Shown here: piece after piece, positions 1 through 64,000 of the stretch
Layout: every line of letters starts with the position of its first letter
Numbering within the stretch: the first letter of the stretch is position 1
From: Octopus vulgaris
Lineage: Eukaryota
DNA: 64,000 nucleotides
Assembly (NCBI GenBank): GCA_951406725.2
Contig: OX597817.1
Span: 46,934,001 to 46,998,000, forward strand
Direction: 5' to 3'
Notes under the pieces: generated by a model
What the model saw: the letters and a program-made list of their open reading frames with translations, nothing else
Told to the model about the DNA's origin: nothing
The model's database searches: none
Made by a program: the position numbers and the translations under genes

Positions 1-429
1 GTTTATGTTCCTATAACCAGTGTTAATTTTGTAACCCTTTAAAATGAAAGATAAGAAAGTTCATTTTCGGCACTTGATGCTTTGGGAACCAGACAAAAAT
101 TGCTGCAGCTCGGCGGGAATGTGTTACCCCACCCTCCATATTCTCCAGATATTGCTCCTTCGGATTTGCACTTATTCAGGTCTCTGCAGAATAGTCTTAA
201 TGGTAAAAAATTCAATTCCTTGGATGACGTAAAAAGATACTTTGATGAATTCTCTGCCATGAAACCACCTCAATTCTGGGTAGAGGGTATTTTCAAGTTA
301 AAGGAAAGATGGAAACTCATTGTGCAACAAAGGGGTTCATATTTGGTTGATTAAAAATGTAATGGCAAGTATTTATTGACCTTTTTCTTTCCTTTAAAAA
401 TCGGCACGAACTTTCCGGACAACCCAATA
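1..429 (+). mobile_element. Internally deleted mariner transposon (left end outside window)
   Basis: N-terminus MKDKKVHFRHLML (44-82) joined directly to the C-terminal catalytic region LPHPPYSPDIAPSD...FKLKERWKLIVQQRGSY (82-354). Right TIR cggcacgaactttccggacaacccaa followed by TA at 428-429. Confidence 0.9.
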
Positions 430-1018
430 TTTAAACCTGCCAGCAACAACGAATTTTTAAATGAGGCATGGACAACTTCTTCTGAGAAACGGACCGCAAG
501 AAACATGCCTTATCATCAGGCGAGACGCATTACTAAAAAAAAAATTCATGGTAATTTTTCATAAGATGTACTATTCTGAAGTTCCCACGAGCTCCAGTTT
601 GATCAAGACTGACTTGAATACCGGAGAAGATATTTTTACATATACAGAATATAATTCATAATTTACTGTATGAGATATATGATTCAAGATTGTTCATTAA
701 AAAGTCTTCATAACGATATATTATGTGAAGTGTCACATTAATAAAAGCCAGGCCTTTTAATTCTCTTGAACCATATTCATAACAATTGCATTTGTTAATT
801 CTCTTTGGGTCTTCTTTAAAATGCACTTAAATTTTCAAACAAACGCAGCGAGTGGATTTGTGTTGTTGTTCTGTTTTTTCTTTTTTTTTTTTTGTACTTC
901 TTGCGTAGAAAAACATTGATGCTAATATCTCTACGTGTTCGTCATACATAAATATTCTCATAACATCAACACTTATTACTTCAAATACTTAAAATCAACA
1001 CAAACAATTTCATTGCAC

Positions 1019-1091
<73 letters not shown>

Positions 1092-1327
1092 TGTGTGCAT
1101 ATTACGAGGGTGTCGAAGGGAGGGATGCTCTTAACAGAATTCAAGACGATTGAAATGTACTAAAATTTGACAAGGATACATTCTGTTATGTTATGTATTT
1201 CTACAAAACAATACATTATCATTTGTTTACATATTGACACTTATATTATTATAGCCACTTCAATATATGCATGTTATACTACATGTATATATGAGTGCAT
1301 TTACAGATGTATATAAGGATATGTATG

Positions 1328-1373
<46 letters not shown>

Positions 1374-1444
1374 CGTAAATATCGAACGATAAAATGAGTG
1401 CTCAACACAGCATTGCTGGCTATATAGTTTCTTCACAAATAAAG

Positions 1445-1491
<47 letters not shown>

Positions 1492-1497
<6 letters not shown>

Positions 1498-1597
1498 GTA
1501 TCTGAGAGACACCACCATGCCGAAATAGCAGTCAAAACCCTAGAGTCAGGGTTTTGACAGCTATTTCGACATGGTGGTGTCTCCCAGATACCCTTAT
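1492..1597. repeat. 50-bp-arm palindrome with an HHR-like motif in each arm
   Basis: Arms 1492-1541 and 1548-1597 are reverse complements with about 3 mismatches. Each reads CTG(A/G)GA-GACA-ccacca-TG(T/C)C-GAAA-TAGC(T/A)G-TC. Confidence 0.75.
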
Positions 1598-1678
1598 TTA
1601 TAGTTGTAAAAAATTATTACTTTTGTATGGTATTTATTCACATGCTGGCCACTTGATAATATCGATATTATCTTTATT

Positions 1679-1744
<66 letters not shown>

Positions 1745-2151
1745 TATAAAATAACAATTTAACAAATAAAATATATGCATATACATATATGTACATACCT
1801 ACATCTATATGTATATATATACATGCATATATGGGTACAGGATACCACAAAAAACGTAGAGCACAACGAGAAACGAAAACATAAAACAAACAAGGAAACG
1901 GACTTTTTTTAACAACGAAAAAACAGAGTACAAGACAAACAATACAAGGAATATTCCCCTTCATCAGCTGCCCCTGGTTCGACTCAATGCGTGTTTCGAA
2001 GGTAAGGGCAGAGGAAAGACCACTAAGTGGATTCCTTGTATGCTGAAGATAAACGCCAAATCGTCCTACCACGAAAGTTGTGATCTCAAATAAGCAGTAC
2101 GCTAGATGTTTGCAAGCATGACAAAGGAAAGGAAAATTTTAAAAAGCAGTT

Positions 2152-2206
2152 AATTCCATAACTCGAAGTTTCACCATAAATAATTATGGCTCCTCAGTGC
2201 TGAATT
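2152..2206 (-). ncRNA. Minimal type I hammerhead ribozyme, canonical core
   Basis: Minus strand AATTCAGCA CTGAGGA GCCATAA-ttat-TTATGGT GAAA CT-tcg-AG TT ATGGAATT: CUGANGA box, 7-bp stem II, GAAA, short stem III, GUU site, bulged stem I. Confidence 0.7.
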
Positions 2207-2319
2207 CTACTCACTGCAGTCTTTGTTTTTTTTCTGGCTTGGCGTGCTAGTTGAAGACATTTGAAATCGGAATTGCGATGTATAATAGTGGAACTCTATA
2301 CGCATATCTCTATATATAT

Positions 2320-2810
<491 letters not shown>

Positions 2811-2834
2811 ATATATATATATAGATGTGTGTGT

Positions 2835-2868
<34 letters not shown>

Positions 2869-4169
2869 ATGTATGTATAGGAGTGGCTATGTGGTAAGTA
2901 GCTGTAGGCGCAGGAGTGGCTGTGTGGTAAGCTTGCTCACCGACCACATGGTTCCGGGTTCAAATATATATATATATCAAGAACATTTTTTTCTTCTTTT
3001 AGAAATGAACTTTAAAGCATCGAGTGAGATGGTACTTTACAGAAAATAGAAGGAACCTCGAACGCAGGTGAATACAGCTTAGAAGATCGGATGAATAATT
3101 TTAGAAGACGGGCAAAATGTGACCAACAAGAGGTACAGTGTAGCGCTTTGCTGGATACGTATACTGCTTACAGTATAAGAATTTACCTACCATTATTACG
3201 TTTGTGGAGGAAGAAATCACACGGGGTGGCGCTCAGCTGCGCACACAACAATTAACATCAATTTTATGGCGAATAAGAACCTAAAATTTTCAGGTCTTCC
3301 TACTTTCTTACAAGCGATATCCAAAACATTTTCCACGACACAATGGAAACGGTCTCATTATATCTAATAATAATCTTCCCTTAAGGGTAATTTTAAGGGT
3401 AATTTTAAGAACCAACTAATATTTTTTTATAATGTGGACAATTATCATAGAACGCTTTCCTCGGTTTTATCAAGGCTACGAGTTTAGATGCGCTCATAAC
3501 AAATTGTTGTTTTGAATTCCTTAGAAGTTTTAATGTAGTCTTAATCGGGAAATATTATTCAACCTTGAAGGTTGGATTGCCATATATGTTTAACCTTATG
3601 AATAATATCGAACCAGCCAGATACTTATGCAGGGAACACTGCATGTTTTGTATACAAAATATCAAGGTGAAGAATAAAAGCGGGATCATATATATATTTA
3701 TATAAACACACATACATACATGTATATATATATATATATACGCGCATGTATGTATATATTCATAAATTCATTTAAATCGTTTTATTTTAGAATCGGAACA
3801 GGAAAATAAAGTGAAAACAAAGAAAAATAGAAATCGGATTATAAGTTTATAAGATTAAATAGGATTACTATAAGATTATTGTATTAAGAGGATTTGCCGA
3901 TTACGTCTCGAGATATTTGGTTTACATATGTGATCCATCATAAATATTTGGTGTTAAGGAATAACTTGTTTTTGGTTATTATATAGAAATAAGAGTGCGA
4001 AGGGTGTAAGCGTTTGCTTTGAACATAGAGTATTTCAAAGCCAGAATTCTATTCCTAGATAAAACCAATTTATTAGCACTAAAGCAGCTGCTGTTTCTAG
4101 GAAGGAATTGTCGTAAAGTTTTAATTATTTTTTTCTATATTCCCTGTTTCATCAGGAATATGAAATGCA

Positions 4170-4394
4170 AAATTGCTTTCAAGTTTTCGTACAAGACCAG
4201 TAATTTCAAGGGAGAGGTTTAGTCGATCACATTGACCCCAGAGCTCAACTGGTGCTATTTTTTTATCGATCCCCGCTGAATCTGAACTTTTTATCGACCT
4301 CGGCTGAATCTGAACTCACAACGTAAAGACAGACGAAATGTCGCTATGCATTTTGCCCGGCGTGCTAACGATTCTGCCAACTCGCCGCCGCCTT
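4170..4394 (-). mobile_element. SINE family B, degenerate
   Basis: Matches the family B head (aaggcggcgagttggcagaatcgttagcacgccggg) and core on the minus strand. Confidence 0.75.
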
Positions 4395-4464
4395 AGAAAT
4401 ACCCAAATATTGCAATATGTATTTGTCTTGAGTTCTACTGCTTGCGCCACGCCGTATCTCTGCT

Positions 4465-4710
4465 TGATGGTGATGATGATGATGATGATGATGATGATGA
4501 CGGTGGAAGAAGAAGAGGAGGGGAGGACGAAGAGGAGGAGACAGAAAATGACCACGTTGACAATGGTGACGATGATGAAACTGACGGCGATGACGACGAT
4601 GATGATAACGATGATGATGATGGTGATGATAACGATGATGATGATGATGGTGATGACGACGGCGAGGACAATGATGATGACGTCAGCAACAACGACGACG
4701 ACGACGATGC
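4465..4710. repeat. (GAT/GAC)n compound microsatellite
   Basis: Direct reading. Confidence 0.9.
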
Positions 4711-5015
4711 ATAAAAGAATACAGGGAATGGAGGAAATGAGCTAAAGCAAGAAAACGAACAAGAAGCTACTGGTTCGAATAATAGTCAGGAGAGGAACGA
4801 TTAGACGCACAACTTAGAAGAGAAAGTCTCAACGCCTGTTAAACAGAAGCGATGTCGAGAAAGGAGCAGAAAATACAAAAAAAAAACCAAAGATTATTGA
4901 TCGATAAGATGGGTTTGGGAAAACACAGAGGGTGGCAATGATAGATTCCTACATCGAGGGCATCATTTATGAAAAGGTGTGTGACTTTGATCATCACTTA
5001 TGGGTGAAACTTTGT

Positions 5016-5433
5016 GATTTCTTTATTGCCCACAAGGGGCTACACACAGAGAGGGGACAAACAAGGACAGACACACGGATTAAGTCGATTACATCGACCC
5101 CAGGGCGTAACTGGTACTTTATTTATCGACTCTGAAAGGATGAAAGGCAAAGTCGACCTTGGCGGAATTTGAACTCAGAACGCAGCGGCAGACGAAATGC
5201 CTATTTATTTACTACCCACAAGGGGCTACACATAGAGGGGACAAACAAGGACAGACACATGGATTAAGTCGATTATATCGACCCCAGTGCGTAACTGGTA
5301 CTTATTTAATCGACCCCGAAAGGATGAAAGGCAAAGTCGACCTCAGCGGAATTTGAACTCAGAACGTAACGGCAGACGATATACGGCTACGCATTTCGCC
5401 CGGCGTGCTAACGTTTCTACCAGCTCACCGCCT
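5016..5433 (-). mobile_element. SINE family B, tandem dimer
   Basis: Full unit followed by a 5'-truncated unit; junction near 5201. Confidence 0.85.
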
Positions 5434-5649
5434 TTTGTGGGTGAAACTTTGTCTAGATCTGTTCAAGATCTGTAGGCATCTTTAAGCAAATGCGAAGCGA
5501 CATTAAACGGGAGAGTTACCATCAAGCGATATACGATTAGAAGCGCAGCTTGGGAATGAAGCTTAGCTTCCAAGAGGATGCACTCACTCGTATCTTGTTT
5601 GTAACAGCACGGATTCTCTTGACGATTATTCTAAAAATACTTAAATAAG

Positions 5650-7120
5650 TATATTCCCTGGGGAAGAAAAGGGGAAAAGTGGATCATATTCTTTTCATGG
5701 ACGATTTAATGCTTTATGGCAAATACAAGAATCAACTGTGAACCTTACGAATATTTAATATTGCCATTAATATAACATTCGGTATCTGGCGATGTGTTAT
5801 GATAGAGATGAAAGGGGGAAAATCATAAAAACTGCTGGAATGGATCTACCTGATTATGAGAATATAACATCCTTAACTGAAGAAGGAGCATAAAAGTATT
5901 TTGAAGCACTGGAACGTGATAAAACTTTGGTAATAAATAAAAGAAGTCCTCAGTTTCGTAGAATTAAGGTTTTGAAATTCAAATTGAATGCGGGAAATGT
6001 CATACAAGCAATCAATTTGCAGGCAATATCACTAATAATGTATGAGGTATGAATCGTTGAGTAAAGAAAGGCTGAATTAAAGTATATTCTCAGAAAGAGA
6101 AGATGCAGTTCATAATGCACAGACGCCTGTTCTTCCAATCGAATGTGGAGTGTTTCTAATGGAAAAGAATAAAAGAAAGTTGAGTGTTAACGAGTGTTGA
6201 AGATGTAGAATTTAAAGAAGTGCAAGGCTGCATCTGAAAGGAAAGATTTTTCTTAATGAGATGAGTAGGGAATGGTTATTCGCAGAGTTAGTGGAGCCCA
6301 TAGTGAAAGTAAAAAGAAAATTGGAAAATTTAGAAAAGAAAAAAGAAAATCATGTTTTGAAGGAAAGGAGCATCATTAAATTTTGTTCAACAACACAGAA
6401 GATGAAATGGATGAGAAGGGGCGGCATCCTGCTTCAGTAAAAGAAAATGAGTCTTAAAGAAAGAGGCCGAAGGAATTATCTCAGCATTATAGAAAAGGGC
6501 TCTAAGGCGGGTGGTGGGATTGAATCAAAACCAATAAGATATTCTTCACCCAAATGTAGCATGTGCTACGAAAACTGTGGGATCTGTAACTTACATGGAA
6601 TCGAAATGCCTAAAGTTTTTTCAAAAACAGTGCAAAAGGTTAAGACATCATAAAACGGCTGCTATAATTCTCTGGATTTATAGCAAGAGGTTCGGTTTTG
6701 TACGTACAAAAAATTGATAGGACCATTTTCTGGAAACATAATGTAAATCCTTGGAAACAATGAAATGTGGTCGTCATAAGTTTTTCCCATGCGCAACGAA
6801 TGCAGTATAGGACCTAACAAGGTGGATATTGTGGTCGTTGGTATGAAGATTGTGTGGCTTATACCTATTTGATACCAGAATCAAGGCGAAGCGAAAGTAG
6901 GGTATTTAACCGTTGTCGAATATGATTTACTCAAATACTGGAATAAAGTTAACAAATTAATGAGTCTATCAATTATCATTAGTGTATTGGATATGTGTGA
7001 AAAATTTGAGAGTAAACATTTGAAAAGCGATATCTTAATCTTAATCTGAAAGTTAGTGCAATGAAGATAACCTGTTTACTTGCATCGGTACGAATTATTT
7101 AGAAAGTTCTCGATACAATG
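5650..7120 (+). mobile_element. Highly decayed R4/Dong-like non-LTR retrotransposon (RT end, zinc knuckle, REL endonuclease)
   Basis: Remnants FMDDLMLYGK (~5694), KVLKFKLNAGNVIQAINLQAISLIMY (~5966), KCSMCYE (~6552), PNKVDIVVV (~6813). Confidence 0.75.
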
Positions 7121-7638
7121 AAAGGACAAAAATAAGCAGCATAGAGGGACCTTGAATTAAAGGAAAGAGAAACTTTCCCATGTAAGACTACAAATAGCAG
7201 TCTGATAGGAAGTATAACTGGTTACATTATCAATAGCACGTTACAATAGATAAATTAAAATAAAATGATAAAAGCTTTAGCATGTAATGCTAAAACATGG
7301 CATACAAAAGGCCAAGGAATATATATAGAAGGTGGGGGGGGGGGCAAAAACATAATACAACAAGAAAACAGATTTAAATTTTAAGATTAATGTATATAAA
7401 CAAATAAAAGTACGTATCGATAAACTGTAAATAGCCAGGAGGCTAAATCAATACACGTGGATCAACGCAATTATGTTCCCACACGGGTGACTAATTCTAC
7501 GATGTTGAAAGAGGGTAGGACATGAAATTCTGGCAAAGGAAATAAACCATGCATGCGCCATCAGAGAGAATGTTCAAATTTATTCAGTAATAGTGGCAGT
7601 ACCGAAGGATATTGTGTTTGGCTCGAATTTACTCACGA

Positions 7639-8039
7639 GGCGCAAGAGTGGCTGTGTGGTAAGTAGTTTGCTTACCAACCACATGGTTCCGGGTTCAGTC
7701 CCACTACGTGGCACCTTGGGCAAGTGTCTTCTACTATAGCCTCGGGCCGACCAAAGCCTTGTGAGTGGATTTGGTTGACGGAAACTGAAAGAATCCCGTC
7801 GTATATATGTATATATATATATATATATGCATGTTTGTGTGTCTGTGTTTGTCCCTCCAACATCGCTTGACAATCGATGCTGGTGTGTTTACATCCCCGT
7901 AACTTAGCGGTTCGGCAAAAGAAAACCGAATAAGTACTAGGCTTACAAAGAATAAGTCCTGGGGTCGATTTGCTCGACTAAAGGCGGTGCTCCAGCATGG
8001 CCACAGTCAAATGACTGAAACAAGTAAAAGAGTAAAAGA
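7639..8039 (+). mobile_element. tRNA-derived SINE family A, full length
   Basis: A box TGGCTGTGTGG, B box GGTTCAGTCCC, CORE-like ccttgggcaagtgtctt, internal (TA)n, tail ggcggtgctccagcatggcc...gactgaaac plus (GTAAAAGA)n. Many copies in the window. Confidence 0.9.
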
Positions 8040-8898
8040 TCCACAAGAAAGGATCAGTGCATCCTACGACACCTGTCGTCTTTAGTCCCGTACATCCTTG
8101 TCTCCCGATTGCAATCCAATAGATAGGGTCACCGTATCCCTGACTTTTTTCCTCCTCTGAACAGAAACTTCATAAGTGGGTTTTTGTTCCCTCTTCTTTT
8201 GCAAATGTTTTTTTGGCACTGTGCTGCCAATATCCTGAATTTGTAGTTCGGTACGTGTGCGATGACCACGTAATCTTCGAGTGGTCAACAATACTTGGAG
8301 TTCTGAGTAGATCGCATCTAACCAAATGATGTGGCACTTCCCTGAACACCATGACAATAAGCCTAAGGTACATTAGTCTTAATGTCTGTTGCCATGCTCC
8401 CCGTGTTTCTAGTGGAGCACCCAGCAGGGGACATGCGTATAGTTGTGATTACTTTATCTCATCCGCAGTCTTAAACACCAGACATGCGCTCCTAATGCCC
8501 ATTCTCAGCAGTTGGAATGCACATTCTGTCACACGTTTGCCAGAAATTCTAGCTGTCCCTTTTTTTCGAAGACATGTGTGAGCTCTCCTTATTACTTGAA
8601 AAACTCAGGTATGTTACAAGCAGGAAAGAAGACTTACAGCAATTCAGTAACAGATCAGATTAAAGAATGGAATTCCAAAATGATAACGAAGACTACACCA
8701 TAAAAAAAATCAATACACAAACATACGTTTGTCCTCACACTTAACAAAGGAAACTAAGATACACGCGATAAAAGATGGAGTAGGTAACATTATGGACGAT
8801 CTAGAACAGAAGAGTACAGCCACTCATCATTCGCAAGCAAGTACGGTTTGGGAGTATATACCATGATTTAACTAATAATATAAGGAGCTTATGTAGTT

Positions 8899-9314
8899 AT
8901 TTCTTTACTGCCCACAAGGGGCTACACATAGAGGGGACAAACAAGGACAAACGCACGGAATAAGTCGATTACATCGACCCCAGTGCGTAACTGGTACTTT
9001 ATTTATCGACCCCGAAAGGATGAAAGGCAAAGTCGACCTCGGCAGAATTTGATCTCAGAACGTAACGGCAGGCGAAATACCTATTTCTTTATTACCCACA
9101 AGGGGCTAAATACAGAGAGGACAAACAAGGACAGACATAGGTATTAAGTCGATTACAGCGACCCCAGTGCGTAACTGGTACTTAATTTATCGACCCCGAA
9201 AGGATGAAGGGCAAAGTCGACCTCGGCGGAATTTGAACTCACAACGTAACGCAGACGAAATACCGCTAAGCATTTCGCCCGGTGTGCTAACGTTTCTGCC
9301 AGCTTGCTGCCTTC
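8899..9314 (-). mobile_element. SINE family B, tandem dimer
   Basis: Same layout and junction as 5016-5433. Confidence 0.85.
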
Positions 9315-9859
9315 ATAAGAGGCTTATGTAGTTACGAACAGACACAAATACTCTCTCAGCCTCTTACAGTTGATTAGGCTGAAGCAGCATGATATTAAGT
9401 GCTTTGCTTAAAGCCACAACGAGCTTGTAGTCCAAGAATTGAACCCACAACCACGAATTGTGATCCAAACGCATTTACACTCGACTAAGCATCTTTCCTA
9501 AGGACGCCATAACTGAAACCGTAGATTAAATATAGAAAAAAGAATACAGAATCAATGCATGTTGATCAACGTAATTATGTTCCCACACGGGTGACTAATT
9601 CTACGATGTTGAAAGAGGGTAGGACAGGAAATCCTGGCAAGGAAATAAACCATGCAAGCACTATCAGAGAGAAGGAAATTGGGTTTGGCCCGAATTTACT
9701 CAGGTCCTACTCGTCCAAATCATAAAAGTAAAAGAAATAAAATATGCTGCGTAGAACTAGGGTAGGGGTAATAGAGAAAAATCTGTTGTTACCTTGCGAA
9801 ATTAAAGAAGGGATCCATACAAAAGAATGATATCATGTAAAGGAAAAAGGCTACAGTAA

Positions 9860-10680
9860 TCAAAAAGAATAATAATAAGTTAAGCAAATCATATCAGCAA
9901 AAACATACAGGATGAGATTCTCTGGAAAACGTGACGCCATCTTCCAATGGGAAAAATTTATTTGAATTGAATAACAAAAGATTTTACGGGGAAATTAACA
10001 AAGAATATTACTCTGAGGGACACTCCAACAGAATTTGAAGCATGCTGGATTGGAATAGGGAACAAAAGCATTTAACATTGTAAAGCATATTGCACAATGG
10101 ATCAAAAAGAAACAGGTAAAAATATAGTGGCGTAGCAAACATGGACGAAAAGAAAGTCATCAAGATATTAAGAACGGCAAGCATTTGGAAATCCCTTGGG
10201 TTTGACACGATTTCGAATATCTGGTTGAAGTATTTGATTAATACTCTTGGATATGTGGTAGCGGGATTCAATAAATTGATGATCAGATGAAGGCAGTTAC
10301 CTGAATGAAAGCTTTAGAGGAAAACAACGTAGTTTTTTTTTTAACAAAATACCAGAGACACCCAAAACTACTGGTCTATGACATATTTACCGACAACGTA
10401 CAAAGCGTTTACATCAATATTCTACAACGAACATTACGTCCATAATCTACAGGTTGGTTACTCACTTGGAGAAAAAGAGGAGGAAATGGAAGTTGGGAAA
10501 GGATAAGTTATTGTAAAGAATGACTGCTTGTGAATGTGGTTATTATAGGAGAGAACAAAAAGCGGGAAAGAAACCATTGCATGGTATGGATTGATTGCTG
10601 AAAACCATCTAACAGTACTCGGTGAAAATATATAAAGCTAAAGCATCAAAGTTATTAAAGTTGCCTGTCAAAGGGGCAAT
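9860..10680 (+). mobile_element. Decayed R4/Dong-like RT fragment
   Basis: IWKSLGFDTISNIWLKYL (cf. NWKAPGPDGIxNFWLK) and NYWSMTYLPTTYKAFTSI (cf. NYRPITCLPTxYKLLT). Confidence 0.7.
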
Positions 10681-10924
10681 GTTTTTATTTCAATCCCTTC
10701 GAGTTTCTATCCCTAATAGTGGTTTTGACTTTAGCTGTTCCTTCTTGCGTGAAAGGAATCCTATGACGAATACCTCTTATGTGTTTAAATGCACACTGTA
10801 TTTATATGAATAATATATAGTCGATTGACTAATTTTCCTACACGCTAGGCCACAGGTAGTAAAAATTTCTAAAATCTTTATTACCCTGATATTATTAATT
10901 ATGTGTGTGTGTGTGTGTGTGTAT

Positions 10925-11136
10925 TCTTTTTTCTTTTACTTGCTTCAGTCATTTGACAGTGGCCATACTGGAGCACCACCTTTAGTCGATGAAATCGACT
11001 CCAGGACGTATTCTTTGCAAGCCTAGTCCTTTTTCTATCGGTTTCTTTTACCGAACCTCTAAGTTACGGGGGCGAATACACATCAACATCGGTTGTCAAG
11101 CGATGGTGGCAGGGACTAACACAGATACATACACAC

Positions 11137-11220
<84 letters not shown>

Positions 11221-11370
11221 GACAGGTTTCTTCCAGTTTCCGTCCACCAAATCCACTCACAAGGCTTTAGTCGACCCGAGGCTATAGCAGAACACACTTG
11301 CCCAAGGTGCCACACAGTGGGACTGAACCCGGGTCCATGTGGTTAGGAAGCAAGCTGCTTATCACACAGA
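10925..11370 (-). mobile_element. SINE family A
   Basis: Reverse complement of the family A pattern with a long internal (TA)n. Confidence 0.85.
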
Positions 11371-11833
11371 GCTAATGTTCGCAATAAAATTGCACTCAGA
11401 ACTGATCGTTCACCAGTCGCATGTTTTTCTTTAGGTCAATGACTCACAATTTATGATTTCGTTTCAGAAAAATTATTTCAATTTTAAAACGAATATTTTG
11501 GGGCCACCTTTTTCTTTTAATATATCGCTTTCGTTTGAAAAAAAATTATTATTTGATTTTTTTATGAAATACAAATTTTGGTAATTTTTTTTATGTAACA
11601 AATTATATCACTTTTATAATGAATTCTGTTTTTTAAATTATATTTACTGAATAAAAACCGTCTGCCATTTGAATATCAACAATTTTACTATCAGTATCCT
11701 GTCTCGTCAATATTTTGTCATGTCGGCGTTTTGTCTCGTCTGTATTTAACTGGCGGCATTTTTAGTGTCTGCAGACGATGGCATAGTCTTGCATACTGGA
11801 GACTTTTTACGAAAGTGGGGCAGCTCCAATTCC

Positions 11834-12182
11834 GGATCTTTTCAGTTTGAACGGCAGTTTTTTCTAGCGGTGGCATATGAAATTGTCAACCATAATTATG
11901 ACCCTAGTATCGATCTATTGCATTTCAATCTGTTTTAGGGTTAGGGTTAGTTAGGGTTAGGGTTAGGAGTGGGGGAAGGGTATCTTTTTTTCTTCACAAA
12001 TGTAAATAAATCCAATCTGTTTCTTAAACGAGGGACATATTCATACGGCACGGAATGTTTTTTACCTCAATGAACGTCATTGATTGGTTGAAATTGCAGA
12101 AATTGAAGAAACAAATATCTTAGAAACTTTAGCATTTTCTCAATAAAGCCAAGAGAAAAAGATGTTTTTATAAACACATTCC
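11834..12182 (+). mobile_element. Truncated copy of the TTAGGG-containing TIR element
   Basis: Closely matches 21599-21950; lacks the right TIR. Confidence 0.8.
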
Positions 12183-12481
12183 TAACAAACAAGATCAACG
12201 ATGCTATGTAAAAAAAGGGTAAATAACAATATCACTAAAAAGGAAATAGAAGATAATTCAAAGTGGCTCGAGATCCATATGAAAAGGAATCTTCCATGGA
12301 AACACCATTATTTTCTTTCGTCTTCAACCTCGCTTTTGACTAAATAATTCTGCTAAATGAGATCACCAATAATTACAGAAGCTACGAGAAAATATAAGCC
12401 ATCTTCTATTTCACACACACACATAAACACACACTCACACACACACCGGTGCTCAAATACGTATGTATGTAGATATATATA

Positions 12482-12849
12482 CTCTTTTTACTCTTTTACT
12501 TGTTTCAGTCATTTGACTGCGGCCATGCTGGAGCACCGCCTTTAATCGAGCAACTCGACCCCGGGACTTATTCTTTTGTAAGCCCAGTACTTATTCTATC
12601 GGTCTCTTTTAACGGGGACATAAACACACCAGCATCGGTTGTCAAGCAATGCTAGGGGGACAAACACACTCACACAAACATATATACGACAGGCTTCTTT
12701 CAGTTTCCGTCTTCCAAATCCACTCACAAGGCTTTGGTCGGCCCAAGGCTATAGTAGAAGACACTTGCCCAAAGTGCCACGCAGTGGGACTGAACCCGGA
12801 ACCATGTGGCTGGTAAACAAGCTACTTACCACACAGCCACTCCTGCGCC
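12482..12849 (-). mobile_element. SINE family A
   Basis: Family A head and tail on the minus strand. Confidence 0.9.
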
Positions 12850-13302
12850 TAGAAATATATATGTATGTATGTGCGTATATCAATTCAATTTATTGCTTTC
12901 GACACTATTTTTTTGTGTAACTATAAGTTCCGTCTGCTTGGTTAATTTACATATTACATTATTTTTATCTATTTCTGTGTTTGAAAGCGCAGACGTGTTT
13001 GTTTTTGTTTTTGTGAGATAAAAGTTTTGTAATATTTTGGTAACTAATTTTGCTTTATTCGTCAAATTTCAACTAAAGCAGCCTGACATTCAAAGTAGAA
13101 GCCATCGTGTTGCGCCCGTCATTTTTCTGCCAGTTCTTTGACCCCGCGCTGCTACCAGTCCTTTTCCTACGAATCGAAGAACTCCTACACTAAATCTTCC
13201 ATCTCCTCTTGGTTGGTGAAGCGTTGTGAACGCATGAAGTTACCCATGGATTGGAACGAGTAATAATCCGAAGAGGATCTTCGTAGTTATCGTCGCTGCA
13301 TA

Positions 13303-13660
13303 TTCTTTTGACTCTTTTACTTGTTTCAGTCAATTGACTGCCGCCATGCTGGAGCACCGTCTTTAGTCGAGCAAATCGACTGCAGGACTTATTCTATGTA
13401 AACCTAGTACATATTCTATCAGTCTCTTTTGCCGAACCGCTAAGTTACGGGGACAACCAGCATCGGTTGTCAAGCAATGTTGGGGGGGACAAACACGGAC
13501 ACATATATATATACATATATATATATATACGACGGATGTCTTTCGGTTTCCGTCTACCAAATACACTCACAAGGCTTTGGTCGGCCCGAGGCTATAGTAG
13601 AAGATACTTGCCCAAGGTGCCATGCAGTGGGACTGAACCCGGAACCATGTGGTTGGTAAT
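13303..13660 (-). mobile_element. SINE family A, head truncated
   Basis: Family A body and tail on the minus strand. Confidence 0.85.
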
Positions 13661-14008
13661 AATTTGACGTTGAATCCGAATTTTTTTTTCACTTATTCCT
13701 GAAAACTTTTGCGAAAATGTGACAGGTGTTCAAAGTTTGATAATTTTCAGAATTTCCAGCCAATCAGAAAACAACACGTTCGCTGCCTCTTCCATTATCT
13801 GTCACACTAGCGAGAAAGGGTGGGGGACACCGGCATGTCAAACCATTAAACTAGTTACAGTAAACAGTGGAAAACATTAAAAAATTCGCAAGCAAATTAA
13901 ATATTTAAAAGCTACGAACAAACCAACAAGGGTTGTTAGAAATATCAGTCAAAACATTGCTTAAAACAGACATTTAATAGTTAAAAGAATTCAAGAACGA
14001 AAGTTTGC

Positions 14009-14510
14009 AATATACGAAGCCCAGTACACCCATCATGACTACCAGTCTGATAAGGGTACACCAGGCACATGCATCACAACCATGTGTGCGCGACATGGTG
14101 ATCTCATGTCAAGATAAACAGCACATGACCTTGCAGGTGGGGCCCCGTTAGAATTTTCTTCAGATCGAGTAACCCATCCCACTCGAAAGGTCCCTGAATA
14201 AGAGTTGTTTAAGGATGTTGAACGAAACACCCATGTTTCCAGAGGTGAATTTTTCAAACCCCAAAGAATCCCTCTCAACACACGGCTATGATGCTCCCCC
14301 ACTACTTCTGCTCGTGATCAGAGATGCACATATCGTCAGCCACTAAGGGACATGCTCAACTGGTTAAGGCCAAATAACTGACAAGCAAATCTGTGGTATT
14401 GAGCAGAATATTTGCTGTAGGCCATCTTTTATACCAAGACAAAACAACGTACGATAACACTTCCAATCAATTAAGATCAACAGCCATGAGAGCCACTGCC
14501 TGGTACTGGA
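14009..14510 (-). mobile_element. Non-coding repeat family E
   Basis: Reverse complement of 14981-15396; its head also recurs at 15491-15549. Confidence 0.8.
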
Positions 14511-14639
14511 TTATTGTTGTTGTTGTTGTTATCGATTACTAATAACAGATACAACAGCAGCTGTAGCAGTAGCAACAACGACAACAACAACAACAATAAT
14601 AAACGTACATAATAGCAAACACCTTTTACCGCCATCTTT

Positions 14640-14975
<336 letters not shown>

Positions 14976-14980
14976 TAATT

Positions 14981-15439
14981 TGGACTACAGCAAATATTCT
15001 GCTCAATACCACAGATTTGCTTGTCAGTTATTTGGCCTTAACCAGTTGAGCATGTCCCTTAGTGGCTGACGATATGTGCATCTCTGATCACGAGCAGAAG
15101 TAGTGGGGGAGCATCATAGCCGTGTGTTGAGAGGGATTCTTTGGGGTTTGAATAATTCACCTCTGGAAACATGGGTGTTTCGTTCAACATCCTTAAACAA
15201 CTCTTATTCAGGGACCTTTCGAGTGGGATGGGTTACTCGACCTGAAGAAAATTCTAACGGGGCCCCACCTGCAAGGTCATGTGCTGTTTATCTTGACATG
15301 AGATCACCATGTCGCGCACACATGGTTGTGATGCATGTGCCTGGTGTACCCTTATCAGACGGGTAGTCTTGATGGGTATACTGGGCTTCGTATATTTTAC
15401 CCCAGTGTCACTTTGATGGCATGCACTGCTCTCTCACTC

Positions 15440-15490
<51 letters not shown>
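14981..15490 (+). mobile_element. Non-coding repeat family E with (AAT)n tail
   Basis: About 415 bp near-identical to the reverse complement of 14009-14424; ends ctctctcactc(aat)n. Confidence 0.8.
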
Positions 15491-15491
<1 letters not shown>

Positions 15492-16020
15492 GCCCTGATG
15501 CACTGTCAGGCACTGGCTCACGTGGCTTCTGATCTTAACTGATTCGAAGACAAAAAAGGTGTGTTTAATAATTGACATAAGTATTCCCTGTGATCACAAT
15601 ATAGCGGCGAAAGAATTTGACAAGATCAGTAAATATAAATACTTGCTAATAGAAATTGAAAATAAAGTGGCATCTCAAGGCGACTACAGTACCAGTGATT
15701 GTAGAATCTCTAGGAATAATTATAAAAAAAAGATACTGAAACCTATCTGAAAATGATACCAGGCTAACCATCCCTACAGAAAGTGCAAAAAATCGTATTA
15801 ACTGGAACGGCTCATATACTGAGAAGAGCATTATCGCTGTGAAAACAACATCCATTCATGAATTTATTTATTTATTAATTTTTAAATACATATTTTACCT
15901 GTGAATTTTGCGCGTGTAATCTGGGAATGCATACAATGAGCTTCTCTGTCCTAGGTGTACGGAAAACACTCGGCGAGAAACGGAAGAAAATTTGAAGAAA
16001 GAAGGGAAAAAAATAATAAT
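15491..16020 (+). mobile_element. R4/Dong-like REL-endonuclease fragment preceded by a family E head
   Basis: KVCLIIDISIPCDHNIAAKEFDKISKYKYLLIEIE (15556-15660), then a 3' UTR-like stretch. Confidence 0.8.
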
Positions 16021-16513
16021 AACGAGAAAGCAACCATACTATGGGATATGCCAATACACACAGATAAAGAAATTAAGGCCAATAGGCCAGATATAGTTAT
16101 CAGAGATCAAGAAGAAAAACATGATTTCTAATTGATGTATCAATACCAGCAGATGACAACGCTTCTCAAGAAGAAATGGTGAAACTTTCAAAATACAAAG
16201 ACCAGGAAATAGAGGTAACTTGAATGTGGAATCTAAAAACAGAAACAATTCCTATCATAGTAAGCACATTAGGTATGATAAAAAATATTCAGACAAATGC
16301 ATAACAAAAGCACCAGGACTTACAAATATATATAACATACAGAAAATTGCACTACTGGGCACTGCACACATCCTACGCAGAACACTTTCAATACAGTAAT
16401 CATAAGAGCATCACAGCAGAGCACAGCATATACCCAAGACACACAGAACTGCGCTTGGCTGTGCAGTGAAAGCACGTTATAAAAATAAAACTACTGAATA
16501 ATAATAATAATAA
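16021..16513 (+). mobile_element. R4/Dong-like 3' end (REL endonuclease, UTR, (TAA)n)
   Basis: LWDMPIHTDKEIKANRPDIVIRDQEE...LIDVSIPADDN; ends aaaactactg(aat)n. Confidence 0.85.
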
Positions 16514-16730
16514 TCCTTTCTATTATAGGCACAAGGCATGAAATTTGGCGGGAGGGGTATAGTAGATTAATTCTTCCCCGATGCTCGACTGGTGCTTTTT
16601 CAATTGACTCCTAAAATGTTGAGAGGTAGAGTTCACCTCTGCGGAATTTGAACTTGGAACATAAAGACGGACGAAATGTCCGTTAGCGATCCATCCGGGC
16701 GTGCTAATGGTTCTACCACCTCGCCGCCTT
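16513..16730 (-). mobile_element. SINE family B, alternative tail
   Basis: Family B head and core with the tail gccttgtgcctataatagaaagg. Confidence 0.7.
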
Positions 16731-16739
16731 CGCAATAGT

Positions 16740-16813
16740 ATTGTTTTTTATTGTTGTAATTGTTGTTGCTGCTGTTCTTCTTCTTGCTGTTATTGTTGTA
16801 GTTATTATTATTG

Positions 16814-16900
<87 letters not shown>

Positions 16901-17146
16901 TATGTTTGACTTTTGCTTTATATTTGTACAAGTTGGCTCCAAGTCTCACCCAGAGACCTCAAGAGACAACAGGTTGGAAGTTCATGTTGTTGTTATGCCT
17001 AGTGTGCCATATATTTGGGGGGGAGTTTTTGGTGTTGTACTAATGAATGTCTAAAAAATAAATATTTTAAAAACCGAAAATTATGTTTGTTTTAAACCTT
17101 GAGATTACATAGAAATGTTTGTTTTAAACCTTGAGATTACATAGAA

Positions 17147-17224
<78 letters not shown>

Positions 17225-17342
17225 GTTATTATTATTGTTATTATTATTATTATCATTAGTATTATTATTATTATTGTCATTAATAATAATAATAATAACA
17301 ACAACAACAACAACAATAATAATAATAATAATAATAATAATG

Positions 17343-17375
<33 letters not shown>

Positions 17376-17531
17376 GTTGTTATTATTATTATTATCATTA
17401 GTATTATTATTATTATTGTCATTAATAATAATAATAACAACAGCAACAACAATAATAATAATAATAATAATAATAATGATGATGGTGATGATGATGATGA
17501 TGATGATGATAACAACAACAACAACAACAAC

Positions 17532-17610
<79 letters not shown>

Positions 17611-17646
17611 GTAATAATAATAATAATAATAATAAGGATAATAATG

Positions 17647-17677
<31 letters not shown>

Positions 17678-17690
17678 TAATAATAATAAA
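16740..17690. repeat. Large compound (TTA/AAT/AAC/GAT)n tract with an embedded LINE-like 3' end (16900-17146, minus)
   Basis: Direct reading; homology to 14740-14852. Confidence 0.85.
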
Positions 17691-18341
17691 CTAACGGAGC
17701 GGAAACAAACTAACGGATCGTCAGACCGATTCAGTCTATATATAAACAAACTAACGAAGCGAAGCGTCTGAAAATGACGAAAAAAAAAACTGAAGGATAA
17801 CTGTTTCGGTAATACACTGATTTACTTGTGATCTTTACCTCATATAATTAATGTATTAGAAATGTTCGTAGTGACCGGCTCTAGAATACCACGTGTAAAC
17901 AAACGGAGGAAGTGCCAGACCGATTCATTCTAAGTATAAACAAACTGAGGAAGCGAAGCGTCAGAAAACGTCGAGAAGACTAAAGATAACTATGTAAGTA
18001 ATATTCTGATTTACTTTGAAATTTTATTGGACGTTACTTCGTATATAAGAAGATACGATTTTTGAAAGCCGAAATTAAAATATCAGAGATTGAAATAGAA
18101 ACAGAATAACGTTAAAGAAAGAATGCATAACGAAAAGTTAAATAAGAGATAAGAAACAAATATCGAAAATGAAAACATTGAGACTGTAAGCCATAAAGAT
18201 GGTCTTAATGCGTGCTTAACAAATGAAATAAAGAACAACAAACCGCTTAATCTTCGAAACATCTGCTAAATAATGACCAACAAAATCTGAACTGGAAGTT
18301 TACTAGACTACATGTATACATACATACATTCATATATATAC

Positions 18342-18399
<58 letters not shown>

Positions 18400-18484
18400 A
18401 TAAAACGGTAAGATAACAAAAGAAAGAAAGAGACCTCAATATTATGTAAATAGAGGAAATTGGATTTACAATTTCAATATCCAA

Positions 18485-18535
18485 CCGAAGAGATGGTGTT
18501 GTGGATTTCCACTTCGGCATCTGAAACTCAGAGTT
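18485..18535 (+). ncRNA. HHR-like motif with CCGAAGA core
   Basis: CCGAAGA GATG...gtgga-tt-tccac...CATC T GAAA CTC-a-GAG TT. Stem I poorly supported. Confidence 0.45.
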
Positions 18536-18769
18536 TTATCTTGACTACCGAGTAATGTAACATATTGTATAGATATATATATATATATATATATATAATA
18601 AATATTAGGGAATAAATCCAAATTTACAGGGAAAAAATCAGATTTAGGATTAAATCCAATTTTATAGTAAAATATTATATAATATTAATTAAAAATTTTT
18701 ATGTATTGATTAAGTCTTTCCTTGTTTGTTTTGCAAAATAGTGGTTTTGTCTCGAATTAATATTATATA

Positions 18770-19156
18770 TATATATATATAAAGCTGAAGTTGTCTGTGT
18801 GGCAGGTTTGGTAGCCTTCAACTAACACTATCTCCTCCGAGATCCTGCGGCCCAAGTTGACTAAAATTGAGAGTATGATAGAAGAAGGCTTGCTCTACAT
18901 TCCTTAGAAGATAAAATTCAAATGGGACCATGTTAAGACCAAAAATTATTTACATCAAAAAGGTGCTTTTCTTCTATGAAAGTCCTTATTTTTTACAATT
19001 TTTTGATAGCTGTGTCGCTATTTTTCGGTGTATTTCAACCAGAAAAAATGTTCACTTAAAGAGAATAACAAGCTACATAATGCAAAAGTTTTACTTTTCA
19101 AAAATTCCAATTCTAAAGGGTCGAAACAAGCCCGAGCAGCGCCGCGCGATACTGCT

Positions 19157-19158
<2 letters not shown>
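18770..19158 (+). mobile_element. Non-autonomous Helitron
   Basis: 3' end cccgagcagcgccgcgcgatactgCTGG|t matches the hairpin plus CTAG end at 60005-60032. Lies within (TA)n. Confidence 0.75.
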
Positions 19159-19240
<82 letters not shown>

Positions 19241-19242
<2 letters not shown>

Positions 19243-19735
19243 AATTTTTTGCGTAATGAGATAAAAACACCAAGGCTGTGTAGATATTAGAACATTTATA
19301 GATAGAAGGTCTTACAGCTGTTTCCAGGATATTTATTAATTATATCCCTTCATCGGAGACGGTATGAGAGGATGGTTAAGTCATAGTTAGTTTAGATGTG
19401 ATACAAAATAGAGAGTGAGATGGGGGAAAGAAAATGGATGCAAGATATGTATGGATATTGAAATTGTAAATCCATTTTTTAAGCAGAATGGTATATATGT
19501 AATATTCTAATACCCTATGAGAAAAGTCCAAAAGTTGAACAAAGTTTAATATGAGTCCTTCCAAATATAGAGTTTATACACAATGTAAGATTCCCTTATG
19601 AGTGAGATCCAGCAGTTTTTAAACTTGGTCATTCCAAGTAGAGAATTTATATACAGTGTTGCAGAGTCAAAGGTTTTTATTTAAAGTGACCTAAAAATAG
19701 GGAGAGCTTTGTAGGGTCAAATCGAAAACAGGAAA

Positions 19736-19740
<5 letters not shown>
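19241..19740 (-). mobile_element. Penelope-like 3' fragment
   Basis: Minus-strand LIRESYIVYKL (GIY-YIG C-terminus-like, ~19573-19605) upstream of an HHR-like motif; ends at (TA)n. Confidence 0.45.
19309..19360 (-). ncRNA. Minimal HHR with CCGAUGA core
   Basis: GTCT CCGATGA A GGGATAT-aattaataa-ATATCCT G GAAA CAGCTG TA AGAC. Stem I GTCT/AGAC, palindromic stem III, GUA site. Confidence 0.65.
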
Positions 19741-19786
<46 letters not shown>

Positions 19787-20902
19787 GTGTGTGTGTGTGT
19801 GTAAATTAAAAGGGGAAAATTAGGGGGATTCCAGGAAAGCTACTTCAACACATGGCAATCATGGACATGACAATAATCCAAGGTGGAAATAATTAAGGAA
19901 TTAAAGTCATTAGATCTCTCTATGGAGAATTGAAAGTACCTCCCAAAGATAAAACTTAATGATGAAATAGCAATAACATTAAAAAATCGCAAATCTGTTA
20001 ATCGCCGGTTTAATTAAAACAGGCAAGAACGGCAATATCATCCGGGTTTTTTTGGGGGGTCTTTATTTTTCTCTCTTTTTTTTTCTTGTTTCAGCCATTG
20101 TAGCCACTGTGGTTACGAAGGAGAGCGCTTATCCCCTCAGATCTAGTCATATAGGAATACCGAAACTAGGAAAACAACGTGGAAAACAAAGCGAAAATAT
20201 TGAAATCAAAGGATTATTCAATCCTTAATGAAGTCATTAACGATAAAATACAACTGAAAAGAAAGATAGAGAGACAAATTCTACAGAAACGTAACATAAT
20301 AAAAACAATTAGTACCCGAAATCAAAGAACGCTTGAAACAAGAGATCCACGAGCGCAATTTCGAAAATACTTGTCGGTGCGAAGAGTAACAATGATCCTT
20401 CGAATAAAACAAGAGTTCGATTCCAACCCAAAATGATTTTATCAAGATCGAACTATAAATTCTTTCTAATTTGGGGACAAGGACAGTACTTTTTAGGGGA
20501 GAGAGCAAGTCGGTTACATCGATCTTACAACTAAAAAAGTGACTTATTTTATCGATTCGAAAGATTGAAAGGCAAAATTAACCTCGGCAGCATTTGAACT
20601 CAGAACGTCGTGATATGAAAGAAATCTTGCATTTTTATCCGATGCGTTAACGATTTCGCCACCTTCAAAATTAATTATAAATATAAAAGAAATCATTATA
20701 GTAACAAGAAGAAAAACAGGATTCTTGAAGAATCATGGATTCTGAAGGAATTACAACAGAAGTGACTGGCGAAAACAATGAACGCCAAAACAATGAATAA
20801 TTGTGATAAGACCACAAAATAATTGTGGTCTTATTATACTAAGACTACAGTTATAATAAGACTAATAATTGTGGTCTTACAACTATACGATGTAATCCAG
20901 GT

Positions 20903-21138
20903 AAGGCGACTAGCTGGCAGAAACGTTAGCGTGCCGGGCGAAATGCTTAGAAGTATTTCGTCTGCCGCTACGTTCTGAGTTCAAATTCCGCCGAGGTCGA
21001 CTTTGCCTTTCATCCTTTTGAGGTCGATAAATTAAGTACCAGTTACGCACTGGGGTCGATATAATCGACTTAATCCTTTTGTCTGTCCTTGTTTGTCCAC
21101 TCTGTGTTTAACCCCTTCTGGGCAATAAAAAAAGTAAG
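20903..21138 (+). mobile_element. SINE family B, full length
   Basis: Head aaggcgactagctggcagaaacgttagc, B-box-like GAGTTCAAATTC, core ctttgcctttcatcctt..ggtcgataaattaagtacc, tail ccccttctgggcaataaa. Confidence 0.9.
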
Positions 21139-21598
21139 AAGTGATGTTCCAATGATTCATACGGCTGTAAAGACCAATTGCTGATCAACAATCCGAAAAT
21201 CAAAGACTACAAAAGTAAGTGTTTAAGCAGAGCATCAATCGACTACGAGAAAGCTTTTGTCAATATCTGTTGCTTGAAGATCTGGGAAATATTAACCTTG
21301 AGTGACGTTACATTAACAATAGGCAGATACATAAAACGTCACAAGAGTAAGCGAACCTGAAGATACAGACAGAAGAGAAAGCTATTAAAATCTACGCCAT
21401 TTTTAATGGAACAAAAATATTCACAAAGGTCTGCATCTCTCCATTCCTTTTCTTCTTCTTGCTAAATATGTTTAGCCAGCAGGTTCGTATTAGATGCAGA
21501 AGCTGTTGGAAGGCAATTTATTTTTGCATACGGACAACCACAAGATGTACGCTGCAGATGTTAAAAAACTAAAAACACTCTTACAATAAACAGCACAC

Positions 21599-22031
21599 GG
21601 ATCTTTTCGGTCTGAACGGCAGTTTTTCTAGCGGTGTCATGAAATTGTCACCCATAATTATGACCCTAGTATCGAGCTATTGCATTTCAATCTCTTTTAG
21701 GGTTAGGGTTAGTTAGGGTTAGGGTTAGGGTTGGGGAGAAGGGAATCTTTTTTTCTTCAGAAATGTAAATAAACTCAATCTGTTTCTTAAACAAGGGACA
21801 TATTCATACGGCACAGAATGTTTTTACCTCAATAGACGTCATTGATTGGCTGAAATTGCAGAAATTGAAGAAAAAACAACAACAAATATCTTACAAACTA
21901 TAGAATTTTGTCAATAAAGCCAAGAGAAAAAGATGTTTTTTAAACACATTCTACCAGTATACGAAGTTAAAAATTTTTTAGTTAAGTTGAAATTATTTTT
22001 AAAAAAACTGCCGTTCAAACCGAAAAGATCC
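21599..22031 (+). mobile_element. Non-autonomous TIR element (MITE-like) with internal TTAGGG repeats
   Basis: TIRs ggatcttttcggtctgaacggcagtttt and aaaactgccgttcaaaccgaaaagatcc; TTAGGG units at ~21697-21732. Confidence 0.85.
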
Positions 22032-22574
22032 AATAAATACATATGAGATCTGGATTAGAAAAATGCACCAATGTAACACCGAAAACAAGGAAATTAATTT
22101 TGGACAAATATATAGATATAAAGGATTTAGACTAAACAAAAACTTGCATTTACTTTGCATACAATGAACTAGATAGAGTTCGCCTACGAAAGTCACCATA
22201 AATGGTTGAAAAAGAAAACTACAGACACATTAATACTTCAAAATTAATGCTTCAGATGGAGTTAAATGCCCCCATATACAATAATAGGCATCAGAAGTCT
22301 ATTGTTGCGTCAGTAAGTTGTAATAAAGCAAGTAAGTAAAAACAATACAGAGACAAGACAAAAAGAAAATAATTTGTGAGGAGAAAGAACAAACAGAAGC
22401 AGAAGTAATGGGGAACTAAATATGAAGCTACAGAAGGCTATGTTAAACGACCAGAATAATAATACGAATAATATATACGGTTCTAAAAGGAATCCTCATT
22501 TCAGAAGATTAATTCTTTGTAAAAATTAACATTTATTAGAAGCAAATGTACTGGTTCGATTTTGAGAATAATGT

Positions 22575-23052
22575 TTGGTTGGTTGGTTGGTTGGTTGGTT
22601 GGTTGGTTGGTTGGTTGGTTGGTTGGTTGGTTGGTTGGTTGGTTGGTAGGCTGGTTGGCTGGTTGGCTGGTTCGTTGGTTGGTTGGTTCGTTCGTTGGTA
22701 GATTGGTTGGTTGGGTGGTTGGTTGGTTGGTTGGTTTGTTGGTTGGTTGGCTGTTTGTTTGTTTGGTTAGTAGGTTGGTTGGTTGGTTAGTTGGCTGGTT
22801 GGTTGGTTGGTTGGTTTGTTGGTTGGTTGGTCGGTCGGTCGGTTGGCTGGCAGGTTGGTAGGTTAGTAGGTTGGTTTGTTGGTTGGCTGGTTGGTTGGCT
22901 GGTTGTTTGTTTCGTTAGTTGGCTGGCTGGTTGGTTGGTTGGTTGGTTTGGTTGGTTGTTTGTTTGGTTAGTAGGTTGGTTGGCTGGCTGGTTGGTAGGT
23001 TGGTTGGTTGGTTGGTTGGTTGGTCAGCCTGTCAGTCGGTCGGTCGGTTGGT
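22575..23052. repeat. (GGTT)n degenerate tetranucleotide tract
   Basis: Direct reading. Confidence 0.95.
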
Positions 23053-23388
23053 TATGTGTTATCATCCCGTTACGTGCATTATACATAACACCTTGTACCT
23101 CTTGTCTTCTGCTGATTTTACTTCCCCAGAGTTTCATATCTGCTTGAAAAGTATTTCTCAGTATCATCATCATCATCATCACTATCATCATTATTGTTGT
23201 TTTCTTTTGTTTTCTTTTATGTTTTTTTTTTTTACATTTTCCCTTGAATATTTTTTCCGCGTATTTGTCGTTGCTGTGGTTCTCTTTTCTTTACTTTCCC
23301 AATATCAGTAAAAATCTTGTTAAAACGAAAGATGTGAGAAATGTTTTTGAATGTTTCTTTTCTCTCTCTCTCCCTCTCTCTCTCTCTC

Positions 23389-23444
<56 letters not shown>

Positions 23445-23563
23445 GTAAGTTAAAAATAAAAAATGGAATTAACATTGCATATCAAAAATTGATTAAAAAT
23501 CCGTGTCAAATTCCATTCCGGTTGCATCGAAGCAAACCGTTATTTATGCTTCCTTTATTATAA

Positions 23564-23624
<61 letters not shown>

Positions 23625-23862
23625 TACTATTTCTATTATTATTATTTATTAATTTATTTATCATTACTATTATTATTATTTACTATTATTATTATTATTA
23701 TTATTATTTATTTATTATTATTATTATTATTTATTGTTATTCTTATCATCATAATCATCATCATCCTTATTATTATCATCACTATCGTTATTATTATTAT
23801 TATTAGTAGTGGTGGTGGTGGCAGTGGTGGTGGTGATGGTGGTGGTGGTGGTAGTGGTGGTG

Positions 23863-23914
<52 letters not shown>

Positions 23915-24434
23915 AGTATATTTCTTATATAGTTTTTTTCCCTTTGTCTTATTGTCTTCACATTTTGCCTCGCCTCGTTGTCTGATCGTTCACTGGCGTT
24001 TTGCTCAATCGATTCTACAACATACTAAACCAACAGTCAGACTTCTATACTCAACCACATACTTCCCTACCCACCCACCTACCAACCAACCAACCAACCA
24101 ACAAATCTACCTAATCAACCCTGCTAATCTACTCTGTGTACATGTCTACATATCAATATGCTTCTTTCCGTCGCTAAACGTTTGCTACGAGACAAACGTT
24201 TTAGTTGTTTCTAAGCTGATAAGAAATCTTAAATTTCCTCTTTTTTGCTTCGCTACCAACTTGTGTTTCTCTCTCATCAGGACTTTGCCCATTTCAATAA
24301 TTCTCCCATATTAATGGGTATATTAGTATACTCTCAAATAGTAATGTCTAACAAAAGCATTTAAACACGTATCGCATCTTTGGTCTTCGAATAATGGCGC
24401 AGGTAATTATATTTCCAAATGTATTTTAGCAGTA

Positions 24435-24835
24435 TTCTTTTATTCATTTATTCTTTTACTTGTTTCAGTTATTTGACTGCGGCCATGCTGGAGCACCGCC
24501 TTTAGTCGAACAAATAGACCCGCAAGTATTATTCTTTGTAAGCCCAGTACTTATTCTATCAGTTTGTTTAGCCGAACCACTAAGTTACGAGGACGTAAAC
24601 ACACCAGCATCGGTTTCAAGCGATGGTGGTGAGACAAAAACAGACACACACAAACATATATATACATATATATATATATAACGGGCTTCTTTTAGTTTCC
24701 GTCTACCAAATTCACTCACAAGGCTTTGGTCGGCCCGAGGCTGTATTAGAAGACACTTGCCCCAGGTGTCACACAGTGGGATTGAACCCGGGACCATGTG
24801 GTCGGTAAGCAACCTTCTTACCACACAACCACTTC
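24435..24835 (-). mobile_element. SINE family A
   Basis: Family A sequence on the minus strand. Confidence 0.9.
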
Positions 24836-24850
24836 TGAAAAGATAGGAAG

Positions 24851-25175
24851 TACAGGTTATTCAAAAAGTCTCTCCACAGAAAATATTCTAGTGCAAAATA
24901 AATATTTATAAGATGGTATAAGACTACAGAAGAATATATATGACTTTATAAGACTTAAAAACTTTATAAAAGGTGTTGAAAGTGTCGTCCTTCATTTTCA
25001 ATACATAAGTTGACTCTTCTACACATGTTTTGAAATACAGCTTGGAGAATCTGACGCGAAAAAGTCTGGCGGCGTTAAATCAGGTGAACTTGGTGGCCAA
25101 AGCCCCTTCGAAATAATCCGTTCACCGAAAACATGAAAAAAATTCACTGCGGAGAGACTTCTTGAACACCCTCTA
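24851..25175 (-). mobile_element. Internally deleted Tc1/mariner-superfamily element (WPPRSPDL type)
   Basis: TA-flanked TIRs tacaggttattcaaaaagtctctccacag and, reverse-complemented, tagagggtgttcaagaagtctctccgcag. Minus strand gives FGERIISKGLWPPSSPDLTPPDFF then ILQAVFQNMCRRVNLCIENEGRHFQHLL*. Confidence 0.85.
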
Positions 25176-25605
25176 TAATGAAATAAGACCTATTTATTTT
25201 TTAAAAAATAAGGAAGAGTTTAAGAATATGGATGACGTTTAAAAGAATTACAGTAGAACAGTTCTTGATTATGATAACTTTATTAAGGAATATTTTATTC
25301 ACTCGATTTATTTACAAACAACTACTATTCATCTACATATGTGTATGCATAGGCGTATATATATCGTTGTTATTATGCAAAAGTGTTGTAAGACCAAAAC
25401 GTTGTTTATTCAGGAAAGCTGAAAAATAGTTTCACCATTCCATAGCAAAACCGTTGAATTTTTACGTAACTTCGAAATGGGTAAGAGTGTGTAAGAGTGT
25501 GTAACCTTGTTATTATTCCTGATTGTACACTGTCCACCTTTTTGTTCACTATACCTGCTACGAACTGCTCGATACTTACAAGCTTCCTACACTTGTATCC
25601 TTGGA

Positions 25606-25665
<60 letters not shown>

Positions 25666-26679
25666 TTATAATAAAAGCAATATATATATAGTGTTTTATA
25701 TATATAATGTCTTAGTTCATATAATGCCTATTTCACAATTAGTTCTAAGTTTATTTACCTGTTAAAGTGTTTTCTATATTATCAGTTTATAGGGGGAAGC
25801 GTTTACTGAAAGCGTCAAGAAGTTGGGTTTTTTTCCCATATGTTGGACTTGTTTCCCTTATCGCACAAACATTCGGAACTTGACCTCCTCCTCTCCCCTT
25901 CCTTTTGAATAAAGCACAAGATCACGTCTGAAGATTGACCACGTCATCCTTTTAAATTTGAAACTCAAATTAGTGATAGCCTAGCTTTAAGCACAAAACT
26001 TTGAGAGATACTCGTGTAAGCTGTTGGTTATCCAAGACATCTTCCTATGCTGCTTTCGTGTCTTCCGTGGGTATCATTCTCATCTTAACCGTAACATGCA
26101 TTTTCACGCTATCTGATGCCTTATCTCAAAGCAAAATAACAAGAAGTTTGAACATAAAAGAGGAAAATATTTTGTTTATGCCATCGTTGGTTTGTTTTTT
26201 CCTGCTCGGCTTGTCATTTATCTTAACACTCTTTTGGCGAAGTAGCCGAAGCGTTTTAATTTCCCATTCTCTTCTTTGTATTTACCCTCTGTATATCATT
26301 GTAACAATTGTGTATAGTACCATCATGCATTCTACTTTACGCTGTATTGAATGCTCTTATTTTTGTTCACATCAGCAGCACGGTCACTCTTTCATTCTCT
26401 TCCTACGTCGACATTAGGGTACATATAAAACTGTAATTTTGTCAGGAAGGTATGCTGCCCTTAAAACATACTCATTGGTTGTATTTCACTTCAGGTTTAT
26501 TGTCGATTAATTTGATAATTAATTAAATAATTAGTAAATAAATAAATAGATTGATTAATTAATTTGTTAAACTCCTTTCGCCACAGCCTATGAACTTTTA
26601 AAAGCCGACATGTCTGTTCTTTATTTATTGTCATATGACCAGAGATTAATTTTGCTTTACTGTTTACATATATATCGTA

Positions 26680-26910
26680 TTTGTTTGTTCCTTCTCGAGC
26701 CATGCCTGGCTCATAAGGGCCGGTTTCCCGGTTTCTTTGACGTATAGGTTCCTCACCTGGACGGGACACCGGTCCGTCACAGGTGAGATGCAAGATGCAG
26801 GAGGAAAGAGTAAGAGAAAGTTGTGGCGAAAGAGTCAGCAGAAGTTCGCCATTACCTTCTGCCGGAGCTGCGTGGAGCTTAGGTGTTTCGCTCATAAACA
26901 CACACATCGC
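26680..26910 (-). mobile_element. SINE family C (tail variant 2), 5' truncated
   Basis: Reverse complement of 32773-32990. Confidence 0.85.
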
Positions 26911-28342
26911 TCCACATATATCGTGTGTGTATATGTGTGTGTGATTTTTAAATGTAATGACACGGGGGCCGGCGGTTGGTGTGAAGGTGTATATGCATGC
27001 TTATATGAATGAAAATGAATGCTGATGTCTATGAGGTGCTTTTTTTTTCTGAACTTGTGTTGAACGTCTTGAATTTTGGATTAACTAAATTAGATGCAAT
27101 CGACCTAATTACTCGTAGATAACAGTATAAAAACTACTGACAAGCCATATCAAACCCCTCTGTCAAGCCATGTCAAACCAGTGTGACAAAGTAGGCTCGT
27201 CAAACCAGTATTCTCAAGCCAAACTTCACGGCTTCCACATCGTACTGTGGTTGGTGGAGGAAATATACTGAGGCCTTTATCCTGCAGTGGACTGAACACA
27301 GGCAATCCAATCTAATTAAAATAAGTACCAGTAATGTACAGGAGTCTAGCAAATTAATTACTCCTCTTTCCAAGAAACATGAAATCTTATGTTAGAGCTA
27401 GAAACCATTATAAATCACGATAAGGTATTTCATTTGGTGAAAAATGCCATTATCATCTCAAAAAATTTTCCAAATCACTTTAAGAATATTTGTTCCCTAT
27501 TTGAGAATGAAATTTCATTGAAAATTCTTTTTTTTTGCGATTCATTGAAAATGTTTTTTACCTCCAATGCTCATTCAAAATGATTGTTTTGTGGTTGCTG
27601 TTGTTGTTGCTGTTGCTGTTTTTTCTCAATAAAACACTATAATAGCAGTCACGTGCGTTTAATGGTTGGTGTATAATTACATTTCCCGGTAATCGCATAG
27701 AAAATGCGGAAGAATATTGGCAAGAAGCAAAAAAAGTATCCATTATTTGAAATTTGGTAAGAGTGTGGCATCCTTGGGAAATATATGACATAATGATTGC
27801 GAGAGTAATAAAAGACTGATTAGATACGTAATGTGCTGCCATCATGAAAATCCATTGTTGCTATACAATAACGGGCGATGTCGTCCTGTGTCCACAGTTC
27901 AACTGACTTTAAAAAGTAAAGTGGAGCTGCCATATACGAACGGTTCGCTAAACGAAGAAACTGAATGGCGAACGAGTTTTCTGAAGAAAAGTAAAGACGC
28001 ATAACGAACTGAAGTTTGATGTGCGAGTATAAATGCCGGGAGAGTATATGCGGACGGTACGCTAAATAAACGAATTATATAGTGAACGGCTTTTTCTAAA
28101 GAAAATTACGTTCAGTTAACGAGCTGAAAATTGAACGAGTAGCTGCGAGTAAACAACGCATATATATAAATGGCTGGGAGAGTGTGTACAAAAAGTTCGT
28201 TAACGTCGACGTAAGCATGTATTGTAGCTTGATAATTTTCATATTTTATATAGAAAATAATAATATTTCTATTATATTTTGCAAAAACGTAACCATGGGT
28301 TGACAAAAAGGAAAACCCATACATCCAAGTATATATATATAT

Positions 28343-28517
28343 ATTTCTTTACTACCCACAAGGGGCCAAACCCAGAGGGGACAAACAAGGACAGACAAAC
28401 TTATTAAGTCGATTACATCGACCCCAGTGCGTAATTGGTACTTAATTTATCGACCCCGAAAGGATGAAAGGCAAAGTCAACCTCGGCAGAATTTGAACTC
28501 AGAACGTAACAGCAGAC

Positions 28518-28569
<52 letters not shown>

Positions 28570-28846
28570 CGGTCTTCTTTCAGTTTCCGTCTACCAAATC
28601 CACTCATAAGGCTTTGGTCGGTCCGAGGTTATAGTAGAAGACACTTGCCTAAGGTGCAATGCAGTGGAACTGAACGTAAAACCATGTGGTTGGTAAGAAA
28701 CCTACTTACCACACAGCCACTCCTGCGCCTGCTACTTACTCTATCAGTCATTTTTGCCGAACCACCAAGTTACGAGGACGCAAACACACCAGCATCAGTC
28801 GTCAAGCGATGATGGGAGGACAAACACAGACATACAAGTACACATA

Positions 28847-28898
<52 letters not shown>

Positions 28899-29070
28899 CA
28901 CACACACACATACGACGGGCTTCTTTCAGTTTCTGTCTACCAAATCCACTCACAAGGCTTTGGTCGGCCCGAGGCTATAGTAGAAGACACTTGCCCAATG
29001 TAACACGCAGTGGAACCGAACCCAGAACCATGTGGCTGGTAAGCAAGCTACTTACCACACAGCCACTCCT
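28343..29070 (-). mobile_element. SINE cluster: B fragment (28343-28520), A head (28566-28729), A copy (28735-29070)
   Basis: Matches to families A and B on the minus strand. Confidence 0.8.
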
Positions 29071-29592
29071 AAATTTTAATCTGTTCAATAAACGCTTGCA
29101 CTGCTTTGTGCAGGTGGCGTTTGGCTAAATTTTAAAAGTATCGAACAGAGCCTTGCGGTATTTATTTTGGATCCGTGATTTAAGTTCAAATTCTCTTGAG
29201 TTCGCTTTAGCATTTCATACATGTGGGGTCGATAAATAAACTATCAGTCAAAACTTGAGTTAATTTTCTTCTCTCACAATTTTTCAGTTTCTCTCTCTTT
29301 CTCTCTGGAGAAATTAGCTGTGTTTTGACCTGGAGAGAATGGTCTCCGCCAACTTTAAAATGTCTGAGACACACAGTGTGTTGTTATGTCACTCAGACGA
29401 TACACGAATGGAATCTTACATAGAATGAATTACAGTTATTTCTGGAACATTCGATTAAAAATTTATGTTTGAGAGACGCGTGAAAATTATGAATTTCTGG
29501 ATAAAATGTCTGCCAAACGGAAAGTGAGCTTCAGAGAAGATATAATGCAAACGAAAAGCATATATCAATATATGTAACAAACACGCAAACAG

Positions 29593-29649
<57 letters not shown>

Positions 29650-30020
29650 TACACAGACATACACACACATCTCCACTCAAATTATATATAAATAACTGTT
29701 AGTGTATGTGCAGATGTATGTATGTATGTATGTATGTATGTATGTATGCATGTATGTATGTGTATGTGTGTTTGTGATTTTCCTGCTTTTATCTTCTCTC
29801 AATTCACTCACAGTTGAACAAGCAGATTTTTTCCGGAAATTCCTAATTTTCACGTGATCTTCCAATATTAATTATTAAGCGAACATTCCAGAAAGAATTG
29901 CAATTTACTCTGTATAAGAAATGAGCTCTGAAATTTGATGTCAGCTTGATAATTACCACGAACTCAACTTTCGAGCCTTCAGTCATGTTTATAACTTTCT
30001 GCCGATTAAATATACATCTG

Positions 30021-30124
<104 letters not shown>

Positions 30125-30137
30125 CCCGTTACATATA

Positions 30138-30170
<33 letters not shown>

Positions 30171-30219
30171 TTACTTAATCGGCACAAATTAAGAAAAATG
30201 GCTCAAACCTCGAATTTCT

Positions 30220-30287
<68 letters not shown>

Positions 30288-31452
30288 GTTTCTTTATTAG
30301 TCACACAGGGTCGAAAACAGAGGGTACAAAATACAAAGTGGAGCTTTCTTTTCGAAAACAGAAAAAAAGGTGAAAAATAAAGTTCCGATCAAAAGAGATC
30401 GTGAGAAAAAAAAACGATCAAAAGGGATCATGTATCACAGAAAATATTGAAAATGTAAAAAGCAAGATTAGGTTTATCCGCGGAATGAAAAGCCTAGGGA
30501 AAAGACCACGGTAAACTCAGGCAGGGAGGGAATAAACACGAGAGCAAATTACTCTCTCTCTCCCTCTCTCTTTCTCTCTCTCTCTCTCACTCTATCTTCG
30601 ATTTACAGGATATGTTCAAAGAGGTTTCGTCACTCGCACGCACCATCTTTGCTACATTCATCCACCTTTTATTGCAACTTTCACGAGACAAAACCTGCCT
30701 CTTCATTCTCACCTTCTTTTTCAAGTGGTACTTGAAAAATTTGATGAGCGATTAGCCAGAGAAGTAGGTGTTTGTCTCTAAACCTTTCGCTCGAGTCCAC
30801 AACACACATTCTTTCACCATTGCCAACAGTACAATGAAACCTGCCTTGCCTTCCCGGTTAAGGGAAGATGGTAGAGCAATTTTCACGACTTGATCGACAA
30901 GCGAACTCATCCCACACCTGACAACAGCCGTTCGGCATAAGCCCACAAGTCCGAAATGGTTGGACGCTGCACGAGTTCGTGCAGAACTGTTTCCTCGCTC
31001 TGACCGCATCTCAAGCAAGTCGGTCCGGTTTGTCTCGAACCGTGCCTGTAGAGCTTATCCCAAACGGGTAATGCTTCTCGATAACACTGCCAGGCCAGGC
31101 AAAGTTGTCCTGAAAAGGCGAGTCAGATATTCCTCGTCGTCGCCCAGATTCTGCCCGAGAACGTCGTCGCAACTCCCCTCCACTAATCCTCTATAGATCG
31201 CCTTTGTGGAATTGAAGTCGCACAAGTTTAGTCCCGGACAGCAGAGTTACTTGTGAACAAAGCGGCACTCGCGGTGCCATTCGCCTAGCCTCGGTCTCTG
31301 TTTGATCCACGACTGCAGTTCGGCCAAAGAGACGAGCTGCGGGAAAACGCGCCCCACAAATGGCGTCCACACCTGTTCACCGTCGTCTATGAAGCACCGG
31401 AGTTACCGCAGTCTCAGCGCATGTCTGCGCATCATCAACCACGGCATGCCTG
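30288..31452 (-). mobile_element. Tx1/L1-like LINE, 3' portion
   Basis: Minus strand GMPWLMMRRHALRL, YREALPVWDKLYRHGS, CLRCGQSEETVLH (zinc-finger region), AMVKECVLWTRAKG. The 3' UTR ends at (TATC)n. Confidence 0.75.
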
Positions 31453-31653
31453 TATTTTATACCTGTAATTTTGGGGGCACTGGGATATGTAATACACTGC
31501 CTAAATGCTACTCTTGAGGAATTAGGCTTCTGAAAACCAGAAAGGAGAAAGCTAATTCGAAAACTACGGATCCAATCGATCACTGGCACTGTAAAAAATT
31601 GTAAAACTTTCCAGAAGTTTATCATTAAATATATATGAGCATGTCTCTCCCTA

Positions 31654-31732
<79 letters not shown>

Positions 31733-32158
31733 ATGCATGTATATATATATATATATACAGTTACATATACTTTCTTCTCTTCCTTGCATAGCTTAGTTCC
31801 AACAAAAAGAATGATTTATACTAATGCCCGAATTTAATATGAAATTGCTAACAGCTAAACGTATTCTTCTAAAAATTTCGTATGAAAATTTAAAGACGAA
31901 TGAAACGGAGACTGAGGATTCTTGTTATATCCAATGGTCTGTGATGTATTATAGAATAGTACGACAAAGGTTTTGTTAAGTTCTGTAAAGATATCAATTA
32001 ATAAGTCTCATTAAGAGAACTTGTGACTTTCGTGATGAATTCTCGGCTAATTTTCATATTCCTTGATGTAGTTATTCTTTTCTACTCTAGGCACAAGGTC
32101 CAAAATTTTGGGGGAGTGGGCCAGTCGATTAGATCGATCCCAGTACTCAACTGGTGCA

Positions 32159-32189
<31 letters not shown>

Positions 32190-32699
32190 AAGAAGAAGAA
32201 GAAGAAGAAGAAGAAGAAGCACACTCAGAGAGCGCAAACCTCAGCCAAAACAACACCAACGTCCTCTCAACGATTAGCCGGAGATGATTTTTAAAATGAG
32301 AATATCTAAAATAAACTCGATTGCTCTCACAAACGAGAATACTAAAAATGGACCCGACCACCCTCAAAAATCAATAAAAAGTAATCCAGAATCCTTGTCC
32401 GGTACCTGATCGATCTCTGGGGTGCAAACACATTCTACGACTGGTCGCCGATCGGTGCTCGCACAGATAAATCCGTGATTAGCGTAACAAGCTTTACAAT
32501 TACGTGTGCCATGTTATCTCAGATCAGTAATGAAAAGATTGGTGAGAAACGAGGCGACAAATATTTATGATTTCGGCTGTTTTTAGAGTTTTTTGTTGAT
32601 AAAATTTTATGCTCAGAAAGATCCTAGGCACTTTTGCTTCATGTCTGAAAAAGATCACTTGACTATAGCTTCACTATATCTATGCAACTATTTATAGGT

Positions 32700-32990
32700 G
32701 GAGGCACATGGCCTAGTGGTTAGAGCAGCGGACTCGCAGTCGAGGGATCGCGGGCTCGAATCTCAGGCTGGGCGATGTGTGTGTTTATGAGCGAAAACAC
32801 CTAAGCTCCACGCGGCTCCGGCAGAAGGTAATGGCGAACTTGACTCTTTCGCCACAACTTTCTCTCACTCTTTCCTCCTGCATCTTGCAGCTCACCTGCG
32901 ACGGACTGGCATCCCGTCCAGGTGGGGAACCTATACGCCAAGAAACCGGGAAACCGGCCCTTATGAGCCAGGTGTTGCTCGAGAAGGAAC
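32700..32990 (+). mobile_element. SINE family C (tail variant 2), full length
   Basis: tRNA-like head TGGCCTAGTGG...GGCTCGAATCTC; tail gcgacggactggcatcccgtccagg...gctcgagaaggaac. Confidence 0.85.
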
Positions 32991-33748
32991 AAAAAAAAAT
33001 ACTATTTATAGGGTTAAGAACCTGTGATCATGCCTTGTCCAGAATCTGGAAAGACCACAGCTATTTTATTTAATGACTGACATTGAGATTTATTAATTTT
33101 CATTACAAACGTCAATCAAAATGGAAACAGCAAGCGTGAGAATAAATGACAGGGCGGTACAAGAAGGAACCAATGAAAAATTCTGGGCACAATGTCATGA
33201 TCGTTATTCTTCGTCCTCTCTGACAATATGGCCTCCAAACATGCTTTCATATAAATGGATTATTGCAATTCTTTTATTATTGTAAATCGCATTAGCCCTA
33301 TTTAAATTTCATTATAGCGTTACAACATATTCCCTTTTCAGTTGCTTTCGTTCAATTTAGGATTCGCGAATTACCTCCACTTCCTCTTTCCCATTTATAA
33401 TTCCTTCTTTCATTTGCCGTTTTTTTTTTTTTTTAATTTATTTGTCGATAATTATCATTACAGTCTCTATAATATATTAGTAGTAATCTAATTTGCTCAA
33501 GCGATCTTATTTATGAGAAAAATAATAATTAAGCGCAATTATAGCATCAAGAGTTAAATGTGTCAAAACGAATAAATCGAATGGCTATTGTATTAATTGG
33601 AATTCGACAAAAATGGAGTAAACCTGCTCATTTACCGTTACCATACAATCTGATTATTGTAATTTGTTTAATTTAAAGTGCATTGAATCTCTTTCCGAAT
33701 ATTGGATCAACAATAACCAAGCGGTTGTTCATAAAAGCTGAAGGTATA

Positions 33749-33915
33749 GGTGCAGGAGTGGCTGTGTGGTAAGTAGCTTGCTTACCAACCACATGGTTCT
33801 GGGTTCAGTCCCACTGCGTGGCACCTTGGGCAAGTGTCTTCTACTATAGCCTCGGGCCGACCAAAACCTTGTGAGTGGATTTGGTAGACGGAAACTGAAA
33901 GAAGCCCGTCGTATA

Positions 33916-33972
<57 letters not shown>

Positions 33973-34140
33973 ATCTATTTGTGTGTCTGTGTTTGTACCC
34001 CCAACATCACTTGACAACCGATGCTAGTGTCTTTACGTCCCCGTAACTTAGCGGTTCGACAAAAGAGATCGAACGAATACCTACTAGGCTTTAAAAAATA
34101 AGTCTTGGGGTCGATTGAAACAAGTAAAAGAATAAAAGAA
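33749..34140 (+). mobile_element. SINE family A
   Basis: Family A head, internal (TA)n(TG)n, tail with a deletion. Confidence 0.9.
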
Positions 34141-34239
34141 TATATATTAAATATGCATATATATATGTGTGTGTGTGTGTGCGTGTTATTACTATATATT
34201 AATGGCATTGATGTTAATGCTGATACCCAGAAACCATCA

Positions 34240-34642
34240 TTTTTTATCTTTTACTTGTGTCAGTCTTAAAACTGCGGCCATACTGGAGTTCCACCAAGCA
34301 ATTTTAGTCGAACGAACCGACCCCGGGACATATTTATTTTAAGCCCGAAACGCTTCCTATCGAAATCTTTTGCCGAACCCCTACGTCACAGAGACGTAAA
34401 CACCCCAACATCGGTTGTGGGCGGCAAAACACATACACACAAACACACTCTAACATACTCATGCGCGCACACACACAAACACACACACAAGGCTTCATTC
34501 AGGTTCGGTTTGCCGACTCCACTCGCAAGGTTTTGGCCGTACAGAGGCTATTGTAGAAGACACTTGCCCAAGGTGCCACGCAGTGGGACTGTACCCGGGA
34601 CCATGTGGGTGGGATACAAACTTCTTACAACATAGCCAAGCC
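34240..34642 (-). mobile_element. SINE family A, diverged
   Basis: Older copy on the minus strand, tail-to-tail with the previous copy. Confidence 0.8.
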
Positions 34643-35260
34643 TACAACACACACATAAAAAAAATCATTCTTAACTACACACGCACACACACTCACACAC
34701 ATTCACTCACTCTCACACGTGCAATCGCATACACTCACACACATGCATACACGCATACATACAAGTTTATAGCTATTATTTAAACATAAATCAATCACCA
34801 CGTATCAGAAATAAAACCCATTGAACCGTTTAGTGATTTCCCCAGATTAAAAACAACAATTTATTGAAATTAATAAATCGCATGACATTTCTGGAATAAA
34901 TTGTCACCAAATTAACTAACGAGAAATTTTTTGTTCTGTGTCTCATTTTTGAATAATTAACTGACGTTTCTTCATGTACACCGAAACCAATAAACAGCTT
35001 GCACATTTGGTACATAAACCTCTGAAAAAGATACTTCTGCACAAAATCATTTACCCCTTTTTTAATCATTCACCACCCACAACCGCACAAACACATATAC
35101 ATTCAAAATACCAAACAACTAGTCAAGCGTCATCTTAAATGGTCATTCGCTAACATTCTTTGTCCAGCCGCCAGACCCAAGTAAAGAACTTTACTAAAAA
35201 TATTTGAATTTCCGATATTATCCTACAAACAGCTGACATATCATTATATATATATATATA

Positions 35261-35618
35261 TCTTTTCTACTCTAGGCACAAGGCCCGAAATTTTGGGGGA
35301 GGGAATTTATCGACCCCGAAAGGATGAAAGGCAAAGTCAACCGCCGCGGAATTTGAACTCAGAACATAAAATCAGACGAAATACCTATTTCTTTACTACC
35401 CACAAGAGGCTAAACACAGAGAGGACAAACAAGGACAGACACGCGGATTAAGTCGATTATATTGACCCCAGTGCGTAACTGGCACTTATTTAATCGACCT
35501 CGAAATGATGAAAGGCAAAGTCGACCTCGGCGGAATTTGAACTCAGAACGTAACGGCAGACGAAATACCGCTCAGCATTTAGCCCGGCGTGCTAACGCTT
35601 CTGCCAGCTCGCCGGCTT
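35261..35618 (-). mobile_element. SINE family B dimer (second unit has the alternative tail)
   Basis: Junction gacgaaatacc|tatttctttac at ~35385. Confidence 0.85.
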
Positions 35619-35973
35619 AAGAGTTTCTCACCTTCCCGAGCGTCAAACTAATACACCTGCTTGTTGTTTATACACCTGTCTTCGTCTTTTAGTTTTCTGC
35701 AAATTTCAATTATATATTGTACGCTCACGTGATCGCACCAGTTTTATCCTGTTTCAACCTCCTACACTTCGGACTTACTTCTACCTGAACTTTCTCTCCT
35801 CATCTACACGCCAGCATTCCACCCCGATTATAACTGCATATACATATGAATTTCACTAGACTCTTCCGCGGATGAAAAATCGCTCCAATACACCACGACG
35901 TTTGGACCTTTTTTGAACTTGCTTTTTCTTACTCTGTTTTCTCTTCCTTTCTGTTGAAGAGCGAAGGCTCGAA

Positions 35974-36033
<60 letters not shown>

Positions 36034-36065
36034 TATGTGTGTGTGTGTTTGTGTGTGTGTGTGTG

Positions 36066-36208
36066 CGTCACGCTGAATCTCCCTGAGAACTACGTTAAGA
36101 GTACACGTGTCTGTGGAGTACTCAGCCACTTGCAGTTAATTTCACGAGCAAGCTGTTTCGTTGATCGTATCAACTGGAACCCTCGTCGTCGTAACCGACG
36201 GAGTGCCA
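36066..36208 (+). mobile_element. SINE family D, 3' part
   Basis: Matches 61779-61917. Confidence 0.8.
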
Positions 36209-36235
36209 GTCTATATATATATATATATATATATA

Positions 36236-36657
36236 TAACAGTTATCGCCAAGCTAATATGGCAGTCAATAAATATAAGACTAAAGCTGCCGTTGATTAGC
36301 TCCAAGAGGCCATCGCCTCTAGCTAGCTATATGACACACGAACCTGTGTCCATTATAACCTTCGAACAGGGGAGGTTAGCCGCTTTCCCTTGTTGGTCAG
36401 ACATCTGCTGACATGTTTCGGGGTATTTGCCCTTTATCAATGCAGATATCTGACCAGCAAGGGGAAAGCTGACCTCCCCTGTTCGAAGGTTATAATGGAC
36501 ACAGGTTCGTGTGTCATATAGCTAGCTAGAGGCGATGGCCTCTTGGAGCTAATCAACGGCAGCTTTAGTCTTATATTTATGGACTGCCATATTAGCTTGG
36601 CGATAACTGTTAATTTCCAGTACCGCTGCCATAGTCTCCTTTAGAGAGACTTAGAAA

Positions 36658-36660
<3 letters not shown>
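36236..36660. repeat. Fold-back element: ~172-bp inverted arms around a 33-nt spacer
   Basis: Arms 36236-36408 and 36442-36612 are reverse complements with a few mismatches or indels; (TA)n on both sides. Confidence 0.95.
36404..36446 (-). ncRNA. Minimal HHR with U3-A8 variant core
   Basis: TCTGC A TTGATAA A GGG-caaatac-CCC GAAA CATG TC A GCAGA. Confidence 0.7.
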
Positions 36661-36714
<54 letters not shown>

Positions 36715-36784
36715 TCATTTTTTTACAATTTAAAAATATACTGTTGGAATGAAAGCGTTAATAAAACTATGAAAAGTAATAATT

Positions 36785-36986
36785 AATTCTACTTTAGGCA
36801 TTTGGAGGGAGGAGACTAACCGATTACGTCGACGCCGGTGTTTCACTGGTACTTCATTTATCGACCCCGAAAGGATGGAGGGCAAAATCAACATCGGCGG
36901 AATTTTGAACTCAGAACGTAAAGACAGGAGAAAAACCACGAAGCATTTTCGCCGGCGTGCTAGCGATTCAGCCAGCTCGCCGTCTT
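36785..36986 (-). mobile_element. SINE family B
   Basis: Family B head and core on the minus strand. Confidence 0.75.
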
Positions 36987-37058
36987 TACGAAAAGTAATA
37001 ATAAAACGTATTTCCTCTACTTCTGACTACTTTCTTTTATATATTTTCATGTGTGTGT

Positions 37059-37255
37059 GGAGGCGCAATGGCCCAGTGGTTAGGGCAGTGGACTCGCCGT
37101 GGTAGGATCGCGGTTTCGATTCTCAGACCGGGCGTTGAACGAAAACACCTAAAGCTCCACGTGGTTACAGCAGGGGGATGGCGAACCCTGCTGCACTCTT
37201 TCTCTCACTCTTTCTTCCTGTTTCTGTTGTACCTGTATATCAAAGGGCCAGCCCT
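37059..37255 (+). mobile_element. SINE with family C head and family D-like body, truncated
   Basis: Head as at 2404, then gttgtacctgtatatcaaagggccagcc as in 61736-61763. Confidence 0.75.
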
Positions 37256-37514
37256 CTATGATTTTATTTTTGATCTTCTATATAAATGAAAATATTTCCT
37301 CTGTTTGGCTGCTTTTCTCTCTACAAAATGGAAAGTTACATTGCGGGACAGTCATTTTAACGAGTTGTATTCATTTATCACCCGACGAGATACATCTGCA
37401 CCCGAACCAATTGTTGAGTGTCCCACCCAAGAGGAATCGATGCTAGATGTGTCGAAATAATTGTCGTGATTAATAATAAATTCTCGTATATTCCATCTTC
37501 CGGCATTCATTTGC

Positions 37515-37593
<79 letters not shown>

Positions 37594-37597
<4 letters not shown>

Positions 37598-37869
37598 AAT
37601 TGCAGCGTGGAAGGTGTTTATAAGCCATTTAAGTAACACACAAAAAAAACGTTAGATTCACTTCAACATTTAAATTTTATTTGTCAAAAATATTTTCATC
37701 GCTTTGAAACCGTGACCTGCTCACTGACAAAATTTAGATGTTGAAGGGAATCTAACGTTTTTTGTGTGTTTCTTAAATGGCTTATAAACACCTTCCACGC
37801 TGCAATTGTTTTCGTTCCAGCACACGATCACAGATCAGGTGACTTGCTATGCAAGTATATCTCCGTAAA

Positions 37870-37870
<1 letters not shown>
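37594..37870. repeat. Fold-back element: ~90-bp inverted arms
   Basis: Arms 37594-37686 and 37725-37811; flanked by (TA)n. Confidence 0.9.
37680..37732 (-). ncRNA. Degenerate minimal HHR with G3-C8 variant core
   Basis: TTTGTCA GTGAGCA G GTCAC-ggtttcaaa-GCGAT GAAA ATAT TT t TGACAAA. Confidence 0.55.
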
Positions 37871-37913
<43 letters not shown>

Positions 37914-37914
<1 letters not shown>

Positions 37915-40215
37915 TTCCAGCTTGAACTTCAATAATGCAAACAGGAAACAAATTGAGAAAGAGATCCTCAAACAAAACTGGCCTGAATGTCTCTCCTCGC
38001 CGGACATCGACATGAAACTTCAACAATTCATGTCTGTAATGCAAGCCATATGCTTCAAATGTGTCCCAGAGAGAAAGGCCACTATACACAAGAACAAAAT
38101 CCCCAGAGAGAGGAAAATGCTAATGAGACGGCGCACAAAAATCTCAAATCGCCTAAACAAACAAATTGAAAGCAGTGAAAAGTCCCGCCTGAAAATGAAA
38201 CTGTTGGAAATTGAAAACTGTCTGCAACTCTCCCATGAAAAGGAAGAGCAGACAAAGAAGCCTGGGCTATAGACAACATAAAATCTAACCCCAGAGCTTT
38301 CTACCGGTATGCCAAAGAAACAGCTACGGTGCACTGTAGGATAGGGCCACTCCTTGAAAGGGATGGCACACTTACAGGAAATCCAAAGAGGGTAAGTGAA
38401 ATACTAAATGAGCAATTCAAGAGTGTTTTCACCCCACCCCTAGGGCATTTCCAAATCAGCAATCCAACTGACTTCTTCACCACTGCAGATATGGGGTCAG
38501 AGGCGGCGATGATTGATTACATCAATATAAAGGAAGACGATGTAATAAAGGCTATAGATGAGATGGAAACAAACTCAGCTACTGGCCCCGATGGATTCCA
38601 GCAATCCTTCTAAAAGTATGTAAGAGGGTCCTAGCAAGGCCACTGCGGTCTCTCTTTCAGAGCTTCCTTGCAACTGGCAAACTTCCAAGTAAACTGAAGG
38701 AAGGTAAAATATGCCCTATTCATAAAGGAGGTAGCAGAGCGGAGGCCAAGAACTACAGACCTATCTCCCTAACCTCACACATCAGCAAGGTCATGGAACG
38801 AATAATCACCTTCCTTGAAGAAAATGACTTGCTGCCTGACACCCAACATGGTTTCCAACCAGAAAGAAGCTGCTTAACTCAGCTCCTACAACACTATGAC
38901 TGGGTGCTGAAACAACTGCTCAACCACTCAAATGTGGAAGTCATATATCTCGACTTTGCAAAGGCCTTTGATAAAGTCGATCATGGAATGATATGTCACA
39001 AACTGCGTGATCTTGGCATAGTTGGAAAATTAGGAGAATGGCTTCATGACTTTCTGAAGAATAGAAGTCAGAAGGTAACAGCCAATGGGGCCACTTCCAT
39101 TAACACGCAAATAGTGAGCGGTGTTCCGCAAGGCACTGTTTTGGGACCACTACTGTTCATAATGGCCCTCTCAGACATGCCCTCAGCCACGCAGAGAGCC
39201 ACGATCACAAGTTATGCAGATGATACAAAAGTCTCACAGGCAATACAGAACCATGAAGACACTAAGCACCTGCAATGTGAGCTGGACGAAATATACAAGT
39301 GGGCTGAAAAGAATAGCATGCAGTTCAATGCTGAAAAGTTTCAAGCTTTATACTATCAGCATGCAAAACTGAATGCAATACCCAATGAATACACTGAACC
39401 CGGAGGGATTGCAATCCCAGAGGCACAATAAGTGCGTGACTTGGGTATTCACATGAGTGATGACGCGACCTTTCATGTACATGTTGCTAAACTGGCAATG
39501 AAATGTAGACGGCTGGCTGGATGGATTCTTAGAACCTTTAGAACAAGAGAACAAGAAACCATGATGGTCCTCTGGAAGACACTTGTCCTAAGCCACTTTG
39601 ACTATTGCTCTCAGCTATGGTCACCATCCAGTGTCAAGATGATCACAGAACTTGAGGCGATCCAACGAAGCTACACGAAGAAGATAGCCTCTGTGCAGCA
39701 TATGAGCTACTGGGAAAGTCTCAAGAGATTAAAGCTCTATTCCCTGGAGCGTAGGCGAGAAAGATATGCCATAATATATATCTGGAAGATCCTGGAAGGA
39801 CTTGTCCCAAACTTTGGCATCGAGAGTCACACAAATGCCAGAACCGGGCGCCACTGCGTAGTACCAAGGACTCCAAATTTGCCATCAAGATGTAGGAAAA
39901 GATATTGTGATAGCCTGGGCTTCAGAGGCCCACAGCTCTTCAATATCCTCCCAAAGAACCTGATGGACCTGCATGTTGTAGAGACGGATGTCTTTAAAGT
40001 AGGACTGGATCTCTTCCTGTCAGGTGTCCCGGATGAACCAACTTCACAGCAGGAGGTGCAGATGAGGGCAGCTGCATCGAACTCTCTCATGCATCAGATG
40101 GCGTTTGCTAAAAAGCATCCGTGGGGTAAAATCGTGTAGCAAACCAAATGGCGGTGCCCCAGCATGGCCACAGCTCATTAGCTGAAACTGGAAAAATAAA
40201 ATCAAAATCAAATCA
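37914..40215 (+). mobile_element. 5'-truncated CR1-group LINE with disrupted RT ORF
   Basis: ATGPDG, NYRPISLTS, YLDFAKAFDKVDH, SGVPQGTVLGPLLF, YADDTK, LKLYSLERRRERY. Frameshifts and a stop at 39429-39431; short-repeat tail. Confidence 0.95.
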
Positions 40216-40858
40216 AATATATATATATATATATACACACACATACATACATACATACATACATACATACATACATACATACATACATACATACATACAT
40301 ACATACATACATACATACATACATACATGCATGTTTACATACATGCATCTGTGTGCGTGCGCGTATGTTTCCCGAGTGTGAAAACCTTCACGATATCTGT
40401 TAGGTGTATGATGATGAGAGCTTACGTTTGATATGCTTGTTGTCTGAGAATGTCATATGTCTTAAGACGCGTTATCCCAAGTTGTCCTTTATGTCAAAGA
40501 ATTATTGGTGTCTGGTTTATGATGGTTTCGTTCGTATTATACCAAACGTTGATATTGCCTTATCATCCTTCACTAGATTCTAATTATAGCTAGAACAGTA
40601 CGTATTTAAAAGTTTCTAGCTTAGGGAGGTTTATTGAAGTTTCCCTGTTCTTATTATCCAGCAATCCAGAATTCAAATATACAAATAAAGGCTATGATAT
40701 CAAGCCAGTCAAAACAATACAAATGAGGCTACAATGATCAAATCTAAATGACTAAGATAACGAATTATTAAAACGATTATAATTTTCCACAAAATTAATT
40801 TAACTCCAGATTACATTACATATATGCATACAAATACATATACATATATATATGTATG

Positions 40859-40894
<36 letters not shown>

Positions 40895-40905
40895 CTTATA
40901 TGTGC

Positions 40906-40953
<48 letters not shown>

Positions 40954-41109
40954 GCATATACATAAAGACATACATATATATATGTGTGTGTGTGTATGTA
41001 TAGATAGATGGATGGATGGATGGATGGATGGGTGGATAGATAGATAGATATACACGTGGATATATATGTGCATGCATATATATATATATATAAATATGTG
41101 TGTGCGTGT

Positions 41110-41330
<221 letters not shown>

Positions 41331-41616
41331 CATGATACAGGCGCGAAAGATGGAGTTAATAGTCGGGAAAATTATAACGCTTCGAAATATAAGTTTAATA
41401 ATCCGATAATTTTAAATTATTAACTGTAATGTGTCGGAATTAATATTTGGTAATCGATATTTAACCATCAATGTTGTCTAATCAATATTTCGTAATCAAT
41501 GCGGTTATATTCTAATCATAGATCAATTGGTTTTATTAATTAGAAGCTATTAGTTAATTGAAAGATACGGACAAACTAATAAATCTCATACATATGAATA
41601 TGCATATATATATATA

Positions 41617-41681
<65 letters not shown>

Positions 41682-41817
41682 TGCATTTATATTTATATGT
41701 ACTTGTGTGTGTGTGATTCTGTACGTATATATGTATATGCCTATGTATAAGTATATATGTACGCATACATATATGTATGTATATATATATGTGTATATAT
41801 ATATATGTGTGTGTGTG

Positions 41818-41848
<31 letters not shown>

Positions 41849-41865
41849 ATGTATATATATATATA

Positions 41866-41911
<46 letters not shown>

Positions 41912-42619
41912 TATATATATTATATATATCATATATATATATATTATATATATATATATATATATGTATATATAAGTGTGTGTTTTTGTATGTATAATGT
42001 AATGTAGGACACATCTATAGATTTATTAGCTGATATTCAGTGTTAGAACGATGGTAAACAATGCGTCAAGACAATGTGTTCATGAACACAAGGTGGGGGA
42101 AGGTCTTTACGTACATTTCATCTCTTGTAGTGTTTGTCTGTAGTTGTGTACCTCATCTCATTAAGTACAAACACCATACATATAACTCCGCTAAAACCAG
42201 GGGTTAAAACAAACTTGATGGCCAAATCCACGCGTTCGAAACATTATCTAGGCTGCTAGCGTCATCCGTTTACGAATAGTGCACTAATCAGAGTTCATTC
42301 TCTGCTGTAACTGTTGTCTGGCGCAAGATCAACCATTTTTCGCTACAAACGGGAGTCGCCGCCATTTTTGCGACATTCGTAAACAAATGTATTTTCTTTG
42401 CCCTTGTGAACAGAAGAAAATTGATTTATGTGACACATTTCAAGTTTTATTCGATGCTTTGAGACTTGAAACAAGACTTGATCTTCCCACGCAGTGGGAT
42501 AAGGCCAGTAACTATATATAATATAGCCAGTAGGTATATATAATATATTATATATATATATATTGGGTTTTCAAATAAATTCGTTCGTTTCTTTTCAAGG
42601 TTGTATGATTAGATTCGTT

Positions 42620-42835
42620 TACTCTGTTATTTGTTTCAGTCATTTCACTGCGGCCACGCTGGAGCACCGCCTTGAATGTCTTTTTTTCGAACAACTCCAC
42701 CCGCAGGATATAATTTTAAGCGTAGTACTTATCGTATCGGCATGTTTTGCCGGACCGATAGTATACGGGGACATAAACACACTGACACCGGTTGTCGAGC
42801 GATGGTCGTGGAACAAACACCGACACAAAGTTACA
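42620..42835 (-). mobile_element. SINE family A, 3' half, diverged
   Basis: Tail tgtttcagtcatttcactgcggccacgctggagcaccgcc. Confidence 0.75.
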
Positions 42836-42853
42836 CATACATACATACATACA

Positions 42854-42925
<72 letters not shown>

Positions 42926-43088
42926 ACTTATAACTCTGTGAAAGTTTCAAGATCGAATCACATGTGTCTCGAGATGTGCTGAAGATTTTCTATTCTGGAT
43001 ATATTTGGGGTACTTAGGTCTGCTCAGGACTTAGTGCTTGCTTTTTCCATGGGTATGAGTATTTCATTTATGTCTTATGTATTTATCG

Positions 43089-43137
43089 CTGACGAGGGGA
43101 AAATTCTTATGAATTAACCCCAAAATTGGGACCAATA
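43089..43137 (+). ncRNA. HHR-like relic
   Basis: CTGACGA GGGG-g-aAATTC-ttat-GAATT-aa-CCCC AAAA (GAAA mutated); stem III not clear. Confidence 0.4.
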
Positions 43138-43360
43138 CGGTAATAACGGAACTTTTTAGAAATTTCTATCGGCATGTTTCGAGGCGCATAAATTATAATG
43201 GTTATTGACAATTTTGTCTTTTTTTCGGCATATTTGGCATTATAATTTTTCTTTTGCCCTTATTTTATAAGGTGTTTATAAATTTAGCCTTTAAAGGTAT
43301 TTTTTGATATGCTGGCCATTGATAAAAAATTTTTTCGAAAAAAATTTTATCCTACATTAG

Positions 43361-43411
<51 letters not shown>

Positions 43412-43412
43412 G

Positions 43413-43640
43413 AAGGCCGGTTTATGGGTGGGATTGCCTGAGGTTTCCCGTCCATAAAGGGTTTAGCTTTATGGCATATCGTCAGATCCCAAAAGCCTGT
43501 TGGCCCATGACCTTTTAAAAATACAGATCCAAGCGATCGTTGGATGACATGGGCCAACAGGTTTTTGGGAGCTGACGATACGCCATAAAGCTAAAACCTT
43601 TATGGACGGGAAACCTCAGGTAATCCCACAAACCGGCCTT
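43413..43640. repeat. Fold-back element: ~95-bp inverted arms, 38-nt spacer
   Basis: Arms 43413-43509 and 43548-43640; follows (TA)n. Confidence 0.9.
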
Positions 43641-43995
43641 TAATATATACATGTATGCATGCATGCATGTAAGTATGTATGTACAATTTTATAAATATAT
43701 GTATGTATGTACAGTCTCATAAATATATATATTCAAAAGAATATATGTGTGCGTTTATGACTTTGTATATATAGATATATACATCCATACATTCATGTAT
43801 GTATGTGTGTACAATCTCATAAATATGTATGTATGAATGCACAGACTCATAAATATATATAAAAAAGAGTATATGTGTGTTTATGACTGTATATATAAAT
43901 ATATACATGCATGCATGCCGCTTTTGTAACACATTTTTAATGAAAAATCAGGATGAAAATAAAGGAGAAAAAAAGCGTGTGTGTGCTCACACTAG

Positions 43996-44124
<129 letters not shown>

Positions 44125-45044
44125 TGTAATTGTAGGCATATCAAACAGTCGTCTTGTTAGACAATTTCTGATAAGACACAAATGAGATTTGAAATCAGCC
44201 GCGTAAATATATTTTTTCTGTCCACAGGCGGAAAGAAACTGGCTTTTGTTTACAATTGTGACGAACAGCCACAGCACTGGTGTGACGATGCTAAAGAAAA
44301 AACAAAACAAAATGGTTTACTTTGCACCACGCTATAGATTCCATAGCGTTACGGTCTTTAGTTCCCGCCTCTTGCGTTCTACTTCATAACGCCAGTATTT
44401 GGTTTCAAGCACACACACACACACACACATACACACACACACACACACATACACACGCCACACAAGATACACACACACCACATACAAACACATTTATATA
44501 CATGTATTTATATATCTATATATATATATATATGTTAGTATATGTGCATAATTATATACACCTGTATTTGTATATATGTGTATGTATATAGATACATACG
44601 TATATATATATATAAATGTATATATATGTATGTGTGTGTATCTGTGTATATATGTACATGTATATGCATTTATGTATATATTCATACTTATACATGCCTA
44701 TAAATGAATGCATATACATAAATACACATATATATGCGTACATTTATACATATACGTTACTCATACATATACATATGTGTATTTATAAATATATATACAC
44801 ATATATATATGCACACACACACACATATATCCACATATATGTATATTTATAAATTTGTAAACAAACCCGATAAATATAAATATATATATATAGACAGAGA
44901 GAGACCTATGTATATGTGTACGTAATGTATATGTATAAATATTCGCATATATATGTGTTCATGTATATGTGTACATTTATATACATTTATACGTATGAAT
45001 ACATACATATATATATATACATACGTATATATATATATACATAC

Positions 45045-45095
<51 letters not shown>

Positions 45096-45386
45096 CATAC
45101 ATATACATGTATATACATGTGCATATATACATATACACTGCACTTTGATAGTGAGATACAGGAAGACAGGCAGCAAACAGAGACAGAGAGAAATATGCAA
45201 ATATCACACGCACACACACATACACACACATGTATACATGCACACACATACACACACACACATACATACATATATACGACATATATCTAGATTTATAGAT
45301 GTGTGTGTGTATACATATATATATGTATATCTACCTATACACATAGGCGCGTGAGTGTGTGTGAGAGAGAGAGTGTGTGTGTGCGT

Positions 45387-45420
<34 letters not shown>

Positions 45421-45657
45421 CTTTCATCTCCCTTGGTGTCGATAAAATCAATGTCAGTAATATTTTAGTATCGATTCGATCGATACTGTGTTACACCTTT
45501 TTCAACATTATGGCCATATGCCAGCATGAGAAATCATTACCATTTCATTTCAACTAAACACGTAGAAATAAATCAGATAGGATAAATCTATCTTCGTAAA
45601 ACACAGATTTGAAATCTCCCGCAGTTTACTGTTCTGTTTGCAATGGTTGTGATGATT

Positions 45658-45757
45658 NNNNNNNNNNNNNNNNNNNNNNNNNNNNNNNNNNNNNNNNNNN
45701 NNNNNNNNNNNNNNNNNNNNNNNNNNNNNNNNNNNNNNNNNNNNNNNNNNNNNNNNN
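45658..45757. other. Assembly gap (100 N)
   Basis: N run. Confidence 1.
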
Positions 45758-45831
45758 AATATAGTGAGGAAGGCAAGATGGAATAACCTAAATACCGATA
45801 CATAGCGAAAATACATGCATTGATATATATA

Positions 45832-45901
<70 letters not shown>

Positions 45902-45931
45902 TATAGATATATATGTATATATATATATGTG

Positions 45932-46010
<79 letters not shown>

Positions 46011-47429
46011 ATGTGTGTGTGTATATATGCTTGTGTGAATATGAGAGTGTGTTGTGTGTGTTTGTGTGTAAAGATTTTTCAAGTGAAAATTGTACTTTAT
46101 GACCAAGTTTCAAAGGTTAATTAAGTTCAATATGGCGATGAGTGATCGTTAATCGATTAAACGATGGTTAAAATGTTAGCATCAAGAATCGCATATGCCG
46201 TTTGCTATTTCAAGACATTTCTGAAAAACCATGTTGAAGCCAGAGCGAAAATGCGTCTTTGTCTACGTCTACATGTGTGTACACATGTGTATGTATGTGT
46301 GTCTATGTGTGTGTGATCATATTTTTGCGGATGTGTGTGTGTATGCGTTATATATGATGAGCATGTAGAACGGTGTGTATGGTGGTATATGCACAGGAGA
46401 CAAAGATAACATTTCGTTTCATATGTTACTTGATGTCTGCAAGATTATGTATAAATATATCGAATAATTTTTTTATAGCTTTTTCCCCTCTCTTTCTCTT
46501 CCACTTATGTTTGTGTGTGAGAGTATTTGTGCATTTATCTGTATGTGTATGCGTGTATATATATATATATATATATATATGTGTCTATATATTGATATAG
46601 ACATAGATACATATTCACATGTGTATGTATATAAGTGTATGTGTATATATGTATTGATATATATGAATATATTTGTGTGTGAGTTTATTTGTGTGTGTGA
46701 GTATATAAAGTTATATAGTATAACTAAATAATAAATAATTCAAGATGTGTGTGTGTATCTGTACATGTATGTGTGTACATGTATAAATGTGTATATGAAT
46801 CAATGCATGCATGTATGTATCTATGTATGTATCTATCTATCGATCTATTTGTTTACCTCTCAGTCTGTCTGTCTGTCTACTTGTGTACATCTCAGCAGTG
46901 AAATCCTCAATTTATTACTTACCTGATACGAAACAGTTTTTCTTATCAGGAAAAGCAGGCCTCGAATACGGGATGTAGAGAGTGAAAAGTGGCAAGGGGG
47001 AAAACATTGTTATTTTTTTATTTTAAACTCTAAAATTTTTCCAACGCCATGATAAATGCAAAAGTCTTATACAGATGCATACTTTGTTTTGTCCCCTCAT
47101 CATTAGTAAAGAGGTGTGCGAACAAATTTCTATAATAACTTTTTAAGAGTCTTTTTATTTGTCGGTTTGAGAAGCATTTATGTCTTTACTTATCGTCTTT
47201 ACGATACAATGAAAAATATTCCCCCACCACACACATCTGCCCATATGCTTGTCTCTCCGCGTAGATACCCTTTTATGCATCCAGACATCTGCCTGTCTCT
47301 TCCTCCTTCTTCGCCTCCTCCAACTCCCTGTTGAACTGCATTCTCACTTGGCTCCTAATCCTTTTTCTAATCACCTTTTCTCTCCTTTTTCATTTTTACC
47401 ACCACACATTTTCTCATTGTTTTATTTTT

Positions 47430-47457
47430 CTGATGAAAGATAAACGTCCGAAACGTC
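47430..47457 (+). ncRNA. Minimal HHR-like motif in a probable PLE terminal repeat
   Basis: CTGATGA A AGA-taaacg-TCC GAAA CG TC. Downstream agcgttaaattaataca also occurs at 35640. Confidence 0.55.
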
Positions 47458-48840
47458 AAGATGCTTTTCCATCTTTACAAGCGTTAAATTAATACATTTG
47501 CTAAAACTCGTCCCTCCCGTGTGGTTTTCTTTTCTGCTTATTGCCTGATACTGATGGCTAGATATACAAACACACACACATATAGACACACTCACACATA
47601 CATACATACATACATACATACATACATACATACATACATACATACATACATACATACATACACGCACTCACACATACTCATACATACATAGATTAAAACA
47701 TACATACACACTCATACATACATATACTCATACTCACACACACTCACACATACATACATACATACATACATACACACACACATACATACACACATACATA
47801 CATACATACATACATACATACACACACACATAAATACATACATACATATATGTGTATATATAATACTCCCAGGAGCTCTAAACTGGTTAGTTAGAAATAT
47901 GTTACTAAATATAATTCACTGGTGTAATATAACTATGGTCACCGAAGACGGTGTCTTTGAATTCATACGTCTCATATTATTTTTAATATCCTGTTCTTTG
48001 CTCCAATCAAGAACACAGTTAACTGAAGTTTCTTACCAAGGCGTAAAAACAGTTTCATTTTTCTCTCTTCACTTTCTCTCTTAATATGAAGTCACTGCAA
48101 GTGAGATATACCAACTGCTTCAGCTAAACTCCTATAATTCACAAAGTAATTAGATCTAAATGAAAGAGAGATCTGCAATCGTAGATAATTAGATCAAAAT
48201 GGAGTGGCATTTGATCAATGTTGCTTGCCGTTCCTTTTCTGTAACATAGCTATTAACGCCTTTACAGGCAAACATTGCAGCGGTCCAAAATCCGGTAAAG
48301 AAAGCGAAGATTGGTGATCAAATACAGGAATTAATAAAAATATACGCTGTAGACGTAGAAACAAATCGTGTTAACATGTTATTCACTGTTGCTCTATATA
48401 TTGTGCTTCATGCTAAATAAACAGATAAGAGCCAACATCACATGAGTTAATGTATGCTGTAGGTGTATGTGTATATCTTTATTACTCCGTTTCTGTCTCT
48501 GTTAGTCTTTCTCTCTCTCGCTCTCTCGTTCCCTCTGTCTGTCTACCTTAGTCTCTCTGCATGTGTATGTATAGAGTTAGAGAGGAGGGAAGGAGGGAGA
48601 TAGAGAGATATATTATAAAGAGAGCGACAGAAAGAGCGACAGTGAGAGAGAGAGAGAGAGAGAGTATCACAATGCGATTATTTTACCCTTGGTACACTAT
48701 ATAAGAGCAAAATCATTTGCCAACAAGTGCAGTTCGGAAATTCATGCGGAAACACGAACGCACAAGCACGCTAACACGCACACACCTGCACACACTCATA
48801 CGCACGTACACACAAACATACTTACATATATTCCTACATA

Positions 48841-49580
48841 GGCGTAGGAGTGTCTGTGTGGTAAGTAGCTTGCTTACCAACCACATGGTTCCGGCTTCAG
48901 TCCCACTGCGTGGCACCGTGCGCAAGTGCCTTCTACTATAGTCTCGGACCGATCAAAGCCTTGTGAGTGAATTTGGCAGACGGAAACTGAAAGAAGCCCG
49001 TCGTATATATGCATATGTGTGTGTGTGTGTGTGTGTATGATTGTCGCCCTGACATCGTTAGACAAACGATGCTGGTGTGTCAACGTCCCCGTAACTTAGC
49101 GGTTCGGCAAAAGAGATCGATAGAATAAGTACTAGGCTTACAAAGAATAAGTCCTGGGGTCGATTTGCTCGACTAAAAGGCGGTGCTCCAGCATGGCCAC
49201 AGTCAAATGACTGAAACAATAAAGAGTAAAGAGAGTAAGAGTATATAGGTATACAGTTATATAGATGTATGTATGTATGAGTGGATTTGGCAGACGGAAA
49301 CTGAAAGAAGCCTGTCGTATATATGTATATAAATGTACATATTTGTATGTGTGTGTATATGTTTGTGTGTCTGTGTTTGCCCCCCCCCCAACATCGCTTG
49401 ACAACCGATGCTAGTGTGTTTATGTCCCCGTAACTTAGCGGTTCAGCAAAAGACACCGATAGAATAAGTACTAGGCTTATAAAGAATAAGTCCTGGGGTC
49501 GATTTGACTCGACTAAAGGCGGTGCTCCAACATGGCTGCAGTCAAATGACTGAAACATATAAAAGAGTAAAAGAGAGAGT
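48841..49580 (+). mobile_element. Two tandem SINE A copies (48841-49240; 49278-49580, head-less)
   Basis: Family A sequence twice. Confidence 0.9.
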
Positions 49581-49655
49581 ATATATATATGTAATATATA
49601 TATGTATAGAAATACATACCATGCACATTCATACATATATACATACACACACACA

Positions 49656-49709
<54 letters not shown>

Positions 49710-50082
49710 AATTTATGAGAAATTACAATTAAATAGATGCTTGTGTTATTTGAAACGAATGTTGTACACGTGTTTTTATCGTAATTTCTGCTGTATTTGC
49801 TGTGTATATCATAACTAGTAATACTGCTGTGTAACATAAATTGCTTAACCACTATGCTAGATGTAAGCTGGATGATGGTAATCTATGTAGGAAAGCGTAG
49901 TACGTGATTTGAGGGAGATGTAGCTGCTATTTTTAGCAGATCGGAGGCTCCTTTCGATACTTTCTTCTAGTGCTCGTAGCGTCGTTTACAAACTAATTGA
50001 AACTGGTGACGAAGATAAATATAGCCATGATTTATGAGTTTTGTGGTGGGGGGAATGCTAATTATATTGTTGGCCGTATGGG

Positions 50083-50146
<64 letters not shown>

Positions 50147-50348
50147 GTAAAGGGGGATGGGAGGGGTAGAAAGAAGGGGAAGTTAGAAGAGGAGGAATAT
50201 AAGAGGAAGAGCAAGATGAGCAAGATGAGAAGGAGGAAGTGGATGAAGATCATGAGGAAGCAGAGGAGGAGGAAGCTTAGGGGGAGGAAGCAGAGGGGGG
50301 AAGCGGAGGGGGAGGAAGAGGGAGTAGAAGAAGAAGAAGAAGAAGAAG

Positions 50349-50380
<32 letters not shown>

Positions 50381-50505
50381 GAAGAGGAAGTAGAAGAAGA
50401 AGAAGAAGAAGAAGAAGTAGAAGTAGAAGTAGAAGAGGAAGTAGAAGAAGAAGAAGAAGTAGAAGTAGAAGAAGAAGTAGAAGAAGAAGTAGAAGAAGAA
50501 GTAGA
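50083..50505. repeat. (GAT)n plus purine-rich (GAA/GTA)n tract
   Basis: Direct reading. Confidence 0.9.
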
Positions 50506-50519
50506 ATTTAAGATCAGAA

Positions 50520-53500
50520 ATAGAACTACTAAAACTTAGGGCCTCCACAAATGAGGAAAAATATAAAAGCATCGACGAGTAGATGCACAATGAAATACAA
50601 AAACATACCGAGGGACAACCCCTCGAAAATACACTAAATCATTGGAAGGAAACCTGTGAAAAGGAAGGGAGAAATTCTCTCCTGCGCTGGGAAAAAAGCA
50701 ACGATTTCTTCCAAAGATATGCGTCAATTTTCAAAAATGAATTGGGTACAGATAATCCCTTTCTTAAGAAAATTACAAAAAATAAAAAAGAAAAACCGAA
50801 CAACCCACAAACCACCCCCAACTATCCTCCATACACTAGAAACAGAAATCACCCACAACCAACATTTTCGAACCACGCAAGACTTAACAGGGAACAAGCT
50901 GACAGACAACGCGTCTATGAAATAGATTACACCAAAAACAGAACACACCAACAATATCCTAATACCAGACCCAACCACCACATAACAGCACAAAACAACA
51001 TTAGAATACGAAATACACCACACACAAGTCGCTACTACCCCATGAACCAAAATTACTGGTCCCCACCGAACACAAGACAAACGCAAAAAAACACTAAGTC
51101 AAGCAACATCCCACATACAAGCAATTCGAAACAAAAATATTTCACATACAGAAATTTTACACACACCACAAACGAAAACAACCATAGATTCCCACACACA
51201 CACAACAATTGAAGGCAACAATACCACCGTTCCCCCGAACCAATATCACACAACCTCACAAACTCATACAAACAAAATTACACCCAACATTTTTTAGCCC
51301 GGGACCAGAGACACCAGGACACAGGCTGGAACCTAGTAATAAGGAAAAACCGAAGATAATCAATCTTTCAACCAAACCTCTCTCTAACATAAAAATTGAC
51401 ATCCTCTCAAAAGGGCTCAAATTTACGCCAACTCCACGCAGAGCCAACCTAAATTAAATCAAGGATAATATAACAGAATTTTGCAGAAAATTAAGACTAG
51501 TAGAAGCATCAACCAGTTTCAATACTGAAGATGAATCACTAGTCAAGAACAAAAGTGAACACATCCCCCACAGAGGAAGAAATAAAGATCTTGACGAATT
51601 CTGCAGCCACATTGAGAACTTTCCCTACCATACTATACATAAACAGACAGTTAACTCAAATTTTAACACTACACAATGGAAGGAACTGATAGAACTTCAA
51701 AATGATGAAGATATAACCATTAAGGAAGCAGACAAGGGAAGTGCAGTTGTAAAAATGGATACATCATACTATAGAAATCTTGTAATTTCCTTTGCTTGAT
51801 GACAATCAACATTATGAAAAAATCACCAACTACACCCCGCAAAAAATAATGAAAACTCTATCTTCACTAATTAAAACCCATGAAAAGGAACTAACAACCA
51901 AAGAGATTGACTTTCTAACAAGCTTTAAATGCAAGCCTAGCCTCTTCTATGGTCTGCCAAAAATTCATAAAAGCCAAATTATAAATGAAACCATTAAAAA
52001 ATCACCAAAGACATACATACACACACCTAACCCGGGGGACCTAAAACTACGACCTATTGTAGCTGGCCCAACCTGTGAAACACACAGATTAAGTCCATTT
52101 ATGGACATTCTCCTGAAACCCTTCCTTAAACATATCGATAGCCATATCAGAGATGACTTGGATATGTTAAACCACCTTCCAAAAAAAAGCCAAGGAAGAA
52201 ACAATCATGGTTTCATTTGATGTAGTTAATTTATATACCAGTATACCTCATAATTATGGACTAGAGGCAATACAGTTCTGGCTGGACCAATTTCCGGCAG
52301 AAATACCAAAAAGGATCAGTAAAGAATTCATTACTAAATCGGTTGAATTCATCCTACATAATAACCACTTCATGTTTGACAATACATTTTACCGTCAAAA
52401 ATCCGGAATTGCTATGGGTACAAGGGCAGCACCAGTCATTGCGAACCTAACAATGGGCTACCTGGAAATAATTATTTACCAGGAATCTTTATCAACCTTT
52501 GGAAACCCCCTCTCTCAATACATAAAAGAGAATTGGAAACGATTCCTGGGCGATTGTTTTATACTCTGAAATGAAAACACAGATAAACTCCTAAAATTCA
52601 AAAACCTATTGAACAGCATCAACCCAAATATACAGTTCACAATGGAATACAACCAAAAGGAGCTCCCATTCTTAGATATACTAATTTAAAAAATTAACCT
52701 TAAAATAGAAACAGACATTTTTTACAAAGCCACAGACGCCAAACAATACCTACTTTTTGATTCATGCCACCCAAGACACACTAAAACAAACATCCCTTTC
52801 AACCTTGCAAGAAGGATATACACAATAGTGACAGAACAAAATACCAGGAACTTTAGACTGCAAGAACTCAAAAACACCCTAATTGACAGACACTACCCAG
52901 CTCAACTCATAGAGGATGGGATCAGACGTGCAACAGAAATCGACATAGAAACTTTGAGAAAAGTTCAACACAACAACACACCTTCCCCGAAAATACTGCC
53001 TTACATATCCACTCAAAAAGATTCTCACAAAGGCAAAATTGCTTTCTGAAATTACGGATGCAAAAGTAAAAGAATGTGGTAGACCAAACTGTGCAACATG
53101 CCCAAACCTTCTAGAAGGGTCAGAATTCCTCTTCAAAGAGGGACAAAAATTCAAGATCAAATCTAATTTTACTTGTGCCTCTGAAAACATAATTTATGCC
53201 ATAAGATGCTCGGGCTGCCACCAAAACTACGTGGGGTCCACGGGACTATCACTCAGACGACAACACTGCATCGACAACAGATTGCATTCCCAGAATACAG
53301 AATGATACCCTTTAGTGAGCATATTGAGAAATGCGCAAAGCAACTACTACCACAATTTTAATCTTTCCATTTTATCAATGTGCTATTGGAACACCAACAC
53401 AAATTAGACTAAACAAGGAAACATTCTTCATTGAAATATATAAGCCCAAACTTAACTACTCGAACATTCTTATACAGAGAAACTCATCCCATTAAATTAA

Positions 53501-53780
53501 AAAAAATAATAAAAAGCCAAGAAGTATGAAGCGATTATCTCCCTTACACTGGAAGAAATGACTTATTACCTCCCCTAACCTGGAACTCTTCTTTACACTT
53601 AACGAAATCATAACACAATGTTTTGAGAAATTTGAAAAGTTAAACACGAAATCGGTAATTTCTTCAAAAACTATGTCACTGTATGAAAAAAATTTATAAC
53701 ATTCTTCTGACATAATGACTCAAATATATATTTTTTAACCTTTTAAAACAAGCCTTCTGTAGTTTTTTCACTTTTTACTA
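50520..53780 (+). mobile_element. Penelope-like retroelement, near full length but disrupted (RT plus C-terminal GIY-YIG)
   Basis: LSKGLKFTPTP, KEADKGSAVV, FYGLPKIHK, LRPIVAG, SFDVVNLYTSIP, GIAMGTRAAPVIANLTMG, WKRFLGDCF (DD decayed), CGRPNCATC, NIIYAIRCSGCHQNYVGST. Several stops and frameshifts. Confidence 0.95.
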
Positions 53781-53786
53781 TTTTCT

Positions 53787-54171
<385 letters not shown>

Positions 54172-54679
54172 CATTCGTCGTGACAAGACGTACTTTTCAT
54201 AGCTCCCGTCAATAACTTTTCACAGCTCTCGTCAGTAACCAAAGAAGCATATTTCAGCTCAAGCCAACAGAAACTCTCCTTGTTTTAAATCTCAAAACTT
54301 TTGAATTCTACAATCCTAATATTCTACTTTTTTACTACCATCGGAGGATTAATTTATACAAATCTATATACAACCTGGAGAAAGAAATATAAACCAAAAC
54401 TAAACCCAAGACTAGTTCTAAAACTAGTCCCGTGAGTACAATTCTTCTTCCTTTTTTCTTGATCTGTATTAAACACACCGCTCATCCTGATTGTACTAAA
54501 TACACAGAGCTCTCCCACACACAAGCCACGCATTTCCGAGTATATCGACACAAACTTTTCAACGGCGTATTCACTATTTTACATCAAGCCATCAATAACT
54601 GGTGTATATATACACGCATACACATACATATATATATTACACAATTCTGTCCCACTGAATATGGCCAATAATATTCAAA

Positions 54680-54965
54680 AACGCCAGTGGGTTGAAAATG
54701 AAATTACTGCAATGATAAATGCTTGGTTCATTCATCACAATGAAGCTAATGTTTACAGTAAAATAGCTGAGGAGTACTACCAGGTTCTCTACTCACGAGA
54801 GACCACGGTAGCTAAGGCTGCAATCGAGGGTGTCAAGATCTTGCCAGTCATGTGTGAACCTGACAGTCTGCCATCTATAGCAGAGCTCACCAAGGCTATT
54901 GACTCCCTAGCAAGTAATAAGGCTCCGGGAAAAGACGGCATCCCCTTAGAGATCATCAAATCTCT
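54680..54965 (+). mobile_element. RTE-clade LINE fragment
   Basis: EYYQVLYSRE...PSIAELTKAIDSLASNKAPGKDGIPLEIIK (pre-RT region). Confidence 0.75.
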
Positions 54966-55836
54966 AACCATAGATATTAGATATTTAACCATAGATATTA
55001 GACACAAATGAAGTAATATTTATAAAATTTCATCTTACAAAGTTAGAAAGACCCCTCCATGGGGACTTAACACCCACAATTTTGTCATTTTATCTGAGCA
55101 AAAACGAATACAGTTGTGCTCTTGGAAGTTGTAGGGTTACCTGAGCATAAAAGTTGGGCATTATTTCTAATTCAATGGTACAACAGTGTAACAGTTTGCT
55201 TTGACATACACTTTCATTGTGATTTCTGCAATGTTCGCGCATAAATTGTTAAGTAAAAATGAGGCATCTTTGTCTCCACTGATTCAGTTGCAAAGTGTTG
55301 AGTAAAGTTATTTGATTGCAGACCTCCTTTCAGTCTTTTTATTATCACTCGGTCACACATAGTCCCCAGATGGTAACATTGATTACAAGGCCTTCCCAGA
55401 TGAGTGACTGGTTATTCAAAGACATTTATAGATTTTAAATTCATTCTGTCCAGTTACGTATCAGTATAGTGGTCATTTGCAAACTCCAGAGGTGACACTT
55501 TAATTTCTCCTAAGCCCTCACATCACAAAGTTGTTAATGTTGATTTCAGTTGGGTCACGCCCTTCCAATTGCTATAGATTCGTAATGCATCTTACGGTTG
55601 TGCCTGTCACCTGGATGGTGAAGAATCCTACATTGGGAGTGGTAACGACTAGGGTAGGGTAACTGACTGCTTATTGTGATCATTCGTCTTTTAGTTTCCA
55701 TGTGACACGATTACAATTTTTTTAGGGTGTGTAAAGAGGGAAATAACCCTCATCTGAAATTTTGATGAAATTCGAAACAGATATTCCAGTTCATTCAGAA
55801 AATATAACAGAAAAGTCTAATTCTTCAATTGAATGT

Positions 55837-55865
55837 AACCGGGCAACGCCGTGTATCTCTGCAAG
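55837..55865 (+). mobile_element. Decayed Helitron 3' terminus
   Basis: aaccgggcaacgccgtgtatctctgCAAG|t resembles the termini at 60032 and 19158; followed by (TA)n. Confidence 0.55.
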
Positions 55866-55907
55866 TATATATATATATATATATAAATATTTGAACTCTC
55901 TTTCACT

Positions 55908-55980
<73 letters not shown>

Positions 55981-57279
55981 CACTCTCTTTCACTCTTTAT
56001 ATATATATATACATAGGTATTCCGAGGTTTTAGTTGGTTTTGGATTATCATTGAATCTCCTGTAACTTTGCATTCTCCAAGTAAGGTTAACAGCCATTCA
56101 TACCTCTGGAAAGAAGTAGCCCATATTAGTCTGACCTCTGTCCTTTGACCTGTCCAGCATGAAATGCCCTATCAGGACTCGCCTTCTCGCGGGATGGGGG
56201 TGAGGAATTCATTGAAGCACAGAAGAGAGACACTTTCGTTAAAGATTGGACCTTGTGGTTGCTATAACATTATTATCCAATATTATTTTTTTTTCTGAAC
56301 ATTGTGAGGAAGATTCGACTGCTATTTCTAGTTGGTCGAGTGGCTTACACAGAGGCTCTCTCGCTGGCTCGTGACATTGGTGTATTGCGGAGGGAGAGGG
56401 AGTCGATGTCAGCAGAACAAGAGATAACGCTGTAAGTAAAAGCTATTGGTATTAGTGTTTGTGGTGACACTGACGATGATGATGATGAAACTTATGTCCA
56501 TGCTGCTGCTACTGGTGATAGGAAGAGCAATGCGCATGCGTATGGAACGGTGAGGTGTGGTGTGGGTGGTAGTTGCGGTGGTAGCAAGAACAATGGCATC
56601 AGTGGCGTAAACATAGTAAAATGGTGGTACGTGAGGTTGAATAAGTGGAGTCTTTATACATATGCCGGTTATTTGACGTTAGCAAGAATTTAACAGCCAC
56701 CACACCCTTTCTTCTCTTCAGTGTGTACGTGTGCCTGTATGTGTGAGTGCGTGCTTGTGTGTGTGCGTGTGTGTGTGTGCGTGCGTGTGTGTATGCGTGG
56801 GTGTAAGTGCGTGCTTGTGTACTAGTGTGTGTGTGTGTATGCATAATGCTTATATGTGCAAGTATGTATGTGCGTGTGTATGCGTGTGTTGCGTGTGTGT
56901 GCATGCATATGGGTACGTGTATATGCGTAATGCTAGTATGTATGGGCGTGTGTATGCGTATGTGTGTGTATGCGCGTGTATACGTAATGCTTTTGTGCAT
57001 GTGCGTGTGTATGCATGTGCGTGTGTATGTATGTGCGTGTGTGCGTGCGGATGGGGGCGTGTGTATGCATGTGTGTGCGTATGTGTATGTATGCGTAATA
57101 CTAGTGTGTATGTGTGTGTGTGCGTAAGTGCTTGCGTGTATTTGTGTGCGTATGTGTGCGTGCGTATGGGTGTGTGTGTATGCGTGTGTATACGTACGTG
57201 CTTGTGTGTGTGTATATGAGCGTACTTGTGTGTGTGTGAGTGAATGTGCATGCATGTGTATGCGTACGTGCTGGTGTAC

Positions 57280-57321
<42 letters not shown>

Positions 57322-57549
57322 GTGTGTGCATGCTTATGTGTGTGTGTATGTGTGTGCGTGTGTGTGTGTGTGTGTGTGTATGTGTGTGTGTTTCATCTTC
57401 CCCGTCATTGATTGTTTACATGTACAACAATGTCTTCTTAAGCTTATGATCAATGAATCGTTGCACCGCCGCCTTCCATGGCCCCCACCATTAATAATGC
57501 TCCCCATAAGGAACCTCACAGTCTCCACTATTTATTACCGCTGACACAC

Positions 57550-58420
57550 ACCACCACCCCCACCACCATTATCACCATCATCGCTATCATTACCATCATC
57601 ACCGTCATCATCATTATCATCTCAACTACCAGCATCTCTAGTATCACCACCACCATCACCACCGCCATCACCGTCACTACTTCCTCCGCCACAATCACCA
57701 CCACCACCACTACCATCACTGCTTCTACCATCGCCACCGCCATCACTTGCATCATCATCACCACCACTACTACTACTACCGCCACCATCAGCATCATCAT
57801 CACCATCGCCATCACAAGCACCATCGTCAATAGCATTATTATTACTACTTCTATCGCCACAACCACCGCCACCACCACAATCACCACAACTACCATCCAC
57901 CACCACCATCACCAATACTACCACCATCACTACCGGCATTTCCACCACCACCATCACCATCATCATCACTACTTCCACTGCCACAACCAAAACCACCACC
58001 ACCACAACAGCGTTCACCACCACCACCACTACCATCACAACCACCACCACAATCACCACCACTACCATCCACCATTACCAATACTACCACCATCACTACC
58101 TGCATTTTCACCACCACCACAACCGCGTTCACCAGCACCACCAGCATCATTATCACTACTTTTAGCACCACAACAACCACTGCTGCCACCACCACCACCA
58201 ACACAATCAGCACCATCGTTTCCACCACCATCACTATCACTATCGCTACTTCCACCATCACTTCCACAACCACTACCATCATCACCGCCACCACCACCAT
58301 CACCACTACCATTGCTACTACCATCGCCACCACCACCACCACTACTACCTAACATCTGCATCTACCAACACCATTAACTACTGCTGTTACTACTATAATC
58401 ACTAATATTTCCATTACTAA
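57550..58420. repeat. Degenerate (CAC/CAT)n tract
   Basis: Direct reading. Confidence 0.9.
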
Positions 58421-58456
58421 CCACTGCAACCATCGCACTAATATTATCACGTCAAT

Positions 58457-58870
58457 AAGGCGGCGAGTTGGCAGAATCATTAGCACGCCGGTCGAAATGC
58501 TTAGCAGTATTTCGTCTGCCGCTTACGTTCTGAGTTCAAATTCCGCCCATGTCGACTTTGCCTTTCATCCTTTCGGGGTCGATGAATTAAGTGCCACTTA
58601 CGCACTGGGGTCGTTTTAATCGACTTAATCCCTTTGTCTGTCCTTGTTTGTCCCCTCTATGTTTAGCTCCTTGTGGGTAGCAAAGAACGCCGAGCGAAAT
58701 CCTTAATGGTATTTCGTCTGCCTTTACATTCTGAGTTCAAATTCTGCCAAGGTCGACTTTGCCTTTCATCCCTTCCAGGTCGATAAATTTACGCACTGGG
58801 GTCGATGTAATCGAGTGGCCCGTCCCTCAAAAGCTTTCGGGCCTTGTGCAACGAGTAGAAAAGAATATTA
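58457..58870 (+). mobile_element. SINE family B: full unit plus a second unit with the alternative tail
   Basis: Family B sequence twice. Confidence 0.85.
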
Positions 58871-59209
58871 TGACGTCAATACACCACCACGTCAACAAGT
58901 ATCAGTATGGCCATAATACGGAAGGAGCTTCTTATCCTGTCTCTTGACCCTTTAGAAATAGCAGTCAAGTCTCTAGAAAAATCAAACATATTACTGTTTT
59001 AAAAATGGAAGGATATACGAGAGAATAAATACCAGGTTTCAACAAATAAATACGAGGGTCGATCTGTTCGGCTAAAACATTTCCAGGTGCCTCTCCTGTC
59101 TGGCCACAGTGCAGTGACTGAAACAAGTGAAAGAAATGATACAAAATATACATACACACATATATATGTTTGTGTGTATATATATATATGTGTGTGTGTG
59201 CGTACATAC

Positions 59210-60962
<1,753 letters not shown>

Positions 60963-61598
60963 GATATATACATATACAGCATGAATATTTATAATTGCAA
61001 AATCACTTAGGAATTGAACTCGAATCTCTATATCCTATGCAAAAGAACAAAAAAAAAACAAAAACAAAACACAGCAACAAAGTAACTCGGTCGCGATTCG
61101 CTCAAATATTAGCGACGTCATCAACAAATCTGACCATTTATGACTTCTTGCGGAACCGGATCTAATGGCAATTTAATGTTTGGTGCGCTTTTCCTGAAAA
61201 TGACATCGCTGTATACTCGGTGCATTTTAGCCGCAAGACTGCAGGTAGAAGCAATGGAAGTCAAGCAGCAGAGACCAGACGACAGCAGTGTCATAAAGCC
61301 ACGACAATCGAAGATAGCGACGGCGACGACGGCAACACAGCCTAACCAGCTAACGCCAAGAAACATGGCGGCAGCTTCTGTTGTAGCTGATCGAACAAGA
61401 TATCGTGTAAAACTTTGAACTGTCTTACCCGTGTAAAGATGGTTTACTAAAGATGAAAATACCTTTGCATAAAAAAAATGAGGTAATTTATTGTCTCGTT
61501 ACCAAATCGTAATACTATTGACACTGGTGCAATCGACAAAAATAGCATTGTAACATACACACACGTACACAAACACATACATTCATATATAAATATGT

Positions 61599-61917
61599 GA
61601 GGGCGCGTGGCTTAGTGGTTAGGGCATTCGGCTCATGATCGTAAGGTTGTGAGTTCGATTCCCGGCGACGCGTTGTGTCCTTGAGCAAGACACTTTATTT
61701 CACGTTGCTCCAGTCCACTCAGCTGGCAAAAATGAGTTGTACTTGTATTTCAAAGGGTCAGCCTTGTCACTCTCTGTATCACGCTGATTATCCCCGAGAA
61801 CTACGTTAAGGGTACACGTGTCTGTGGAATGCTCAGCCATTTGCACGTTAATTTCACGAGCAAGCTGTTCCGTTGATCGTATCAGCTGGGACCCTCGTCG
61901 TCGTAACCGGCGGAGTC
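61599..61917 (+). mobile_element. tRNA-derived SINE family D (CORE-like), full length
   Basis: A box TGGCTTAGTGG, B box GAGTTCGATTCC, tgtgtccttgagcaagacactt. Confidence 0.85.
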
Positions 61918-62341
61918 TTTTTTTTTTATATAAATATGAATATATAAATATATGTGACGCACATGGTTGGGAATTGGAGGGAAAGACGAATTCACTCGTC
62001 TATATAAATGTAGATATGCTGATTAGCTTTTATATGTTCTGATGGCGCTGGGTCAGAAATATAGAGGGTAAGTTTTCCTAGCATTTTCAGATTTATAATT
62101 GCCGAAATATTATGTTGATAACGGAAATGAATCTTATGATTCTAATCCAGAAACGCGTCTATAATTAATCGAAGACTGTTGATTTCGTTCTTTTTTCTTC
62201 TTTTTTGCCATGTGTGAGTTACAAACATCGTTGTCTGTGGAGACATATTTTTGTAGAAAAAAGAAATAGTAGTCTTTTGGCTGCTATTTCTAAAATTTTC
62301 GGTATGTGGTCAAGAAACTTGTTGCTAAACCCTTATTGTTA

Positions 62342-62410
<69 letters not shown>

Positions 62411-62721
62411 ATATGACTTAGAGGCCATATGTGTATTCGATTTTGTTTATATATCGAACACACAAGAGTAAACAAGAGAGAAAGAAAGAGGCAGCAACAA
62501 GGAAAATGCCACTTATATTTGAACACTGTGCAAATATTCTTTTAAAAACTTTTCTTTTAATTTTTCCAAAATTTAATTGTTTTCCATACTTACAGTTGAA
62601 AGCGTCTCAATGACTGAAACAGGTACTGAAATGTTTTTTATAAAATTATTTTAGCATTTTCGATCTTGACTTTTCTTCCCATATATATTGAAGGGAGACA
62701 GAGTCGTCCCAGCAGCAACTA

Positions 62722-62778
62722 GTGGGAACACGGGATGCATTTCGGTGTAATTGGCCTTTATCAATGACGTCTACTCAC
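62722..62778 (-). ncRNA. Minimal HHR with U3-A8 variant core
   Basis: gtgagtagacgtca TTGATAA A GG-ccaattaca-CC GAAA TGCA TC ccgtgttcccac. Confidence 0.6.
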
Positions 62779-62948
62779 AGCCACCCACATGCCTAGACGG
62801 AATTTGTGGTTTCTGAAAGGAAGAAAATATCGAATAAAACGTTTATGGTCTTGCGAGCAATCAAACGGCTGAATAAAAATCCGTTATAAGCAAACAAGAG
62901 TATTAAATTAAAGTATTCATCTGCGAATCATGGATACTTAACATAGAT

Positions 62949-62979
<31 letters not shown>

Positions 62980-63049
62980 CATACATACATACATACATAC
63001 ATACATACAGTCATACATACATGCATACATACATACATACATACGTAAG

Positions 63050-63153
<104 letters not shown>

Positions 63154-63229
63154 CGCATACAGACATACATACGTACGTACATACATACATACATACATAC
63201 ATACATACATACATACATACATACACACT

Positions 63230-63550
63230 TGTGTGGTAAGAAGCTTGCTTGCCAACCACATGGTTCAGGGTTCAGCCACACTGCGTGGCACTTTGGGCGA
63301 GTGTCTTCTAATACAGCCTAGGGCTGACCAAAGCTTTGTGAGTGGATTTGGTAGACGGTGCTGGTGTAATTTCGCCCCCACCCCATAACTTAGCGGTTCA
63401 GCAAAAGCAATCAACAAAAATAAGTACGAGACATATAAAAGTCCTTGGAATCGATTCGTTCAACTACAAAACCAAAAAACTCCGCTTCAAGACGGTACTC
63501 CAGCATGGCCGCAGCCTAATGACTGAAACAAGTAAAAGACGAATAAAAAA
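63230..63550 (+). mobile_element. SINE family A with internal deletion
   Basis: Head and tail present; the middle microsatellite is lost. Confidence 0.8.
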
Positions 63551-64000
63551 CAGCAATTGTAGTCGAACCAATCAATAATGACCTCGACCTCCAAAACTGA
63601 TACCCAACTGACAAATTTGGGGGTTTTCTTAGAAACCGATATATCAATACCCTTAGGATGTTGCATTTTATGCTCTGAAGGTCACCAACTGCTCTAACTT
63701 TTCAATACAGCCATATAAATCGTTTGCTTAGATTTTCAGAGCAGTTTGGTCCTTCCATCTGACACCACATTACGGTTGAAACACTCGCGAAGCTGTTGCT
63801 ACTGCTATTCTTGTTTTTTTCCTGTTGGTGTTGTTGTAGTTGTTGTTGTTGCTGTTGTTGTTGTTGTTGTTGTTGTGGTTGTTGTTATTGTTGTTATTGT
63901 TGTTTTGCCGAAAATTTTCCTATAAGATAAATTAACTTATCACAATCGTAGATAAAAGATTAAAAGAGTTGCTGAAAAACGTAGGAAGTAGCCTGTGACA

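Follow-up and report, generated by a model that had tools for sequence, protein, structure and literature searches.

The locus between 37518 and 37912 of the window (the 64-kb stretch of Octopus vulgaris DNA analysed here) contains a long hairpin with a hammerhead-like core in its loop and a (TA)n run on each side. The features of this locus, and of two other elements of the window that are compared with it below, are as follows:

37518..37594, no strand: left (TA)n run, the likely insertion target
37594..37686, minus strand: putative direct pseudo-LTR (pLTR) copy, 93 nt, tail-less, downstream of the predicted cut and ending on (TA)n
37676..37679, minus strand: 4-nt bulge in the stem I 3' strand, from the predicted fold and the arm alignment
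37687..37724, minus strand: type I hammerhead core of 38 nt that forms the hairpin loop, from its anatomy and the family majority letters
37725..37734, minus strand: natural stem I 5' strand, 10 nt, after which (past 37734) family depth falls
37732..37811, plus strand: putative inverted, 5'-truncated pLTR copy, beginning just beyond the stem I bulge
37812..37868, plus strand: one-sided 57-nt extension (the tail); copies of the family stop at 37868, on TA-rich DNA
37876..37912, no strand: right (TA)n run, the likely insertion target
36236..36662, minus strand: hairpin of another family with a U3-A8 core at 36440, a tail of ~50 nt on the inverted copy and (TA)n on both sides
51200..53780, plus strand: decayed Penelope-like open reading frame (ORF), U3-A8 core and (TA)n of a different family, assigned from motifs, Pfam and inspection by eye

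The hairpin arms (37594-37686, 93 nt; 37725-37811, 87 nt) pair in 84 of 87 aligned columns, in agreement with the arms of about 90 bp described in an earlier reading of this DNA made without database searches (the sequence-only reading). Their alignment contains two gaps, one of 2 nt inside a poly-A run and one of 4 nt at 7 bp from the loop. In the predicted fold, stem I consists of 7 bp, a 4-nt bulge and a further 3-4 bp, and this bulge is identical with the 4-nt gap of the arm alignment. The direct copy (37594..37686) opens with the 3' strand of stem I, and in the window copy the segment 37725..37734 doubles as the overlap that joins the inverted copy. Nothing in the left arm pairs with the tail (37812-37868). 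A blastn search of the 64-kb window found no further copy of the element, and three-frame translations of arm and tail revealed no convincing ORF start. The (TA)n context noted earlier is present as the runs at 37518-37594 and 37876-37912.

The hammerhead is encoded on the minus strand, which the sequence-only reading had left unassigned. Its core begins exactly at the start of the loop with G3-U-G-A-G-C8-A9 (G3 at 37724, C8 at 37719) and has a Watson-Crick 3-8 pair and the required GAAA, with G3-C8 in place of the canonical C3-G8. The natural variant of this pair described in the literature is U3-A8 (PMC4209133, PMC3088659). A9 is followed by an extra G at 37717 and by stem II (37716-37712 with 37702-37698), whose five pairs in the window copy include one G.U and one A.C mismatch. 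Loop II has 9 nt, GAAA occupies 37697-37694, and a palindromic helix III and U17 follow, after which the arm resumes past a cut predicted to fall between 37687 and 37686. Compared with the family, the window copy is one base longer in the T run that precedes this site. When the 38-nt loop was shuffled 1,000,000 times by mononucleotides, 40 shuffles had a core in the same register on either strand. Rfam gave no hammerhead match at E-values up to 10 for the loop at 37687-37724 (scored as the decayed window copy) or for the U3-A8 loop at 36440, and the hammerhead call is therefore based on anatomy and family data and not on a model score. A microRNA reading of the hairpin was rejected, as Rfam (run on the window and both loops) returned only simple-repeat and generic hairpin microRNA matches, none at the gathering score.

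The hairpin sequence belongs to a large, high-copy repeat family. Parts of it are present in 20 of 24 listed public sequencing runs (four organism labels), none of which holds half of its words. The family was read, with a likeness cut-off of 80%, from four public runs: X1 and X2 (DNA, contigs) and X23 and X24 (RNA reads). The records aligned to the 277 nt are 14,062 contigs (X1), 5,517 contigs (X2), 1,639 reads (X23) and 1,272 reads (X24), totals which are not copy numbers.

The family majority restores the parts of the ribozyme that are damaged in the window copy. At 37713, T is replaced by C in 84% (X1) and 87% (X2) of depth and in 217 of 352 X23 reads (62%) and 197 of 289 X24 reads (68%). 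At 37698, A is replaced by G in 37% (X1) and 78% (X2) of depth and in 270 of 360 X23 reads (75%) and 223 of 296 X24 reads (75%). The majority stem II is GTCGC/GCGAC in three of the four runs, exactly the pairing that the sequence-only reading had predicted for the family; by depth, G.U predominates as the closing pair in X1. The decay of stem II on both sides, as then proposed, holds for 37713, which clearly breaks pairing, but 37698 leaves a G.U pair that is the common state in X1. A paired stem II closed by G10.1-C11.1 is found in the family majority and not in the window copy, and the predicted pair probability of stem II is 0.0 in the window copy but 0.97 when five family-majority letters are substituted. 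Similarly, GUGAGCA is correct for the core of the window copy, but N7 in the family is A (91-98%) and not G. The loose-end consensus (195, 74, 172 and 124 records) is shorter by one A in the run 37686-37690, so that helix III becomes an exact palindrome of six bases directly before U17; the consensus rows retain the C8 letter, and A15.1-U16.1 and U17 are present both in this majority and in the window copy. U4, G5, A6, A9, GAAA, G10.1-C11.1, the palindrome and stem I are all kept in the family majority, and the hammerhead identification made in the sequence-only reading is supported. G12 is lost in 86 of 359 X23 reads.

No place in X1 or X2 has a C>G change at 5% or more, and the sole G>C place in X1, X2 and X23 is 37841; a canonical C3-G8 core must therefore make up less than 5% of the family in these two DNA runs. 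Two C>G places in X23 and three in X24 carry no coordinate, 40 of the 132 variant rows being listed, so a minority of canonical cores may occur. The G3-C8 core first seen in the loop is thus a feature both of the window anatomy and of the family majority, and the window copy is a decayed member of a G3-C8 family. No ribozyme activity is predicted for the window copy; the family-majority core is predicted to self-cut, as a dimer.

Two positions in stem II differ between RNA and DNA runs. G>A at 37701 (105 of 361 X23 reads) reaches 24-29% in the RNA runs and 3-4% in the DNA runs, and T is retained at 37713 in 32-38% and 13-16%, respectively. If in phase, these letters would form a compensatory A-U pair; both are also CpG-type changes.

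Quite possibly, the G3-C8 core is a dead relic of a drifted master element, its motif retained purely for structure, as stem I or II or as a site of protein binding, or not at all. Precedent comes from the anole Poseidon element (PAc), which inserts in vitro without cleavage; as described for that system, cutting is protein-assisted and dispensable for insertion, and no RNA ends occur at the cut site (PMC11167929). The hammerheads of Penelope-like elements (PLEs) are reported to cut weakly (PMC4209133), and neither X23 nor X24 shows a pile-up of read ends at the predicted cut. This absence says little about cleavage, because the anole ribozyme is active and likewise leaves no RNA ends at its cut site (PMC11167929); the first mates of X23 and X24 are equal on both strands and are uninformative on strand, start and cleavage. 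What argues against a relic is that positions 3 and 8 have changed in matching fashion, with the rest of the core and stem I kept in the majority. Single changes at 3 or 8 are reported to abolish cutting and the double change to restore it in part (PMC11167929, PMC8495972): the C3G/G8C double mutant of PAc partly rescues cutting (PMC11167929), and rescue of C3G is also reported in PMC8495972.

We tentatively suggest a working natural G3-C8/U17 hammerhead in a high-copy retrotransposon family of animals, with stem I serving as a guide that joins two oppositely primed cDNAs. A G3-C8 variant is stated to be more active with G17 than with C17 (PMC3884650, data not shown there). By analogy, the choice of U17 may avoid a G3-C17 trap, in which C17 would be held by G3.

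The hairpin is not the unit of the family. The usual form consists of a 13-nt leader, the stem I strand, the core, the 93-nt arm and an optional 57-nt tail; the window copy carries the inverted arm and tail in place of the leader. Depth drops after 37734 in all four runs (X23, 360 to 106; X24, 286 to 90; X2, 132,808 to 23,498; X1, 103,612 to 63,210), and loose ends at this position (69, 61, 212 and 181 records in X1, X2, X23 and X24) lead into the common 13-nt leader and, past it, into divergent AT-rich DNA. Leader-bearing reads number 212 of ~360 core-spanning RNA reads in X23 and 181 of ~286 in X24 (about 60%), and most members have no second arm at 37734. At the other side, the family ends at 37868 on TA-rich DNA in 62 (X1), 58 (X2), 297 (X23) and 184 (X24) records, and a second 3' end near 37809-37811 runs into TA in one contig. 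RNA reads also pass from 37863 into conserved sequence (144 in X23, 101 in X24), which suggests a longer parent element.

In the window copy, the switch between arms is in register with stem I, which is why the 4-nt bulge of stem I is a difference between the arms. Elsewhere in the family, junctions vary. The listed joints (15 of 60) and inserts (12 of 24) include further head-to-head junctions. Those that keep the core in the loop run from 37734 to 37778, 37782 and 37843; one from 37735 to 37791 has the whole leader in between; and core-less junctions include 37630 to 37786, 37632 to 37773 and 37675 to 37777. Each of these is weak, being found mostly in single contigs at 80% likeness whose shorter side, where stated, spans 22-39 letters. 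The in-register junction accounts for at most about 18% of core-spanning RNA reads, and the contig covering 37715-37857 may be a second in-register copy, its loop side having only 20 letters. Exact microhomology at the window junction is 3 nt; the 10-bp overlap requires that the bulge be looped out. At the arm differences 37737 and 37747, the other arm's letter is found in 94% and 97% of X1 depth (ordinary arms included), and these differences look private to the window copy.

The hairpin most likely represents two short PLE pLTR pieces joined head to head, probably through pairing in stem I of the ribozyme, and inserted into (TA)n. This reading is based on the inverted copy, one-sided tail, (TA)n target and dimer-type hammerhead, which match the published pLTR signature: PLE insertions are described as having a 5'-truncated copy in inverted orientation, a tail of 30-40 bp on one side, pLTR hammerheads, a (TA)n bias and microsatellite targets (PMC8557442). 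The family has inverted 5'-truncated copies with variable junctions (mostly single contigs) and a hammerhead with a palindromic helix III inside the repeat, upstream of its 3' end. Its tail has a family-wide end at 37868 and is 57 nt long, against the published 30-40 bp. The (TA)n context fits the bias of the Neptune clade, a bias described also for Hydra and Naiad PLEs (PMC8557442). Counting against a PLE origin, no ORF linked to the family was found in the window or in the collection scans; metagenome contigs were scanned with two patterns and viral contigs with one, with 0 matches each. The window's own Penelope-like remnant (51200-53780) has no DNA similarity to the family by blastn and was ruled out as its parent on this comparison.

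An alternative is that the family is a non-autonomous unit of about 150-210 nt, SINE-like or resembling non-LTR retrozymes, which is mobilised in trans by a Penelope-like enzyme. We consider this rather unlikely. A sharply fixed 5' end, abundant solo copies and the lack of a visible ORF are what such a unit would show, and animal retrozymes have been argued to be non-autonomous PLE derivatives (bioRxiv 10.64898/2026.07.22.740005). Like the animal non-LTR retrozymes of that account, the family has a small non-coding unit and a type I hammerhead and is likely to be moved by Penelope-like enzymes. However, the 144 and 101 RNA reads that continue past the tail into conserved sequence suggest a longer parent, and the head-to-tail tandem units with one hammerhead each that are described for retrozymes contrast with the head-to-head pair and single core of the window locus. 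The locus holds no tandem array, and no tail-to-leader joint occurs among the 15 of 60 joints listed.

It is very unlikely that the hairpin with its ribozyme loop is itself mobile, either as a non-autonomous element or as a rod-like RNA replicon that is opened in the loop and copied whole. Two unrelated families within 2 kb share the same in-register layout, one contig is possibly a second in-register copy, and up to about 18% of core-spanning RNA reads fit such a unit, but the leader takes the place of the second arm in about 60% of these reads, junctions differ among copies, core-less hairpins occur in the same family, and the arm differences at 37737 and 37747 look private to the window copy, the reads including ordinary arms. 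A MITE or foldback DNA transposon with a chance hammerhead likeness in its spacer can practically be dismissed: long terminal inverted repeats in a TA context, the lack of an Rfam match and two other TA-flanked, core-less hairpins in the window would suit it, but it is largely refuted by the family read data, in which the second arm is missing from most copies (fixed terminal inverted repeats are not found on all of them), the tail is one-sided, junctions vary and the majority restores stem II and the palindrome, and the register of the core is matched by only 40 of 1,000,000 shuffles.

The hairpin at 36236 has no sequence similarity to the one at 37594 (blastn, word size 7), as the sequence-only reading had stated, and it has the same layout. 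The special hairpin-ribozyme element implied by that reading is not supported, most family members having no second arm and other copies joining the arms at different places, some with the ribozyme in the loop and some without it. The layout is likely to recur because PLEs often leave head-to-head inverted end repeats. In the 36236 hairpin, five of the six arm differences lie inside the inner 36 of 175 columns (p = 0.002), which is expected from a natural long stem I combined with a fresh inverted copy; later homogenisation of the outer arms could instead have produced this clustering.

Formation of the hairpin by a PLE could proceed in the following steps. A Penelope-like enzyme would nick (TA)n, and the nicks would prime cDNA synthesis. 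The template RNA would have its 5' end at the fixed end 13 nt before stem I, and reverse transcriptase would start inside it at either of two sites 57 nt apart. One cDNA would pass through the ribozyme up to the stem I 5' strand. The copy of this strand would then, if the bulge is looped out, anneal to the beginning of the arm carried by a second cDNA primed on the opposite target strand, a step that we mildly favour; the same cDNA might instead fold back on itself, the tail later being trimmed from one end, which is also a credible route. Fill-in would leave the core as the loop. Cutting by the ribozyme would not be required for a junction in stem I.

Much of this scheme has parallels in described elements. 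In Pen2a_Av, the inverted pLTR shares a 15-bp overlap with the direct pLTR and falls short of its length by 37 bp (PMC3846280), a difference close to the 37-38-nt core of the window hairpin. Pen2a_Av and the PLE scheme in general share with the window insertion a head-to-head, inverted, 5'-truncated and overlapping copy, a one-sided tail, variable truncation and an AT-rich or (TA)n target; the window insertion differs in having no ORF and a tail of 57 nt rather than 30-40. In the account of PMC3846280, which dates from 2013 and predates the description of PLE hammerheads, palindromes at the junctions are read as self-priming on an antisense template and are not tied to a ribozyme stem. PLE hammerheads are characterized by an extra base after A9, G10.1-C11.1, a palindromic helix III and weak dimer activity (PMC4209133). 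The window family resembles these minimal, dimer-type ribozymes in its open stem I, the extra base between A9 and stem II, G10.1-C11.1, the short palindromic helix III and the prevalence of solo genomic copies (PMC4209133). Unlike the published examples, it has G3-C8 with U17, and its stem I includes a distal helix and, on the 3' side, a bulge of 4 nt.

A further parallel is PAc, in which reverse transcription starts internally at 111-118 nt into the ORF and the ribozyme cut is at 26, with the result that the starts lie 85-92 nt past the cut, compared with 93 nt in the window family; the tail is the stretch between two starts, and both target strands are nicked and extended (PMC11167929). Both systems have a sense hammerhead upstream of the start, a tail between two start sites and a template RNA that extends past the tail. 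In PAc, however, the start sites are close together and G3-C8 was engineered, whereas G3-C8 is the majority state of the window family; PAc was assayed in vitro, and the window family is known from sequence.

Overall, the structure is mostly explained as a known by-product of Penelope-like retrotransposition and does not represent a new element class. Two parts were not found in print. No natural G3-C8 hammerhead family was found in the literature searched, among the best 20 records where more matched, a scope that excludes the Lünse 2017 survey and one supplement of PMC4209133, and the same literature held no report of an inverted junction placed in stem I of a ribozyme. If the family-wide G3-C8 core cuts, it would be a natural case of a swap known from laboratory mutants, and searches fixed on CUGANGA or UUGANAA would miss such families. 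If stem I acts as a guide, this would explain the 'palindromes' long noted at Penelope inverted junctions and would assign the ribozyme fold a function besides cutting. The origin of PLE head-to-head repeats and the role of their ribozymes are described as open questions (PMC8557442, PMC11167929). The stem I register of the junction, marked by the bulge, makes a prediction open to counting in any assembly of good quality and to testing in the in vitro system already available.

The Penelope-like remnant shows the order ORF, core, arm and (TA)n in the host genome. Its ORF (about 51200-53470) has a DKG motif, reverse transcriptase motifs, a CX4CxxC linker and, as judged by eye, the remnant of a GIY-YIG-type endonuclease. 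The Pfam match to RVT_1 has an E-value of 1.3e-4, which is below the curated cut-off, and four other pieces gave no relevant match. Downstream of the ORF come a hammerhead-like U3-A8 core in sense orientation (53632-53657) and then (TA)n. By the linker, this remnant can be classified as Neptune-type (Neptune criterion: CX2-5CxxC).

A broken LINE-type reverse transcriptase (37916-40139, plus strand) lies directly after the right (TA)n run of the hairpin. It has a Pfam RVT_1 match at 38562-39428 (E-value: 2e-30), and no link between this reverse transcriptase fragment (38562-39431) and the hairpin was found. The window contains two further TA-flanked hairpins. The long one at 43409-43645 has a loop with a small stem and a palindrome and no hammerhead core on either strand, and is possibly another inverted pLTR pair or some other structured motif. 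The one at 1494-1597 has 50 bp and a core-less loop of 4-6 nt, with some 80 unpaired nt between the hairpin and the TA that follows it, and fits a pair truncated before the ribozyme. Two hammerhead-like cores lie outside any hairpin: a canonical C3-G8 minimal core with weak stems at 47430-47457 (plus strand), and a U3-A8 core at 62735-62764 (minus strand) that matches the 36440 core in 24 of 27 nt and has different flanks. Other repeats in the window are a SINE-like repeat in three copies (35306-35385, 35490-35618 and 36857-36986), an inverted repeat at 29414-29919, old and 66% identical, that surrounds CA and TA microsatellites, and a 416-nt inverted repeat (14009-14424 and 14981-15396) that is 98.6% identical and has an (AAT)n-rich spacer.
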